This document shows positions 1 through 64,000 of a stretch of DNA of 64,000 nt, piece by piece. Source of the stretch: an uncultured virus (IMG/VR IMGVR_UViG_3300047476_001538) (taxonomy: Duplodnaviria; Heunggongvirae; Uroviricota; Caudoviricetes); the IMG/VR virus record IMGVR_UViG_3300047476_001538, positions 11,772 to 75,771 of that record; one strand, 5' to 3'. The position numbers and the translations under genes are program-made. The notes under the pieces were generated by a model, which worked only from the letters and a program-made list of their open reading frames with translations, was not told where the DNA came from and did not search any database. The stretch's first letter is position 1; every line of letters begins with the position of its first letter.

Positions 1-207
1 ATAAATGTCATAGTTTCTAATACTTTTACAACTTTAAATGAACTAAGACCTTACTTTGAAATTGCCAAGATGTATGATATAATTCCTACTGTAATTTATT
101 GTCAAAATCAATTTGAATCTATTCATAATGTTCCCGAAGAAACCATTGAAAAGATGAAAAAAAGATTTGTATATGACCTAACCTCTTTATTTGAAGAATT
201 TCGATGA
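1..207 (+). CDS. C-terminal part of an AAA_33/N4BP2-like P-loop (polynucleotide) kinase, truncated by window start
   Basis: Frame 1 reads NVIVSNTFTT..ELRPY..SIHNVPEETIEKMKKRF to TGA at 205-207, overlapping the next ATG. Confidence 0.7.
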   Translation: MNVIVSNTFTTLNELRPYFEIAKMYDIIPTVIYCQNQFESIHNVPEETIEKMKKRFVYDLTSLFEEFR

Positions 208-758
208 CTACATACGTGACATCAGATTGTCATTTCGGACATAAGAACATCATTAAGTTTGAACCTGTATCAAGACCATTTTCTTCAATAGAAGAAATGG
301 ACGAGGTTCTTATTGAACGATGGAACTCCAAAGTAAAAGAAAATGACGAAATCTATATTCTAGGAGATTTTTCTTTTCATAAAGTCAACAAGACTGTAGA
401 AATCCTTGGAAGACTATCTGGTAAGAAATATCTGATTGTTGGTAATCATGACAATCATCTAATTAACCACGATTCTTTTAAGGAAATGTTTGTTGGTTAT
501 TATGATTTGTTAGATAACAAAATTGCTGGTAAGCATTATGCTATGTGCCATTATCCGTTATTGAGTTGGAATCGCAGTCATTATGGGTCAGTGAATCTAT
601 TTGGACACCTCCATTCAAGTTGGAAGGGTAATAGACAACAGTTGAACGTCGGAATGGATTGCCATAACCTGTATCCTATTGCTTTTGAAGAAATTGATAG
701 TTTGTTGGCGGCATTGCCAGAAAGAAGTTCAGAACTACCCGCGGAGGAAAGATTGTGA
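204..758 (+). CDS. Calcineurin-like metallophosphoesterase
   Basis: Motifs SDCHFGH, LGDF, GNHD, CHYP, GHLH. Confidence 0.9.
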   Translation: MTTYVTSDCHFGHKNIIKFEPVSRPFSSIEEMDEVLIERWNSKVKENDEIYILGDFSFHKVNKTVEILGRLSGKKYLIVGNHDNHLINHDSFKEMFVGYYDLLDNKIAGKHYAMCHYPLLSWNRSHYGSVNLFGHLHSSWKGNRQQLNVGMDCHNLYPIAFEEIDSLLAALPERSSELPAEERL

Positions 759-1138
759 GTAAAATTATTGAAAAACTATTATCGCCTATGGCAAAAGAAG
801 TCTGGATTCTGTTGGAAAATCCAGACGATTGGATTCTTGATTATGAGAACAAACCTCCATGCGCCATAGCACATAAAGATACTCACATTGGTCTTTGGGT
901 TGCTAATGGAGTTTGGTTCTTAGATGGATATGGTAAGGAATTTTATGAATATGACGAAAGGGGATGGGCCACCGAAATATTATTTTCCTCAAAAGCGCCA
1001 AAGATTGGATGTTTTGATAGACATATTCTATGGCGAAGAGTTACAAAAGTGCTAAAACATTTATCTCCGAATAAACAAACTCATTTATTAAATGAATTGA
1101 GAGGTTATAATGAACGAAATAATCGAACAAATCAATGA
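755..1138 (+). CDS. Hypothetical protein
   Basis: ORF coupled to both neighbours by overlap. Confidence 0.6.
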   Translation: MSKIIEKLLSPMAKEVWILLENPDDWILDYENKPPCAIAHKDTHIGLWVANGVWFLDGYGKEFYEYDERGWATEILFSSKAPKIGCFDRHILWRRVTKVLKHLSPNKQTHLLNELRGYNERNNRTNQ

Positions 1139-1499
1139 AATTGATAATGATGGCGGATATGATGGTTACGAAGTTGCAACGAATAAGCAAAAGATATTGC
1201 TTGTTATTGCTAATTTTAGCAAGTGTTGTGAACAATGGGGTTACTTTTGGTGCAATGATAATACGGAAGAATTCGTTGGTTCTGTATTATCTGATGTTAA
1301 AGTAGTTGACACTGCTTTAAACGAACAAACGTATAAGGATAATAGTGAAGGTGGAGTGTATGAAGGTTGTGTAATGTTTGTTAATTTAGAAACTTCAAAG
1401 GGAACATTACAATTCGTTGCTTATAATGATCATAATGGATATTATGGACATACGGCAAAGGTAATAGCAGAAAATTTTAATTATGAGGCTTATTTATGA
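1110..1499 (+). CDS. Conserved phage hypothetical protein
   Basis: RBS GAGG; CCE..W and HNGYYGH motifs. Confidence 0.7.
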   Translation: MNEIIEQINEIDNDGGYDGYEVATNKQKILLVIANFSKCCEQWGYFWCNDNTEEFVGSVLSDVKVVDTALNEQTYKDNSEGGVYEGCVMFVNLETSKGTLQFVAYNDHNGYYGHTAKVIAENFNYEAYL

Positions 1500-1711
1500 A
1501 TCCAAATCCAAACTGTGATAAAGAGTGTAGATTTAGTGTAGGTTATAGTTGTAGAACTGATGTGTATTATCCTCCGGTTTATGATAAACACGGAAATAAC
1601 ATAAATCCGGATAGAAATATTTCTACTTATACCATGTCCTGTTCTACTTGCGGAAAATCTTGGAATTGTTCAACGCAGTTAGGCGAAACCACTTTTACAG
1701 AAATGAAATGA
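1496..1711 (+). CDS. Small Cys-rich (zinc ribbon-like) hypothetical protein
   Basis: CxxxC and CxxC motifs; ATGA overlap. Confidence 0.6.
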   Translation: MNPNPNCDKECRFSVGYSCRTDVYYPPVYDKHGNNINPDRNISTYTMSCSTCGKSWNCSTQLGETTFTEMK

Positions 1712-1865
1712 AAGAAATAACATATTTAATTTATATTATATTCTGGATAATCTTAGTCATTATTTTTATCATTAGCAGCATATTCTCCTCATCGATGGGC
1801 ATTGAAGGAGCAAAACCTACATACTCAGAGAAGAAAACTCTTTGTAAAGAAGATGATGTTTCTGC

Positions 1866-1894
1866 TTGACTTTTCCTATAAGTTCAAGTACAAT
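1866..1894 (+). promoter_or_regulatory. Sigma70-type promoter
   Basis: TTGACT-N17-TACAAT upstream of the RNA ligase. Confidence 0.7.
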
Positions 1895-1925
1895 ATATTT
1901 TTGATTGATGACCTAAGGTGAAATT

Positions 1926-2945
1926 ATGAGACAGATGGCAACTATTAGAAGGATCGAAGAGATTCGTCCTATTCCAGACGCAGATAAGATTTGTTCTTAT
2001 CGTGTGGGAGGTTGGTGGGTAGTAGATTCTATCGGAAAGTATTCTGTAGATGATCTTGTAGTTTATTGCGAGATTGATAGTTTTATTCCGCATGAGATTG
2101 CTCCTTTTCTTTCTAAGGGAAAAGAACCTAGAGAATATGAAGGCGTTAAAGGCGAAAGATTAAGAACTGTAAAATTGAAGGGGCAAATTTCACAGGGACT
2201 TCTACTTCCATTAGAACCTACTTGTTCTATGATTGAATCTGAGTTACTTGAAAGTCTGGATGTTTCTAATCATTTAAATATTCAGAAATATGAGCCTCCA
2301 ATTCCCGCCCAATTAGCAGGATTGATTAAGGGTAATTTCCCTTCAAGAATTCCTAAAACCGACCAGGAACGAATTCAGAATCTTTCAAAAGAATTTATTC
2401 AATGGAAAGAACAAGGATTAACTTTTGAGATTACCGAAAAGTGTGATGGGTCTTCAATGACTTGTTATGTCATTGATGATGTATTTGGGGTATGTTCAAG
2501 GAATCTCGATCTTAAATTTGATGAAAATAATACTTTTTGGAAAGTAGCAATTGCTAATAATTTTGAAGAGAAACTAAAATCCTTCGGTAAAAATATTGCT
2601 ATTCAAGGGGAACTTATCGGAATGGGTGTAAATGGTAATATTTACAAAATGAACAATCATAAATTTGTTTTGTTTGATATTTACGATATTGACGAAGGAA
2701 GATATTTTAATTCCGAAGAAAGAAATGAGTTTGCTGCTGATTTTGGCATTGAACACGTTCCCGTAATTCAGTTTAATTCCTTGGTAGAGTTTAATGATAT
2801 TCAATGTGTGTTGACTTTTGCAGAAGGAAAGAGTATAATCAATCCTGTTGTAGAAAGAGAAGGTTTGGTATTTAAGTGTGTGGAAAAACCTGATATTTCC
2901 TTTAAATCTATATCAAATCGTTTCTTGATTAAGAATGGAGATTAA
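1926..2945 (+). CDS. RNA ligase, DRB0094/Rnl5 family (N-terminal OB fold plus ligase domain)
   Basis: Motif I TEKCDGSS, QGELIG, FVLFDI, REGLV, FKSIS; OB-like N-terminus. Confidence 0.9.
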   Translation: MRQMATIRRIEEIRPIPDADKICSYRVGGWWVVDSIGKYSVDDLVVYCEIDSFIPHEIAPFLSKGKEPREYEGVKGERLRTVKLKGQISQGLLLPLEPTCSMIESELLESLDVSNHLNIQKYEPPIPAQLAGLIKGNFPSRIPKTDQERIQNLSKEFIQWKEQGLTFEITEKCDGSSMTCYVIDDVFGVCSRNLDLKFDENNTFWKVAIANNFEEKLKSFGKNIAIQGELIGMGVNGNIYKMNNHKFVLFDIYDIDEGRYFNSEERNEFAADFGIEHVPVIQFNSLVEFNDIQCVLTFAEGKSIINPVVEREGLVFKCVEKPDISFKSISNRFLIKNGD

Positions 2946-3038
2946 ACTGAAGCGTGAACACCACGATTGCATTGTGGCATGCGCTGATGAAGTGATCGCA
3001 TTTGACCGCAATCAGAAAAAGAAGGAGTTGGAAGAACC

Positions 3039-3428
3039 ATGGCAGAAGTAACACGTAATAGACTAAGCAACGCGGCCAACCCATTTCAAGGGGACTTCAA
3101 GAAAGTCCTTTGTGTTTGTTCGGCGGGACTACTCCGCTCACCAACAGCAGCATGGGTATTGTCTCGTGATCCGTGGAACTTCAATACCAGAGCCGTTGGG
3201 TGCAATGAGGAATATGCTCTGGTAACATTGGACGCTGTTCATTTGGCATGGGCCGATGAGGCGGTAGTATTTGACTACGCTCAGAAAAAGTTAGTAGAGA
3301 ATCTGCTTAACAAGTATGAATGGAAAAGGCCAGTACATAATCTGAATGTACCAGATGAGTTTAACTATCGTGAGGAAGCGTTGGTGAATCACTTAACAGA
3401 AAAATTCACTGAACTTTATCCAACATAG
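3039..3428 (+). CDS. Low-molecular-weight tyrosine phosphatase-like protein
   Basis: CX5R(S) loop VCSAGLLRSPTA; WAD; VPD. Confidence 0.85.
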   Translation: MAEVTRNRLSNAANPFQGDFKKVLCVCSAGLLRSPTAAWVLSRDPWNFNTRAVGCNEEYALVTLDAVHLAWADEAVVFDYAQKKLVENLLNKYEWKRPVHNLNVPDEFNYREEALVNHLTEKFTELYPT

Positions 3429-3450
3429 CGATATCAACATAATGAACTAC

Positions 3451-3475
3451 CAGAGGGACCATGATGTCCCTCTTT
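3451..3475. terminator. Intrinsic terminator hairpin between convergent genes
   Basis: AGAGGGAC-catgat-GTCCCTCT. Confidence 0.6.
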
Positions 3476-3501
3476 GCGTATGCATCGGTCGCAAAAACTG
3501 A

Positions 3502-4218
3502 TCATTTGCTGGAGTATCTGTTGCCCTTTGCTATGTTCTCATCGGCCCACAGTGGCTGAAAGTTGGTGTAGTGGTTAAGTGCAATGATCTCTTCTTCTGT
3601 TTTACCCCATGACACAGGAGTGATGTGATCCAGGTGCCACTCGCTCCTGTTCTCCCATGACATCCCCGCGACAAATTGAGACTCAATGTGTATCTTGAAT
3701 TCTTCAAGCGAGCATCCCAGAATCTCATGAGTGCGTGAGTTTTTAGAGAAATTGTTCCCACGAAAGGCCTGGCCGACGAGGCACCTGACCCTTTGCGTCA
3801 GAGCATACAACGGATCGCTTACTCGTTTTTGTCGATAATATTCTTCATTCCGCTTGTCAATCCGCTCTTTGTTGGACAGATAGTATTGTCTGTGGCGTTG
3901 TTTTATGCGTTCTTTATTGGTTACGTCGTATTCTCTTCTGCGCTCCTTGAGGCGATCTTTGTTGAGTTGGTTGTACTCCTTGTTGTACTCTTTTCTACGC
4001 TCTTTGTTGAGTTGGTTGTACTCTTGGATACGCTCTTTGTTGAGTTGGTAATACTCCTTGGCTTGCTCTTTCCTGTGGTCTTTGTTGGCTTGTCTATAAG
4101 CCTTGTCGCACGATCTGCACTTGTTTTGCAATCCGTCCTTGTTTGCCTTGCATGCGCTGAAGTCAGTAGTAGGTTTTGTTATTTTGCAGACACTGCAAAT
4201 CTTGGTGTAAATAGTCAT
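3502..4218 (-). CDS. HNH-type homing endonuclease-like protein (zinc finger, repetitive helical linker, HNH)
   Basis: CxxC..CxxC, EYNQLNKER repeats, WHLDHITP..NFQPLW..N; start at ATG 4218 after a GGGAG RBS and minus-strand late box at 4277-4284. Confidence 0.8.
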   Translation of the reverse strand: MTIYTKICSVCKITKPTTDFSACKANKDGLQNKCRSCDKAYRQANKDHRKEQAKEYYQLNKERIQEYNQLNKERRKEYNKEYNQLNKDRLKERRREYDVTNKERIKQRHRQYYLSNKERIDKRNEEYYRQKRVSDPLYALTQRVRCLVGQAFRGNNFSKNSRTHEILGCSLEEFKIHIESQFVAGMSWENRSEWHLDHITPVSWGKTEEEIIALNHYTNFQPLWADENIAKGNRYSSK

Positions 4219-4276
4219 GCTGATTGCTCCCATAAGCGTTAGAGTGAGCAGGAATCCCCATTCCGTGGCTCGCACT

Positions 4277-4327
4277 TATTTATCTTTCTTGTGTATCTGA
4301 TACAAGGATTTCCTTCGTTGATAAATA
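4277..4327. promoter_or_regulatory. Back-to-back T4-like late promoter boxes
   Basis: TATTTATC (4277-4284, minus) and GATAAATA (4320-4327, plus). Confidence 0.7.
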
Positions 4328-4354
4328 GCTTATTACCTACGGTTGTCAATCCAT

Positions 4355-7300
4355 ATGAATATACAAGAATTGTCTACGTTTAGCCTTCGTGACTCATTGA
4401 AGTTTCACGACGAACTCAATCCTGCTCTATGGGACGAACACGAGCAGTTGAAGCCCGAAGTCAGAGAAAAGCTGCTTCAGATTGCAGAGGATTTTCAGGA
4501 ATACCTTGGAGTCGACAATCTGGATCTTAAGGATATTACGTTGTCTGGCTCAAATGCCGCCTTCAGCTATAACAAGCACAGTGACATTGATTTACATTTG
4601 GTGGTGGATATGCCAGACGATGAGGTATATCGTGAGTTATTTGATGCCAAAAAGTATGCCTATAACGATCAACATGATGTAAAAATAAAAGGATCGCCCG
4701 TTGAATTGTATGTTCAAGACGCCAACGAAGAGCATTATTCTCAGGGTATCTATTCTGTGATGAATGACGAATGGATTGATGTTCCAAAAAAACGCTCATT
4801 GGACGTTGATGATAGCAGCGTAAAAAACAAGTTTGAGGACGTTAAACGTCACATAACTGATGCCATCAATTCAGATGACTTTGATACGCTCTCTGGTGTT
4901 CACAAGCGTATCAAAGCAATGCGCCAATGTGGATTGGAAAAGAATGGTGAGTTTAGTATTGAAAATCTGACGTTCAAGATGCTCAGAAACGAGGGATGGA
5001 TTGAGAAATTGCTCAATGCCAGAAACAAAGCTAAAGACAAAATGCTCAGTCTTGCTGAAAAGAACAAGAAGAAGCAAAAAAGAATATATGGGTTTAGCAC
5101 ACCAGAATTACTACAATCTGACGTAACCAATACTTGGGACGGTGTGTCTGATAGCACTCAAGATTTTTTGAATGAAGACGTAACCAATACTTGGGACGGT
5201 GTATCGGATAGTACTCAACAATTTTTGAATGAGAAAGATTCTGAATCTCATAAAGAGGTAATCAAGGACTTCATTTTGTTTTGTAAGAAATACCTAAAGA
5301 TAGCCAAGTTACCGAAAGTAACACTAAAGAAGGATGCTAAGTGGTCATCTGAACACAAGACGTTTGGTTACTACAATCCAAATGACAATAGCCTGACAAT
5401 CAATCTGGCTGGCAGAAACATTGTTGATTCGTTAAGAACCATTGGTCACGAATTAGTGCATTGTAAGCAATTTGAATCAGTAGATATGCCAACCAATTCT
5501 GGCGAAACCGGCAGTGCAGCAGAAAATCATGCTAACAGTGTTGCTGGCATACTAATGAGAGAATACGGACAACTCCATCCAGAATTATTTCAAATGCCAG
5601 TATTAGCAGAAGCATCAGGGTACATTCCAACGGCGGCGCAAGCACATGATCCGAGATTTGAAATGGCATTGAGTTGTGATGTTCATCCTGGTACATTGGG
5701 CAGAGTGGCTAACGCATTTGATTTGAATACTGATTCACAAGGTAAACCACAGATTGCTAATCCTAATGGCCGAGTAGTCAGAGAAAACTGTATTGAAGAG
5801 CAAACATTGTTTGAATCGTGGCAAGATTTCAAGAGTCAAGAAGAATTGATCGAAATCTTCGATAAAGAGGTTGTCTATGATTCCGTCAAGGACATGATTG
5901 AAAAATTTCACAATCGTAACAAAGAGTATGTTTATTCGCCATTCACTGATGTGGTTCAATCTCCGGCAATGAAGAGTAATGATTTATTTGCAGTACGTGG
6001 CAGAAATAAAAAAGACAAATCAATGGAGTATCATTTGGTCAGCACTCGCCATGAAAACGGCAAGATAGGTGATAGTTCACAATGGAATAATGAGGCCCTA
6101 AAAGATGCTATGAAGTTCGTTATTGAGGACGCAACCAACTTTGTCAATAAAGGCTCTCGTATTAAATTAATGACTGATGATGCTGCGTTGTATGATCAGT
6201 ATCTTAGAATTGCTAATCTGATGACACAACGCATCAATAGAGAAAGGCAACATGGCGGAGAATTTCAAGTAATAGAGGCTGGAAAGACTAATTCAATCGA
6301 TGGTCAATATTTAGATACTATTTTGATCAGAGGAACACCAACGAAAAAAATGGAGTCGCTTCGGAATGACCAAACCAAAACCAGCTACATCCCCAACGAT
6401 ATCAATAAGCTAACCTTTGAATCGTTTGATCACTATCGCCGTTGGTGTCAATCTCCAAAAACCAATAGCAACAGAAATCCAATGTATCATCCTAATAGAT
6501 ACCAAGGTATTTTTATAGACAGTAAAGATTTGCGTGAGACAAACGATATATTCACGAAAAGAAAGCAACAAGGAAAGGAATTTTCAAATGAATTCCTATC
6601 ACTTGATGATCGTGAAAATGTTGCTTTAAAAGTAGGTAATAAGATTTCTGTATTATCGTGTATCGTTGCACCCACTGATAAAATTAGCAGAATTGAGCTA
6701 TCCGGTTTCGTTACTCCTAAAGAGATAGCAAATCTACTGCTATCAACCGATGATAAGATTGATGCCATTGAATTTACCGATGGCACACAATATCCTGAAA
6801 AAGCACAAGAAACTATTGTAGATAATATAAACCTTGTCAATACTGTATTCTTTCCAGACAAACACACAGCAGATTATGCTATGACCGCAACTGAATTACT
6901 GTTATGGGGAATGGAAGGAAAAGGGTGGAAAATTGAGCGATACATGAGTGAATCTGCTGATAATTTGGAAGAATCACTTTGGGAAGAACTTCAGAATCAC
7001 AAAAGTGGTGATAATGTCAACAACTTCCAAAAATGGTTTGGCAATAGTAAAGTGGTTGACGACAACGGCAATCCTCTCAGAGTTTATCATGGAACAGCCG
7101 GTGATTTCCCGTCTTTTAGTTCAAAATTTCAGGGTAAAACAACCGGTGCTACTAGCTCCAAATCAGGATTCTTTTTTACATCATCACCAACTACAGCAAA
7201 ATCTTATGCTGACTATGCAGCATTAAATGCAAAAGTGCAACAACTATTGGATCAAGCTGATGCTGCTGAAAAGAAAGGTGATTGGGATTTGTATGATGAA

Positions 7301-10237
7301 AAGATTCAACAGGCCGAAGAACTTGACGCCAGTTTTGGTGATCCAAAAAACAGAGCGCAAGGGCAATCTACTATTCCGGTATTCTTATCTATTCAGAACC
7401 CAATAATACTTGATGCTCAGGGTGAAAATCCATCTGGTATTGGTGGTATTGATCCGTTGATTAAAAAAGCTAAATCAAGAGGACATGATGGCGTGATTAT
7501 CAAAAATTTTGATGATTCTGCTGGACTTTTTAATGATGTATCCGATCATTACATTGTATTTAATGCGAATCAGATAAAGTCTGCCATTGGCAACAAAGGC
7601 TCTTACAATCCTGATAGCGATGAAATTGTAAACGAAAATCAGAATAATTTTAAATCATGGTTTTCTGGATCTAAGATAGTTAATCCGGATGGCACACCAA
7701 AGATAATGTATCACGGAACACACAAAGATTTTTCTTCTTTTGTTAAGACCGCCGGATCAAAAGCAATATTCGTATCAAGTGATCCTAAATTTGCGAAGGA
7801 TTATGCTATTGGAAGTGGTGGCAATATTCTTCCTGTGTACATTCGATCAGTAAAGCCATGGGATTATTTGGATGATTCAGATAATCAAGCACTCCAACAC
7901 TATTTGGGATTATCCGACGAGGATATAAAATGGTGGCAGGGATTTGATGAGGGAGAACTTTACATGGCAGCAGTTAGGGGAAAATGGGATGCCATTGAAT
8001 CAGACGAATTTCAGAAATTTCTCCAATCAAATGACTATGATGGATTTTATGTTATCGAAAATGACGCTAGAAATTTAGGAGTATTTAATGCAAATCAGAT
8101 AAAGTCTGCCATTGGCAACAAAGGCTCCTACAATCCTGATAGCGATGAAATCGTAGATGAAGCTATCTCCAAAACCGGCGAGTATGGAAAAGTAGTAAAA
8201 ATAGTCAAGCAATCTATCGTAGGAGCGGTTCAACAATTCCAGAAAAGATACCCTGAAATCAGAGAAAGTAATATGTCGTTGAAGGAGCATTATTCGGCAA
8301 TGCAACCATTGCTTGAACGAAGTTTGGGTGACAATTTCAATATGTACTTCGACACGCCTGTTAGATTTGAAGAACTAAGTCAAGGTCGTGGACAATATAA
8401 CAATGACGGAACTATCACGCTCAGTAGCGATTTTACAAAAACTTTGACTCGGACATTAGTGGATGCATTGTTTGATTGGTCGCCTGAACCAGCCAGCCAC
8501 GATGAGCGGTTAAACAAATACGTCGATATTAGCAAGTTCACCGAATACGAAGAGTTAGCACAAGACCTCTTTCAAACGAGACCTCATGCAATCAATGACC
8601 TCGTTGAAACATTTATTCACGAATATGTTCACGCCGAACAGCACAAAAGAATAGCTCAGAAGAATACTAAAACAGGCAAATTTATGCCCAATCAATACTA
8701 TTCGTATTTGCAGCGCAATCGGGCTTTATTTGCTAAAGCCGTTCAGAACTTAGAAACTGATGAAGATTGGCAAGCGTATCTATCTTCTCCTCAAGAGATA
8801 ACGGCACACGCGCATGATCTTGCTAATAAAATAATACAAGGTGCTCTGTTTGGACAACAGATTGATAATATCAGTCCGGAAGAGGCTGATATTTCCATGA
8901 AAATACTAAAGTCCACCTTGCAGCAGGCGGCTAACTACAATGTACTACCCAAATACCAACAATATGATATCTTTGACCGCAACAACAAGCAACATAGAAA
9001 AATCGTTAATAGATTCTTGAAGACAGTGTATCAAGAAGTAGCTGCCGCTATTCAAACGCTACAAAATAAAGTTCAATCTGGTAATTTATCAGAATCACTT
9101 GGTTCACCTTATCCATTGAATCAAGGATTAAATCTTGATAGTGTTGTATCATATACATGGAAAGATGAAAATAATCTTAAAGGTAGTATCGGATTCATGC
9201 GAGGTGGATATGACGAAGATTGGGAAATAACATTCAATGTAGGTGGAAAATTTAATATTACCAATAAAGGTGATGCATTCAGAATATTCGCCACGGCTAA
9301 GGATGCTGTTAAAAGATTTATGACCACGCCGCAAGGTAAAGGAGCAGATAGAGTTTACTTCTCTGCCAAAACATCTGAACCAACCAGAGTGAAGCTGTAT
9401 GATAAGTTAGCTCAAATGATGGTGAAGAATGGATTCAAATTGCATCATACTGAAATGGAAGGCAATCAGAAGTATTATTACCTTGATACGCCAAATCAAG
9501 GTAAAGAAGTAAAAGAATCACTTGATAATACACTGCTTGAAGTATTAAAGAATCCAGTAGATCACAATTCATTTAGTGATCTATCAGATATGGTCAACTC
9601 ACAAAATAAAGGAAAAGCGATGAGCGGTCATACTAATGTTATGGCGACTCCAGAAATGAGGAAAGAAAATACATACATTATCAGATTCATGGATAATGAT
9701 CGTAATATTCAATATCATATCTGCACACTTGGAATGGATGGTGGTCAACGAAAAAAAGCATCAGATGTAGATCCAAAAATAGGATTGGATGCGTTGAATA
9801 TTATCTTTCATGATGCTAAGTTTTATCTTGAAAAGAAGATGCCAGTGTTGATCATAGCCCCAGATAATAAACGTAAACACAGTTATCTGAAAATGGCAAC
9901 ATTGTTAAAAAATCAAGTAGACAGTTCATTAAACATAGAAGATGTTGGGATGATAACAGGCGTTGATGGAGCAAGAGGACTCGGTTTCAAAATTGTTGAA
10001 ACTCAGTATAACAAGCTGACTGGAATTGATCCATCATTGGCAGAAGCACAAACAGTGGCCAAAATGATGCCAGCGGTCAAGCTGTGGAAGGCACGGGTAA
10101 AAATCAAGCAACCAAACTACATCGGATACGTAGAAGCTCAAGTGACTGCACCGGATATGCGCACTGCTCGTAATATGCTCAAGGCGCTCTATAATGTTCC
10201 GGAGCATGAGGTTGGATCAGTGACGTTGGTCAAGTGA
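4355..10237 (+). CDS. ~1960-aa polyvalent protein, probably virion-internal: Pol-beta NTase, two zincin domains, two ART-PolyVal-like domains and several unknown modules
   Basis: SGS..SDIDLH; HELVH (5447) and HEYVH (8618); two copies of NF.xWF..SK.V...YHGT...FNANQIKSAIGN; late box upstream. Confidence 0.85.
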   Translation: MNIQELSTFSLRDSLKFHDELNPALWDEHEQLKPEVREKLLQIAEDFQEYLGVDNLDLKDITLSGSNAAFSYNKHSDIDLHLVVDMPDDEVYRELFDAKKYAYNDQHDVKIKGSPVELYVQDANEEHYSQGIYSVMNDEWIDVPKKRSLDVDDSSVKNKFEDVKRHITDAINSDDFDTLSGVHKRIKAMRQCGLEKNGEFSIENLTFKMLRNEGWIEKLLNARNKAKDKMLSLAEKNKKKQKRIYGFSTPELLQSDVTNTWDGVSDSTQDFLNEDVTNTWDGVSDSTQQFLNEKDSESHKEVIKDFILFCKKYLKIAKLPKVTLKKDAKWSSEHKTFGYYNPNDNSLTINLAGRNIVDSLRTIGHELVHCKQFESVDMPTNSGETGSAAENHANSVAGILMREYGQLHPELFQMPVLAEASGYIPTAAQAHDPRFEMALSCDVHPGTLGRVANAFDLNTDSQGKPQIANPNGRVVRENCIEEQTLFESWQDFKSQEELIEIFDKEVVYDSVKDMIEKFHNRNKEYVYSPFTDVVQSPAMKSNDLFAVRGRNKKDKSMEYHLVSTRHENGKIGDSSQWNNEALKDAMKFVIEDATNFVNKGSRIKLMTDDAALYDQYLRIANLMTQRINRERQHGGEFQVIEAGKTNSIDGQYLDTILIRGTPTKKMESLRNDQTKTSYIPNDINKLTFESFDHYRRWCQSPKTNSNRNPMYHPNRYQGIFIDSKDLRETNDIFTKRKQQGKEFSNEFLSLDDRENVALKVGNKISVLSCIVAPTDKISRIELSGFVTPKEIANLLLSTDDKIDAIEFTDGTQYPEKAQETIVDNINLVNTVFFPDKHTADYAMTATELLLWGMEGKGWKIERYMSESADNLEESLWEELQNHKSGDNVNNFQKWFGNSKVVDDNGNPLRVYHGTAGDFPSFSSKFQGKTTGATSSKSGFFFTSSPTTAKSYADYAALNAKVQQLLDQADAAEKKGDWDLYDEKIQQAEELDASFGDPKNRAQGQSTIPVFLSIQNPIILDAQGENPSGIGGIDPLIKKAKSRGHDGVIIKNFDDSAGLFNDVSDHYIVFNANQIKSAIGNKGSYNPDSDEIVNENQNNFKSWFSGSKIVNPDGTPKIMYHGTHKDFSSFVKTAGSKAIFVSSDPKFAKDYAIGSGGNILPVYIRSVKPWDYLDDSDNQALQHYLGLSDEDIKWWQGFDEGELYMAAVRGKWDAIESDEFQKFLQSNDYDGFYVIENDARNLGVFNANQIKSAIGNKGSYNPDSDEIVDEAISKTGEYGKVVKIVKQSIVGAVQQFQKRYPEIRESNMSLKEHYSAMQPLLERSLGDNFNMYFDTPVRFEELSQGRGQYNNDGTITLSSDFTKTLTRTLVDALFDWSPEPASHDERLNKYVDISKFTEYEELAQDLFQTRPHAINDLVETFIHEYVHAEQHKRIAQKNTKTGKFMPNQYYSYLQRNRALFAKAVQNLETDEDWQAYLSSPQEITAHAHDLANKIIQGALFGQQIDNISPEEADISMKILKSTLQQAANYNVLPKYQQYDIFDRNNKQHRKIVNRFLKTVYQEVAAAIQTLQNKVQSGNLSESLGSPYPLNQGLNLDSVVSYTWKDENNLKGSIGFMRGGYDEDWEITFNVGGKFNITNKGDAFRIFATAKDAVKRFMTTPQGKGADRVYFSAKTSEPTRVKLYDKLAQMMVKNGFKLHHTEMEGNQKYYYLDTPNQGKEVKESLDNTLLEVLKNPVDHNSFSDLSDMVNSQNKGKAMSGHTNVMATPEMRKENTYIIRFMDNDRNIQYHICTLGMDGGQRKKASDVDPKIGLDALNIIFHDAKFYLEKKMPVLIIAPDNKRKHSYLKMATLLKNQVDSSLNIEDVGMITGVDGARGLGFKIVETQYNKLTGIDPSLAEAQTVAKMMPAVKLWKARVKIKQPNYIGYVEAQVTAPDMRTARNMLKALYNVPEHEVGSVTLVK
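5120..5233 (+). repeat. In-frame 57-bp tandem duplication
   Basis: DVTNTWDGVSDSTQ(D/Q)FLNE twice. Confidence 0.95.
7556..8155 (+). repeat. 75-bp direct repeat (7556-7630, 8081-8155) ending each ART-like domain
   Basis: gtatttaatgc.aatcagataaagtctgccattggcaacaaaggctc.tacaatcctgatagcgatgaaat.gta, 3 mismatches. Confidence 0.95.
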
Positions 10238-10263
10238 TAAATATGAGAAATGAGGAGATCATA

Positions 10264-11145
10264 ATGACTAGATCACTGTACGAAGACTTGTTAAAAGGAT
10301 ACAGAGACAATCTGATTCGGCGGCAGGCATTGACAGTCACTGAATCAAGTTCACTGAAATATATTCTGAAGATGGCTGGGATCAATCATTTGTTTGAAAC
10401 GACTTCTGAAGTTGATACATCAAAGTCAGGGTCAGAAAAAATACTTAACAGAAGATTGGTGGAATCAGAGATCATCGATGAGTTAAGAGGCGTTAAAAAA
10501 TACCATGATCTAACATCCGATCAATTGATGGCACAGATTGCTCAAGATTATAATTTGCAAATTTTAGGTTCTGGATTATTTGGCACAGTTATCCAGACCA
10601 AAAACCCCGACACCGTAGTAAAGGTATTTGAAAGTGATGATGCTTATTTGCGATTTTTAGAAATGGCAAACGCTCATCCTAATGTACATTTCCCAAAAGC
10701 CAAAGGATTGCCCAGACTTATGACTGCCTTTTACAAAAGGCACTCAATCCAGCCGGACAAATTCGTCGTGCTTGAATTAGAAAAACTATATCCATTGGAC
10801 GATGATATAGCTGATTTTTGTGAATCTCTGGCATATCAGACGATTGATGAGGAGCCACTGGTCCTACCAGATGGCTCGCAGAACTCAAAACACATGACAT
10901 ATGCACAACTGATTGGAGATTACCCGTGGATATCAACATTAAAACGGGCTATGAATATGATCATTGACTGGGACTTAGGAGAAAATGATATGAATGCGGG
11001 TAATTTTATGAGGCGGAAATACGGAACGATTGTTATTATGGACCCGGTTTATGATCCAAACAGCGTTGCTTGGTCAGTGGCAGCGTTGCCGGCAAACCAA
11101 CCAAAAAACGTACAGGGACCACATTATAGAAAAAAATCAATTTAA
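10264..11145 (+). CDS. Ser/Thr protein kinase-like protein (T7 gp0.7-like)
   Basis: LGSGLFGTV, VVKVF, NDMNAGNFM, IVIMDPV; GAGGAG RBS; GATAAATA at 10236. Confidence 0.8.
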   Translation: MTRSLYEDLLKGYRDNLIRRQALTVTESSSLKYILKMAGINHLFETTSEVDTSKSGSEKILNRRLVESEIIDELRGVKKYHDLTSDQLMAQIAQDYNLQILGSGLFGTVIQTKNPDTVVKVFESDDAYLRFLEMANAHPNVHFPKAKGLPRLMTAFYKRHSIQPDKFVVLELEKLYPLDDDIADFCESLAYQTIDEEPLVLPDGSQNSKHMTYAQLIGDYPWISTLKRAMNMIIDWDLGENDMNAGNFMRRKYGTIVIMDPVYDPNSVAWSVAALPANQPKNVQGPHYRKKSI

Positions 11146-11176
11146 TTGATCTTACTGTAACATCAAGAAACACTTT

Positions 11177-11230
11177 AAAAACAGTTGACATTCTGATTTT
11201 TTCTGTATAATGCTTTTCATACAAACCAAC
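11177..11230 (+). promoter_or_regulatory. Repeated early promoter element, copy 1
   Basis: aaaaacagTTGACA-N15-TATAAT..catacaaaccaac; related copies at 12.95 and 47.15 kb. Confidence 0.8.
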
Positions 11231-11300
11231 GAGCAACATCAATCAGTGACGTTGGTCAAGTGATAATTCAGATAAATACTTCATTACTATATGAATTATT

Positions 11301-12980
11301 ATGTCACACTTCTCCAAAATCCTTGAATCACTGATGAACAATGATGAAACAACTGCTTATCAGTTGTTTCATGAATTCGTCGTGGAATCCAGTAGAGCAA
11401 TCTACGAAGAGAATCAACTTGATGAATACTTAACACCGGACGAAGAAGCAGAGGTAGCCAAGTGGAAGAAAAGAACACCCCAAGCGACAAAAGCGACCAA
11501 CCATTTCTTCGGCAGTGATGAGATAGAAGATATCTATCGCCCATTGGTAGATTTAGATGGTAAATCCGAAGTCCATGCTGCTATTGAACAAGATATTGGT
11601 ATTCCTATTTCAAGTGATGATTATAAGAAAGGAATGGTAAAGGACAAAGATGGCAAGCAAATCCGTATTGGTAGTGCAATAAGTGACCCAAAACTGCGAA
11701 CTGCGTTTAAGACCGATCCGCTAAGAAAAGGGCAATCAACAAAAGCGGCATCAAGAAATGTTAGAATTACTCGTAGTCCCACTGGAGTGGCCGGACAAAC
11801 ATCTCATGGGCAATCATGGGAAGGTCATTCTTGTAAGAATTTCAACGATGGCTCAAATCGGCGCTATCTCTGTCACGAAGTAGAACACGGCACAGTGGTT
11901 GCTTATCTTACCGACAAAGAATCAGGAGAAGAAATAGCAAGAGGGACATTTCAGCCATATACGAACAAAGAAGGCAACTACCTATACAGATTGGACTCGT
12001 ACTATGGTGAAAATAATGCTCAGTTCAAGAAATACTTGAAGCAATTGGAAAGAGAACTATCACAACCGCATTCTGGTAGTCTGATGTATGACATACATCC
12101 CGATGTATATAATGATAGTAGAGTTAAAAAATCTCTTCCTTATGGTGCAACTGCCGAGGATTATAAAAACTCCCTTGAACAAGGAGAATTGGAGTTAAAT
12201 GAAATACCAGAAGAATTACGAACGCCAGCGATATGCAAAATCGCTGTTAGTCAAGATGGCACGGCATTGAAATATGTGCCAGAAGAATTGCCAGAATACG
12301 CAAAACTATGCAAAATCGCTGTTAGTCACGACGGCTGGGCATTGAAATATGTGCCAGAAGAATTACCGGAATACTTAAAGATATGCAAAATCGCTGTTAG
12401 TCAAGATGCCTGGGCGCTGCAATATGTGCCAGAATACCCAAAACAAATGAGAACACCAACATTATGCAAAATCGCTGTTAGTCAAGATGGCATGACGTTG
12501 GGAGATGTGCCAGCAGAATTGAGAACACCAACGTTATGCAAAATCGCCGTTAGCCAAAATTGGCGGGCGTTGTATTATGTGCCGGAAGAATTGCCAGAAT
12601 ATGCAGATATATGCAAAATCGCTGTTAGTCAAAAAGGGTTTGACTTGAGCCGTTTACCAAAAGATTTGAGAACACCAACGCTATGCAAAATCGCTGTTAG
12701 TCAAAATGGACTGGCGTTGCGACTCGTGCCAGAAGAATTGCCAGAATATGCAGATATATGCAAAATCGCTGTTAGTCAAGATGGCAGGGCGTTGGTACAG
12801 GTGCCAGAAGAACTAAAAACACCGGAAATATGCAAAATTGCTGTTAGTCAAAATGGTGTGGCGTCGCAATATGTGCCAGAAGAATTACAAAATGAAGTGC
12901 TCAGATTTTTGTACAACAAGAAAAACAACAAGGATAATTTTTCTAAAAAACAGTTGACATCATCAACATTTTCTGTATAA
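11301..12980 (+). CDS. Late protein: shared N-terminal leader, variable middle domain and 9 DUF4116-like repeats
   Basis: N-terminus nearly identical to 45486; CKIAVSxxxxALxYVPEEL repeats; GATAAATA at 11271. Confidence 0.85.
   Translation: MSHFSKILESLMNNDETTAYQLFHEFVVESSRAIYEENQLDEYLTPDEEAEVAKWKKRTPQATKATNHFFGSDEIEDIYRPLVDLDGKSEVHAAIEQDIGIPISSDDYKKGMVKDKDGKQIRIGSAISDPKLRTAFKTDPLRKGQSTKAASRNVRITRSPTGVAGQTSHGQSWEGHSCKNFNDGSNRRYLCHEVEHGTVVAYLTDKESGEEIARGTFQPYTNKEGNYLYRLDSYYGENNAQFKKYLKQLERELSQPHSGSLMYDIHPDVYNDSRVKKSLPYGATAEDYKNSLEQGELELNEIPEELRTPAICKIAVSQDGTALKYVPEELPEYAKLCKIAVSHDGWALKYVPEELPEYLKICKIAVSQDAWALQYVPEYPKQMRTPTLCKIAVSQDGMTLGDVPAELRTPTLCKIAVSQNWRALYYVPEELPEYADICKIAVSQKGFDLSRLPKDLRTPTLCKIAVSQNGLALRLVPEELPEYADICKIAVSQDGRALVQVPEELKTPEICKIAVSQNGVASQYVPEELQNEVLRFLYNKKNNKDNFSKKQLTSSTFSV
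12205..12890 (+). repeat. Coding tandem repeat, nine units of ~72-78 bp
   Basis: Near-invariant atgcaaaatcgctgttag..gtgccagaagaatt framework. Confidence 0.95.
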
Positions 12981-13012
12981 TACCCTCCATACCAACCAAC
13001 AACGAGGAAAAA
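12946..13012 (+). promoter_or_regulatory. Repeated early promoter plus RBS, copy 2
   Basis: TTGACA (12954)-N16-TATAAT (12976), then ctccataccaaccaacaacGAGGAaa. Confidence 0.85.
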
Positions 13013-13016
13013 TCAG

Positions 13017-13391
13017 ATGGCAATTCAGGATAATGTTTGGTTCCACTGCGTAAAATCTAACTGGGTTGAGCGCGATTGGAATAACGAAGATGATGGCAAA
13101 AAGCCAATGATATCATTCTTCAGTGATGCTCATAACAAGGCATTTCACTTTTACTATGATCCAGATTCGTCATCGCTATACGATTTCAATATTGAAATTT
13201 TCGGCGACGATGAGGCTGACGATGATTATCAATGCTTCAACACCTTGGCAGAAGGAATTGAATTTATGAAGGCACTGAATCTTGAAATTCCGCTTGACGT
13301 TGCAAAAAAGTTTGGTTATGATTGCGCCGTTTATCAGAACTATGTGGATGATCGTGCAGTTGATGCATCGCCCGATAGCCTACGTTTTTAA
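13017..13391 (+). CDS. Early acidic hypothetical protein
   Basis: Strong promoter and RBS directly upstream. Confidence 0.75.
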   Translation: MAIQDNVWFHCVKSNWVERDWNNEDDGKKPMISFFSDAHNKAFHFYYDPDSSSLYDFNIEIFGDDEADDDYQCFNTLAEGIEFMKALNLEIPLDVAKKFGYDCAVYQNYVDDRAVDASPDSLRF

Positions 13392-13418
13392 TTCACCTGA
13401 AACAATTGGAGAAACAAA

Positions 13419-13724
13419 ATGAAAAAGTGGTACGAAGTTCATAATTATGCACAAGGTGATGAGTACATCACCGAAAATTCCGATATCAATAATACCGATA
13501 ACGTTTGGACTACGAAGATTCCATGGGATTTTAAACCAGCAGATGATTATGAGCCACCCAAGCCCTATCGTTTCTCTACAAAAGTTGAGGCAACACGAAT
13601 TAAGGATCAGATTAAAGCAGCCAGACTTGATGAGTGGAATAGAAACAGCCATATTTACAAGATTTACGGCGATAAGAAACCAAGTTGGAAAGTATATTCT
13701 TTTTCCGAACAAACGGGAGAATAA
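13419..13724 (+). CDS. Hypothetical protein
   Basis: GGAG RBS. Confidence 0.7.
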   Translation: MKKWYEVHNYAQGDEYITENSDINNTDNVWTTKIPWDFKPADDYEPPKPYRFSTKVEATRIKDQIKAARLDEWNRNSHIYKIYGDKKPSWKVYSFSEQTGE

Positions 13725-14014
13725 TGATGAAGCAAGCAATATATGATGAAATGTATGCTCAGTTTCAAGAGGGCAAAATCACCGACAAAGAATGGTATCG
13801 GTTCTGCTATGAGATACTTGGAAGAACTAACAAATCAAACATCATTGACCAACGCAGGAGAATAATGATGAAGCAAGAAATGTATGATGAAATGTACGCT
13901 CAGTTTCAAGAGGGAAAAATCACCGACAAAGAATGGTATAGGTTCTGCTATGAGGTACTTGATGAAATCATTGAGGAAAACAAAGAAATCATGGTTCGAC
14001 TTAAAAATCGCTAA
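13724..14014 (+). CDS. Small protein with an internal duplication and a second in-frame start at 13865
   Basis: MMKQ..YDEMYAQFQEGKITDKEWYRFCYE twice; the 105-bp repeat includes the RBS. Confidence 0.75.
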   Translation: MMKQAIYDEMYAQFQEGKITDKEWYRFCYEILGRTNKSNIIDQRRRIMMKQEMYDEMYAQFQEGKITDKEWYRFCYEVLDEIIEENKEIMVRLKNR

Positions 14015-14028
14015 TCAGGAGAATAATC

Positions 14029-14967
14029 ATGGGAGGCAATGTTTTCGGTGATAAAACCACCTCAATCAAAAAAGAGTGGATTGAACCCACATTAAAAGCC
14101 TATTTTAACGAGCTAGCTGCTATCTTTCCAAACAAGAAAGATATTCTCAATCTTGAGAATTTTACGCTGCTGGGATCAGCCGGCAAAAAATCAATCAGTG
14201 GCGATATTGATTTGGGTATTGATCTATCAATGATTCTTGATGAACCAGTATCGGATGAATCTATCATTGAATGGAACATTGATCCTATTGCTGTAGTAAA
14301 AGAAACTGAATTACTTCAAAAGAGAGCAAAAACAGCCACACCAGAGCAATCCAGAAAAAAAGCGTTCTTTAAGCTGATAACCAAGTATATCAATGATCAC
14401 GCAAATCACATTTATTGCGACGAAAAGAAAGTATCAGAAGGAAATATATTCAGCTTATTCCCTCAGTACAATGTACATAATGTAGTACAGGATAGCGCCG
14501 TTCAAATTGATTGGATGGTTGGCAATCTTGATTGGTTAAAATTTAGCTATTATTCTACTGTATATCCAGCAGATTCCAACATCAAGGGACTTTGTAGAAC
14601 ACAATTGATTCTCTCTATGTTCCAATCGGTTGGGCTATCGTTCAATCATGTTAATGGCGTCAAGGATAAAGAAACAGGTGAAATCCTTGCATCAACCTCA
14701 AACGATGCTATCAATCTGCTCAATCATAAATTAAATCTGAATCTGACCGAAGAAATCACTCAGAACTATTATTCACTCTATGAACAGGTGAACCAGTGCA
14801 ATCGGCGTGATACTATTCTGAATACATTTTTACGGATTCTTGATTCAACCAGAGTTGGAGTGCCGGATAATCTGAGAGAAGAATGGCGACAACGAAAAGA
14901 ATCCTTGAATTTAACAGGAAAATTTTTACCAGAAAATGATCCAATGCGTGAATTTTTATCGGAGTAA
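14029..14967 (+). CDS. Pol-beta-superfamily nucleotidyltransferase-like protein
   Basis: LGSAGKK..SGDIDL and VQIDWM. Confidence 0.75.
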   Translation: MGGNVFGDKTTSIKKEWIEPTLKAYFNELAAIFPNKKDILNLENFTLLGSAGKKSISGDIDLGIDLSMILDEPVSDESIIEWNIDPIAVVKETELLQKRAKTATPEQSRKKAFFKLITKYINDHANHIYCDEKKVSEGNIFSLFPQYNVHNVVQDSAVQIDWMVGNLDWLKFSYYSTVYPADSNIKGLCRTQLILSMFQSVGLSFNHVNGVKDKETGEILASTSNDAINLLNHKLNLNLTEEITQNYYSLYEQVNQCNRRDTILNTFLRILDSTRVGVPDNLREEWRQRKESLNLTGKFLPENDPMREFLSE

Positions 14968-14972
14968 TTTTA

Positions 14973-15839
14973 ATGTCAGGTGCAACCGGCGCGGAAAGAA
15001 TCAGAAGTCGTGATGATTATGTTCGCTTTTTGGAATCATATAGCAATATAATCTCAGCTTTTAATGGATTCAGATCACTTCAATCATCGGGTAGCTATTG
15101 CTCCGATTTATCAAAACAATCGTTTGGTGATATTGATATTGTGGTTCACTTTGAATCTGAATTATCAAAAAAAGATTTGAAACTACAATTGATTAAATAT
15201 CTTGAGGGATTGCCATCTGATACTATTGTTGAGTTTACTTCAGAAAAGTATAAGGGAAAGAGAAGCTATAATTCTGGTGAGATTGTTACTGTGAGGTATC
15301 ATGATGCTGACTTGGGTTACAGTGTTCAGATTGACAACATTATCGCATTGTCGGAAAACGAAGCTGAATTTAAGGTATCGTTCTTGAATATGCCAGCCGC
15401 AAAACAAGGATTGATTTTAGGTTTAGTTAAAACCGCACTGCTAGAAAATGATGCGAAGGGAATCTTTGATATTCTGAATATTCAAATAGAACCATTAAAT
15501 GATAATCAGGAATATGAATTTAATCTGAGTTCATCTGAGCTTCAATTAAGGAAGGTAACCTATATTCCTAATACATTCACTCAGAGTGATCGTGAAGTGA
15601 TTTGGCGCTCTGTTGACTTTGATGATGTTCTTAGCGTGTTGCCTCAGTATAACTTGAATCAGGGATTTGAAACATTATTAAATGTTGCTAAATACACTAT
15701 ACAGCATCCTCGCAGTTTTAATAGAGTTCGTGGTGTTTTTTCTTCAATGATAAGTGTAAAATCAGGTGAGAAAAATACTCCTAAAGGAAATGAAAAGCTA
15801 CATTCACTTATGTTGGTTGAGGAGGCATTTTTACCATGA
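14973..15839 (+). CDS. Pol-beta-superfamily nucleotidyltransferase-like protein
   Basis: SGSY..FGDIDIVV and VQIDNI. Confidence 0.75.
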   Translation: MSGATGAERIRSRDDYVRFLESYSNIISAFNGFRSLQSSGSYCSDLSKQSFGDIDIVVHFESELSKKDLKLQLIKYLEGLPSDTIVEFTSEKYKGKRSYNSGEIVTVRYHDADLGYSVQIDNIIALSENEAEFKVSFLNMPAAKQGLILGLVKTALLENDAKGIFDILNIQIEPLNDNQEYEFNLSSSELQLRKVTYIPNTFTQSDREVIWRSVDFDDVLSVLPQYNLNQGFETLLNVAKYTIQHPRSFNRVRGVFSSMISVKSGEKNTPKGNEKLHSLMLVEEAFLP

Positions 15840-15847
15840 GTTAATCA

Positions 15848-16783
15848 ATGAAAATCAATGATATTATTAAAGAAGACGTATCGCAACAAGAGCTATCACA
15901 AATAGAAGTTTTTGCTAATAGATTATGGCATAAGTATGGCATAGATATTGCATTTACAAAGCACTTTTTAGATAGAGTAAACGACTCAAGAAATAAAAAA
16001 CCAATCTCAGCCGCAGAATTAGTTCGCCTATTCAAAAAAGAATACGAACGGAATGGCAAGAAAATAGCTTCGTTGGACAATGGCGAACAAGGCGTATTTA
16101 AAGACACCTCCACGGATATCAACATTCCATTTGCTGTGAGTGATCGGAATAACGATCACGAATTATTTGCAAAAACAATAATGCGAAAAAAGAACTTCGC
16201 ATCCTCAAGTCCAGTGTTTGCTGTAGAAGAAGATCCATGTTGGAAAGGCTACAAACAATATGGAACCAAGAAGAAGGGCAAGCGCACGGTTCCAAATTGC
16301 GTTCCCGTTAGCGAAGATTATGATGAATACAATGATGAAGCTGGAATGGCAGATAATAATCTTGAGACCATCAAGCGGGCCGCAGAAGGGTTAGATGACA
16401 TTATTGCCGGCGACAAAAATCTACCAGAGTGGTGTCAAGAAAAAATCGCAGTAGCCAAGTATATTTTAGTATCCGTTTGGGATTATATGCTCAGTGAAGA
16501 AAATCAAGAGATTGATGAAGATTGGCAAAAAACCAACAAAAAAGACAAAACTGATGGCATGAGCAAAAAAGCGGTAAATGCTTACAGAAGAGAAAATCCC
16601 GGTTCAAAATTAAAAACAGCGGTGACCACGAAGCCGAGCAAACTAAAGAAGGGTAGCAAAGATGCCAATAGAAGAAAAAGTTTTTGTGCTCGCTCAAATG
16701 GTCAAAGAAAACAGCATAACATAGATTGTTCTAAGACGCCGGACAAACCAATTTGTAAGGCGAGGAAACGGTGGAATTGTTAG
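15848..16783 (+). CDS. Modular protein with internal-protein-like leader; possible RelE/RegB-like N domain and DUF6321-like C domain
   Basis: MKINDIIKE; FTKHFLDRVND; CWKGY..VPNCVP; RRENPGSKLK..RRKSFCAR. Confidence 0.7.
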   Translation: MKINDIIKEDVSQQELSQIEVFANRLWHKYGIDIAFTKHFLDRVNDSRNKKPISAAELVRLFKKEYERNGKKIASLDNGEQGVFKDTSTDINIPFAVSDRNNDHELFAKTIMRKKNFASSSPVFAVEEDPCWKGYKQYGTKKKGKRTVPNCVPVSEDYDEYNDEAGMADNNLETIKRAAEGLDDIIAGDKNLPEWCQEKIAVAKYILVSVWDYMLSEENQEIDEDWQKTNKKDKTDGMSKKAVNAYRRENPGSKLKTAVTTKPSKLKKGSKDANRRKSFCARSNGQRKQHNIDCSKTPDKPICKARKRWNC

Positions 16784-16795
16784 GAATAATATCAA

Positions 16796-17803
16796 ATGAG
16801 AGCAAAACAGTTTGTTTTTGAATCCAAGGAACAAGAGTGGCGATATATCTGGAATCTAAAAGATTCAGAATCCCTGACTACTGAAGAATGGTGCAGAGTA
16901 GTTGAACGACATCACTGCGGAACTCTGATTGAGAATGACGTGAGTGATAACACGAGAATATTTGAAATGCTCAAAGATTTCGGAGTGGCCAAGCCCGAGG
17001 TAGGCGAGCATTATATTCCAGTCACTGTTATGGCAGCGTCTAGCTTGATGATTTACGACATTGACGGGCGTTGTCCCCCAGAGAGTAAGCCTCGTCTGTT
17101 GGAGTTGGTGAAAATTAAAAACGGCGATTATTATTTTGACAACAACGGCAGAATTCAACGTTATCCACAAGAGTGGCAATCTAAGGTAATGGTAGCAGAG
17201 ACTCTGTGCATTCCAAACCTTGAACAGTACAGGGAAATGGTTACCATGCTGCGGTTGGCCACTGACTCGGATAAGTTCAATAACTTATTGACCGAATCCT
17301 TGACCAGTCCATATCCTCTGAAACTGGAATATGCTGATAGAAGCAAGATTGATTATTCGTTCAGAACTGATTCTGATGCCAAAGGCGATATTGAATTCTG
17401 GTCAAAAGGTCAAAATTCAGAATGGGAAATGGCCTTTACTATCGACGGCAAGGTTGAACACCAAAATAGAAATACGGGTGAGGTTTTCAGAATATTCGCC
17501 ACCGCCGCTAAAAGCGTTCAAATGTTCTTGAATACACCCGAAGGTTATAATATGTCCACTCTGAACATAGAGGCCAGTACTCACGAATTGTCAAGAGTTA
17601 AACTCTACGATAGAATGGTTCCTATACTATCTAAGCTGGGATTGAAGTTTGCCGGCACGGACAATGTCGGACAATACAAAAACTACCACTTTGTCAATCC
17701 TGATAATCCACCTCAAGCAATATCTGAACCCAATAAAAACTGGCGAGATAGTGCTGACTGGGAATTTATCGAAAATATCCGATCTGAACGGAGAAAACAA
17801 TGA
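16796..17803 (+). CDS. Modular protein with internal-protein-like leader and recurrent PYP/FRIF domain
   Basis: MRAKQFVFE; LTE-SLTSPYPL..GEVFRIFAT..SRVKLY. Confidence 0.8.
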   Translation: MRAKQFVFESKEQEWRYIWNLKDSESLTTEEWCRVVERHHCGTLIENDVSDNTRIFEMLKDFGVAKPEVGEHYIPVTVMAASSLMIYDIDGRCPPESKPRLLELVKIKNGDYYFDNNGRIQRYPQEWQSKVMVAETLCIPNLEQYREMVTMLRLATDSDKFNNLLTESLTSPYPLKLEYADRSKIDYSFRTDSDAKGDIEFWSKGQNSEWEMAFTIDGKVEHQNRNTGEVFRIFATAAKSVQMFLNTPEGYNMSTLNIEASTHELSRVKLYDRMVPILSKLGLKFAGTDNVGQYKNYHFVNPDNPPQAISEPNKNWRDSADWEFIENIRSERRKQ

Positions 17804-18018
17804 GAGCAAAAGAATTTATTACAGGTTTAACAGAAAATGCCAGCGTTGGTGGCACAAGTAGCGGCTCTGTGGCTGCCGTTAGTATGCCATTAGGTGGCAC
17901 TATTAGCAGAGGCGGATCATTATTGTCAGGTCAGTCCACCGATGAAGAATTTCCAAATACTCCTGAGCATATTCGCAAAATGGCCAAGCAATGGAAGTCA
18001 AGTAACAAGAACAAATAA
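17800..18018 (+). CDS. Small protein with internal-protein-like leader
   Basis: MRAKEFITGLTE followed by an Ala/Ser/Gly-rich segment. Confidence 0.7.
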   Translation: MRAKEFITGLTENASVGGTSSGSVAAVSMPLGGTISRGGSLLSGQSTDEEFPNTPEHIRKMAKQWKSSNKNK

Positions 18019-18052
18019 TTTTTGCTAAATACTCCATTACACAGGATTCATT

Positions 18053-18490
18053 ATGTTAGCAGAACATCTAAAAATACTATTAGCCAGTACATTCTCGTAC
18101 TATATTAAGGCGAGCTTTTTCCACTGGAACTGCTCAGGAATGGCATTTCCAAGTTATCACAAGTTGTTCGGTGATATCTACGAAGGAGCACAAGACACGA
18201 TTGATACGATTGCCGAAGAGATTCGCACTCTTAGAAGCCATGCACCAGGATCATTGATTAGATATTCTGAATTGACGGTCATACAGGATCAAATAAAAAT
18301 ACCAAAATTGGAGCTAATGATCTCTGAATTATTGGCTGATACTGAGACGATGATTGCTTTGGTTAATGAATGTTTGCAATATGCAAAAGCCGAAGAGAAG
18401 GCCGACATAGAAAATTACATGGCTGAGTTGATTGCTTTTTATAGTAAGTATCGTTGGCAACTTGAAAGCTGCCTTGAAATAGAGGAATAA
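18053..18490 (+). CDS. dps: Dps family ferritin-like protein
   Basis: HWN..G..F...HKLF..IY..DTIAEEIR; GCTAAATA at 18024. Confidence 0.9.
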   Translation: MLAEHLKILLASTFSYYIKASFFHWNCSGMAFPSYHKLFGDIYEGAQDTIDTIAEEIRTLRSHAPGSLIRYSELTVIQDQIKIPKLELMISELLADTETMIALVNECLQYAKAEEKADIENYMAELIAFYSKYRWQLESCLEIEE

Positions 18491-18493
18491 GTC

Positions 18494-19765
18494 ATGTACG
18501 ATCCACTAATGAATGACATTCTCGCCAAGCTCAATTCAGTTGAATCTGCTGCTTCAAAAAGAAACAACACACCCAATCAACATTCTGGTAACGAAATGTT
18601 GGATATTCTAAAAAGGTTTGATTTGGCAGAATCCGGTAATAGCAAACTCACGCCTGTCAATGTCAAGCATGGACTGAATAAACAACAAAAAGCAGTTGGA
18701 CAAGTAGGACCAGAGTTCAAGCCGAAGACGACTAAGGTGCTTACTGCGCCAACTGACCCAAAAAATCCGTTCGCTGGTAAGTTAGTCGGCGGAAGTGAAT
18801 CTCGGCGCAATACCAAGCCAATGATTGACGAGGCAGAAGTATCAGAAGATTTATTATCAGATATCAAGAAGAGTCTATCGGATTATATAAAGCAAATTGA
18901 TAGCATTGAGAAAAAAGACACGGACCTGAAAAAGAAGGACAACCGAGATACCGACCTAAAAAAGAAAGACAAACGAGACAGAGATTTTATTGTTCGGAAG
19001 GTAAAAGAAGACCCCACTCAGGAAAATCCGATTATTCAACCTAAGCCGGCCTCATTGGTCAATCCAACTGTTGCTGATACCGGTGCCAATCAGACTCCCA
19101 CCGTAGATACTGATTCTTCAAAAGGTGTTCAACCAGTTGGCGAGACGCTAAACGATCCTTACAAAGTAGTATTGCGTGAGAACAGTTCTAGGTTTGTGTC
19201 ATTCGTTGGGCATACCGACACAGGCGCAGAAATAGATGTTTACTTTACGAAACACGAAGACGATGACGAATATAACACATGGGAAGTGGAATTTGGTGTA
19301 AATGGGTCGTTTAACATCACTAACAAGGGCGACGCCTTTAGAGTGTTTTCCACTGTTTCGTATGCATTACAAACGTTTCTCGGTATGCGTCAAGGTCTAA
19401 AGGCAGATCGTATTTATTTTACAGCAAAAGAACCATCAAGAATCAAGCTATATCAGCGTCTTTCTAAAATGATCGTTGATTACGGGTTCAAGCGTGTACC
19501 ACTATCTGAGCCGTGGAAGTTTCTATTTGATCTTAATGAAGATGGCAGTAGTCAAGATAGATCATTTACCGCTGAATCAATCAAATCTCACGAATGCAAC
19601 GGCAAGGTATTTGAAATCGTAGAGGGTGAGCATGGTGGATTTCATATTCGCCACAATAATAAATTATCACCATCTAAATTCAAGACATTTTTAGAGGCTG
19701 ATACCGCACTTCAATTATTCACGCATCGTTTATCCACTACCGGTGATTATAGAGAAGAACAATGA
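18494..19765 (+). CDS. Modular probable virion protein with PYP/FRVF domain
   Basis: VGE-TLNDPY..FNITNKGDAFRVFST..EPSRIKLY, shared with the polyprotein. Confidence 0.75.
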   Translation: MYDPLMNDILAKLNSVESAASKRNNTPNQHSGNEMLDILKRFDLAESGNSKLTPVNVKHGLNKQQKAVGQVGPEFKPKTTKVLTAPTDPKNPFAGKLVGGSESRRNTKPMIDEAEVSEDLLSDIKKSLSDYIKQIDSIEKKDTDLKKKDNRDTDLKKKDKRDRDFIVRKVKEDPTQENPIIQPKPASLVNPTVADTGANQTPTVDTDSSKGVQPVGETLNDPYKVVLRENSSRFVSFVGHTDTGAEIDVYFTKHEDDDEYNTWEVEFGVNGSFNITNKGDAFRVFSTVSYALQTFLGMRQGLKADRIYFTAKEPSRIKLYQRLSKMIVDYGFKRVPLSEPWKFLFDLNEDGSSQDRSFTAESIKSHECNGKVFEIVEGEHGGFHIRHNNKLSPSKFKTFLEADTALQLFTHRLSTTGDYREEQ

Positions 19766-20241
19766 GAGCACATGAGTTCATAACGCCAGAATCAGATAAT
19801 TTAGTATGGTTCCACATAGAGGGAAAACCGGCTATTGGTATCATAAAAAAGAAATTCGGCAAGGTAATTCGTGAATGCGGTGGTGTATTAAATGTTCCCG
19901 GCAAATACTGGACCCTTATTCAGAATTTAGCTTATACTGCTGGCGGATTGGCTGAACTCACTGATATGCCAAAGAAATGCGCCAAAAAAACTAAAGTCAA
20001 GTATAATGATAATACTGTAAACATAAATACTGCTACGAAAACAATCACATTTGAATCATTGGATGATGAGGATGATTTGGAAGAAGAGGAACAAGAAAAT
20101 GTTCTTACTCCACAATTTGATTTAGCAACTGATAAAATCAATGATGCTGGCGCTGGAGTGCAAGCTCATACTCAAATAGATAATTACGTGCAAAGTGCAT
20201 CTGCTACCCAAAAGCCCATTAAGAATGTACCATCACCATAG
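19762..20241 (+). CDS. Hypothetical protein with internal-protein-like leader
   Basis: MRAHEFITPE. Confidence 0.7.
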   Translation: MRAHEFITPESDNLVWFHIEGKPAIGIIKKKFGKVIRECGGVLNVPGKYWTLIQNLAYTAGGLAELTDMPKKCAKKTKVKYNDNTVNINTATKTITFESLDDEDDLEEEEQENVLTPQFDLATDKINDAGAGVQAHTQIDNYVQSASATQKPIKNVPSP

Positions 20242-20248
20242 AACACCA

Positions 20249-20332
20249 AGGACCGTTAGCCGTTGTGGTTAACATAGGCGTCAGGCTTAGGATTGTGCCT
20301 GATATCAGAGAGACTCGCTACCTTTTTCTGAT
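20249..20332 (+). ncRNA. Candidate structured RNA (three hairpins) upstream of the replication operon
   Basis: Stems 20255-20273, 20281-20302, 20304-20332 in a GC-elevated intergenic stretch. Confidence 0.45.
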
Positions 20333-20366
20333 TTAAAACAATTCACTTTTACGGCAGGGAAGAACA

Positions 20367-20474
20367 ATGGACTATGAAAATTTTGTTGGATTTGTGATGA
20401 CTATCATCGTGGCTCTATACTTCATAGGGGCAACCACTTCAATTTTACTCAGTGAGTTTGGTGTCTTCCAATGA
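20367..20474 (+). CDS. 35-aa predicted membrane peptide (not in ORF track)
   Basis: MDYENFVGFVMTIIVALYFIGATTSILLSEFGVFQ, AGGGA upstream. Confidence 0.45.
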   Translation: MDYENFVGFVMTIIVALYFIGATTSILLSEFGVFQ

Positions 20475-20600
20475 TTGTTATATTCACCTAAGCCAATTCA
20501 CCTTTTTTCTTGAATTCTCTCACAGCATCGTCTATACTAACCCAGACGATGAGAAATCCTTCACATCAATTTTTAACCACAACTCATATGAGGAGTACAA

Positions 20601-20864
20601 ATGTCCGCAAATAAGGTCTTTAACGCAAGCGAAAAAGTTAAATTGCAACAAATCATCAACGAAGGCATGAATGTCATGTCGGAAATTGAGGTTCTTAACG
20701 AAGGGCTAAAAGATACTATTAAAAACATCGCAGAAGAAATGGATATTAAGCCAGCGGTATTAAAAAAGGCAATCAAAATTGCTCACAAAGCTGGATTTAC
20801 TCGCGAATCAGAAAACCACGAACTACTTGAAACTATTTTAATCACGGTAGGAAAAACTATTTGA
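20601..20864 (+). CDS. T4 DsbA/GapR-like dsDNA-binding protein
   Basis: Helical protein EGLKDTIKNIAEEMDIKPAVLKKAIK; GAGGAG RBS. Confidence 0.7.
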   Translation: MSANKVFNASEKVKLQQIINEGMNVMSEIEVLNEGLKDTIKNIAEEMDIKPAVLKKAIKIAHKAGFTRESENHELLETILITVGKTI

Positions 20865-20865
20865 T

Positions 20866-23520
20866 ATGTATGTAGATGCTTTTCTAGAAAAAGAAAAGAA
20901 TACAGTCTACGTTGTTGAACGATCTACTCACGGTAAAAGGATATACCGTGAGTATCCGGTAGAGTATGTATTCTATTACCCAAACCAATACGGGAATCAT
21001 CAGAGTATTTTTGGTACTCCCGTATCAAAATTTAAAACAAACAATCATAAAGAGTTCAGAAAAGAACTATCAGTCCATTCTGGTGCAAAATTATTTGAAT
21101 CAGATATTAACCCGGTATTCCGATGTTTAGAGAATAATTATCTTGATGCTACACCACCCAAACTTAATGTAGTATTCTTTGACGTGGAAGTGGCGTTTGA
21201 TCGTGACCGAGGCTATGCGCCAACCGATGATCCATTTAATGAAGTAACGGCAATCACTGTTTATCTTGATTGGATGGATCAAATAATCACACTTGCCGTT
21301 CCACCAAAAAATCTTACGATAGATACTGCCACTGATTTAGTGAAGGACTTTAGCAACACCTATCTTTTTGATACAGAAAAACAAATGTTATCTGTATTTT
21401 TGGATATGTTGGACGATGCTGATATTATCACTGGTTGGAACAGCGGTGGATTTGATATTCCATATCTCGTAAATAGAATCGCCAAAGTATTAACAAGAGA
21501 CGACAATAGAAAATGGTGCTTATGGGATCAATCCCCAAAAAGAAGAGTGTATGAGCGATTTGGAAGTGAGATTTTAACTTATGATTTAGTTGGTAGAGTT
21601 CATATGGACTACTACGATCTATACCGTAAATTCACTTATGAAGAGCGACATAGTTATTCATTGGATGCCATCGGTGAATACGAGTTGGGAGATCGTAAGG
21701 TGTCCTACGAGGGTTCACTTGACCAACTTTATCATCAAGACTTCAAAAAGTTTATTGATTATAATAGACAAGACGTTATGTTAGTATTCAAGCTGGACCA
21801 AAAGCTAAAGTTCATGGAACTGGCAAATACGCTGGCTCATAAAAACACGGTACTACTACCGACTGCATTGGGTTCGGTTGCCATGATTGAGCAAGCGATT
21901 ATCAACGAAGCTCATAAACAAGGAGTGGTAGTACCAGACAAGACAAGATCGGATGGAATAGACACTCAAGCAGCGGGTGCATATGTTGCGGTTCCTGTAA
22001 AGGGAATGCATGAATATATCGGTTCTATTGATATTAACTCACTATATCCTTCTACACTTCGTGCATTGAATATGGGTCAGGAAACTATTGTTGGTCAAAT
22101 TAGACCAACGATGACCGATGAGCATATTGCTAATTTAATGAGGGAAGGCAAGAAGGGTGGAGAACTATGGGATGGGCTATTCGCTACATTAGAGTATACC
22201 GCTGTTATGGAAATGCGAGATACACCTCTGATTTTAGATTGGAACGATGGTAAATCAGAAGAATTATCTGCCAGATTAATTTGGAAGTTGATATTTGATA
22301 GTGATTTGCCGTGGGGATTATCAGCCAATGGTACTATTTTTACATTCCAAAAAGAAGCAATTGTTCCAGGTCTTCTGAAAAAATGGTATTCTCAGAGAAA
22401 AGAATTTCAAGCTAAATTGAATAAACTGATTGAGAAAGATGCACCAAAAGAAGAAATAGATTATTGGGATAGACAACAGCACTCTATCAAAATTTTCATT
22501 AATAGCCTCTACGGCGCAATTCTCAACCAGCATTGCAAGTTTTTTGATAAAAGAATAGGCCAATCTACCACATTAACAGGTAGATCAATATGTAAGCATA
22601 TGGCGGCAAAGGTAAATGAACTAATATGCGAAGAATACAATCATGAAGGCAAGTCAATAATTTATGGTGATACTGACAGTTGTTATTTCTCAGCGTGGCC
22701 GATAGTAAGCAAAGACCAAAATGCAAAATGGGACAAGGAAATAGCCATTCGTGTATATGATTCAATTGCAGATCAAGTTAATGAATCATTTCCGTCCTTT
22801 ATGGAACAAGCATTTCATTGTCCACGATCTTTTGGGGAGATTATCAGGGGTGGTAGAGAAATTGTAGCAAGGCGTGGGATTTTCATAACCAAAAAGCGTT
22901 ATGCAGTGATGTATTATGACAAGGATGGACACCGATATGACAATGATGGCAAAGTAGGTAAACTAAAAGCGATGGGATTAGACTTAAAGCGATCCGATAC
23001 CCCAAAATTCGTTCAAAAGTTTTTAGTAGAGATACTTGAAGACGTGCTAAATGGCGGTAACAAAGAAGACGTTATTGAGAAAATTCTTGCATTCAAACTT
23101 CAATTTATGGAATTACCATCATGGGAGAAAGGAACTCCAAAGAGAGTGAATAATCTTACCAAGTTCACTGTAATGTATGATAAAAACGCAAGGTCCAATC
23201 TTCCCGGTCACGTAAGGGCGGCAGTCAATTGGAATATCTTGCGAGAAATTAACAAAGACAACAAGGTCATGAAAATAAATGATGGTCAAAAAACTATCGT
23301 ATGCAAGCTAAGAAATAACGCTTTAAATTGGACATCTATTGCATATCCGATTGACGAACAACATCTACCAAAATGGTTTCTTGAATTGCCGTTTGATGAT
23401 AATCTGATGATGACCACAATCGTAGATAAAAAGATTGACAATGTCATTGGAGTATTGGATTGGAATTTAAGAGAATCCACTGAACTAACAAACACTTTTC
23501 AAAGCCTATTTGACTTCTGA
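20866..23520 (+). CDS. Family B DNA polymerase
   Basis: Exo FFDVEV, GWNSGGFD, YNRQD; pol SIDINSLYPS, KIFINSLYG, YGDTDS, KKRY. Confidence 0.97.
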   Translation: MYVDAFLEKEKNTVYVVERSTHGKRIYREYPVEYVFYYPNQYGNHQSIFGTPVSKFKTNNHKEFRKELSVHSGAKLFESDINPVFRCLENNYLDATPPKLNVVFFDVEVAFDRDRGYAPTDDPFNEVTAITVYLDWMDQIITLAVPPKNLTIDTATDLVKDFSNTYLFDTEKQMLSVFLDMLDDADIITGWNSGGFDIPYLVNRIAKVLTRDDNRKWCLWDQSPKRRVYERFGSEILTYDLVGRVHMDYYDLYRKFTYEERHSYSLDAIGEYELGDRKVSYEGSLDQLYHQDFKKFIDYNRQDVMLVFKLDQKLKFMELANTLAHKNTVLLPTALGSVAMIEQAIINEAHKQGVVVPDKTRSDGIDTQAAGAYVAVPVKGMHEYIGSIDINSLYPSTLRALNMGQETIVGQIRPTMTDEHIANLMREGKKGGELWDGLFATLEYTAVMEMRDTPLILDWNDGKSEELSARLIWKLIFDSDLPWGLSANGTIFTFQKEAIVPGLLKKWYSQRKEFQAKLNKLIEKDAPKEEIDYWDRQQHSIKIFINSLYGAILNQHCKFFDKRIGQSTTLTGRSICKHMAAKVNELICEEYNHEGKSIIYGDTDSCYFSAWPIVSKDQNAKWDKEIAIRVYDSIADQVNESFPSFMEQAFHCPRSFGEIIRGGREIVARRGIFITKKRYAVMYYDKDGHRYDNDGKVGKLKAMGLDLKRSDTPKFVQKFLVEILEDVLNGGNKEDVIEKILAFKLQFMELPSWEKGTPKRVNNLTKFTVMYDKNARSNLPGHVRAAVNWNILREINKDNKVMKINDGQKTIVCKLRNNALNWTSIAYPIDEQHLPKWFLELPFDDNLMMTTIVDKKIDNVIGVLDWNLRESTELTNTFQSLFDF

Positions 23521-23534
23521 TTTAACCTTTTTCC

Positions 23535-23569
23535 TTGACACATTTTACCATAAACAGTAAAGTTAAATA
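23535..23569 (+). promoter_or_regulatory. Sigma70 promoter with overlapping late-like box
   Basis: TTGACA-N17-TAAAGT; TTAAATA. Confidence 0.6.
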
Positions 23570-23595
23570 GCAATCAACAACAATATGGAGAAATA

Positions 23596-24318
23596 ATGAA
23601 AGACTATCTTCACGATTTAGTGAGTCACACATTTGATTTAGGTGGTATCGGCTTAATTAAAATAACGGGAACCGATACAGAAACTCTCATCAATGCTGTT
23701 GCAGACGATAAATCTGTGGTAGTAGAGGGAAAGTTTTTAAAGCCATCTGCCGATTTTATTGGCACGTTTGGTATGCCCAATCTTAGCAAGCTAAAGATTC
23801 TTCTCAATCTACCTGAGTATAAAGAGAATGCCAAGCTAACATTGACTCATAAAGAAGAAAATGTTCCTGATGGCATTGATTTTGAAAATGCCGCAGGGGA
23901 TTTTCATAATAACTACCGATTTATGGCACAAGCGGTAGTTGACGAGGCTTTGCGTGTTCCTCGGTTTAAGGGCGTCAATTGGCACGTTGAATTTCAACCC
24001 ACCGTAGTTGGTATTCAGCGATTAAAGATGCAAGCACAAGCACATAGCGAGGAAACCAGTTTTCAAGCTAAGACTGAAGAGAACGATCTTAAATTCTATT
24101 TTGGAGATCATTCTACTCATGCCGGTGATTTTACATTCCATCATGGTATATCCGGCAATCTGAAGAAACCTTGGTCATGGCCGATTAAATCAATAATCTC
24201 CATTCTTGATCTTACTGGAGATAAGATTTTTAAAATCAGCGACGATGGCGCGGCAATGATTACGGTTGACACGGGTCTTGCCACCTATAATTACATTTTA
24301 CCAGCACAAACAAAGTAA
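23596..24318 (+). CDS. Probable DNA sliding clamp
   Basis: 240 aa, two-lobed beta-rich pattern, ends YNYILPA, directly after PolB. Confidence 0.55.
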   Translation: MKDYLHDLVSHTFDLGGIGLIKITGTDTETLINAVADDKSVVVEGKFLKPSADFIGTFGMPNLSKLKILLNLPEYKENAKLTLTHKEENVPDGIDFENAAGDFHNNYRFMAQAVVDEALRVPRFKGVNWHVEFQPTVVGIQRLKMQAQAHSEETSFQAKTEENDLKFYFGDHSTHAGDFTFHHGISGNLKKPWSWPIKSIISILDLTGDKIFKISDDGAAMITVDTGLATYNYILPAQTK

Positions 24319-24326
24319 CTAAGAAA

Positions 24327-24590
24327 ATGGCTAAAGTAAAAAACCAACCAAACCCAGCAGTAGCAAAGATTTTTGATGATCTTGCTAAATTTTTGAACTT
24401 TTGCAGAGATTATGGATATCGGTTTAACGAATCCGATCTATACAACTTCAAGAGCTACCCTTGGCAACAATATAACAAGTTTATCAATGGAAAGAACGCC
24501 AAGGATATGTGGGCAGAAGACATCAGGCGGTTAGGAGGAAGATTCTCCAAACCAGTATTCACTTCAAGTGATCCAAGCACTACTGCTTAA
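24327..24590 (+). CDS. Conserved phage hypothetical protein
   Basis: IFDDL..F..FCR.YGY.FNE.DLY. Confidence 0.7.
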   Translation: MAKVKNQPNPAVAKIFDDLAKFLNFCRDYGYRFNESDLYNFKSYPWQQYNKFINGKNAKDMWAEDIRRLGGRFSKPVFTSSDPSTTA

Positions 24591-24651
24591 AATCACTACA
24601 TGACTCTTGGGTAATCTGATTACCCAAGAGTTTTTCTATAACAAGTATAAT

Positions 24652-24936
24652 ATGACAGAAAAAATATCTTCTCCAAACCACTATCAAGGATTAAATGACC
24701 TTGAAGTTATTGATGTTATTGATATATTCAATCTGAATTTTTCACGCGGGTGTGCTGTTAAATACGTTCTTAGAGCAGGACACAAGTTAGAAGAAGGATA
24801 TACCAAGGAAGAAAAAGAAATAGAAGATTTAGAAAAAGCGATTTGGTATATTACGCACGAAGTAAATTTAATAAAGGAAAGGTCGTCCATTGCCGATACA
24901 GAAATTCTCACCATACCAACATCTCAGTCTAAATAG
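24652..24936 (+). CDS. DUF3310 / T7 gp1.7-like nucleotide kinase domain
   Basis: SPNHY..EVIDVI..G.AVKY..RAG.K..EDLEKA.WY. Confidence 0.8.
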   Translation: MTEKISSPNHYQGLNDLEVIDVIDIFNLNFSRGCAVKYVLRAGHKLEEGYTKEEKEIEDLEKAIWYITHEVNLIKERSSIADTEILTIPTSQSK

Positions 24937-24962
24937 TTTCGGCATGTAACACAGGTAATTTA

Positions 24963-25787
24963 ATGAAAAATTCAAAAAATCACAAATATAATATTGCTAT
25001 TCTTCTTCCAACAAGAGGAAGAACTGATGCTTTAAATCGTAGTATTGTTAGTCTGGTAAATCGGGCATTAGATAAAGATAAAATTCAATTACTATTGGCA
25101 TTTGACAACGACGATAACATTGGATATGATTACTTTGAGAAGGAAATTGTTCCTTATCTTGAATCCAAGGGCGTAGATTATGAAGCATTTGAGTTTGATT
25201 CATTGGGATACGAAGGATTGAATCAATATTACAACTCTCTTGCGAAGAATGCTGACGCAGATTGGTTCTTCATTTGGAACGATGATGCCATCATGGAATC
25301 AACCGGATGGGATAGAACTATCGCCTCTCATACTGGAAACTTCAAGCTACTAGCAGTTAGAACTCATCGCGATCATCCTTACAGTATTTTCCCAATTATT
25401 CCAACCGAGTGGCACGATGTAATGGGCTATCTAAGTCGTCATCAGATGATTGATGCCGAGGTAAGCCATATTGCCTATATGCTGGATATATTTGAACGTA
25501 TTCCCGTATATGTAACTCATGATCGGTTTGACTTGACTGGAAATAATTTGGATGAAACCGAAATAAACCGAGTCAGATTTGAGGGTAATCCTGATAACCC
25601 ATTAGATTACTCTAATATTCATAACATTCATGGAAGAGTAAAAGATGCTGAATTTTTATCAAAATATCTTCAGTCTAAAGACATGGATATGTCTTGGTGG
25701 GAAAATGTAAAAACAGGTAAACAAGATCCATGGGAAAAATTAGCAGCTAATGATCCTAATGGCCAAACAGTGAGAACATCAAAATAA
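24963..25787 (+). CDS. GT-A fold glycosyltransferase
   Basis: ILLPTRGR, FDNDD, WNDD (DxD-like). Confidence 0.8.
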   Translation: MKNSKNHKYNIAILLPTRGRTDALNRSIVSLVNRALDKDKIQLLLAFDNDDNIGYDYFEKEIVPYLESKGVDYEAFEFDSLGYEGLNQYYNSLAKNADADWFFIWNDDAIMESTGWDRTIASHTGNFKLLAVRTHRDHPYSIFPIIPTEWHDVMGYLSRHQMIDAEVSHIAYMLDIFERIPVYVTHDRFDLTGNNLDETEINRVRFEGNPDNPLDYSNIHNIHGRVKDAEFLSKYLQSKDMDMSWWENVKTGKQDPWEKLAANDPNGQTVRTSK

Positions 25788-27016
25788 TGAGTGATATAAA
25801 CGTAAGTACAAAAATAGATAAGTGTATTATTACCGGCGAATCGGTTGTTTCCGTTTTAGATTTGGGACAACACTCTTATGCGGATACATTTATCAATGAA
25901 GATCAATTGAATCTATCTGAGCCTGTGTTTCCGTTGCAAGTAAATTTATGCCCATCTTCTGGTCATTTACAACTCGCTTATGTAAGTCACGCCGAAGAGC
26001 GATACAATTTGTATAGCTATAGCTATACGTCAAGCAATTCTGCATTCTCGCGAAATCATTGGGATAACTATGCTCGCGAGGTTAAGAATAGGTTTAGCCC
26101 AACATCATTGGTAGTAGAAGTTGGTAGTAACGATGGTTACTTGGTTGGCCAATTTTCTGATAGTTGCAAAAAAGTATTAGGCGTGGATATTTCAGGAACG
26201 ATGTGTTCAATTGCCGAAGATCGTGGTGTACCATCAGTTCAGGGTGCGTTTAATAGCAATTTAGGAAAAGAATTACAAGAACTTCATGGTTATGCTGATG
26301 TAGTTATTGCTAACAATGTATTAAATCATGCCAATGATCCTGTGGATTTTTCAAAAGGAGCAGCTACCTTAATTGGAATCAACGGAACATTCGTTTTTGA
26401 AATGCCCTATTGGGTAAGTATGTTAGAAAGCGGTCGTTTTGTAGATCAGGTATATCATGAGCATATTAGCTATTTTACAATGAAAAGCATTGTAGCAATG
26501 TTAAGTAAGGCAGATTTGGTAGTATCTGATGTCGAGGTTGTAGACTATCATGGTGGAAGTATTCGCGTATATGCGCGATATAAAACATCGGCAACTCAGT
26601 CTCCATTAGTGGATTCTTATATCAAGCATGAAGAAGAAAGTGGATATTTTACCAGTGAGTTTTATGACGCACTTGTTAAAAAGTTTTCACAACAACGCTC
26701 AGAATGGTTAGCTAATTTTTACAGAATTAAAAATGAAAACCCAAATGCCATTATCATTGGAGTCGGTGCTGCCGCTAAGGCAATGACATGGCTGAATTAT
26801 CATGGAATCAATAAAAATGATCTTTGTTACATCACGGATTCCAGTGAATTTAAGCAAGGAAAATATACCGCGCTAAGTAGAATTCCTATAGTGTCCGACA
26901 ATATATTCGCTGAATATCATGATCCCTATGCGCTCGTATTGAGTTGGAACATTGGTGATCGGCTAAAAGAAATCTTACTTAGTATTAACCCAAATATCAA
27001 ATTTATCTCACAATGA
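25787..27016 (+). CDS. NDP-sugar C-methyltransferase (TcaB9-like C3-methyltransferase)
   Basis: LDLG.H.YAD, EVGSNDG, NVLNH, YHEH..YF, HGGS, GAAAK, K.GK, LSWN. Confidence 0.9.
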   Translation: MSDINVSTKIDKCIITGESVVSVLDLGQHSYADTFINEDQLNLSEPVFPLQVNLCPSSGHLQLAYVSHAEERYNLYSYSYTSSNSAFSRNHWDNYAREVKNRFSPTSLVVEVGSNDGYLVGQFSDSCKKVLGVDISGTMCSIAEDRGVPSVQGAFNSNLGKELQELHGYADVVIANNVLNHANDPVDFSKGAATLIGINGTFVFEMPYWVSMLESGRFVDQVYHEHISYFTMKSIVAMLSKADLVVSDVEVVDYHGGSIRVYARYKTSATQSPLVDSYIKHEEESGYFTSEFYDALVKKFSQQRSEWLANFYRIKNENPNAIIIGVGAAAKAMTWLNYHGINKNDLCYITDSSEFKQGKYTALSRIPIVSDNIFAEYHDPYALVLSWNIGDRLKEILLSINPNIKFISQ

Positions 27017-27423
27017 AACGAATCAATATTTATAAACCCATTCCAGATTCTGGATTAGAAGTTCACAATGATGACCGAGGATGGATTGCTGATGTATTTT
27101 ATGGCACCAGCATCAATCATGTTTGTATTCTAAAGAACAACCCTAACGCTGTTCGTGGCAATCATTATCATAAAAACACGGTTCAACACACGCTGTTGAC
27201 CAAAGGAAAAATGCGCTACTGGTGGCAAGTATCTGATAAAAGCCAAGCCTCTAATTTTATTGACGTTGAGGTTGGTGATCTTATTACTAGTGAACCCAAT
27301 GAGATTCATACTCTACAGTTTTTAGATGAAGACTCTGAGTGCGTTGTTTTTACAGAAGGACCTCGCGGTGGTGTAGATTACGAGTCTGACACATATAGAG
27401 TGGAGTCTATTATTTCAGAATGA
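27013..27423 (+). CDS. Cupin NDP-sugar epimerase/isomerase (RmlC/FdtA-like)
   Basis: DDRG, RGNHYH, P.EIH. Confidence 0.8.
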   Translation: MKRINIYKPIPDSGLEVHNDDRGWIADVFYGTSINHVCILKNNPNAVRGNHYHKNTVQHTLLTKGKMRYWWQVSDKSQASNFIDVEVGDLITSEPNEIHTLQFLDEDSECVVFTEGPRGGVDYESDTYRVESIISE

Positions 27424-28013
27424 AAGCTTTAGTATTTGGAGCCTCTGGTGGCATAGGCAATGCAACTGCTGGTCTTCTTAACGACAAGGATCATCAAGTA
27501 ATCAGATTATCCAGTGTAAATGTTGATTTTACCGACATCGATAGCTGTGATGTTATATATTATTACTTGAAAAAGAACGACCCAGATGTTATAATCAATT
27601 GTGCCGGATATCTGACAGACAATTGTGAATCCGGACATAATACGCTCTACATCAACGTAGAATCAAATTGGTCTATCATCAGATATTATATGGATAATCC
27701 GCCTATTAAGCCTGTTCATATTGTTTTAGTGGGCAGTAGTGCGTATAGAGAGGGGAAAAAGCAATACATGATGTATTCAGCGAGTAAAGCTGCCCTTCAT
27801 AATTTATGGGAAGGTGCCGCTGACTACTTTAAAAACACCAATGTTACGATAAGCATCATTCATCCCGTGAGAACAAGGTCTAAGATGACAATCAATAGAT
27901 TTTCACCAGATTTGGATTATTTTGAGCCAGAAGAAGTGGCAGAAAGAATACTATCAATGATTGATGATAATGAAAGTAAGTGTATTAAAATATCATTCGA
28001 GGAAAAACAATGA
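27420..28013 (+). CDS. Short-chain dehydrogenase/reductase
   Basis: GASGGIG, INCAG, YSASK. Confidence 0.9.
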   Translation: MKALVFGASGGIGNATAGLLNDKDHQVIRLSSVNVDFTDIDSCDVIYYYLKKNDPDVIINCAGYLTDNCESGHNTLYINVESNWSIIRYYMDNPPIKPVHIVLVGSSAYREGKKQYMMYSASKAALHNLWEGAADYFKNTNVTISIIHPVRTRSKMTINRFSPDLDYFEPEEVAERILSMIDDNESKCIKISFEEKQ

Positions 28014-28780
28014 AAAAATTAGGACTATTGGGTAAGGGAACCGTCGGTTCCGCAGTATATGAGGGACTGAAATCAATCGGACATAATATGTCATATTATG
28101 ATCCATCCCATCCAGAAACAAAATTTGAAGACATTCTTGATACTGAGTGTGTATTTATTTGTGTACCAACCGATCAAGCCGACAACGGTGAGTGCGATGT
28201 ATCCATCGTGAACTCGGTGGTTGCTCAACTTAACGAAGTTGGCTACAAAGGACTTGTTGCTATCAAGAGCACGGTTGTTCCGGGAACTTCGGCAAGGTTA
28301 CAAGAAGAATATCCTTCTTTGCGAATGGCATCAGTTCCGGAATTTTTAAGAGCAAAAACAGCATTGGCCGATTTTGTATACAACCATGATGTGTTGGTCA
28401 TCGGGACATTCAATGAATCAGATGCTAATTTGGTTGAAGAAATTCACGGAAGTTTGCCAAAATCAGTGAGCAAGATTTCTCCCACGGAAGCAGAGATCAT
28501 TAAGTATTTTAACAACGTACATCATTCTGTATCTATTATCTTCGCAAATATTGCATACGAAGTCTGCAAGCGGCTTGGTGTAAATTACAGCAATGTTTAT
28601 GAAACTATTATCAAGCGAGAATGCTTCAATCCTGCCTATCTGAAGTGTAACGACAATATGCGTGGATTTGGCGGTCATTGTTTGCCCAAGGATACCAGCG
28701 CATGGAATAATCTGATTAAAAATCTTGGTCTTGAATTTGAATTGATTCAAGCTGCTCTTAACGATAATAAGAGGGTATAA
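28010..28780 (+). CDS. UDP-glucose/GDP-mannose 6-dehydrogenase lacking the usual C-terminal domain
   Basis: GKGTVG, CVPT, KSTVVPG, PEFLR, GFGGHCLPKD. Confidence 0.9.
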   Translation: MKKLGLLGKGTVGSAVYEGLKSIGHNMSYYDPSHPETKFEDILDTECVFICVPTDQADNGECDVSIVNSVVAQLNEVGYKGLVAIKSTVVPGTSARLQEEYPSLRMASVPEFLRAKTALADFVYNHDVLVIGTFNESDANLVEEIHGSLPKSVSKISPTEAEIIKYFNNVHHSVSIIFANIAYEVCKRLGVNYSNVYETIIKRECFNPAYLKCNDNMRGFGGHCLPKDTSAWNNLIKNLGLEFELIQAALNDNKRV

Positions 28781-29685
28781 TGGCAAAAATTCTTGTAACA
28801 GGAGCCAGTGGTCTGCTTGGAACAGAGATATGCAAGCAGCTGAAAGATTCAACTAATCATATTGTTACTGCACTTGATAATCATTCTCGTTCTGATTCTA
28901 TTCCCCCATGTGATCAATGGGTAAGAGCAGATTTGAGAAATAAGGATACATTAGATCATCTTGGGTTTGATTGGGATTATATCTATCATTACTCTGCTAT
29001 CAATGGCACCACCAACTTCTACGAACGCCCAAATGAGGTGTTGACCAATAACTTTATTAGCGATGTATCAGTTTTTGAGTTTGCATCCAAGTGTAAAAAT
29101 CTAAAAAAGATTATTTACGCAAGCACCAGTGAAATGGTTAGCGACGAGCCGCTATGTCCAACCCCAGAACTCAGTGATATCACTATAAAAGATATTCATA
29201 ATGCTCGTTGGAGTTATCGTATCGCTAAATTAGCCAGTGAAAACTACTTAGCCAATAGCAAATTACCTTATGTCACTATTCGTTATTTTAATATCTATGG
29301 TCCCGGTAGCAAGGCTGGTCATTTTGTTGCAGACCAGATTGCCAAGATTAAGCGAGGAATCTTTGAAATTGTCGGTGGCGATGAGTCTCGCAGTTTTTGC
29401 TATATTGAGGACGCTATTCAAGCAACTATCTATTGTGGCGAACATGTCGGCGGCACCGTCATCAATGTTGGCAACGATCAGGAAACGAATATCGGAGAGG
29501 CGTGTAAAATTATTGGAACGCTCATGGGTTATGAAAATGCGCAATGGACCACCATTCCAGGCAGAGATGGCAGCACCAAGCGGCGTTTACCTGATATTAA
29601 CCGATTACGATCTATTATGCCTTCATATTCTCCGAGAACCTTTACAGAAGGGATGATTGATATTGTAAGAGAATTGTCACTTTAA
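28780..29685 (+). CDS. NAD-dependent epimerase/dehydratase (UDP-glucuronate decarboxylase-like)
   Basis: TGASGLLG, ASTSE, RWSY..AK, RYFNIYGP, RSFCY. Confidence 0.85.
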   Translation: MAKILVTGASGLLGTEICKQLKDSTNHIVTALDNHSRSDSIPPCDQWVRADLRNKDTLDHLGFDWDYIYHYSAINGTTNFYERPNEVLTNNFISDVSVFEFASKCKNLKKIIYASTSEMVSDEPLCPTPELSDITIKDIHNARWSYRIAKLASENYLANSKLPYVTIRYFNIYGPGSKAGHFVADQIAKIKRGIFEIVGGDESRSFCYIEDAIQATIYCGEHVGGTVINVGNDQETNIGEACKIIGTLMGYENAQWTTIPGRDGSTKRRLPDINRLRSIMPSYSPRTFTEGMIDIVRELSL

Positions 29686-29688
29686 TCA

Positions 29689-29729
29689 TTGACGAGGTTG
29701 AGTGTTTCTGATATAGTTAGACACTCAAC
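29689..29729 (+). promoter_or_regulatory. Sigma70 promoter inside an inverted repeat
   Basis: TTGACG-N17-TATAGT; arms GTTGAGTGT/ACACTCAAC. Confidence 0.65.
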
Positions 29730-29746
29730 ACTATGAGATAACCAGT

Positions 29747-30259
29747 ATGAAAAATGTGTTAATTGATTGGAAAACTATTGAGAATTATACACTTGAAATT
29801 GCTCGACAGATTTCAAGTAGTCGTTGGCAACCTGACTATGTCGTAGGCGTAACACGTGGTGGATTGATGTCTGCCACGTTGTTGAGCGACTGGTTTAATT
29901 GCCCAATGCACACGTTGGAAGTTCATTTTAAAAGAGGCGAACCCGACGGATGCGAATCCGTGTTGTGGATGGCAGAAGATGCTTTTGGTGAACACGGAGA
30001 TAAGAAAAACATTCTGGTTATTGATGATATAAACAAGGCAGGGAATGTCATCAATTGGATAATAAATGATTGGCAAGATTCTTGCCATCCAACTGATCCT
30101 CGCTGGGAAGATGTATGGGGGAATAATGTACGATTCTCGGCATTAGTTGACAAGCCTTGCGGAAAAATTCTACATCACGTAGATTATAGCGCAACGTCAA
30201 TGGACCTTGACGACGAATGTTGGATACATATGCCTTGGCAAAATTGGTGGATGAGGTAA
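29747..30259 (+). CDS. Type I phosphoribosyltransferase
   Basis: VVGVTRGG; ILVIDDINKAG PRPP loop; PW. Confidence 0.85.
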   Translation: MKNVLIDWKTIENYTLEIARQISSSRWQPDYVVGVTRGGLMSATLLSDWFNCPMHTLEVHFKRGEPDGCESVLWMAEDAFGEHGDKKNILVIDDINKAGNVINWIINDWQDSCHPTDPRWEDVWGNNVRFSALVDKPCGKILHHVDYSATSMDLDDECWIHMPWQNWWMR

Positions 30260-30264
30260 TTATT

Positions 30265-30690
30265 ATGAGAGCAGGAGATTTTCACAACATGGTTGGTCAA
30301 CGAAGATACGTCACTCGCCCTAATCGCGAGTGGGAGTGTTTTAAATCGGCCAACAGTCATTTACACAGAAGCAGGGATGCCTCACTGACAGCAGGATTAA
30401 CATTCTGCACGTCTGGTTATACTTCTGGTGGACAACAACCCCTTTATCATACTCCGGTATACGAACTTGGGGTGATAGATAAGTCTACGAATCGGGCTAT
30501 TCGTTGGTTGCATCCTGATTTTAAAGAGGATTTCATCAAGGAATGCGAGAGTAAAGGAATTGATTGGACAAATGCAATTGATGATCTATCATTTGTTACT
30601 ATTGACGATTATGATGAATCTCGTTCAAAAGTAAGAGAATTGATATCGGAATTTTACAAATCCCACCCAGGATATGACATATACGATTAG
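30265..30690 (+). CDS. Hypothetical protein (paralog of 40877)
   Basis: Shared AIRW.xP.xK..F..EC..K.ID motif; GAGG RBS. Confidence 0.7.
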   Translation: MRAGDFHNMVGQRRYVTRPNREWECFKSANSHLHRSRDASLTAGLTFCTSGYTSGGQQPLYHTPVYELGVIDKSTNRAIRWLHPDFKEDFIKECESKGIDWTNAIDDLSFVTIDDYDESRSKVRELISEFYKSHPGYDIYD

Positions 30691-30723
30691 GTCTAATTAG
30701 ATTATCAACAGGGAAATTATTTT

Positions 30724-31833
30724 ATGTATTTTTTTACAAGTGAAAGCGTAAGCGAAGGTCATCCGGATAAGGTGGCCGATGCTATTAGTGATGCTATCTT
30801 AGATTTGGCATTATCAGTAAAAACAACTGAAGCAAAACAAGCTACAAGAGTGGCTTGCGAAACCATGGTCACAACCAATAGAGTTATTGTGGCCGGTGAA
30901 TACAAGGGTGTATTAAATGACACCGATGTAGAGGCTACCATTAAACAGGTGGTCAAAGATATAGGATATGAACAAGATGGATTTAATTGGAAGACTTTAA
31001 AGATTAGTAATTATCTTCATGGTCAAAGTGCTGATATTGCCTTGGGAACAGATAATCTTGGTGCCGGTGATCAGGGAATTATGTTTGGTTTCGCAAACGA
31101 TGATACCGAAGAGTATATGCCAGCAGCAATTTATTACAGTCACAAGATAGTAAAGCGATTGGCCGAGATTAGAAAAGCAGGTGAGTCTATGCTTGGACCC
31201 GATGCAAAGTCTCAGGTCACTATAGAATACACTGTTGACAATCGCGTTGATAACATACCAAAAATTGTATGTTCAACCCAACATTCTTCAGATAGCGAAA
31301 TTAAGCAAGTCAAAGAATTGGTGCTGAATACTATTCATGAAGTTATTCCTAGCCATTTACTCACTAATAACACCGAGTATCTAATCAACCCTACTGGAAG
31401 ATTTGTAATTGGTGGACCAGATGGAGATTGTGGTCTTACTGGCAGGAAGATTATCGTTGACACTTATGGTGGATATTCACCACATGGCGGTGGTGCATTC
31501 TCTGGCAAGGATCCATCCAAGGTTGATAGGTCGGCGGCATATATGTCTCGCTATCTTGCTAAAAACATTGTCAGCCATTATGGTGGTAGATCAGCAACCG
31601 TTCAGCTATCTTATGCCATTGGCGTAAAAGAACCTACTTCAATCTTTGTTATGTTGGATGGTAAAGTGAGAGAAGACATTGCATCAAGAATTAAATGTTT
31701 GGTAGATTTAACGCCGAAGGGTATCATTGACAGGTTTGATCTATTCAGGCCGATTTACAGAAAAACAACCAACTATGGACATTTTGGCAAATCCGACAAT
31801 GATCTGGCTTGGGAAAACATCAATCTATTTTAA
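30724..31833 (+). CDS. metK: S-adenosylmethionine synthetase
   Basis: FTSESVSEGHPDK, GAGDQG, GGGAFSGKD. Confidence 0.97.
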   Translation: MYFFTSESVSEGHPDKVADAISDAILDLALSVKTTEAKQATRVACETMVTTNRVIVAGEYKGVLNDTDVEATIKQVVKDIGYEQDGFNWKTLKISNYLHGQSADIALGTDNLGAGDQGIMFGFANDDTEEYMPAAIYYSHKIVKRLAEIRKAGESMLGPDAKSQVTIEYTVDNRVDNIPKIVCSTQHSSDSEIKQVKELVLNTIHEVIPSHLLTNNTEYLINPTGRFVIGGPDGDCGLTGRKIIVDTYGGYSPHGGGAFSGKDPSKVDRSAAYMSRYLAKNIVSHYGGRSATVQLSYAIGVKEPTSIFVMLDGKVREDIASRIKCLVDLTPKGIIDRFDLFRPIYRKTTNYGHFGKSDNDLAWENINLF

Positions 31834-31842
31834 TTAAGTAAA

Positions 31843-32217
31843 ATGAAATGGTTCAGTAATCTTTTCAAAAGAAAGAAAAAACAAGTTAAGAAAAAAGAAG
31901 CGTTAAGCGAGATAGAGGTAGCCACTCAACGAGGCGAACCTTATGTTGCTATTTTAAGCATGGACATTGATCCAAATAACCCACACGAAGGTTCGTTTGA
32001 ATTAGAATGGAATGATAAATTTCTCACGACCTTGATTCGTCATGGATATCAAAAATCGGAGAATGACACGGATGCTGATATTGTGGATCGGTGGTTTGTT
32101 ACTTTGTGTAGGCATGTAGTATTAGAGACATTTGAACAATATGAGGCTATGTTGCCTGATGTTCACCGAGTAATTAAACAAAAAAATATTGGGGACGGAT
32201 TTTCAGAAGCCTCTTGA
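31843..32217 (+). CDS. Conserved phage hypothetical protein
   Basis: EPYVAIL..FELEWN..IVDRWF..LCR. Confidence 0.75.
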   Translation: MKWFSNLFKRKKKQVKKKEALSEIEVATQRGEPYVAILSMDIDPNNPHEGSFELEWNDKFLTTLIRHGYQKSENDTDADIVDRWFVTLCRHVVLETFEQYEAMLPDVHRVIKQKNIGDGFSEAS

Positions 32218-32254
32218 CTCATTGACGACGATATGATATAATAATCATATCGTC
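32214..32254 (+). promoter_or_regulatory. Sigma70 promoter with the -10 box in a palindrome loop
   Basis: TTGACT-N17-TATAAT; arms GACGATATGAT/ATCATATCGTC. Confidence 0.7.
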
Positions 32255-32268
32255 ACAGGAGAAATTAA

Positions 32269-33282
32269 ATGCGTTTTTTGTTAGTGGATTTGGCCAATAC
32301 TTTTTTCAGAAGTAGGCATGCTGCGTTTAGATCATCATCTATTGATGAAAAAATTGGTATGGCTCTTCATATCACCATATCATCGGTCAATTCATTGGCC
32401 AAAAAATTTGATCCAGATCATGTCGTTTTCGCTCTCGAAGGAAGATCATGGAGAAAGGATTTTTATGAACCTTATAAAAGAAATAGGCAAGTTGCCAGAA
32501 ATGCTCTCACAACGAAAGAACAAGAAGAAGAGCAATTATTTTGGGAAATTTACGAAGAACTTGTAAATTATCTTACCACAAAAACAAATTGTAGTGTAAT
32601 CCGATGTCCTACAGCAGAAGGTGACGATGTTATTGCCCGATGGATTGCCATGCATCCAAATGATCATCATACTATAATCAGTTCAGATTCGGACTTCGCC
32701 CAATTATTATCTGAGAATGTAAATCAATATAATGGTATTGCCGATGAATTGATTACCCTTGATGGCATCACAACCATTGATGGCAAACCAATTCTTGATA
32801 AGAAAACCAAGGAACCAAAAGCAGCACCGAATCCAGAATGGTTATTGTTTGAGAAAATCATTCGCGGAGATACATCTGACAATATCTTTTCTGCTTATCC
32901 TGGCGTAAGAACAAATGGCTCTAAGAACAAAGTTGGACTGAGAGAAGCATTTGATGATAGGCATAAAAAAGGATGGGCATGGAATAACCTACAATTGCAA
33001 CGATGGACTGATCATAATGGCGATGAGCACAAAGTGCTTGATGATTACAATAGAAATAAAATCCTCATAGACTTGACATGCCAACCAGAAGATGTTAAAC
33101 TTCAAATAGACACATCCATCAGAGAAGGCATTACTGAGGAATCTGTATCACAAGTAGGGGTAAAATTCCTTAAATTCTGTGGCAAACATTCTTTAATAAA
33201 GCTCGGTGATCAGGCGGAATCGGTAGGAAGATGGATGTCTAAAGTATATTGCGGAGAAGTAAAAAATGACAGTGATTGCTAA
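32269..33282 (+). CDS. rnh: T4-type RNase H (5'-3' exonuclease/flap nuclease)
   Basis: VD..N.FFR, SWRK..Y..YK.NR, EGDD, SSDSDF.QL, GDTSDNI. Confidence 0.9.
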   Translation: MRFLLVDLANTFFRSRHAAFRSSSIDEKIGMALHITISSVNSLAKKFDPDHVVFALEGRSWRKDFYEPYKRNRQVARNALTTKEQEEEQLFWEIYEELVNYLTTKTNCSVIRCPTAEGDDVIARWIAMHPNDHHTIISSDSDFAQLLSENVNQYNGIADELITLDGITTIDGKPILDKKTKEPKAAPNPEWLLFEKIIRGDTSDNIFSAYPGVRTNGSKNKVGLREAFDDRHKKGWAWNNLQLQRWTDHNGDEHKVLDDYNRNKILIDLTCQPEDVKLQIDTSIREGITEESVSQVGVKFLKFCGKHSLIKLGDQAESVGRWMSKVYCGEVKNDSDC

Positions 33283-33691
33283 ACCGATTGTTGACAAAAA
33301 ATTCTGGATTCTAACTGAAAACGACGTTAAGGTTGGAAACGTAGAGGCAGATAACACTGGTTATCAGATTAAAATCAACAATCAGGTAACTCATGTAAAG
33401 TCAATAAAAAACATTGAAAAAATCATTGATGTAACATTTCAACCAGCTATCGGAGTCAAACACAGAAAGGATACGGTTCATGGGTATCCTGCTGGAAAAA
33501 ATATTCATAATGCTGTGTGGGATTTGACTCAAAATCTACCATTGTTTACAAAAACAAAAAGAAGTAAGTGTTGGTTTGCGGCTGGTTGGTACAAAGTAAC
33601 TCGTGAGGACGCAACATCCAGTATTTACTGCCCAAAATTGATTATTTTACGAAGATATCCCTACGAGGGACCATTTTATCAGGAGACATAA
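33266..33691 (+). CDS. Conserved phage hypothetical protein
   Basis: Operon context; LPLFTK..SK..FAAGWY..CPK. Confidence 0.75.
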   Translation: MTVIAKPIVDKKFWILTENDVKVGNVEADNTGYQIKINNQVTHVKSIKNIEKIIDVTFQPAIGVKHRKDTVHGYPAGKNIHNAVWDLTQNLPLFTKTKRSKCWFAAGWYKVTREDATSSIYCPKLIILRRYPYEGPFYQET

Positions 33692-34053
33692 TGAGCGTAT
33701 TTTTAGATCATGAAAAATTCATGACAGCATGTGATCAGAGCGTAGGTATTTTAAATGAGGATCAATTCAATCTATATAAGCGATTGATTGATGAAGAGGT
33801 AGAAGAACTGAATGAGGCTATTGATGCTAAAGATCGTGTAGAACAACTTGACGCATTGTTGGATATTTTAGTCGTGTCTATCGGCGCAATACACTCACTC
33901 GGTGTAGATAGCGAAGGTGCATGGAACGAGGTTGTTCGTAGTAACATGAGTAAGATTGATAAAGAATCTGGCAAGGTATTAAAGCGAGATGATGGCAAGG
34001 TATTAAAGCCGGCCTCATTTAGTCCACCCAATCTTGTTCCATTTGTGAAATGA
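33691..34053 (+). CDS. All-alpha NTP pyrophosphatase (MazG/PRA-PH-like)
   Basis: EEVEEL, DALLD, SNMSK, DGKVLKP. Confidence 0.88.
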   Translation: MSVFLDHEKFMTACDQSVGILNEDQFNLYKRLIDEEVEELNEAIDAKDRVEQLDALLDILVVSIGAIHSLGVDSEGAWNEVVRSNMSKIDKESGKVLKRDDGKVLKPASFSPPNLVPFVK

Positions 34054-34280
34054 CCAAGGAATACAAAATAAAATCAGAAGATATCGTTGGCGTTGGACAA
34101 GATGATTGCTATCTTGATCCAAGCGATCCCGCCTATGCGCTATTAGGCAATGATAATCTATTGCACAAGCACAGGGTTGTTGAGGAAGAAAAGAAGATAG
34201 AATCATGGGAAGACAAGTATGCTCGAGAGCATAACATCAAGCCAGGTTCACCGGCATGGTTTGCACTGAGGGGAAAATGA
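34050..34280 (+). CDS. Hypothetical protein
   Basis: NIKPGSPAWF; coupled overlaps. Confidence 0.7.
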   Translation: MTKEYKIKSEDIVGVGQDDCYLDPSDPAYALLGNDNLLHKHRVVEEEKKIESWEDKYAREHNIKPGSPAWFALRGK

Positions 34281-34504
34281 TTCAAATTCAAAAATTTATC
34301 AATAAAATTCGGTCATTTGATGCCAGAGGTGTTCGTGACTTCACGATGCCACTATCTGATGCGAAAGACTTGCATACAGAAATAACATCACTGTTGCTAC
34401 AGATGGAAGATATGCGATCAAAACTTATTGAACAGGTAGAAAGTCAAGAGATCACTAACACCATTATGTCGGGTGGCTCGTTTAAGGAAAGCAATTCAGG
34501 ATGA
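34277..34504 (+). CDS. Hypothetical protein
   Basis: ATGA overlap; ends ..MSGGSF. Confidence 0.7.
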   Translation: MIQIQKFINKIRSFDARGVRDFTMPLSDAKDLHTEITSLLLQMEDMRSKLIEQVESQEITNTIMSGGSFKESNSG

Positions 34505-34507
34505 AGT

Positions 34508-34789
34508 ATGACAAAACAAACCATTATTTTAGAGCACGTAGATAAGAAAACATTTAACTCTGATCAAATTGTAACCTCTGATGGTTTGTTTACTATTTGC
34601 TATGATGATAAGCCCATAAATTATCGTAAATGCAATATACTATCTGATTTAGTGAAAACCCAGTATAAGAATACGACATTTACCAATAAAACAAGGGCTA
34701 TTACTCAAGCAAAAAAATTGAATAAGTTGTTTAAGACAAACAAGTTTACAGTAGCGATTCTCACAAAAAGTGACCAAGTCTATCCTTAA
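34508..34789 (+). CDS. Conserved phage hypothetical protein
   Basis: AKKLNKLFKTNKFTV. Confidence 0.7.
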   Translation: MTKQTIILEHVDKKTFNSDQIVTSDGLFTICYDDKPINYRKCNILSDLVKTQYKNTTFTNKTRAITQAKKLNKLFKTNKFTVAILTKSDQVYP

Positions 34790-35147
34790 ACAAGCACTCA
34801 CGGCTCAGATATTAGAGAAAATTACTGAATACGACGAGTTAGCCGATAAAACCAGCTTTTATGATATATGGATAAATCCACAAAAACATCGTGGGTTTAG
34901 GCTAACGAACACTGGTTATTTTATATTCAGAGACATAATAAAGGTAAGCGGATTTGAGTTCAAATTAAAAAACACAAAAATAGACACGAGAATGCTTTTT
35001 GCGCTTGACAAACATCTAAAAATGCCCTATTATATAGAGAGTGATAAAAAGATGCCGTGTAAATTGATTTTATTTGGCAGCGATGAAGCCATGATGATGT
35101 CTTTGTATAATGATTTACATGACTTTTTGGAATCATATAGATTATGA
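34770..35147 (+). CDS. Conserved phage hypothetical protein
   Basis: GFRLT..GY, LDK..PYYI. Confidence 0.7.
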   Translation: MTKSILKQALTAQILEKITEYDELADKTSFYDIWINPQKHRGFRLTNTGYFIFRDIIKVSGFEFKLKNTKIDTRMLFALDKHLKMPYYIESDKKMPCKLILFGSDEAMMMSLYNDLHDFLESYRL

Positions 35148-35314
35148 TCGTTTGTAGTTGTCGCGTGATATCTACAACCGATTATGAAAATATCGGTGAG
35201 TTAATTGACAGAATCATGTCCGATGATGCGGATTGTGGTAGCTGTCAAGCCGATATTGAAGCCTTACTCAACTATGTTGAGTTTTTAAAACACAATGAGG
35301 AAAATAAAAAATGA
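35144..35314 (+). CDS. Bfd-like [2Fe-2S] ferredoxin, 56 aa (not in ORF track)
   Basis: MIVCSC...DCGSC; ATGA overlaps at both ends. Confidence 0.75.
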   Translation: MIVCSCRVISTTDYENIGELIDRIMSDDADCGSCQADIEALLNYVEFLKHNEENKK

Positions 35315-35532
35315 AATTTGTAACTATTATTGCAGCAATGCTTCTTACTGTTGGTTGTGCGAGCAAGGGCGATCTAGCTGCGCTGAGTGGTCGTGTAGAT
35401 GCACTTGAAGGTCAACATAAGGTCATTGAGTCCGAACACGCTGACGTAAAGGCAAATCAAGAATCATTCAAGGCCGAACTTGATGAGCAGAATGCAAAGC
35501 TGGATCGTATCTTTGCAAAAGGTCGCAAGTAA
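35311..35532 (+). CDS. Lpp/OprI-like outer-membrane lipoprotein
   Basis: Lipobox LTVGC, coiled coil, ends LDRIFAKGRK. Confidence 0.8.
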   Translation: MKFVTIIAAMLLTVGCASKGDLAALSGRVDALEGQHKVIESEHADVKANQESFKAELDEQNAKLDRIFAKGRK

Positions 35533-35546
35533 AAGCTAAATAGGAT

Positions 35547-35606
35547 ATGAGGACTGCTCCATTGCGATTGCGATGGTGAACAGACTGGCCCAGTAGCAGT
35601 CCTCGT
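35547..35606 (+). ncRNA. Candidate three-way-junction RNA after a late box
   Basis: GAGGACTGCT/AGCAGTCCTC closes two hairpins; GCTAAATA at 35535. Confidence 0.5.
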
Positions 35607-35618
35607 TTTATCGTGAAT

Positions 35619-36206
35619 ATGAAAATTTCAGAAATTGTTAAACCATTAACTGAGGCGATCAACAATCCTTATCCTATAGTCAAGTTACGACCGACTGCTT
35701 GGGAAATTCACATCACTGATGACAAAAGCGACTCAAATAAAATAACCTATACTATAATAGTTAATGTCGCAGTATCTTCCGTAAAGAACTTTAAGATGCT
35801 ATCTCTGTTATTCCGAGACACTAATTCCGGAAATATGAATTTAGTCAATCATTTTAAAGGTGCGGGAGCATCTAGAGTATTAGCCTCAATAAAAGAAATA
35901 ATTTCAAGATATCGTGGAATTGATTTAATGGTGTTTATACCTTCAGACACAAACGTGGAAGTAGAAGGAAAAAAGGCTAGACTATACATGATAGTGTTGA
36001 ATATGCTGAAAAATTCAGGATTCTTCGCAGAGATCGGTCAAACCTCAATAAACGAAGTTGATGTATGTTACGCTATTCCGAATGGATCACCAATATGGAA
36101 AATGAATCAAAAGCAAATCGATGATTTAATTTTTGATTTTGGAATAGCTAAACAACAAGGTTCAGTCATTGGACCAAAACAAGACGCTGATAACATTGAA
36201 TACTGA
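35619..36206 (+). CDS. Protein with internal-protein-like leader and divergent PYP domain
   Basis: MKISEIVKPLTE-AINNPYPI..ARLY. Confidence 0.75.
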   Translation: MKISEIVKPLTEAINNPYPIVKLRPTAWEIHITDDKSDSNKITYTIIVNVAVSSVKNFKMLSLLFRDTNSGNMNLVNHFKGAGASRVLASIKEIISRYRGIDLMVFIPSDTNVEVEGKKARLYMIVLNMLKNSGFFAEIGQTSINEVDVCYAIPNGSPIWKMNQKQIDDLIFDFGIAKQQGSVIGPKQDADNIEY

Positions 36207-36238
36207 TTGGCTTACTCAGCCAGTGTGCGAAAACGAAT

Positions 36239-36697
36239 ATGAAAATTTTTGAAATAATATTGGATCAAGTGAGCAACACTGCTCTATTTGAGATGGCTTT
36301 TGAAAGAAAAAATGCCATCAATGCTGTAAGAGGCAAAGCAAAGCCTATAGTAGATCATTTAATTTACTTATTGATTTACAAAAACTCAAAAGCAAGAAAT
36401 CACTGGAAAAGTGAGTTATCAGCATTTATTGATAGCATTGATTATTTGTATTTGAAACCTAGCAAAAGAAAACTGTCAGGAAATGATTATTATAATCTTT
36501 TGTTTGAAGAACCGTTGGGCGGAGATATAATTCAAACTGAAAAACTAATAAATCAGGCTATTAGAAAAGAAGGCAATCCTGATATAAAAGTAAACCCATA
36601 TATACTCAAGGAATCCCTTGAAAAAATCATACATAAATTAAGTTTTGATTTAGCAAACGATCAATACATATCTATAGATGATTATGAGAATTTTTGA
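36239..36697 (+). CDS. DUF29-like helical protein, paralog 1
   Basis: MKIFEII..LFE-MAF; DHLI.L..NHW..E. Confidence 0.7.
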   Translation: MKIFEIILDQVSNTALFEMAFERKNAINAVRGKAKPIVDHLIYLLIYKNSKARNHWKSELSAFIDSIDYLYLKPSKRKLSGNDYYNLLFEEPLGGDIIQTEKLINQAIRKEGNPDIKVNPYILKESLEKIIHKLSFDLANDQYISIDDYENF

Positions 36698-37160
36698 AAT
36701 AATATTGGATCAAGTGAGCAACACTGCTCTATTTGAGATGGCATTCAAAAAACGAGAGGTCAGAGACAAGTTTGTCAATCAAAGCTATCAAATCGCAGAA
36801 CATTTAGTGAAAATCTTAGCATATGATGATCCGCAAAATTACAATCATTGGTGCGCCGAGATCAACGCTTTCCTAAAACCTCTTTGGGCTCTTCGTTGGG
36901 ATGGTAAAAAATTACTGAGTAAAGAAGAGATAATGAAATGCTTGTGGAAAAGTTTTTTAGAAAACGGAGAATACGATATTCAAGGAATAATCAAGAGTCT
37001 TGATATGATTGATGGTTATGCTGCCCCAAGAAATATTCGCACCACTTCGCAAATAAACTCTACCTTGATAAACATATACACCAAGTTAAGTGACTTATTA
37101 TCACGAGGCAAAAGAACGCCAATTCAAACTATACTACAAGAATTAGGCGTGAATTTATGA
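36684..37160 (+). CDS. DUF29-like helical protein, paralog 2
   Basis: Leader nearly identical in DNA to paralog 1; EHLVK..NHW..EI. Confidence 0.7.
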   Translation: MRIFEIILDQVSNTALFEMAFKKREVRDKFVNQSYQIAEHLVKILAYDDPQNYNHWCAEINAFLKPLWALRWDGKKLLSKEEIMKCLWKSFLENGEYDIQGIIKSLDMIDGYAAPRNIRTTSQINSTLINIYTKLSDLLSRGKRTPIQTILQELGVNL

Positions 37161-37642
37161 GAATTTCCGAAGTTATCCTTGACAAATTAAACGAAACTGC
37201 TCTATTTGAGATGGCTTTTGATAGGAAAGAAGCCATAAAAAAGTTTCAGAATCTTGACTACCAGATTCAAAGACATCTTATTAAAATAACAGCGTTCAAA
37301 GATGGGTTAAATTACCAACATCATTGTGGAGAAATCAACGGTTGGTTAGATCATCTAAATGATGTAAAATGGAACAGAACTCAATATCTTAGCAAATATA
37401 TCATCATGAAATGCTTATGGGAGGGTCCATTGGGTCATGGTGCTATTGCTGTTGAAGATGGCGTGAAAACTCTGATCAGAGTACATCGGTACAGTGTGCC
37501 GCGAAACGACTTATCCATTCACAGAATATATGAACTGCTATTCAAAATTTACGATGAAATGTCATTTGATTTGAGTAATGGAAACGTAAACAACATTCAG
37601 CATTACTTGACAAAAAACGGCTATTACGTACAGAATCCCTGA
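37157..37642 (+). CDS. DUF29-like helical protein, paralog 3
   Basis: MRISEVI..LFE-MAF; RHLIK..HH..EI. Confidence 0.7.
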   Translation: MRISEVILDKLNETALFEMAFDRKEAIKKFQNLDYQIQRHLIKITAFKDGLNYQHHCGEINGWLDHLNDVKWNRTQYLSKYIIMKCLWEGPLGHGAIAVEDGVKTLIRVHRYSVPRNDLSIHRIYELLFKIYDEMSFDLSNGNVNNIQHYLTKNGYYVQNP

Positions 37643-37690
37643 CAAACTTTCACTATCCTTTGGTAAATACAGTATTACTCAGAGGATAAT

Positions 37691-37804
37691 ATGGAAAAAA
37701 CTGTAACCGTTATTTTAAAAACTACTTTGTCAATATTTCTTTTATCGCTTGCTTTTTCTGTTGGGTGGTTTCTGAATCAAGTGATGAAAAATATTATTAC
37801 GTAA
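37691..37804 (+). CDS. 37-aa predicted membrane peptide (not in ORF track)
   Basis: GAGGA RBS, late-like box GTAAATA; hydrophobic segment. Confidence 0.5.
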   Translation: MEKTVTVILKTTLSIFLLSLAFSVGWFLNQVMKNIIT

Positions 37805-37850
37805 GCGACGTGTGATAAATAAAAGAGTAGGAAGGCAACACCCGACTAGC

Positions 37851-37930
37851 CTATCAAAAAGTATACTGTCTACTGGCGTATGAGACAACACTGCTCATAA
37901 TAAAGGTCCAAACAGTATACTTTTTGATAG
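37851..37930 (+). ncRNA. Long hairpin with internal bubble, candidate ncRNA
   Basis: Perfect 19-bp inverted repeat; inner TATGAG/CTCATA stem; GATAAATA at 37814. Confidence 0.5.
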
Positions 37931-37969
37931 ACGAGAAAGGATTTGAATTAAACAATGGTTGTATATCTT

Positions 37970-38280
37970 TCAAAGTGAAGGCATTGCGGACGGCGGTTCG
38001 ATCCCGCCCATTTCCAAAAATTTCTCTTCAAGATCATTCGACTGAGTGATCTTGTGGGGAATGACATGGTTTCGACGTGGTGAGATAGTGGAGAAGGCAA
38101 CCCGAGAGATGTCTGACGTAATCAGCATAAACATTATAGATGCTAAATCTACAAAAACTTCTGGAACTGTTACTGTATCTGGTAAGGGCATGAAATTTTC
38201 TGCTCGCACCGCTGTACGTGGAGTTGCGCTAGCCTAAGAAACTGGCACCAGCGGAGTTGATCACTCTGTTACAAGAACGA
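37970..38280 (+). ncRNA. ssrA: Circularly permuted (two-piece) tmRNA; outer ends approximate
   Basis: T-arm GGCGG-TTCGATC-CCGCC plus CATTTCC-A (38009-16) precedes the 5' strand GGGAATG (38057-63; G3.U70) and GGTTTCGAC; tag frame 38142-38237 ends VALA. Confidence 0.9.
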
Positions 38281-38285
38281 TTAAG

Positions 38286-38312
38286 AAAGCCCCTTTATTG
38301 GGGCTTTTCTTT
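38286..38312 (+). terminator. Intrinsic terminator after tmRNA
   Basis: AAAGCCCC-tttatt-GGGGCTTT plus T-tract. Confidence 0.85.
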
Positions 38313-38314
38313 GC

Positions 38315-38343
38315 TTGACATTCAGCAAACATTGTGTTATCAT
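38315..38343 (+). promoter_or_regulatory. Sigma70 promoter
   Basis: TTGACA-N17-TATCAT. Confidence 0.75.
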
Positions 38344-38374
38344 ATATTTTTTAATTACGCTTTAGGAGGATCAT

Positions 38375-39256
38375 ATGGGATCTTACACTAAGTTGTTGGC
38401 TAAACACATCAATCCGCCCCACTGGCTCGAAGACAATGTGATGTTCGAGGGCCTAACTGGTTCAGTTGCTTATGCTGTATCTAATGATATGTCAGATATG
38501 GATATTGTCGGATTTTGTATTCCGCCTAAAGAAATTGTATTCCCTCATTTAGGCGGAGAGATACCAGGGTTCGGTACACCTAAACCACGCTTTGATGACT
38601 TTCAAAAGCATCACATCAAACACGATCAACGTGAATATGATATTACCATTTACTCAATTGTAAAGTTTTTTCAATTGGTAATGGAGAACAATCCTAATAT
38701 GGTTGATGCTTTGTTCTTACCAAGGCGTTGTGTATTACACAGTACTCAGATTTATGAACATGTTCGGGATCACAGGAGTATGTTCTTGCACAAAGGATCA
38801 TGGTACAAATTTAGAGGCTATGCTTACAGCCAATTAAGTAAGATTAGAACTAAAAGCAACGCTTCTAATCCCAAGCGACAGGCTTCTATCGAAAAGTACG
38901 GCTACGATGTTAAATTTGCTTATCACATCGTTAGGTTGATGCTAGAAGTCGAACAAATTTTAGCTGAACACGATCTTGACCTACAACGTAACTCTGATAT
39001 TCTAAAAACTATTAGAAACGGAGAATGGACTTTTGAAAATATTGAATCTTGGTTTGATAACAAAGAAAAGTCACTTGAGATGTTGTATGCTAATTCAACA
39101 TTGCCCGCTAGACCAAATGAATCTAAAATTAAATCACTGCTAATGGAGTGTTTAGAGATGCATTATGGATCACTTGAGACCGTTATTCAAGTGTCTCCGC
39201 AAATGTCAAATTTAGTTGATGAATTAAAACGATTAACAGAGAAATATAATAGGTAG
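38375..39256 (+). CDS. RlaP/Nuc-transf-like nucleotidyltransferase
   Basis: GSVAY..SDMDIVG, NPN, GYA, YDVKFAYH..RL. Confidence 0.85.
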   Translation: MGSYTKLLAKHINPPHWLEDNVMFEGLTGSVAYAVSNDMSDMDIVGFCIPPKEIVFPHLGGEIPGFGTPKPRFDDFQKHHIKHDQREYDITIYSIVKFFQLVMENNPNMVDALFLPRRCVLHSTQIYEHVRDHRSMFLHKGSWYKFRGYAYSQLSKIRTKSNASNPKRQASIEKYGYDVKFAYHIVRLMLEVEQILAEHDLDLQRNSDILKTIRNGEWTFENIESWFDNKEKSLEMLYANSTLPARPNESKIKSLLMECLEMHYGSLETVIQVSPQMSNLVDELKRLTEKYNR

Positions 39257-39262
39257 TGCAAT

Positions 39263-39679
39263 ATGAAACTATTCTTAGATTGCGAATTTAATGAGTTCAA
39301 AGGTGAATTGATATCTATGGCTCTGGTGGCCGAAGATGGTCAAGAGTTCTACGAGGTGTTAGCTTGTCCTTCTCCTGGTCCCTGGGTCAAGGAACACGTT
39401 ATTCCTATTTTAAATAGAAACCCAGTAACTTTTGACATATTCCAATGGTTGTTGCAGGAATTTCTAATGCGATTTGATAGAATTCATATCGTTGCTGATT
39501 GGCCAGAAGACATCAAACACTTTTGCGATTCACTGATAACTGGACCAGGTGTGCGATTGAATACTCCGCCTCTGACAATGTCAATTCATCGTTTTGATGC
39601 TGAATCAACTCTGCCACATAATGCACTACACGATGCCAGAGGCATTATGGAATATTGGTTAAACAACAAGTACAACTAG
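39263..39679 (+). CDS. DEDDh 3'-5' exoribonuclease (RNase AS-like)
   Basis: FLDCEF, WVKEHV.P, HNALHDA. Confidence 0.8.
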   Translation: MKLFLDCEFNEFKGELISMALVAEDGQEFYEVLACPSPGPWVKEHVIPILNRNPVTFDIFQWLLQEFLMRFDRIHIVADWPEDIKHFCDSLITGPGVRLNTPPLTMSIHRFDAESTLPHNALHDARGIMEYWLNNKYN

Positions 39680-40245
39680 CGGTAGCCAATCTTCATGAAT
39701 CTGTCGTAAGGATTGCCCTCAACGTCTTTTACTTCAAGCTCGCCCACAAATAGTGTCTTAGATAGCGGATACTCATTATTAAAATCAGTTAGTGTTTCTA
39801 TTCCATTAGACCGTTCTTGATGATTCTTGCCTTGTAATGCTACAACGGTGCCCGCTGGAATATTCTCAAGCCACTTTGAGCCGAGAATGTCGTTGGTAGA
39901 TGAATTAATGATAAGAATATTATCGCCTTGAAATTCAATGTCATTGGCATCTTTGCAAACAGAAACAATATCAGAATAACCTTTTTTCTTGACAAGAGAA
40001 TCAAAATAAGTTATCTTGCGTTGATTATTATCAACACAGATTATTGTATCAAAGGTAATGTCAAACTGATTTATTACAATAGCTGTAGCACCATACCATG
40101 AACCAAGTACATAAATATTATCAAACTCATTGAGACCCATTGTAACTAGGGTCTGGCTTAGCCACATTTTGGAAATCAATAGATCACGCGATACGGAGCC
40201 TTTAGGGGTATCTGGTGATGATTCAATAATATCTTTAATTTTCAT
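39676..40245 (-). CDS. Class I SAM-dependent methyltransferase-like protein with internal-protein-like leader
   Basis: MKIKDIIE; VLGSWYG, CVD, INSS, RFMKIG. Confidence 0.7.
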   Translation of the reverse strand: MKIKDIIESSPDTPKGSVSRDLLISKMWLSQTLVTMGLNEFDNIYVLGSWYGATAIVINQFDITFDTIICVDNNQRKITYFDSLVKKKGYSDIVSVCKDANDIEFQGDNILIINSSTNDILGSKWLENIPAGTVVALQGKNHQERSNGIETLTDFNNEYPLSKTLFVGELEVKDVEGNPYDRFMKIGYR

Positions 40246-40253
40246 GCAAATGA

Positions 40254-40826
40254 TTAGAGAGAAGCTGCCTCTGCTTTGAGTTCATTCAACTGAGCATCAT
40301 AGGAATCACACCAACGATATACCCAATTCTTAATCTTAGCAAACACACTTGAGAACATACCTTCTTTGATTGGTTCAATTTTTAGACTGGGTGCTTTTTG
40401 TGTGACGGTAACCATTTCCTTCTTTAATCCTTCGAGAACTGTGATAAGTTCTGGCGTAAGATGATTGGTCAATTTATCAAGAATATCTTTATATTTTGGT
40501 GTCACTGTAGGAGCCGGATCCTTGCTCAATGTAATGATAAAGCTCACTGTTTCAATCACTCTGGTTCTTATTGCATCTTCAGCATCAAATAGATCAGCCA
40601 CATCCTCTCTGGATGCTTGTTTTACTTCTTCTTTTAGTTGCTTTATTTCTGCTTCCAGTTCTTGAATTCGGTTGACACGTTGAGATAACTTAGTAAAAGA
40701 TTGACTTTTGTAGCTTTTTAGTGAGGCTGTTACCTTCTTATCATCGCCCGCATATGATACATCTGGGTTATCGGTGATTCTGCCTTCACATAGATTGATT
40801 AGTTTTCTAAAATCTGTTGGGTTCAT
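40254..40826 (-). CDS. Late hypothetical coiled-coil protein
   Basis: GAGGA RBS and minus-strand GCTAAATA (40853-40860); leader FRKLINLCE-G. Confidence 0.75.
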   Translation of the reverse strand: MNPTDFRKLINLCEGRITDNPDVSYAGDDKKVTASLKSYKSQSFTKLSQRVNRIQELEAEIKQLKEEVKQASREDVADLFDAEDAIRTRVIETVSFIITLSKDPAPTVTPKYKDILDKLTNHLTPELITVLEGLKKEMVTVTQKAPSLKIEPIKEGMFSSVFAKIKNWVYRWCDSYDAQLNELKAEAASL

Positions 40827-40876
40827 ATTATCCTCAATAAATATCGTTTTAGTATTTAGCAGGAATTTTAAAACAC

Positions 40877-41350
40877 ATGATTACTCCATTTAAGCATCCA
40901 TTAACAAAAGACACACCAACAAGAGAAGATTTCTTCAATTTGGTTGACGTTACGTCCGATGACATGAACGAAACTCTTAATCAGATTATGAAATCAAGAT
41001 CAATAGATCATAGCTGGAAATGCTTTGACGGGCCTATTCATGTTTATGCCACAAACAGAAGCACCGATAATTTATTTGTGGGAGCGAGTACAAAAACGAT
41101 GTTCGTTCCGAATTATGAGGGTTCTCGGTTATACAATGGCTCTGAATTTGAAATGATTTTAGAAACAGCAGTCATCAATGTTATTTCCGTGAAAGCTATT
41201 CGTTGGATCAATCCGTTGTATAAGGATATGTTCGTAGAAGAATGTAGAGAAAAGAACATTGATATCAATAAAGCATTTGGTACGTTGACCTATGATACAT
41301 TTGATCGGTTTAACAGCTTTAAAGAAGCTGCATTGTTGTTGATGAGGTAA
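40877..41350 (+). CDS. Hypothetical protein (paralog of 30265)
   Basis: AIRWINP.YK..F.EEC. Confidence 0.7.
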   Translation: MITPFKHPLTKDTPTREDFFNLVDVTSDDMNETLNQIMKSRSIDHSWKCFDGPIHVYATNRSTDNLFVGASTKTMFVPNYEGSRLYNGSEFEMILETAVINVISVKAIRWINPLYKDMFVEECREKNIDINKAFGTLTYDTFDRFNSFKEAALLLMR

Positions 41351-41354
41351 GGTT

Positions 41355-42050
41355 ATGAATTTTTCCTTCGCATTCGATGTTGACGGCACTTTGACGTTAA
41401 GTCGTCAAAAAATTGATTCGGATTTTGCAGAGTGGTTTCTCAATTGGGTCAAGAAGCATAAGGTATACATTGTTACTGGCAGTGATTATGAAAAAACTGT
41501 AGAACAATTGGGACAAGAGATATGTGATTCGGTGGCTGGTATCTTCAATTGTTCTGGTAATGCTTTTTATATAAAGGGCGAATTACAATCATCCAATGAA
41601 TTTAAGCTAAACGACAGCCAAATGGAGATATTAAATCGTTATTTGTCTAAGAGTCCATTTCCTCTGAGAACCGGAAATCACTTTGAACAACGACAAGGAA
41701 TGTGTAATTTTAGCGTGGTTGGAAGAAATGCCACCATAGAAGAGCGGCAACAATATTCTGATTATGATGGTCGGGTTGCGGAACGTCAGCGTATTGTTAC
41801 TCAATTTAAGCATTGTTTTCCTGAGTTGGACGCAGTTCTTGGTGGTGATATTAGTATTGATATTTTTCCGAAGGGCAATGATAAGAGTCAAGTTGCTGAA
41901 AAATTGAAGCCATTTGTTTATTTTGGTGATCGTGTATTTCCGGGTGGAAATGATTACACTATTGCTAAGGAAGCAGAGGCTCATTATAACGTGAAAGATT
42001 GGCAAGAAACTCGGAGGATTATAGAATTGTATTACAATGAGAGCATATGA
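41355..42050 (+). CDS. Eukaryotic-type phosphomannomutase (HAD-IIB)
   Basis: FDVDGTLT, TGSD, NFS.VGR, GGDISIDIFPKG.DK, FGD..GGND. Confidence 0.9.
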   Translation: MNFSFAFDVDGTLTLSRQKIDSDFAEWFLNWVKKHKVYIVTGSDYEKTVEQLGQEICDSVAGIFNCSGNAFYIKGELQSSNEFKLNDSQMEILNRYLSKSPFPLRTGNHFEQRQGMCNFSVVGRNATIEERQQYSDYDGRVAERQRIVTQFKHCFPELDAVLGGDISIDIFPKGNDKSQVAEKLKPFVYFGDRVFPGGNDYTIAKEAEAHYNVKDWQETRRIIELYYNESI

Positions 42051-42570
42051 ATTTCTCAATGAGGTTTTAAATTCCGATGTACCCACAACAACCGATGATG
42101 ATTTAAGAAAATCAATTATTCAAACGTATGGTAAGAATATCATCTCTGGGCATACTTCTGTTTGGCAATCTGAAATAATGAAAAAAACCGGCGTGTGGGT
42201 TGTGAAAATAATGGATCGCTCTCGGCAGATTCAATATCATATTATGTCAGATGATGTTGAAGCAGGAGATGTAAAAACCGCAGATCAAATTGATTCCAAA
42301 ATAGGATTAGATTGTATGAACATTATTGCCAAGGATGCCTTGAGTTCCTTGAAAAACGGATATCCTGTGATTATTCTTGCACCAACCGAAGATAAAATAA
42401 TGTCATATAGTCAAATGGCAAAAATGCTATTGAGGTCAAAGAAAAGCGAGTTTAAACTGACCGAGCCATTTACTACATTGGGACTTGATAATATCCAAAG
42501 ATGGGGCATTAAGATTTTTGAAAACTATATTCCTAAATTGTCTGATGTGAAGTATGCACAGAAAAGATAA
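42037..42570 (+). CDS. Protein with internal-protein-like leader; stand-alone copy of a polyprotein module
   Basis: MRAYEFLNE; IQYHI..KIGLD..NII..DA..PV.I.AP. Confidence 0.8.
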   Translation: MRAYEFLNEVLNSDVPTTTDDDLRKSIIQTYGKNIISGHTSVWQSEIMKKTGVWVVKIMDRSRQIQYHIMSDDVEAGDVKTADQIDSKIGLDCMNIIAKDALSSLKNGYPVIILAPTEDKIMSYSQMAKMLLRSKKSEFKLTEPFTTLGLDNIQRWGIKIFENYIPKLSDVKYAQKR

Positions 42571-42578
42571 ATACAGTA

Positions 42579-43217
42579 ATGAGAGCGCATGAATTTATAA
42601 ATGAACGTGAGGAACCCATCAGTATTGGACCAAAAGGCAAACAAATGGTCGAATACGATGGTCTTGTATTACAAATAAAAGATGATGGTGTTACCGTTAC
42701 CGTCCATGCTTATCCATCTATAGATGATGCTCAAAATTATAAAAACACAATGGCGTATGTAGTATTTGATCGTGATCATAATACCTTAATTGCCGATGAT
42801 CTTGCAGTATATGATCCATACAAAGGACAAGGCGTTGCGAAAAAAATGTATGATTATATTAAATCCCTTGGATTTCGCATTTTAGCTAGCGATGATCAAA
42901 CAGCGGCTGGAAAGCATTTTTGGGAGAAGAATAAAGGCAACGACGGGATTTGGGAATCAGAAGAAGAAATCATCAACGAGCTAACTTTTTTTGGCAGTCA
43001 ATGTACTAAGGACTGCTCCGGACATCGCTCTGGCTACCTTTGGTCTCGTCGCAAAAATGCTCAACAGGTTCCACAATCACATAGTCCATCATTTAATAAA
43101 GGTGCTGCGATTGGTATTCAACATATGCGCCAAGGTAGGAACCCAATCGGGGCAAGCGGTATCCGTGGTCAACGTGGTCGCTACAGAAAATTCATTCCGG
43201 GAAAAACAGACGAATAA
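42579..43217 (+). CDS. GNAT acetyltransferase-like domain plus Cys motif, with internal-protein-like leader
   Basis: MRAHEFINE; YKGQGVAKKMY..QTAAGKHFW; INE-L..CTKDCSGH; GATAAATA at 42566. Confidence 0.75.
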   Translation: MRAHEFINEREEPISIGPKGKQMVEYDGLVLQIKDDGVTVTVHAYPSIDDAQNYKNTMAYVVFDRDHNTLIADDLAVYDPYKGQGVAKKMYDYIKSLGFRILASDDQTAAGKHFWEKNKGNDGIWESEEEIINELTFFGSQCTKDCSGHRSGYLWSRRKNAQQVPQSHSPSFNKGAAIGIQHMRQGRNPIGASGIRGQRGRYRKFIPGKTDE

Positions 43218-43307
43218 TTGCCGATTGCATTAACAGTAAACAATCTATTTTCTCAATTTTCACCCACTGTCATAATATTGTAACACTAATAGTGTTAAAT
43301 AGTTCTT

Positions 43308-44105
43308 ATGGAAACCAAACACTATAGAACTATATTCTTGTCCGACATTCATCTTGGATCAAAAGATTCAAAGGCAGAATTATTGTTGGACTTCTTAAAA
43401 CACAACACAGCGAACACCTATTATCTTGTTGGCGATATCATAGACCTATGGAAAGTCAAGCAAAATAAGTGGAAGTGGAAAAAGTCTCATACCGAGGTTG
43501 TCAGAAAATTTCTGAAAATCTCAAAACACGCCAGAGTAATCTACGTTATCGGAAATCACGATGAAGCAATCAGACCGTTTATAACCCATGGAATCGGTAT
43601 AGGAAAAATCGAATTCGTCAACAAAATAGATTTTATCGGTTCAAACGGAAAACGCTATCTGGTCATTCATGGTGATATGTTTGATGGCATCGGTGACATT
43701 GCTCCATGGTTGGGATTTTTAGGAGACAAGTCGTATGATTTACTGCTTGATCTCAATACAAAATACAACTGGATTCGGCATAAATTTGGCTTTGGCTATT
43801 GGTCATTCAGCAAGGTTATAAAGAAAAAGGTGAAAAATGCTGTTGACTTTATCTTCAAATTTGAGCATAATTTAGTAGATTACTGTAGAAGAAAATTTTA
43901 CGACGGGGTGGTGGCAGGTCATATTCATCATGCTGAAATAAAATCAATTGAAGGGATACATTATCTTAATACGGGCGATTTTGTTGAATCGTGTACAGCT
44001 ATCGTAGAGCATTTTGATGGCGATTTTGAGATAATAGTCTGGGAAACAATAAGAGCACCCGAACATGAAATGGATATTGCTTCTGACAGCGATCAACACG
44101 TTTAA
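43308..44105 (+). CDS. LpxH-like UDP-2,3-diacylglucosamine hydrolase family metallophosphoesterase
   Basis: SDIHLG, GDIID, GNHD, HGD, GHIH, NTGDFVESCT. Confidence 0.88.
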   Translation: METKHYRTIFLSDIHLGSKDSKAELLLDFLKHNTANTYYLVGDIIDLWKVKQNKWKWKKSHTEVVRKFLKISKHARVIYVIGNHDEAIRPFITHGIGIGKIEFVNKIDFIGSNGKRYLVIHGDMFDGIGDIAPWLGFLGDKSYDLLLDLNTKYNWIRHKFGFGYWSFSKVIKKKVKNAVDFIFKFEHNLVDYCRRKFYDGVVAGHIHHAEIKSIEGIHYLNTGDFVESCTAIVEHFDGDFEIIVWETIRAPEHEMDIASDSDQHV

Positions 44106-44244
44106 CGATAATGATCGTCCGGCACATATGACGATTGAATTTCCAAGCTTGGCAGCGTGTCAAGCATCAGCAAACACAATTCAATATGAATTGAATTTCA
44201 AAATATACAAAGTGGAACACAAGTGTCAAGAAAAAAACTCTTAA
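44065..44244 (+). CDS. 59-aa small protein (not in ORF track)
   Basis: MKWILLL..EF.S..AC..C, similar to 47502. Confidence 0.5.
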   Translation: MKWILLLTAINTFNDNDRPAHMTIEFPSLAACQASANTIQYELNFKIYKVEHKCQEKNS

Positions 44245-45257
44245 TTATAACAGATACGACGAGCAAACAAACCAATGGTGTTGTGAGAACACTATCAAAA
44301 ACAGTTGATTGTCTTTCAAACGACTTTGAAATTACGATCATTGATCCAAGTAAATTCAATGGAATATCTCTGCCATTCTATAAAGAAATAGATGTTGCGT
44401 TAAACACTTGGAAAATTGGAAAAATGATTGAATCGGTCAACGCTGATTTCGTTCATATTGCCACGGAAGGACCAGTTGGACTTGCTGGTAAACTATACTG
44501 CGATAGTAAAAAGTACCGATACACCACATCGTATCATTCAATGTTCCCTGAGTTCATGCGAGATATGTTGAACATACCAGAAAATTTTACTTACTGGTAT
44601 TTTAGGTGGTTCCATCTAAAGTCACACAATGTATTAGTGCCTACTTATAAAATAAAACATTTGCTTGAGGATAAAGGATTTAAGAATCTGGTAGTATGGA
44701 AAAGAGGCGTTGATAGAAACGTATTTAATTCCTCTTGTAGAAGCAAGCCCATTGATTCTCATCTTAAAGTCATTTTATGTGTGAGTAGGGTTTCAAAAGA
44801 AAAAGGACTTGATGATTTTTGTAAAATTCCTGTAACAGATGGTTATCTAAAAGTGTTGGTTGGTGATGGTCCGTATCTACAAGAATTGATGCACAAATAT
44901 CATTCAGAAGCGGTAGCATTTGTTGGGAAAAAGACTGGAAAAGAACTGTCCGAATTGTATGCCAATGCTGATGTTTTTGTATTCCCTTCAAAAAATGATA
45001 CATTCGGTCTTACGCAATTGGAAGCAATCGCATCTGGAACACCAGTATTGGCATATAAAAATACTGTATCAGATGAAATTATTGTGTCTGGAAAAAGTGG
45101 ATACTTGGTTGAAAAATTCGGGATGGCCGCTATCATGGCTGCGATAGAATTGCCAAGAGAATACGTAGAAGAAGAATCTCACAATTGGACATGGAAAAAG
45201 TGTTCGGATATTTTCGCTAATAGCTTAATTACCAAAAATGAAAAAAACAATCACTGA
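44223..45257 (+). CDS. GT4 (GT-B) glycosyltransferase
   Basis: NGVVRT, HIATEGP.G, RGVD, DTFG..LEA.ASGTPV. Confidence 0.9.
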   Translation: MSRKKLLIITDTTSKQTNGVVRTLSKTVDCLSNDFEITIIDPSKFNGISLPFYKEIDVALNTWKIGKMIESVNADFVHIATEGPVGLAGKLYCDSKKYRYTTSYHSMFPEFMRDMLNIPENFTYWYFRWFHLKSHNVLVPTYKIKHLLEDKGFKNLVVWKRGVDRNVFNSSCRSKPIDSHLKVILCVSRVSKEKGLDDFCKIPVTDGYLKVLVGDGPYLQELMHKYHSEAVAFVGKKTGKELSELYANADVFVFPSKNDTFGLTQLEAIASGTPVLAYKNTVSDEIIVSGKSGYLVEKFGMAAIMAAIELPREYVEEESHNWTWKKCSDIFANSLITKNEKNNH

Positions 45258-45435
45258 TATTGCAGCTAAACACTCATGGGCGCTTCAACTGACTCGTCCC
45301 TGGGAAATTGAAAGATATGCTCATGCAAATTCACCCGTTGCGGATATAAATCGTCGTTCATTGCTTGCCAAAACGAAGGCGGTTGTCGCTTATGATCGGA
45401 TTATCAATGACTTACCGACCGGAATAAAATTTTGA
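45238..45435 (+). CDS. Hypothetical protein
   Basis: Short ORF overlapping the GT4 end. Confidence 0.45.
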   Translation: MKKTITDIAAKHSWALQLTRPWEIERYAHANSPVADINRRSLLAKTKAVVAYDRIINDLPTGIKF

Positions 45436-45485
45436 TTAAAAAGTGTTGATAATAAGATAAATAATTCATTACTATATGAATTATT

Positions 45486-47135
45486 ATGTCACACTTTACT
45501 AAAATCCTTGAATCACTTATGAACAATGATGAAACAACTGCTTATCGGTTGTTTCATGAGTTCGTTGTTGAATCCAGTCGAGCAATCTACGAAGAAGTGA
45601 ATCTCACAGAAGCCAGTTATGATGGCATGATTGCTTCAATGAAAGCTAAGTATCCCGATTTCCAACAAGAGATTGCTGATCAACTCAAGTGGGCAAAAGC
45701 TACGCTCAAGAAGGACGAAAAAATCGTTTGGTACATGAAGAACGTTGGCAATATGCTCGCTGATCAACAGGCCGGCAAGCAAGTACCTGATATAAAAGAA
45801 ATTCAGAATGATCTTGGCCACTTCTTTGGCTTCAATATACCGGCGATTGATCAATATCAATTCGGTAAGAAATCATATGATGAAATCATCAATGATTTAC
45901 AATCAATAGAACAAGATTGGAGTGAAAAGCAGTCCAAGCGTAATTTGCCACCCATAGAACCACAAGAAGGCGACTATGAACTGATGAAATTCCCTGATGG
46001 GAGTGCTTGGTGGTGGGTCGACAGAGCCTATTGCGAGAAAGAAGGCAAACACGGCAAGCATTGCGGGAACGTAACTGGAAAAAGCAAACCAAATCAGCGA
46101 ATATTGAGTCTTAGGAAGAACGGTCAGGTATTACTTACATTCATCCTTGAACCTAACGGCAATTTAGGGGAGATGAAGGCATACAATAACCAGAAACCAA
46201 GTGAAAAGCTTCATCCTCAGATCATGAGTTTATTACTAAGCGACAAGGTAAAAGGCATACAAGGTGGTGGTTACTTAGCCGACAACAACTTCTCGGTATT
46301 TGATTTATCTGATGAAAACTTACAAGTAATTCAGAATAAAAAACCTAATCTTATAAGCGATCAAATTAAAGTAAGTCCTGGTCAAGCACTACAAGCACCG
46401 GCTTGGGTAAGGAAAACATATATGAATGAGATAAGCAAACTATCAACTGGCTTACAATATCTGATTGACCCAAATACCGGTGAATACACCAATGATCCAG
46501 CTGCATGGGATAAAGCAATTCAAGCAGATTCAAAATTATCATTGAATGTTCCGAGTAACATGATTGATCGCTACAAAGATGTGATATTGAGTGTTTTGAA
46601 AAGAACTCCCAAATTTCTCATATCACGAGCAAGCAGAGATATACGAAGGAATTTTGAAATATTGAAAGAATTTGTGCAATTGAGTTATAAAAATATAGGG
46701 TATGTTCAACCGACTACTCTGGGTTATACTAAACTATGCAAACGCGCTGTTAGTAATGAGGGCATGGCGTTGGAATATGTGCCAGAAGAATTGCCAGAAT
46801 ACGCAGAAATATGCAAAATAGCTGTTAGTCAAGATCCTTGGGCGTTGCGATGGGTGCCAGAAGAATTGCCAGAATACGCAGAAATATGCAAAATAGCTGT
46901 TAGCCAAAATGGCAGGGCGTTGCATTATGTGCCGATAGAATTGAGAACACCAACATTATGCAAAATCGCTGTTAGTAATGAGGGCATGGCGTTGGTAGCA
47001 GTGCCAGAAAAATTAAGAACACAGGAAATATACAAAGCCGCTGTTAGCCAAAATGGCAGGGCGTTGGAATATGTGCCACCCGAAATCAAAGACGAAGTGA
47101 AAAGAGCAGTAGAACAAGAAAAACAACAAGGATAA
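45486..47135 (+). CDS. Late protein: shared leader, PcfJ-like domain and 5 DUF4116-like repeats
   Basis: N-terminus as 11301; EG..HCG..ILSLR..EMKA.NN.KP; CKIAVS repeats; GATAAATA at 45456. Confidence 0.85.
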   Translation: MSHFTKILESLMNNDETTAYRLFHEFVVESSRAIYEEVNLTEASYDGMIASMKAKYPDFQQEIADQLKWAKATLKKDEKIVWYMKNVGNMLADQQAGKQVPDIKEIQNDLGHFFGFNIPAIDQYQFGKKSYDEIINDLQSIEQDWSEKQSKRNLPPIEPQEGDYELMKFPDGSAWWWVDRAYCEKEGKHGKHCGNVTGKSKPNQRILSLRKNGQVLLTFILEPNGNLGEMKAYNNQKPSEKLHPQIMSLLLSDKVKGIQGGGYLADNNFSVFDLSDENLQVIQNKKPNLISDQIKVSPGQALQAPAWVRKTYMNEISKLSTGLQYLIDPNTGEYTNDPAAWDKAIQADSKLSLNVPSNMIDRYKDVILSVLKRTPKFLISRASRDIRRNFEILKEFVQLSYKNIGYVQPTTLGYTKLCKRAVSNEGMALEYVPEELPEYAEICKIAVSQDPWALRWVPEELPEYAEICKIAVSQNGRALHYVPIELRTPTLCKIAVSNEGMALVAVPEKLRTQEIYKAAVSQNGRALEYVPPEIKDEVKRAVEQEKQQG

Positions 47136-47141
47136 TTTTGC

Positions 47142-47208
47142 AAAAACAGTTGACAACCTCAAATCTTTCTGTATAATACTCTCCATACCAACCAACAACG
47201 AGGAAACG
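47142..47208 (+). promoter_or_regulatory. Repeated early promoter plus RBS, copy 3
   Basis: TTGACA (47150)-N16-TATAAT (47172), ctccataccaaccaacaacGAGGAaa. Confidence 0.85.
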
Positions 47209-47211
47209 AAA

Positions 47212-47436
47212 ATGAAATGCAAAATTCTTCTCACCATTGACAACGTTTCATTTTATACCACGGCATCTGCCATCAAGAATGGTGTAGGGCAGTCTCAAAC
47301 GATCAATGATGCTGCTCGTGCGGTATACAAGGAACTGATAGGCTACCGAAAGGGAGAATCAAATATTCTCCGCAAAACCATAGGATGCGGTGGCACCGGA
47401 TATTTTGGGCATAACGCTCAAATTAATTTGGTCTGA
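47212..47436 (+). CDS. Early hypothetical protein
   Basis: Follows promoter and RBS. Confidence 0.7.
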   Translation: MKCKILLTIDNVSFYTTASAIKNGVGQSQTINDAARAVYKELIGYRKGESNILRKTIGCGGTGYFGHNAQINLV

Positions 47437-47439
47437 CGC

Positions 47440-47468
47440 TTGACAACCACCAAAAAACACTGTACAAT
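47440..47468 (+). promoter_or_regulatory. Sigma70 promoter
   Basis: TTGACA-N17-TACAAT. Confidence 0.75.
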
Positions 47469-47501
47469 TTACTTTCACTTCAACTCTCAGGAGATAATAT
47501 C

Positions 47502-47693
47502 ATGACTTGGCTACTTGTTCTGTCTATGTTTTCCAACCCAGATGGCAACTATGTTCGTGCGTTCAACACCGAAGCTGAATGTACCAAAGAAATGAAGGCA
47601 TTTATCAAAAAGAATGATGGCAACACCGATATTAAATATATCGGTTGCACCTCAACGCAATCAGCAATGGCTTCAATTGGTGACGACGAGTGA
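47502..47693 (+). CDS. Small hypothetical protein
   Basis: AGGAG RBS; F.TE.EC..C. Confidence 0.7.
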   Translation: MTWLLVLSMFSNPDGNYVRAFNTEAECTKEMKAFIKKNDGNTDIKYIGCTSTQSAMASIGDDE

Positions 47694-47896
47694 GCCAATC
47701 AATATGGATGGTGAACATCGCAGTCGGATGTTCACCCGCATTATCAAACGAAGAACTCATCAACCGAATCCAAAGAGCATTAGATTCCGAGTTCAATGAT
47801 GATTCCTTTGCTGTAGTAAAAAATTCATCTATCGTTGACGGACCAGAAAAAGTATTTTTAACCATGATTCACAACAAGGAAAACAAAAATGTCTGA
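47690..47896 (+). CDS. Hypothetical protein
   Basis: GTGA overlap. Confidence 0.55.
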   Translation: MSQSIWMVNIAVGCSPALSNEELINRIQRALDSEFNDDSFAVVKNSSIVDGPEKVFLTMIHNKENKNV

Positions 47897-48275
47897 TATT
47901 GATTATTCAAAATTCCCAATCATATCCACCCACGATTTTGAGTATGTAGAAATTGATGCACTCAAAATCGAGGATGATGTTTATGTCGCAATGCTAAACT
48001 TCTTCAAAGAAAACGAGGAAGAAGATAATTCGGTACATGGTTTTTCACTTGATACAGCAATTTATGGAGAAACACTAAAAGAAGTGTTTGATAAAATAGG
48101 ATTCCTATTTGGCTCGGGATTATTTGATAATATCAATGTTGGCACTCACGGCAGTCTTTGGGGCGTTGATGGCGAACGAATTGATTCAATTTGCTGGATG
48201 CACGAAGGTGGCATAGATGTTGATCACGATCATGATGAATCCATTTCAGAAGAAGTGAAGCCCACACTACATTAA
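47889..48275 (+). CDS. Acidic hypothetical protein
   Basis: AAGGA RBS; ends PTLH. Confidence 0.7.
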   Translation: MSDIDYSKFPIISTHDFEYVEIDALKIEDDVYVAMLNFFKENEEEDNSVHGFSLDTAIYGETLKEVFDKIGFLFGSGLFDNINVGTHGSLWGVDGERIDSICWMHEGGIDVDHDHDESISEEVKPTLH

Positions 48276-48279
48276 AACG

Positions 48280-48510
48280 ATGAAAATAATTTTAATTCTA
48301 TTCGCACTTTTGTCCACAAACATTAGCGCAAATCAACCGGGTGTAATCAACCCACCCAACACGTTTACTGCTCTTGTGCGTTTTAACAATGGCACGACAA
48401 CGACCTTAACCATTAACGCGATCAATATGTCAATCGCTCGGGATTTAGCACAAGCACAATGTGGTGGACCCAGTAATTGCACCATAATGGTCGTAAGTTC
48501 AAAAAATTAA
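48280..48510 (+). CDS. Small secreted hypothetical protein
   Basis: Signal peptide-like N-terminus. Confidence 0.6.
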   Translation: MKIILILFALLSTNISANQPGVINPPNTFTALVRFNNGTTTTLTINAINMSIARDLAQAQCGGPSNCTIMVVSSKN

Positions 48511-48527
48511 CCAAAAGGAAACACACA

Positions 48528-48731
48528 ATGAAAATCAATATGATGATGGTAATCGTAGCAATCGCATTCTTCACTCTGGCGACCTACTTGGGAGCACAAA
48601 TTTACAATGATCACCAAGCAATCAAGGCTGGACTACAACAATGTTTGGTTCAAACAAAGAATGGTATCTATCATAAGCTATGGGCTACCACTTGTGACAA
48701 ATTGATTATTGAGATTGAATCCGACAAGTGA
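48528..48731 (+). CDS. Small membrane protein
   Basis: AAGGA RBS; one TM helix; AGLQQC. Confidence 0.6.
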   Translation: MKINMMMVIVAIAFFTLATYLGAQIYNDHQAIKAGLQQCLVQTKNGIYHKLWATTCDKLIIEIESDK

Positions 48732-49303
48732 AATTAGATCAAGCCATCGGCACATGGGACTATGCGATCACCAATAGTGATTGCCAAAATGTAATTAAAT
48801 ATTTTGAAAAAATGAATTCTATGGGCATGGCTATTTCTCGCCAAGATGAAGGAGAATCGGCTCTTATCAAAAAAGATAGAGCCGTGTTTCTTAGTCCATC
48901 TATGCTCATCAATTCAATTGACGACTCTTTTTGGACACCGATTCTCTCCAAAGTATGGGAGTGTTATCTTGAATACGTATCGCATTATGAGATACTAAAG
49001 AAATATGATTCAAACAGAATCGTATCATTTAAAATTCAAAAAACAGTAGAAGAAGAAGGATATCATGTTTGGCACTCAGAAAACATGAGTGTAAATTGTA
49101 GTCGTAGATTATTAGCATGGGCGGTCTATCTGAACACCGTAAATCAAGGTGGCGAAACTGAATTTTTACATCAACGGCTTAGAGTAGAAGCGATAACCGG
49201 TCGTGTTGTTATGTGGCCGGCCACGTTTACTCATGTTCATAGAGGTAATCCGCCATTGAGTGGTGAAAAATACCTTCTCACAGGATGGATAGAACTTGCT
49301 TGA
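48728..49303 (+). CDS. 2OG-Fe(II) oxygenase
   Basis: YHVWHSE, YLN..GGETEF, THVHRGNPP, KY..TGW. Confidence 0.9.
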   Translation: MKLDQAIGTWDYAITNSDCQNVIKYFEKMNSMGMAISRQDEGESALIKKDRAVFLSPSMLINSIDDSFWTPILSKVWECYLEYVSHYEILKKYDSNRIVSFKIQKTVEEEGYHVWHSENMSVNCSRRLLAWAVYLNTVNQGGETEFLHQRLRVEAITGRVVMWPATFTHVHRGNPPLSGEKYLLTGWIELA

Positions 49304-49328
49304 CATCTTCGTGCTACTAAGATAAAAT
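49300..49328 (+). promoter_or_regulatory. Sigma70 promoter
   Basis: TTGACA-N17-TAAAAT. Confidence 0.7.
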
Positions 49329-49357
49329 GATTCATTGCCCACACACGGAGACTTAAC

Positions 49358-49540
49358 ATGAAATTTGAAAAGCGCAAGGGTCTTGAAGGTCCGTTTACCT
49401 ATCCTAATGGCAGAACGCTATATTATGATAACAAGGAAGGTCAATATTGGGATCCGTTATCGGATTTTTACATTGATCATGAAGAAATTGCAATGTTACA
49501 ACAGCAAATATTTGACAAGATTTCTGGTAGTTTTTCATAA
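49358..49540 (+). CDS. Conserved small phage protein
   Basis: GLEGPF..GR.LYYD.KEG.YWDP..D. Confidence 0.75.
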   Translation: MKFEKRKGLEGPFTYPNGRTLYYDNKEGQYWDPLSDFYIDHEEIAMLQQQIFDKISGSFS

Positions 49541-49552
49541 AGGGTTTACAGT

Positions 49553-50092
49553 ATGAGAGCAAAGGAACTGTTTGAAAAGTTGAATCATTACAACGACGGC
49601 ACAAGAACTTTGTTTGAAAGCATTGCTGTACCAGAAGTCAATCAAGCTCTTATAGATTGGAACAAACATCAACACAACGGAGTGTTGATAGGCGGTTGTG
49701 CTCTTAGCTTTTACGTCAGACCAAGGACTACAATGGACGTTGATGTTCTTTTTTTAACAGACGATTCGATACCAAAAGAAGTCAGTGGTTTTAAAAGAAC
49801 AAGACCTTCTGCATTTCAACATAACAAAACACATGTTGGGATTGAACTCGTCACTTCACTGTTGATAGGAATATCACAAGAATTAACTCAAAAAGTTTTT
49901 GATACTGCGATGATCTCCGACAATGTTAAAATCGCAAGTCCATCCGCTCTTGTTGCATTGAAGCTACATAGATTTAATCGCCAAGATCAAGCTGACATAG
50001 AAGAATTGATGAATCATTATACCATCGATTTACAAGATTGGCCACTGTCCGAAAAGGCCAAGGCGCATTACGAAAAAGTACTGACTTGGTAA
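49553..50092 (+). CDS. AbiEii/MenT-like nucleotidyltransferase with internal-protein-like leader
   Basis: MRAKELFE..LFE; IGG.A....RPR.T.DVD; LVALK..R.QD..D. Confidence 0.8.
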   Translation: MRAKELFEKLNHYNDGTRTLFESIAVPEVNQALIDWNKHQHNGVLIGGCALSFYVRPRTTMDVDVLFLTDDSIPKEVSGFKRTRPSAFQHNKTHVGIELVTSLLIGISQELTQKVFDTAMISDNVKIASPSALVALKLHRFNRQDQADIEELMNHYTIDLQDWPLSEKAKAHYEKVLTW

Positions 50093-50168
50093 TAAATATC
50101 AACAAAATCATAACTAACGAAACAAAAGACAAATCGTACATTTATGAAAATTATTCTGAGTTTGTGAA

Positions 50169-50768
50169 ATGAAAATTTCAGAAATAATTACCAATCCGCC
50201 CAGAGATGAATATATTGATCAATATCAGTATCATTTTTCCGATTGCCCAACCGTTGCTACCATTAAAAATTTACAGCTAAAAAAATGCGAATCACAGGAT
50301 GAAATTGAATATGGTCTGATTGATTCCAAGGACCATATAGTAGGCTATTTTTCATTAGATCGGTACGATGACGACATTTGGTCAGTTAATTTAGTTCAAT
50401 TAGCACAGGCATACAAAGGAATGGGATATGGAACATTCTTTTATGATTATGCTATCATGAACGATAAGCTAAAAATTTTATCGGATGCAACAAACACTGA
50501 AGGACAATTTGGCTCAAGAGCATTATGGGAAAGGCTAAAAAATAATCGTCGCTACGAGATAGTAGGATATGATACAAACACTGATTCAGTCATTCCTAAT
50601 GCCACTTCTGAAATGATTCATAATAATAAACCAAATACAAGATGGTTAGCCATTCCTCCATCAGAGACCATAAACGAATCAATTCAACGAATTCAGTCTC
50701 ACATGAAAAAGAGATATGTGGTGTGGTATGGTCCAGGTACCACATCTGAGACCTATTTTAATTACTGA
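50169..50768 (+). CDS. GNAT-like protein with internal-protein-like leader
   Basis: MKISEII; YKGMGYG..Y..SD..T..SRALW. Confidence 0.7.
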   Translation: MKISEIITNPPRDEYIDQYQYHFSDCPTVATIKNLQLKKCESQDEIEYGLIDSKDHIVGYFSLDRYDDDIWSVNLVQLAQAYKGMGYGTFFYDYAIMNDKLKILSDATNTEGQFGSRALWERLKNNRRYEIVGYDTNTDSVIPNATSEMIHNNKPNTRWLAIPPSETINESIQRIQSHMKKRYVVWYGPGTTSETYFNY

Positions 50769-50839
50769 CGCCCGATAAATATGAGTAATCGAAGAGGAAA
50801 AATTATACTGGTTGATTTGTTGATGATAAATAATCAATA

Positions 50840-50913
50840 CGGCCTTGACGAGATTCGAACTCGTAACCTTCCCATTAGTCAAGCAGGCGCTCTGTCCATT
50901 GAGCTACAAGGCC
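50840..50913 (-). tRNA. tRNA-like gene with aberrant anticodon arm (nominal GAC/Val, uncertain), no encoded CCA
   Basis: GGCCTTG/CAAGGCC, GCTC/GAGC D-stem, ACGAG-TTCGAAT-CTCGT; promoter TTGACT-N17-TAATAT at 50948-50920. Confidence 0.75.
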
Positions 50914-50996
50914 GTGTCTATATTACACGATTATCATCAGGCAGTCAAGGTAAATTTTTATGGCAGTCTTCGGCGTAGATAAATAAGATTTATAAT

Positions 50997-51071
50997 GCCT
51001 CTATAGTTTAACGGGAAAAACAAGGGATTTGTAACCCCTAGTTCCCGGGTCAGTTCCGGGTGGGGGCTCCA
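50997..51071 (+). tRNA. tRNA-Thr(TGT) with non-canonical T-loop
   Basis: GCCTCTA/TGGGGGC-T-CCA; anticodon 51030-32; T-loop GTCAGTT. Confidence 0.85.
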
Positions 51072-51077
51072 TTTAAG

Positions 51078-51103
51078 AAAAAGCGCATTTATTGCGCTTT
51101 TTT
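51078..51103 (+). terminator. Intrinsic terminator
   Basis: AAAAAGCGCA-ttta-TTGCGCTTTTTT. Confidence 0.85.
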
Positions 51104-51219
51104 GTTGTCACTTAAAAAGGTGATAAATAAATGTAGGTAATCAGATACACCACATATCCGAAACCGGTCTGGAGGACAACGGCTGTCCCTACGACATTAT
51201 TTATTATCTGGAGGAATCA

Positions 51220-51882
51220 ATGGCAATAATTGCTCTATATGTAAAAACTCATAGAAAAACAGGATTGAAGTATCTTGGTAAAACAACATCCGCTGATCCT
51301 TGTGTGTACAAAGGATCAGGCACTCGTTGGACTCGTCATCTGAACAAACACGGTGATGATGTTGACACGGAAATAATTCGCTGGTGTACTCCAGATTCTA
51401 TCAAATATTGGGGTATATACTTCTCCAATCTGTGGAATGTTGTAGAAGACGATAACTGGGCTAATCTTAGACCGGAAATAGGCGACGGTGGTTTTGGACC
51501 AGAACCAGGAGAGAAAGGAAGAGCCACTCAAAAAATATTGAGAGAAACCGACTCTGAATGGGTTGAGGAATGTAGTAAAGCAATATCATTGGGTGTGCAA
51601 AGATTCTACGAGGAGGGAGGAGTAGGATCATTCACTGGCAAAAAGCACGATATCAACTACTACAACAAACTAAAAATAACTCATCAAAATAACAAGCATC
51701 AACAAGGAGAAAAAAATTCACAGCATGGTACAAGATGGATAAATAATAGTGGATACAACACGAAGTGGAGTATTGACAATTCAATACCACTCGGTTGGAT
51801 GGCAGGTAGAATAATGAAACTACCATCGTTGCCAAAAGATGAAAAACAAAAATTATTGAGTCAGTTTATAGTAGATAAATAA
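51220..51882 (+). CDS. GIY-YIG (Seg-like) free-standing homing endonuclease in the tRNA cluster
   Basis: LYVKTH..LKYLGKT..YKGSG..W; WANL; NUMOD-like GEKNSQ.GT.WIN. Confidence 0.85.
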   Translation: MAIIALYVKTHRKTGLKYLGKTTSADPCVYKGSGTRWTRHLNKHGDDVDTEIIRWCTPDSIKYWGIYFSNLWNVVEDDNWANLRPEIGDGGFGPEPGEKGRATQKILRETDSEWVEECSKAISLGVQRFYEEGGVGSFTGKKHDINYYNKLKITHQNNKHQQGEKNSQHGTRWINNSGYNTKWSIDNSIPLGWMAGRIMKLPSLPKDEKQKLLSQFIVDK

Positions 51883-51895
51883 AATAACAGTTTAT

Positions 51896-51979
51896 TCCGA
51901 GATGACGAAACGGTAGCCGTAGTTGACTGTTAATCAACCGCCGAAAGGCTTGCAGGTTCAAGTCCTGCTCTCGGAGCCA
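51896..51979 (+). tRNA. tRNA-Asn(GTT) with long variable arm
   Basis: TCCGAGA/TCTCGGA-G-CCA; anticodon 51929-31; V-arm GCC-GAAA-GGC. Confidence 0.9.
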
Positions 51980-51991
51980 CATTAAAAATAC

Positions 51992-52020
51992 AAAGCCTCA
52001 ACATTGGGGCTTTTATTTTG
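51992..52020 (+). terminator. Terminator family (related copies at 52351-52378 and 52837-52862)
   Basis: AAGCCTCaacatYGGGGCTTTTATTTT. Confidence 0.8.
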
Positions 52021-52038
52021 TCTCCTATATTTCATCTA

Positions 52039-52067
52039 TTGACATTTATGCCACGGTATGATATGAT
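52039..52067 (+). promoter_or_regulatory. Sigma70 promoter for the GCC tRNA
   Basis: TTGACA-N17-TATGAT. Confidence 0.8.
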
Positions 52068-52079
52068 GTATCTGTAGTT

Positions 52080-52168
52080 GGGGTGGTGGCGGAATTGGTA
52101 GACGCGCTTGATTGCCAATTAAGTGGCTCTTGTATGTCGTAAAGGTTCGAATCCCTTTCACTCCACCA
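52080..52168 (+). tRNA. tRNA with GCC (Gly) anticodon, Ala-type acceptor stem and long variable arm
   Basis: GGGGTGG/TCACTCC-A-CCA (G3.U70); CTTGA-TT GCC AA-TTAAG; 17-nt variable region. Confidence 0.88.
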
Positions 52169-52453
52169 ACTACACCTAAATTTCAATGATTGGCATATTT
52201 TGATAAATACAAATTACAAGAGCCGCTTGATTGGATGCGTTCAAATCCATCACTTCCTTCTGATGGTGGCACATCGGTTACAATAAATAATAGTAGCATC
52301 GTGGTATCACGCTACAACACGTTTGGCTATTGGTACGCTGAACATCTTAGAAGCCTCAACATCGGGGCTTTTATTTTGCCTGTATTTTGCAGCTTGACAT
52401 CTACCGCAACATAGCGTACAATGGTCTATAAATACATAAAGAGGTATATGATC

Positions 52454-52609
52454 ATGAACAACGAATTATCACTAAAAGAAAAGATTATCATAGCAAACAG
52501 CATGGTGACACGTCTTAAAAAACTGAATAAGTTATTTGAAAAGTACGAAAATAAGAATAAAAATGAAAATCACAGAGATAGTAATATCAGACGAACTAAA
52601 GATATTTGA
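52454..52609 (+). CDS. Small hypothetical protein
   Basis: GAGG RBS; TATAAATA upstream. Confidence 0.45.
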   Translation: MNNELSLKEKIIIANSMVTRLKKLNKLFEKYENKNKNENHRDSNIRRTKDI

Positions 52610-52838
52610 GTACATCAAAGATCAGCAGATTGCTAGTGAGATATACGCTCTTTACCATAGCCTTGGTCGAGTAACAGATAATTTTATATACGAGCACTAC
52701 GAGGTATTCGCTCACAGCGACGTATTCGATACATTAAACGACCTTGATCACTTAACTCGTGAAGCAGCAAATATATTTGATCCAAACGATCAGGTGATGG
52801 AAGTGCTGAGATTTCTAACAGACTATTTTGAACGATAA
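52563..52838 (+). CDS. Hypothetical protein with internal-protein-like leader
   Basis: MKITEIVIS..IFE. Confidence 0.65.
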   Translation: MKITEIVISDELKIFEYIKDQQIASEIYALYHSLGRVTDNFIYEHYEVFAHSDVFDTLNDLDHLTREAANIFDPNDQVMEVLRFLTDYFER

Positions 52839-53011
52839 GCCCTCATCATAGGGGTTTTATTTTACCCTCATTTTACCCCCCACGCTCCACCACAATCACC
52901 ACACACTCCAATGCCACAATCATTCAACATTCCTCACCCACCCACCACAACTCACATCATATTTGACATTGACTTCATCATAATGTACAATAAATACCAA
53001 GAAGGTTTACT

Positions 53012-53233
53012 ATGACACCATCAATAGAAAAAATAAAAGAAATGTTAGCTACAAATGGACTATATCCCAAAGCAGGAAAGTCGGATGAAGAAATAATTGA
53101 TGCAGCAAAAAAGATAATCCAATGGACTTTAGGAATGCAAGTGATGCAAAATAAGCGAGAATTGAATGAAAATAAAAGAAATAATCGTGAGTTGGTTGGC
53201 TGGATCAAACTTGATGGAGATGGCGTATCGTAG
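53012..53233 (+). CDS. Hypothetical protein
   Basis: ATAAATA and AAGG upstream. Confidence 0.55.
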   Translation: MTPSIEKIKEMLATNGLYPKAGKSDEEIIDAAKKIIQWTLGMQVMQNKRELNENKRNNRELVGWIKLDGDGVS

Positions 53234-53633
53234 GAACGAAATTGAATCCAAAATTACTGCATTAAGTGATCCAATCACAGATCATCTTATTAAAATTCTG
53301 AAATGGAATGATCCAGTAAACTACAAAAAACACTGCAACGATATTGACAAATGGTTATTTAAAATACAATCATTCAAACTAAAACAAAATCGTAGACCAT
53401 CGCAATCAGATTATTTTCAATGGATGTTTACTGATGTCGCAGAAAATGAAGTAACTGTTAAGAGATTTATTCGCGGATTACATGAATATCATCATTTACC
53501 CATTATTCGTGACGACATTGAGGTATATGATATCCTTAAAGCAATATTTTATCAGTTAAGTTATGATTTGCATCTAAATAGATTTGAAACTATCTTAGAT
53601 TATCTACCAAAACATGAACAAATTTCAAATTGA
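53166..53633 (+). CDS. DUF29-like helical protein, paralog 4
   Basis: MKIKEII..LME-MAY; DHLIKIL..NY.KH..DI. Confidence 0.7.
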   Translation: MKIKEIIVSWLAGSNLMEMAYRRNEIESKITALSDPITDHLIKILKWNDPVNYKKHCNDIDKWLFKIQSFKLKQNRRPSQSDYFQWMFTDVAENEVTVKRFIRGLHEYHHLPIIRDDIEVYDILKAIFYQLSYDLHLNRFETILDYLPKHEQISN

Positions 53634-53796
53634 CATCACTCTTATAGATCGTCTTGATTATTTTAATGATGATCCAGAATCAATTATTACATTACTGCCA
53701 AATACTTTGTCTATTACCAAAAAAGAGCTTAATCAGCTTATTAAACACATTATGATAGAAGACAAGGAATTGATTGAGGAACTCAAATATGTCTAA
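53614..53796 (+). CDS. Small protein, possible Phd-type antitoxin
   Basis: C-terminal helix IMIEDKELIEELKYV; lies upstream of tnpB and doc. Confidence 0.45.
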   Translation: MNKFQIDITLIDRLDYFNDDPESIITLLPNTLSITKKELNQLIKHIMIEDKELIEELKYV

Positions 53797-53963
53797 TGTT
53801 ACTGAGTCTATGAAGGAGTACAAGGATGTACGACGACCCCTCAAACGCATATTCGGCGAGTCATTGCGTAGCAGGACGTTTTGGGGCTAATGGGTGATTA
53901 TCCCCGCTGTTTCTCAGATAAAAAACACTTGACTTCTTGGTCAGGTAATGATATAAATAAAGT

Positions 53964-55313
53964 ATGTTGATTAATAAATCATACAAAATCAGAGCATATC
54001 CCACTTACGAGCAAAAAAGATTATTTGCTCGGACCGAAGGCGCTTGCCGGTGGGTATATAATCGCGGTCTGTATGAGATGTCTGAATCATATCGACAAAA
54101 GAAACGAGGCGAACGAGAAAAATCACTATCAATCAATGATATCAGCAAAGCACTAACTAATTGGAAGAAAGAAGAAGATACCGCTTGGTTGGGTGAAGTA
54201 TCAAGTGTTGCATTATCGCAATCACTCCAAAACCTTAAAACTGCTTTTGATCGCTTTTATAAAAAAATCAGTGGATACCCGAAATATCATAAAAGATTCA
54301 CTGCTTGCGCAATAAGATTTCATTTAGCGGGCAACAGATGTCCAAAAATGGTGACTAAATGGCACAATAAACAAGTCCAACTTCCATCAATTGGCAACAT
54401 TAAAATTGCTCAACCGGAACGATTACCAAATCAATACCCCAAAATGATCACGATGAGTCGTGATGCATGTGGCAGATATTTTATATCTTTTATGGTAGAA
54501 GTGGAACAACAAACATTATCACCTAACGATTCAATTGTTGGCGTTGATTTAGGAGTAAAAACCTTAGCAGTTTACTCAACCGGTGAGCAAGTAAAAGCAC
54601 ACCAAGCACTGAAGAAATTACAAAGAAGATTGAAGCACTTGCAGAGATGTTTAAGTCGCAAAGTTGGTAGTAAAAAAGGTCAAGTAAAATCAAATAGATA
54701 TAAAAAGCAACAAGCACGAGTAAACCGAGTTCATTGCAGAATAAGCGACTCCCGACATGATAGCCAACACAAATTAACACATGATTTAACTTATCGCTTC
54801 GGCATAATATGTCTTGAGGACTTGAACGTCAAAGGTATGATGACTCGTGCCAAGAACAAAAATGTTGCGCAAAAGCGAGGATTAAATAGAGGCATCGCTA
54901 ATGCCGGCTTTGGTGAAATACGCAGACAAATAGAATACAAAGCTAAATGGCGTGGTCGTGAAGTATTTTATGCTAACAGATGGGCACCAACAAGTCGGAC
55001 TTGCAATGAATGCGGTACCTATCAACAAGAATTTAATTTATCCATGCGTGAATGGACGTGTCCAGATTGCGGCACACATCACGATAGAGATTTGAACGCG
55101 ACAAAAAATATTGTTGTGTTCGCTACGGGGCTTGCTCCGGAAGCTATGGTCGGGCAGACCAAAAGTAATGCACGTGGAGGTATAAAAAGACTCAATGCCA
55201 GTGGTAATTTTACCACTGAAACAACTGAGATATCTATGAAGCGTGAACCCAAGAAGTTTTATCAAATCAACGAGGTCTTACCAAACGAGGTAGGACACCG
55301 AGGCTTGGTATGA
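53964..55313 (+). mobile_element. tnpB: TnpB RNA-guided endonuclease (IS200/IS605/IS607 type), no tnpA nearby
   Basis: HTH KSYKIRAYPT..CRWVYN; RuvC GVDLG, LEDL, DRDLNA; zinc finger CNEC..CPDC; promoter TTGACT-N17-TATAAA(TA). Confidence 0.92.
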
Positions 55314-55717
55314 CAGGCGGGGATGCCATTAGTTCTAAATCATTTTCTGATTTGGCTATCGGATTGAACGTATTGGCTGGCGAGAGTGGCATGGTTGATG
55401 TTGGGAAACTTGAGAGTGCTATCTCATCGTCTGAATATTATTCCTCATTTGAAGACAAGGTTGCTTCTATTATCAGAAGTATGATTAAAAATCATGCCTT
55501 TAGAGACGGCAACAAAAGAACTGCTGTTATGATGTTTAGATTGTTGGTGGCTCATTCCAGAAGAAGAATGAGTTTTAGTAACAAGGAATTAGTTGATTTG
55601 TTTGCTGATATAGCGGCCAATCATTATTCTGTTGAGGAAATACGAGATAAAATTTTCAAGAACGTATCAGAGGATTGTATGCGACACTGGCTCGATGTAA
55701 TTAAAAGAGGAGACTAA
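55310..55717 (+). CDS. doc: Fic/Doc family protein (Doc-like)
   Basis: NHAFRDGNKRTA; LESA; KVASI. Confidence 0.85.
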   Translation: MTGGDAISSKSFSDLAIGLNVLAGESGMVDVGKLESAISSSEYYSSFEDKVASIIRSMIKNHAFRDGNKRTAVMMFRLLVAHSRRRMSFSNKELVDLFADIAANHYSVEEIRDKIFKNVSEDCMRHWLDVIKRGD

Positions 55718-55930
55718 TGAACAAACTACTATTCATCATTCTGCTTGCATCATTGCTAAGTTCTTGCACCATAGGAAGGGAAAATTGCCCTCACAACAAA
55801 AATCTACCAAAGGGTCGTCAGTGTGACACCTTTTTACTTTAATCTTTTTGCTTGAAAATTTCAAGCAGAGTAGATACAATATCTTTACTACTGCTAATGT
55901 AGTTTACTTTTTAATTAAAACGGAGAACAA

Positions 55931-56491
55931 ATGAAGAAACTTTCTATTATCGTTATGTCCATGCTGATGGCTAATGCTGTTATTGCTGCTGAAAATCCTG
56001 CGAAGCAGATCAAGAAGCAAATGTGTTTTGAAACTTACCCTCGGACTACTTATGATACCAATGGTAGTCATGATTGGACAATTAACGAAGTGATTGAAAA
56101 CCCAGGCGTTTACAAGACTTATAAGTTTATCACGGCTAACAAGACCAAGACTGGTGAGAATGTCATTTTTGATTTTAATGGTATTTCTCGTCAATATGGC
56201 AAGGTTATTAACGCAAGTGGTTCTGGTTTTTATGATTCAGAAGAGGGTTGGACTCTTAATGTAAATTCTTCTACTAAGTTAGGTGAGAAGTATTCTGTTG
56301 AAAATCAACCGTATGCCACCAGTTTAGCTACTTGGGATATGTATTCCAGTATTACTTCGCCGGGTGTTGGTGGTGGTTTTATGAAGTTTGAGGCAGTTAG
56401 TGGCCAAATGCCAAGCGAGTTTTATGAAGTGAGCGTGGTTAGTGTGATTGATTGTAAGGACTTTAATCGCAATGCACCAGTGGCTCAATAA
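55931..56491 (+). CDS. Secreted hypothetical protein
   Basis: Signal peptide; GGAG RBS. Confidence 0.75.
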   Translation: MKKLSIIVMSMLMANAVIAAENPAKQIKKQMCFETYPRTTYDTNGSHDWTINEVIENPGVYKTYKFITANKTKTGENVIFDFNGISRQYGKVINASGSGFYDSEEGWTLNVNSSTKLGEKYSVENQPYATSLATWDMYSSITSPGVGGGFMKFEAVSGQMPSEFYEVSVVSVIDCKDFNRNAPVAQ

Positions 56492-56501
56492 GGAGAACAT
56501 T

Positions 56502-56714
56502 ATGAATGTATATGCATTGTTTGGTTCAAATCCTTCACAAGGATTGAACACGCTTCTTGGTATCTTTGATAGTCAAGTAAAGGCTGTAGAGGCATCTGCT
56601 TCGGTTACTAAAGGAATTTATACACAGTTTTATGTATCACCTTATGTGATGAATCAGTTGAAAGCAACCTATTCTCACTCAGAGTTGGTATTCTTTACAC
56701 CTGAAGGTCATTGA
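56502..56714 (+). CDS. Small hypothetical protein
   Basis: AAGGAG RBS; LLGIFDS..KA. Confidence 0.65.
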   Translation: MNVYALFGSNPSQGLNTLLGIFDSQVKAVEASASVTKGIYTQFYVSPYVMNQLKATYSHSELVFFTPEGH

Positions 56715-56723
56715 GATTAAAAT

Positions 56724-56900
56724 ATGAAAGGAAGTAAACATCGTGATCCGTTGAAAACCAAGACGGGAAAGACTCGGCTTGGTCCATTGTCAATCACTCA
56801 GCTTGAAGACCTGATTGAAAAAACTTCTTCCAAGAAGATTAAGGGTAAGTTCAATCAACGATTGGATCAGCTAAAAAGTCGGTTGACAGTAGTAAAATAA
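56724..56900 (+). CDS. 58-aa basic protein (not in ORF track)
   Basis: MKGSKHRDPLKTKTGKTRLGPLS.. Confidence 0.6.
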   Translation: MKGSKHRDPLKTKTGKTRLGPLSITQLEDLIEKTSSKKIKGKFNQRLDQLKSRLTVVK

Positions 56901-56967
56901 TGTGATATAGTATGATACGCATAAATTGTGCGTATCATATTTAATCTTAACTAAGAGGGAAAGTAAC

Positions 56968-57129
56968 ATGGCAGGAACAGTGATTAAGAAATGTGGTTGC
57001 AAGGGTGATCCATCTCATGCAAGCGATTATCAGAATAAGAAATACGGAGAAGGTATGCGAGTAATGTCTTTAGATCAAAAGAAGACTTCAGCAACGTGTA
57101 GTGTTTGTGGCAAAAATATTAAGGTATAA
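56968..57129 (+). CDS. Small zinc-ribbon protein
   Basis: CGC..YQ..KYG.G.RV..CSVCG; promoter TTGACA-N17-TATAGT at 56883. Confidence 0.65.
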   Translation: MAGTVIKKCGCKGDPSHASDYQNKKYGEGMRVMSLDQKKTSATCSVCGKNIKV

Positions 57130-57133
57130 CATT

Positions 57134-57430
57134 ATGGAAATTCGTAGGCCAAGTAGAACTGAATCGGTTGACATTGAACAATGTTTGGAACGGTTTGAAA
57201 ATATGTATGAACTGATCTTAACTGCCGCTCGTCGTACTCGGTCACTGCAACGACATTCTGATCCATGGGGATTGCCGGTTACTCCGATTGATGCGTTGCT
57301 TGAAGCTCAAGATGGTAGACTCAAGAGCGAAGATTATTTGGACAAGAAGGACTCTATTTCTCCTGAAGAATGGTATCGTCGACGTATGATGAATGTAAAG
57401 AATCGTCATAGTTTTAGTTTTGGTCAATAA
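57134..57430 (+). CDS. rpoZ: RNA polymerase omega subunit-like protein
   Basis: EQCLERFENMYELILTAARRTRSL..PIDALLE. Confidence 0.7.
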   Translation: MEIRRPSRTESVDIEQCLERFENMYELILTAARRTRSLQRHSDPWGLPVTPIDALLEAQDGRLKSEDYLDKKDSISPEEWYRRRMMNVKNRHSFSFGQ

Positions 57431-57444
57431 TTGATTTTTAATTG

Positions 57445-57481
57445 AATCACTCCGTTCATTTTTGTTCGGAGTGATTTTTTA
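57445..57481 (+). terminator. Intrinsic terminator
   Basis: AATCACTCCG..CGGAGTGATT plus T-tract. Confidence 0.8.
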
Positions 57482-57553
57482 TTTGTGAGTGAGGGAAAAT
57501 ATTTGCTATCGGAGTTCTTCGTTGTAAATAGCTTTAGACTATGAGGAGTAAAA

Positions 57554-58171
57554 ATGAGTCATTGTAAAATAACAAACAATTCTACGGAACGTGATAGAAT
57601 TGTACACCCATTCTGCTTTATTAAAGAATTATTCAATAAAGAAGAAATTGGAAAGATTTTTGAATACACTAAGACATTAGAAACAGAAGATTCTTATGTC
57701 GGCAGTGGTGCTGGCGGAGAAGTAAATGTTGGAATTAGAAATTCCAAAACACGGTTTTTTATGCCGAACGAAGAGTCCAGTTGGATTTTTGAGAAGATCA
57801 ATAATGGTGTAGAATACATCAATGATCACTTTTATAATTTTGATTTATATGGTTATGACAGCATTCAATATACCGCTTATTCTGGTGAACGGAGTTCATT
57901 TTATAATTGGCACGTGGATGCCTTTTTTGGTGGTCTCACTGAACATCACAGAAAATTATCTATTGTCGTAATGCTATCTGAGCAAGATAAAGATTTCTTT
58001 GGTGGTGATTTTCAAATTACACAAGGAGATCAAGACGATCCTCAGACAATTAAATTTCAACCGGGCATGATGATTGCATTCCCATCGTATACCATGCATC
58101 GGGTTACGCCAGTGGTTAGAGGTATGCGTCAAACACTGGTTACTTGGGTAACTGGTCCAAAATTTAGGTAA
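57554..58171 (+). CDS. 2OG-Fe(II) oxygenase (PKHD-type)
   Basis: WHVD, RKLS, GGDF, FPS..HRVTPV..R..LV.W. Confidence 0.9.
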   Translation: MSHCKITNNSTERDRIVHPFCFIKELFNKEEIGKIFEYTKTLETEDSYVGSGAGGEVNVGIRNSKTRFFMPNEESSWIFEKINNGVEYINDHFYNFDLYGYDSIQYTAYSGERSSFYNWHVDAFFGGLTEHHRKLSIVVMLSEQDKDFFGGDFQITQGDQDDPQTIKFQPGMMIAFPSYTMHRVTPVVRGMRQTLVTWVTGPKFR

Positions 58172-58176
58172 TCATT

Positions 58177-58833
58177 ATGTCATCATTAGAAGAAAAAGGC
58201 TATTTAGAAGTAAAACAAATTATTCCAGTTGAGATTTGTCAACTGTTTACGCAATATGCGTTGATGCGTGAGCGATTCAATTTTAAGCCAGAGAAAAAAG
58301 ATGCTCAGATTCCTGGTCAGCATTCTGTTTATGGTGATTCATTTGCGGAAACATTAGCGATGTTTTTACAACCTCATATTGAAAAGGAAACCGGATTAGA
58401 ATTGGCTCCGACTTATACCTATTATAGAGTATATCGTCCTGGTGCAAATCTTAAACGGCACAAAGATCGTCCGAGTTGTCAGATATCTGCCACTGTGTGT
58501 TTTGGATTTGAATACTTCGGAATGGACGAAGATTATAGTTGGGAAGTGTTCGTTGATCCTGAATCAGTTAATAAGAAGAAGCCAGACGATGAATGGAATC
58601 GGATTGGTGAATATCTATCTTATGGTAATCCCGGAATTGGTTATCGTCAGTCACCGGGTGATGCTATCATTTATAAGGGATGCGAAATTGAGCATTGGAG
58701 AGAACCGTTCAATGCTGGAGAAGGTAGCTATCAAGTGCAAGTATTCTTCCATTATATTGATAAGAATGGTCCATTCTATCCACAGCATCAATACGATGGT
58801 AGAATCTTTATGGGGTCGGGCAGCAAGATATAG
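58177..58833 (+). CDS. 2OG-Fe(II) oxygenase-like protein
   Basis: [14 protein letters not shown]; GDA..Y.G..EHWR; FFHY. Confidence 0.85.
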
Positions 58834-58844
58834 GAGAAAACAGT

Positions 58845-59126
58845 ATGTCAGAAAATCAAATAATCAGAGCCAGCCATATTTTGGTTGATACAGCTAAACA
58901 AGCTGAAGCGATTAAAGAAAAATTGGCAGCGGGCCAAGATTTTGCTGCATTGGCGCGAACAAGTAGTTTATGCCCAAGTAAGGCGAATGGTGGTGATTTG
59001 GGTCAATTTGGACCTGGTCGTATGGTTAAGCCATTTGAAGATGCAGTATTCAAATTGAAAGTGGGTGATATTAGCGAACCGATTCCAACAGGGTTTGGTT
59101 ATCATATTGTCCTTAGAACAGAATGA
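58845..59126 (+). CDS. ppiC: Parvulin peptidyl-prolyl isomerase
   Basis: ASHILV, S.CPS..GGDLG.F..G.MV.PF, GYHI. Confidence 0.93.
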
Positions 59127-59132
59127 AAATCG

Positions 59133-59432
59133 TTGATATTATTAGAAAAAGTGATGCTTGAAAAAGTAATAAAGCCCAAAATAGAGCAAGATGGAGTATT
59201 ATACGAATCTATCATAGATGTTCCAGAAATCATGAAATTTTCTCAAGATACAGAAATTCTATTAAAACGTGCTGAACAAGCAAGAATAAAAGGAGAAAAA
59301 TTATATTCTGGGTTGCCTCTTACAATTGACGACATAGGAAACAATGAATTGTATAATATGTATGTTAAGTTAGGAGATTATAAAAAAGCAAAACTAGAAT
59401 ATGATCGGTTAAATGGAGAAAATCATGACTAA
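59133..59432 (+). CDS. Hypothetical protein (start uncertain)
   Basis: ORF in operon context. Confidence 0.55.
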   Translation: MILLEKVMLEKVIKPKIEQDGVLYESIIDVPEIMKFSQDTEILLKRAEQARIKGEKLYSGLPLTIDDIGNNELYNMYVKLGDYKKAKLEYDRLNGENHD

Positions 59433-59577
59433 ATTAACAGATGTATTGAAAGCTGCATTGGTTCAGAAAGAAAGCAAGTCAGCACCAAAGGCTAAAAAAT
59501 CTTCCGAAGAGAAGGTAAAAGATAAATCAGTAATTAGCACCAAACCTGTTAAAAAAGCGGCTGGTCGTGGTCGTTGA
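59425..59577 (+). CDS. 50-aa Lys-rich protein (not in ORF track)
   Basis: GGAG RBS; ends KPVKKAAGRGR. Confidence 0.6.
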   Translation: MTKLTDVLKAALVQKESKSAPKAKKSSEEKVKDKSVISTKPVKKAAGRGR

Positions 59578-59957
59578 TGAAGTTTGAAGATTATCGTTCA
59601 ATGGTCTTAACTGAATCATTGAACGATCAAATCAACGAGATGGCTCGAATTGGGCCACAACACCATGGTATTCCTAATGTAGTAATATATGCTGGTGAAA
59701 CAAATAAGCGGCATGGATTGCGAGTAAAGATTTCAAAATTCAAGAACAAATGGGTAAAAGGCGATGAAAATAATTTCATCATTCAAATGCCCAGTCTTGA
59801 TTATGATCCACAAGATGTCCCGCGTTGGATTGATAAAAACACCATGGCGAAAATTTTAGGTTGGATTAAATTGAATCAACAGCAATTATATGATTTTGAA
59901 ATTGGTAAAATAATGTATGCCGATGATTTTTATGCTAAAATCTCAAAGTATTCATAA
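59577..59957 (+). CDS. Hypothetical protein with E-cleavage-like leader
   Basis: LTE..INE-MARIG; RHG.RVK; WIKLN. Confidence 0.65.
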   Translation: MKFEDYRSMVLTESLNDQINEMARIGPQHHGIPNVVIYAGETNKRHGLRVKISKFKNKWVKGDENNFIIQMPSLDYDPQDVPRWIDKNTMAKILGWIKLNQQQLYDFEIGKIMYADDFYAKISKYS

Positions 59958-60303
59958 TCAGTCAGATTTAGCAACTGGCTCTACTTGGTTCAAGTCTACG
60001 AAAGATTGGCATGGTTCCGGCGAAGCTGGCACTTCTGTAAAAGTGTTGTTCGTTGAGGATCATTTTGTGTTTTATCACGATAAATCCAACGAAGTTAGAT
60101 GTTTATCTGAATTCGCTTTTAGGTCAACCTACGTATCTGATATTGATAGAATTGATCCATTTTTACCGTATGGATACGCTATGCTACACTTATCCAAAAA
60201 ATATAGTGTAGTAAAGCCTACCAGATGGAATACACCGAAAACAGTTTTTAATCGTTGGTTTCATCGGTATTACAAGATGAAAAAATTCTTCAGATGTACT
60301 TGA
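59917..60303 (+). CDS. Hypothetical protein (start uncertain)
   Basis: ORF filling the gap before the QueF-like gene. Confidence 0.5.
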   Translation: MPMIFMLKSQSIHNQSDLATGSTWFKSTKDWHGSGEAGTSVKVLFVEDHFVFYHDKSNEVRCLSEFAFRSTYVSDIDRIDPFLPYGYAMLHLSKKYSVVKPTRWNTPKTVFNRWFHRYYKMKKFFRCT

Positions 60304-60321
60304 TCTTGCTAAATATGTTCT

Positions 60322-60693
60322 ATGAACTATTTATGGCAAACAATCACAGCAGAATCACTTAAATCAATCCCAAATCCGGCTGTCGGGTATGAACATCATA
60401 TTAGCATACCCGAATTTACTTTTCTCGGGGTAAAAGAGCAGCCGGATTTCGGTATAATTACTATTTGGTTTTATGGAAATACCAAGACTATAGAACTAAA
60501 AAGTCTCAAAGAGTATCTATATCAATATAGAAATACTATTATCTCATATGAGCGATGTATTGATGTAATGTACAATCATTTAATGACTGTGTATGAACCT
60601 GCTCGTCTGAAACTTAAAATTGAATTTAGACCAAGAGGAGGCATCACGAGCACCATGTTTCGCGATTCTGATTGGTATGACTACACGGAATAA
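60322..60693 (+). CDS. QueF-like T-fold protein lacking the catalytic Cys
   Basis: PEFT..QPDF, ELKSLK.Y, ISYE, RGGI. Confidence 0.8.
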   Translation: MNYLWQTITAESLKSIPNPAVGYEHHISIPEFTFLGVKEQPDFGIITIWFYGNTKTIELKSLKEYLYQYRNTIISYERCIDVMYNHLMTVYEPARLKLKIEFRPRGGITSTMFRDSDWYDYTE

Positions 60694-60696
60694 ACA

Positions 60697-61986
60697 ATGA
60701 CAGATTACAAAATTAAAGATATTGGCCTCGCTGAATGGGGTCGCAAAGAAATTTCTATTGCCGAATCAGAAATGCCAGGATTGATGGCATTGCGTAGCCA
60801 TTATGCAGAATCACAACCACTAAAAGGTGCGAGAATTGCTGGTTCATTGCATATGACAGTTCAAACGGCTGTTTTAGTTGAAACGTTGGTTGAATTGGGT
60901 GCCGAAGTACGGTGGAGTTCGTGCAATATTTTTTCCACTCAAGATGAAGCTGCCGCTGCTATTGCCGCTGCTGGTATTCCTGTATTCGCATGGAAGGGTG
61001 AAACAGAAGCAGAATATTGGGATTGCATTGTTCAAACACTATCGGGTCCAAATGATTGGCGTCCCAATATGATTTTGGATGATGGGCATGATTTAACCTC
61101 ATATGTGATTCAGAATCGTCCTGATCTTGTTGAGGAAATTCGCGGCGTATCAGAAGAAACAACCACCGGTGTTCAAAAGATTCGCCAAGCGATTGAAGCT
61201 GGTAATTTTCCATTTAGAGCGATCAATGTAAACGATTCTATCACCAAGGCAAAGTTTGATAATCTATATGGTTGTCGTGAGAGCTTGATTGATGGTATCA
61301 AACGTGCTACCGATGTGATGATTGCTGGCAAGATTGCAGTAGTATGCGGTTATGGCATGGTAGGTAAAGGATGTGCTCAAGCATTGCGTTCTTATGGCGC
61401 TCAAGTTTGGGTAACAGAGATTGATCCGATTTGTGCATTGCAAGCTACTATGGAAGGTTATCGTGTTGTTACGATGGATCAGGCTTGTAGTTTAGCTGAT
61501 ATTTTTATCACTGCTACCGGTAACATTGATGTCATCACCGCTGTTCATATGTCATGTATGAAGCATAATGCGATTGTTGGCAATATTGGTCACTTTGATA
61601 ATGAGATTGAGGTAGCTGGTCTCAAAGGTTGCAAGTGGGAAAATATCAAGCCACAGGTAGATCATATTATTTTTCCTAATGGCAAGAGAATTATTCTATT
61701 AGCAGAAGGTCGTTTGTTGAATCTTGGTTGTGCTACTGGTCATCCTTCTTTTGTGATGAGTATGTCATTTACCAATCAGGTGTTGGCTCAGATTGAACTA
61801 TGGAATTCACCAGAGGCATATGAAGTGGGTAAAATATACATCTTACCTAAGATCGTGGATGAACAAGTAGCGAGATTTCACTTGACTCAATTGGATGCCA
61901 GTTTAACTGAATTAACCGATGAACAAGCGGCTTACTTGAGCGTGGATGGCCGTGGTCCATACAAGTATGAAAATTATTGCTATTGA
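60697..61986 (+). CDS. ahcY: Adenosylhomocysteinase
   Basis: [39 protein letters not shown]. Confidence 0.97.
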
Positions 61987-62007
61987 TTTTTAGTATTTTG
62001 TAAAAAG

Positions 62008-62032
62008 TAAAGCCGCTATTATAGCGGCTTTA
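62008..62032. terminator. Bidirectional terminator
   Basis: TAAAGCCGCTA-tta-TAGCGGCTTTA between convergent genes. Confidence 0.85.
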
Positions 62033-62054
62033 TTGTATCTATGTTAAGAATAGA

Positions 62055-62540
62055 TTATTCGGTTGGTGGATCAACCCATTGACCGCCTTGTTGATAAGCC
62101 GGTGCAAGAATAACATCTACTCGGTCTTTAGCGATAACATCAATATCAGCAAGGTAATTCACGGCGTAAATTGTTTCTTCGCCTTGTAAATTCACTTCTG
62201 GATTTGCGTTTAGATCAGCAGAAAATACTTCTACAATAGTATCGGTTTTTGCTGAGTTAGCAATGTTTACTTTTTCTTGGAAAGTAAATCTATTTCTAAA
62301 CATAAGCGAAGGGATTACCCATACCTCTACGATTGGCGGAGGTGGGGGTGGACTAAAGATTCCAGTGATTGGATCCCATGACCAACCGATACCAGCAACT
62401 TTTTCTTCCGGATAATCAAGTAATTCTACACGATGATTCTCGGCTTCAAACTTTGCTAGTTCTTCTGGAGTCTCAATGACAACAATGTTTGTTACAGTGT
62501 TGCTATCGTTAATTAATGCGTAAGGAATTTGTTCGTTCAT
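62055..62540 (-). CDS. Tail-fibre assembly/accessory-like protein, copy 1
   Basis: YALI..VTNIVV..GIGWSWD..FSPP; RFTFQEK; near-identical copy at 63723. Confidence 0.6.
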   Translation of the reverse strand: MNEQIPYALINDSNTVTNIVVIETPEELAKFEAENHRVELLDYPEEKVAGIGWSWDPITGIFSPPPPPPIVEVWVIPSLMFRNRFTFQEKVNIANSAKTDTIVEVFSADLNANPEVNLQGEETIYAVNYLADIDVIAKDRVDVILAPAYQQGGQWVDPPTE

Positions 62541-62545
62541 GTTAA

Positions 62546-63256
62546 TCACCATATTACCTGTGCGTATCCTGGTCCACCAGAGCCGCCGGCGGTTCCGCCT
62601 AGTCCGCCTCCACCGCCACCACCGCTATTGTTGGCGGTGGTACCTTGTTGGTTGCCACCATCTCCCCAAGACCCGCCGCCGCCGCTGATGCCTCCAAGGA
62701 AAGTCCCACCAACTCCATATGCAGTTCCTCCGTTCCTACCACCAGTTCCCCCAGAAGCCCCGGAGAGTCCCATACCATAACTAATTGCTCCGCCACCGAA
62801 AGATTGGGAGGTCAGAATGGGGCCGGATTCAGGTCCAACTGACCGGAAGGAGAAAGGCGTGACGCTGGATATAATAGCATTCATGCCACCACCGATTGAG
62901 CCATCAGTCGGAGAGGGAGTTCCAATTGCGGCACCACCACCAAGGCCGTATACTCCGTTAAACACCGTTCTTCCACCCTCGATTCCGGGAGCATTACCGG
63001 GGGTTACAATCGGCGTGCCGGCACCGCCGGCACCAATTGTAACCGGATAACCAGTACTGGGTGCAATCACCTTGGTCAAAATATTGGTCGCACCACCACC
63101 ACCACCGTTGGATGTCGCACCGCCGCCACCGCCAACAGCATAAAACGTAGCAGCGGTAGCACTCGATGGTGATGTCCATGTACCAGGAGCGGTAAAGGCT
63201 TGGCCGGACATTCCACCGCCGCCACCCATACTAAAAAATTGAGTTAATGTACTCAT
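62546..63256 (-). CDS. Glycine-rich tail-fibre adhesin-like protein
   Basis: FTAPGTWT.P, VGGGGG, VTIGAGG, GGGGG repeats, ends VIW. Confidence 0.7.
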   Translation of the reverse strand: MSTLTQFFSMGGGGGMSGQAFTAPGTWTSPSSATAATFYAVGGGGGATSNGGGGGATNILTKVIAPSTGYPVTIGAGGAGTPIVTPGNAPGIEGGRTVFNGVYGLGGGAAIGTPSPTDGSIGGGMNAIISSVTPFSFRSVGPESGPILTSQSFGGGAISYGMGLSGASGGTGGRNGGTAYGVGGTFLGGISGGGGSWGDGGNQQGTTANNSGGGGGGGLGGTAGGSGGPGYAQVIW

Positions 63257-63281
63257 TATATTAAATCTCTCTATTAAAAAA

Positions 63282-63638
63282 TTAAATTATTCGCCAACCC
63301 AACGTGGCATTAACGTATTCTAATGTTACACTCACATTACCAACATCAATAGTCATGTCTTGAGCCAAACTCATAATCGGTTGCCCATTACGACCAACCA
63401 CTGTATTGACAACAGCACTCGGCACCCCTATTACAACCAAATCACCAACCGCTGGAGTAGCCGGCAAATTGACAGTCTGAGCGGCAGAAGTTACAAAATA
63501 TCTGTTACCAGCAGTTAACGTTGCAGAGCCTCCAGAAACTACATTGTTCCAATTAGCATAGTCAATAATCTTAGAACCATTGCTTGTTGTGGCACCACCC
63601 GTATATGTGATGCCAGTGCTTGTTAATGATACGGTCAT
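63282..63638 (-). CDS. Tail-fibre/baseplate-associated domain protein
   Basis: TVNLPATPAVGD..V.RNG..I..L.Y..GW; late boxes at 63654-63678. Confidence 0.65.
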   Translation of the reverse strand: MTVSLTSTGITYTGGATTSNGSKIIDYANWNNVVSGGSATLTAGNRYFVTSAAQTVNLPATPAVGDLVVIGVPSAVVNTVVGRNGQPIMSLAQDMTIDVGNVSVTLEYVNATLGWRII

Positions 63639-63722
63639 TGAATCGTCTCCATATATTTATTCTATGGTATTATTTATCAAAATTTTAATAAATCAAATAG
63701 TCAATATTTACTGCAAAGTTTA

Positions 63723-64000
63723 TTATTCGGTTGGTGGATCAACCCATTGACCGCCTTGTTGATAAGCCGGTGCAAGAATAACACCTACTCGGTCTTTAGC
63801 GATAACATCAATGTCGGCAAGGTAATTTACCGCATAAACGGTTTCTTCGCCTTGTAAATTCACTTCAGGATTTGCGTTCAGATCACTAGAAAATACCTCT
63901 ACAATAGTATCGGTTTTTGCTGAGTTAGCAATGTTTACTTTTTCTTGGAAAGTAAATCTATTTCTAAACATAAGCGAAGGGATTACCCATACCTCTACGA
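63723..64000 (-). CDS. Tail-fibre accessory-like protein, copy 2 (5' part outside window)
   Basis: Near-identical to 62055-62332. Confidence 0.75.
   Translation of the reverse strand, partial: VEVWVIPSLMFRNRFTFQEKVNIANSAKTDTIVEVFSSDLNANPEVNLQGEETVYAVNYLADIDVIAKDRVGVILAPAYQQGGQWVDPPTE

What the first reader, a model, noticed from the sequence alone, without database searches (positions are those of the whole stretch)
52080..52168. tRNA with a glycine anticodon on an alanine acceptor stem: candidate mistranslating tRNA
Seen: acceptor pairs G1-C72, G2-C71, G3.U70, G4-C69, with A73 and encoded CCA. The 5-bp anticodon stem presents TT-GCC-AA. The D-arm is Leu-like, the variable region is 17 nt, and the gene has its own consensus sigma70 promoter. 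Known: G3.U70 with A73 is the AlaRS identity; bacterial GlyRS uses U73 and C2-G71; AlaRS and LeuRS largely ignore the anticodon. Inference: it could be charged with Ala (or Leu) and read GGC/GGU, causing Gly-to-Ala substitution early in infection. Alternatively it is a decoy, or a recent GGC-to-GCC mutant of a tRNA-Ala.
Basis: partly seen in the sequence, partly recalled or inferred. Interest (0 to 1): 0.85.

Follow-up and report, generated by a model that had tools for sequence, protein, structure and literature searches.

The report
Leucine-type phage tRNA reading glycine codons
A freshwater giant phage carries a real transfer-RNA gene built like a leucine tRNA, with an alanine-type mark and a glycine anticodon, and next to it a short sequence that can pair with that tRNA; this suggests a deliberately wrong-decoding tRNA that the phage can switch off.

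Summary
Positions 52080-52168 are a full-length tRNA gene with anticodon GCC, G3.U70, A73, an encoded CCA, a 17-nt variable region and a near-consensus sigma70 promoter.

- The body is a class II leucine type, not an alanine type.
- G3.U70 occurs only in this copy. A sister phage has, in the same slot, a different Leu-type tRNA with anticodon ACC, G3-C70 and A73.
- I found 28 distinct Leu-type tRNAs with Gly anticodons (NCC) in viral contigs, metagenomes and MAGs. Of these, 23 have A73, which is the LeuRS discriminator, not the bacterial GlyRS one.

New here: 50 nt downstream on the same strand, 52215-52234 forms 20 contiguous pairs with the tRNA, from C35 through the 3' anticodon stem into the variable arm. 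A GATAAATA box, which resembles a T4 late promoter, lies directly upstream. Seven of the 28 family members, this copy included, carry such a cognate antisense element, and each element matches its own tRNA.

Best reading (about 0.45): a Leu- and/or Ala-charged decoder of GGY, made early and neutralised by an antisense RNA. Charging and expression are untested. The scan noted the same family, with antisense partners, on other DNA before. I tested that lead here and it holds.

The parts
51992..52013 (+). Intrinsic terminator that closes the preceding tRNA-Asn unit
   Evidence: 9-bp stem followed by a T run. A near-identical copy lies at 52351-52381 (D1).
52039..52067 (+). Sigma70-type promoter of the tRNA (TTGACA, 17 nt, TG-TATGAT)
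   Evidence: 11 of 12 matches with an extended -10. It is also conserved in sister contig L007.
52080..52168 (+). Class II Leu-type tRNA with anticodon GCC (52114-52116), G3.U70 (52082/52162), A73 and an encoded CCA
   Evidence: It is most similar to tRNA-Leu and to other Leu-type/NCC tRNAs. The family alignment shows changes on both sides in 15 of 21 pairs.
52202..52209 (+). GATAAATA box, a candidate phage late-type promoter resembling T4 TATAAATA; it would start an RNA at about 52215
   Evidence: 13 copies on the + strand against 2 on the - strand, with 4.6 expected. Copies lie about 20-30 nt before the starts of long genes (4343, 11301, 45486) and 11-14 nt before tRNA-Thr and tRNA-Asn. Promoter function is inferred, not shown.
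52208..52234 (+). Antisense element. The core 52215-52234 forms 20 contiguous pairs (2 G.U) with tRNA 52115-52134, covering C35, C36, the 3' anticodon stem and the variable arm.
   Evidence: inverted repeat I1, 27 nt, 81% complementary.

score 19, against a maximum of 14.5 in 2646 comparisons with non-cognate flanks.

it is the only complement scoring 15 or more in the whole 64-kb window.

duplex energy -52.6 kcal/mol, against a mean of -24.7 and a best of -38.5 for shuffled elements.
52106..52282 (+). Cassette (3' two-thirds of the tRNA plus the antisense element) that is replaced by other sequence in the sister allele
   Evidence: there is no similarity to L007 here, while the flanks are 96-99% identical; contigs from two other lake or freshwater studies join 52105 to 52283 with 67 other letters between, which is the L007-type allele.
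52348..52373 (+). Intrinsic terminator ending both the tRNA read-through transcript and the putative antisense RNA
   Evidence: 10-bp stem followed by a T run. No terminator lies between the tRNA and the element.

Best explanation
This is a working tRNA gene derived from tRNA-Leu whose anticodon reads the glycine codons GGC and GGU.

LeuRS ignores the anticodon and relies on A73 and the Leu-type D-arm and tertiary core, so the tRNA should be charged with leucine. This copy also has the full AlaRS acceptor set (G1-C72, G2-C71, G3.U70, G4-C69, A73), so it may be charged with alanine as well. It would therefore put Leu or Ala where the message says Gly.

It belongs to a sporadic, mobile family of Leu-type tRNAs with Gly anticodons. 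Several members bring along their own antisense RNA. Here the tRNA is made from a host-type (early) promoter. The antisense segment lies 50 nt downstream on the same strand, behind a late-type GATAAATA box. It would pair with the anticodon and variable arms, either in cis in the read-through precursor or in trans as a late small RNA. That pairing would unfold, mask or expose the tRNA to cleavage.

The result would be a time-gated mis-decoding tRNA: on early, off late.

Shown: gene structure, family, covariation, complementarity, promoter-like and terminator-like sites. Inferred: charging, use on the ribosome, timing, and the effect of the antisense RNA.
For: - A real, full-length tRNA.
- Leu-type body: the D-arm is identical to ARAGORN-called tRNA-Leu genes, and only tRNA-Leu genes match in phage records.
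- The sister phage has another Leu-type tRNA with a Gly anticodon (ACC, A73) in the same slot.
- There are 28 distinct Leu-type/NCC tRNAs. Of these, 23 have A73, and 15 of 21 stem pairs show changes on both sides.
- Leu-type tRNAs carrying Gln, His or Ser anticodons have instead switched their discriminator to match the anticodon (G73, C73, G73). Retained A73 in the NCC group therefore looks meaningful.
- The antisense element is far above the null.
- Six other family members have their own matching element 50-100 nt downstream. A promoter or terminator was found by the scan tool in L151, L069, L113 and L104.
- None of about 14 identity-adapted Leu-type chimeras has such an element.
- Precedents: nev-tRNA-Gly is Leu-derived, charged only with Leu, and decodes GGG as Leu in vitro (PMC3333845). 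tRNAProX mistranslates and is toxic in E. coli (PMC10404621). G3:U70 converts other tRNAs to Ala acceptors (PMC5389508, PMC11415595).
Against: - No charging or expression data exist. The one RNA run I laid does not cover this gene.
- GGU and GGC make up 62% of the phage's own Gly codons, so efficient mis-decoding would also damage phage proteins.
- The T stem is A-U rich with an A51.C63 mismatch, and the variable arm is weak. By the known T-stem rules for EF-Tu this predicts poor delivery to the ribosome.
- The sister allele and 21 of the 28 family members show no antisense partner within 500 nt.
- Irregular tRNAs with mismatched anticodons have been found charged yet unused in translation (PMC5389517, section read).
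- That GATAAATA is a late promoter rests on analogy and position only.
Confidence: 0.45

Rival explanations
1. It is an honest glycine tRNA on a borrowed chassis. GlyRS charges it through C35 and C36, and the phage uses it to supply its abundant GGY codons. The foreign Leu-type body might also make it invisible to host nucleases or toxins that attack host tRNA-Gly. The antisense element merely regulates its level.
For: - GGU and GGC are 62% of phage Gly codons, the usual logic for phage tRNAs.
- The anticodon loop UUGCCAA is a well-formed decoding loop with U33 and A37.
- Phages do place other anticodons on Leu-type bodies with matched identity, as in the Gln, His and Ser cases.
- The tRNA island is hypervariable, as expected in an arms race.
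- A defence system is known to cleave a class II tRNA variable loop, with phage tRNA loci as the counter-measure (PMC13096335).
Against: - A73, G2-C71 and G3.U70 all contradict the bacterial GlyRS set of U73, C2-G71 and G3-C70 (established knowledge).
- 23 of 28 family members keep A73, whereas the identity-adapted chimeras did change position 73.
- The complete LeuRS set is retained, so LeuRS would compete.
Confidence: 0.2
2. It is not a decoder at all. The tRNA-shaped RNA and its complement act at the RNA level. Possibilities include a decoy or sponge for a tRNA-directed nuclease or modifying toxin, a double-stranded RNA processing substrate, or a selfish RNA-only addiction module carried by mobile DNA.
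For: - A 20-bp perfect helix would form in the read-through transcript, whose predicted lowest-energy fold unfolds the tRNA.
- The T stem and variable arm are weak.
- Neighbouring genes include an AbiEii/DUF6036-like nucleotidyltransferase, a weak GNAT match and Fic/Doc, families that contain tRNA- or translation-targeting toxins.
- Allo-tRNAs are often near toxin-antitoxin systems and are often inactive in translation (PMC5389517).
Against: - The family conserves every feature needed for charging and decoding: A73, a 7-nt loop with U33 and A37, all four stems with covariation, and here an encoded CCA.
- No protein partner is conserved next to family members.
Confidence: 0.15
3. It is a decaying passenger: a Leu-type/NCC cassette recently dropped into a recombination hot spot and now drifting, with G3.U70, G7.U66 and A51.C63 as the first signs of decay.
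For: - There are three G.U pairs, one mismatch and a weak variable arm.
- This allele was seen only in the probable source samples, while other lakes carry the other allele.
- The slot is freely exchanged.
Against: - It has a near-consensus promoter, an intact CCA, a good Rfam score and an uninterrupted 20-bp complement.
- Decay would erode the complement first.
Confidence: 0.12
4. It is a sequencing or assembly error, or a one-step GGC-to-GCC mutant of a tRNA-Ala.
For: G3.U70 with A73 resembles tRNA-Ala, and GGC and GCC differ by one base.
Against: - The class II Leu-type body is unlike tRNA-Ala.
- The same stretch appears in three separately assembled runs.
- The sister phage and 27 other sequences also combine a Leu body with a Gly anticodon.
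Confidence: 0.02

Closest known systems
Nematode nev-tRNA-Gly(CCC) (Hamashima et al. 2012, PMC3333845; 2015, PMC4300185)
   Same: A class II tRNA derived from tRNA-Leu that carries a Gly anticodon. It is charged only with Leu and decodes a Gly codon as Leu in vitro. It is weakly expressed.
   Different: It is eukaryotic and nuclear, with anticodon CCC. It has no G3:U70, and no antisense partner or phage context is described.
tRNAProX family of Streptomyces and Kitasatospora (PMC10404621)
   Same: Natural bacterial tRNAs with dual identity. They mistranslate sense codons and are toxic when expressed.
   Different: They have a Pro body with Asn, Thr or Ala anticodons and sit next to a dedicated ProRS isoform. 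They have no antisense RNA and are not phage-borne.
Allo-tRNAs (Mukai et al., PMC5389517)
   Same: Irregular long-arm tRNAs with many non-cognate anticodons. They are charged through acceptor identity (Ser, or Ala when the tRNA has G3:U70), are patchy in distribution, lie near mobile or toxin-antitoxin genes, and are sometimes inactive in translation.
   Different: They have 8/4 or 9/3 acceptor/T geometry and Ser identity. This tRNA has the standard 7/5 geometry and a Leu-type D-arm.
G3:U70 variants of non-Ala tRNAs (yeast tRNAPro C70U, PMC5389508; human variants including tRNAGly(GCC), PMC11415595)
   Same: A single G3:U70 pair makes AlaRS charge a tRNA with another anticodon, which causes substitution by Ala.
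   Different: Those are point variants of otherwise cognate class I tRNAs. Here G3.U70 sits on a Leu-type body that should also be a LeuRS substrate.
Antisense-RNA antidotes of type I toxin-antitoxin systems such as hok/sok (my own knowledge, not tested here)
   Same: A small adjacent antisense RNA, with its own promoter, neutralises a harmful RNA product of the neighbouring gene by base pairing.
   Different: The target there is a toxin mRNA. Here it would be a tRNA, which I did not find described.

Membership tests
Bacterial tRNA-Gly (GlyRS substrate) | C35 and C36 in the anticodon | tested here: met
   The anticodon is GCC at 52114-52116.
Bacterial tRNA-Gly (GlyRS substrate) | U73 discriminator with G1-C72, C2-G71 and G3-C70 (established identity set) | tested here: not met
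   The tRNA has A73, G2-C71 and G3.U70.
Bacterial tRNA-Gly (GlyRS substrate) | Class I body with a short variable loop | tested here: not met
   The variable region is 17 nt and the D-arm is Leu-type.
tRNA-Ala (AlaRS identity) | G3:U70 wobble pair | tested here: met
   G at 52082 pairs with U at 52162 in both the Rfam and ARAGORN folds. It is unique among the 28 relatives.
tRNA-Ala (AlaRS identity) | A73 with G1-C72, G2-C71 and G4-C69 | tested here: met
   Read from the sequence.
tRNA-Ala (AlaRS identity) | Ala-type class I body and NGC anticodon | tested here: not met
   The body is class II Leu-type and the anticodon is GCC.
tRNA-Leu (LeuRS identity) | A73 discriminator | tested here: met
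tRNA-Leu (LeuRS identity) | Leu-type D-arm and core: 3-bp D stem, A14, A15, G18G19 in the loop AAUUGGUAGA, U48 | tested here: met
   Identical to the D-arm of the tRNA-Leu(UAG) of Xanthomonas phage Xoo-sp13 and of other ARAGORN-called or annotated tRNA-Leu genes.
tRNA-Leu (LeuRS identity) | Leu anticodon (NAG or YAA) | tested here: not met
   The anticodon is GCC. LeuRS of bacteria is known not to need the anticodon.
tRNA-Leu (LeuRS identity) | Aminoacylation with leucine | not testable with these tools
   Needs a charging assay.
Leu-type tRNAs with a Gly anticodon and a cognate antisense partner (family seen in this scan; not found in the literature) | Leu-type D-arm, long variable arm, NCC anticodon, A73 | tested here: met
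Leu-type tRNAs with a Gly anticodon and a cognate antisense partner (family seen in this scan; not found in the literature) | A 16-24-nt element complementary to the tRNA's own anticodon or variable arm within about 100 nt downstream | tested here: met
   The element lies at 52215-52234 and scores 19 against a null maximum of 14.5. Six other members have one.
Leu-type tRNAs with a Gly anticodon and a cognate antisense partner (family seen in this scan; not found in the literature) | The element is transcribed as a separate RNA | tested here: inconclusive
   Here only the GATAAATA box suggests it. Sigma70-like promoters were found by the scan in L151, L069 and L113, and a terminator in L069 and L104. 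None was found by the scan in L080 or L118. There is no RNA data.

The most novel reading that the evidence does not exclude
This is an all-RNA poison-and-antidote pair in a phage. The tRNA deliberately inserts Leu or Ala at glycine codons early in infection, corrupting newly made host proteins or saturating host protein quality control. A late antisense RNA then disarms it before virion proteins are made. The same two-gene module moves among bacteria, candidate-phyla-radiation (CPR) bacteria and phages.
Probability: 0.3. Interest if true: 0.9.

Novelty: new variant of a known kind. Interest (0 to 1): 0.78.

Why it matters
Natural tRNAs that deliberately break the genetic code are known from only a few systems: nematode nev-tRNAs, Streptomyces tRNAProX and acidobacterial allo-tRNAs.

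A phage-borne Leu/Ala-type tRNA for glycine codons would extend programmed mistranslation to virus-host conflict. Its pairing with a private antisense RNA would give the first example I can find of a tRNA controlled like a type I toxin.

The module is small, about 300 nt, and self-contained. The idea can therefore be tested directly by expression in a laboratory strain.

The finding also warns that tRNA genes annotated by anticodon alone, here as 'tRNA-Gly', can be wrong about the amino acid.

Tried and rejected
- Megablast of the locus against phage records found nothing.
- Exact-pattern scans for the same tRNA with any anticodon, and for the promoter, found only the sister contig.
- I looked for a protein gene conserved next to Leu-type/NCC tRNAs, such as a private synthetase. 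None is shared across lineages.
- I tested the idea that the phage avoids GGY codons so that the tRNA would hurt only the host. It does not: GGT is 37% and GGC 25% of Gly codons.
- The distant relatives Sinorhizobium phage Phosso and Agrobacterium phage Atu_ph07 (PolB 45-48% identical) have no such tRNA.
- The sister allele L007 has no antisense partner within 500 nt.
- Expression: the one metatranscriptome run that holds part of the stretch covers only the tRNA-Asn side, not this gene. I draw no conclusion from that.
- ORF 52190-52414, which overlaps the element, has no Pfam or PHROG match, and its 5' part is absent from the sister phage. I treat it as spurious.
- Literature searches for phage mistranslating tRNAs, antisense RNAs to tRNAs and 'toxic tRNA' antitoxins found nothing relevant in the held library.
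- tRNAscan-SE isotype scores were not available.

Full report
**The object.** The window is part of a 75.8-kb IMG/VR viral contig that CheckV estimates at 21% complete, so it is a fragment of a giant phage. Its B-family DNA polymerase is 45-48% identical to those of Sinorhizobium phage Phosso and Agrobacterium phage Atu_ph07 and 42% to Rak2-like enterobacterial jumbo phages. The runs that hold the stretch are freshwater and lake metagenomes.

ARAGORN calls an 89-nt tRNA-Gly(GCC) at 52080-52168. Rfam's tRNA model matches it end to end at 48.6 bits. Reading the sequence gives:
- Acceptor stem G1-C72, G2-C71, G3.U70, G4-C69, U5-A68, G6-C67, G7.U66, with A73 and an encoded CCA.
- D-arm GCGGAAUUGGUAGACGC.
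- Anticodon stem CUUGA/UUAAG and loop UUGCCAA.
- A 17-nt variable region with only a weak stem.
- T stem AAAGG/CCCUU with an A.C mismatch.

A TTGACA-17-TG-TATGAT promoter lies at 52039-52067, and a terminator precedes it.

**Which kind of tRNA body it is.** A sensitive search of phage records with the gene matched only tRNA-Leu genes, through the acceptor 5' strand and D-arm. The matches were Xanthomonas phage Xoo-sp13 Leu(UAG), a Moraxella phage gene annotated tRNA-Leu, and a gut phage Leu(GAG). In global alignments the best partners are other Leu-type tRNAs with Gly anticodons and true tRNA-Leu genes, not canonical tRNA-Gly. The body is therefore a class II leucine type.

**Relatives.** A 15-kb viral contig (L007) is a sister of this phage. 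Its flanking DNA is 94-99% identical. In the same slot, behind the same promoter, it has a different Leu-type class II tRNA with:
- anticodon ACC (also Gly),
- acceptor stem CGGGUUG/CAACCCG, so G3-C70,
- A73 and no encoded CCA.

Contigs from two other lake or freshwater studies carry that second allele. They join 52105 to 52283 with 67 other letters between. So 'Leu body plus Gly anticodon' is kept across alleles, while G3.U70 is not.

Pattern scans for a Leu-type D-arm followed by U-NCC-A gave 28 distinct well-folded tRNAs of 76-93 nt with anticodons GCC, UCC, CCC or ACC. The scans covered viral contigs, 241 million metagenome records and 185,579 species genomes. Hits came from soils, sediments, gut samples, MAGs of Pseudomonadales, Saccharibacteria, Nitrospinales, Paracoccaceae and others, and one Butyribacter isolate. 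Of the 28:
- 23 have A73.
- Only the window copy has G3.U70.
- In an alignment of 22, 15 of 21 stem pairs keep pairing through changes on both sides. This is the signature of RNAs kept functional as tRNAs.

It showed Leu-type bodies carrying Gln, His and Ser anticodons whose discriminators had switched to the base expected for that anticodon (G73, C73, G73). Against that background the retained A73 of the NCC group argues that these tRNAs stay LeuRS substrates.

**The antisense element.** Earlier notes of this scan on other genomes said that such tRNAs sit beside a short element complementary to themselves. I treated that as a lead and tested it.
- In the window, 52215-52234 forms 20 contiguous pairs (two G.U) with 52115-52134. 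That region runs from C35 and C36 through the 3' anticodon stem into the variable arm.
- The wider inverted repeat is 27 nt.
- In 2646 comparisons of family tRNAs with non-cognate flanks, the best contiguous score was 14.5. The window pair scores 19.
- It is the only complement scoring 15 or more anywhere in the 64-kb window on either strand.
- The predicted duplex energy is -52.6 kcal/mol, against a mean of -24.7 for shuffled elements. The lowest-energy fold of the read-through transcript has the tRNA unfolded onto the element.
- The element lies inside the 177-nt stretch that the sister allele lacks, so the tRNA and its complement travel together.

Six other family members have their own element 50-100 nt downstream, each matching its own tRNA sequence:
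- L080 (24 pairs), L151 (22) and L069 (17) carry it on the same strand.
- L104, L113 and L118 carry it on the opposite strand, behind a terminator-like hairpin shared with the tRNA: called by the scan tool in L104, seen only by eye in L113 and L118.
- The promoter scan puts a sigma70-like promoter directly in front of the element in L151, L069 and L113, and a terminator after it in L069 and L104. It found none in L080 or L118.
- None of about 14 Leu-type chimeras with adapted identity has such an element.

**Timing.** No terminator separates the tRNA from the element, so the early transcript contains both. In addition a GATAAATA box lies at 52202-52209. This motif occurs 13 times on the coding strand, 2 times on the other, with 4.6 expected. 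It lies about 20-30 nt before the starts of long genes and 11-14 nt before tRNA-Thr and tRNA-Asn. By analogy with the T4 late promoter TATAAATA, which is my own knowledge, it would start an RNA at about 52215, the first base of the perfect complement.

The minus-strand tRNA-Val has a sigma70-like promoter and a plus-strand GATAAATA that would start at its 3' end. The island therefore looks organised into host-promoter tRNAs, each opposed by a GATAAATA-driven antisense RNA, and GATAAATA-driven tRNAs. This is inference from position only.

**Mechanism and its limits.** From established identity rules:
- Bacterial LeuRS needs A73 and the Leu-type D-arm and core, and ignores the anticodon.
- AlaRS needs G3:U70, helped by A73, G2-C71 and G4-C69.
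- Bacterial GlyRS needs U73, C2-G71, G3-C70, C35 and C36.

This tRNA meets the Leu set fully and the Ala acceptor set fully. It meets only the anticodon part of the Gly set. Precedents exist for each step: nev-tRNA-Gly (PMC3333845), tRNAProX (PMC10404621), and G3:U70 variants (PMC5389508, PMC11415595). I therefore favour a Leu- and/or Ala-charged decoder of GGY that is gated by its antisense RNA.

Against this:
- GGU and GGC are 62% of the phage's own Gly codons.
- The A-U rich, mismatched T stem predicts weak EF-Tu binding.
- The sister allele and most family members lack a detectable partner.
- Comparable irregular tRNAs were charged yet inactive in translation (PMC5389517).
- There is no evidence on charging or expression.

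**Novelty.** The held literature describes mistranslating tRNAs in nematodes, actinomycetes and acidobacteria. A 2024 review of the field mentions neither phages nor this family. Searches for antisense control of a tRNA or 'toxic tRNA' antidotes found nothing. Earlier follow-ups in this scan reached the same family on other DNA. The present window adds a phage copy with an added AlaRS mark, natural allele replacement in the same slot, and a late-box-driven antisense element.

Noticed in passing
window 50793-52283 versus L007 11841-13329: The tRNA island is a hypervariable patch in otherwise 94-99% identical phages. The Thr, Asn and Gly slots hold unrelated tRNA sequences in the two phages. The ORF between them, which has a weak PHROG 'HNH endonuclease' match and a GIY-YIG-like N-terminus by eye, is only about 70-80% identical.
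   Followed up: partly
window 51896-51979 (+): The tRNA-Asn(GUU) has a 13-nt variable arm, so it is class II-like, and G73. A metatranscriptome contig from another study covers 51850-51978 without differences and stops at the tRNA 3' end.
   Followed up: partly
window 50839-50914 (-) and 50825-50832 (+): The tRNA-Val(GAC) has a weak anticodon stem (two G.U pairs and a C.A mismatch) and U37. A plus-strand GATAAATA box would start a fully antisense RNA exactly at its 3' end.
   Followed up: partly
window, + strand: 4320, 10236, 11271, 37814, 42566, 45456, 50774, 50825, 50978, 51122, 51738, 51874, 52202: GATAAATA is strongly strand-biased (13 against 2, with 4.6 expected). Seven copies lie in the 1.5-kb tRNA island. 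It is a candidate late promoter resembling T4 TATAAATA.
   Followed up: partly
L158-L269 (viral contigs, many from one gut data set): 94 of 114 hits have a Leu-type acceptor 5' strand and D-arm, and a matching T-arm and acceptor 3' strand. The anticodon and variable arms are replaced by a 50-80-nt unrelated, highly variable insert. ARAGORN does not call them. They are unexplained tRNA-shaped RNAs or intron-bearing tRNA-Leu genes.
   Followed up: no
L192, L199, L211, L254, L264, L168, L240, L224 (viral contigs): Leu-type D-arm tRNAs carry Gln(UUG), His(GUG) or Ser(GCU) anticodons, and their discriminators match the anticodon (G73, C73, G73). Phages seem to reuse the Leu chassis for other identities.
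   Followed up: partly
L026, L028, L033, L095, L102, L140 (Wolfebacteria MAG): These loci share an identical Leu-type tRNA-like gene with a 6-nt anticodon loop UUACCA, for which ARAGORN reports a 2-nt anticodon.
   Followed up: no
L001, L003, L004, L031, L047, L111 (Butyribacter intestini and gut viral contigs): A Leu-type GCC tRNA-like gene whose top three acceptor pairs are broken (Rfam matches only model positions 4-67). Its leader and trailer can pair. In some copies a canonical 72-nt tRNA-Gly(GCC) lies 2 kb away.
   Followed up: partly
L114, L119, L122 (alphaproteobacterial genomes): Leu-type tRNA genes with an insert of about 30 nt in the anticodon loop region that ARAGORN does not call.
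   Followed up: no
window 37929-38208 (+): A phage-encoded circularly permuted (two-piece) tmRNA. Rfam scores are tmRNA_permuted 110 bits and beta_tmRNA 102 bits.
   Followed up: no
window 49553-50092, 50169-50768, 53964-55313, 55310-55717 (+): Genes around the island: an AbiEii/DUF6036-like nucleotidyltransferase, a weak GNAT match, a TnpB/IS605 OrfB-type gene and a Fic/Doc protein.
   Followed up: no
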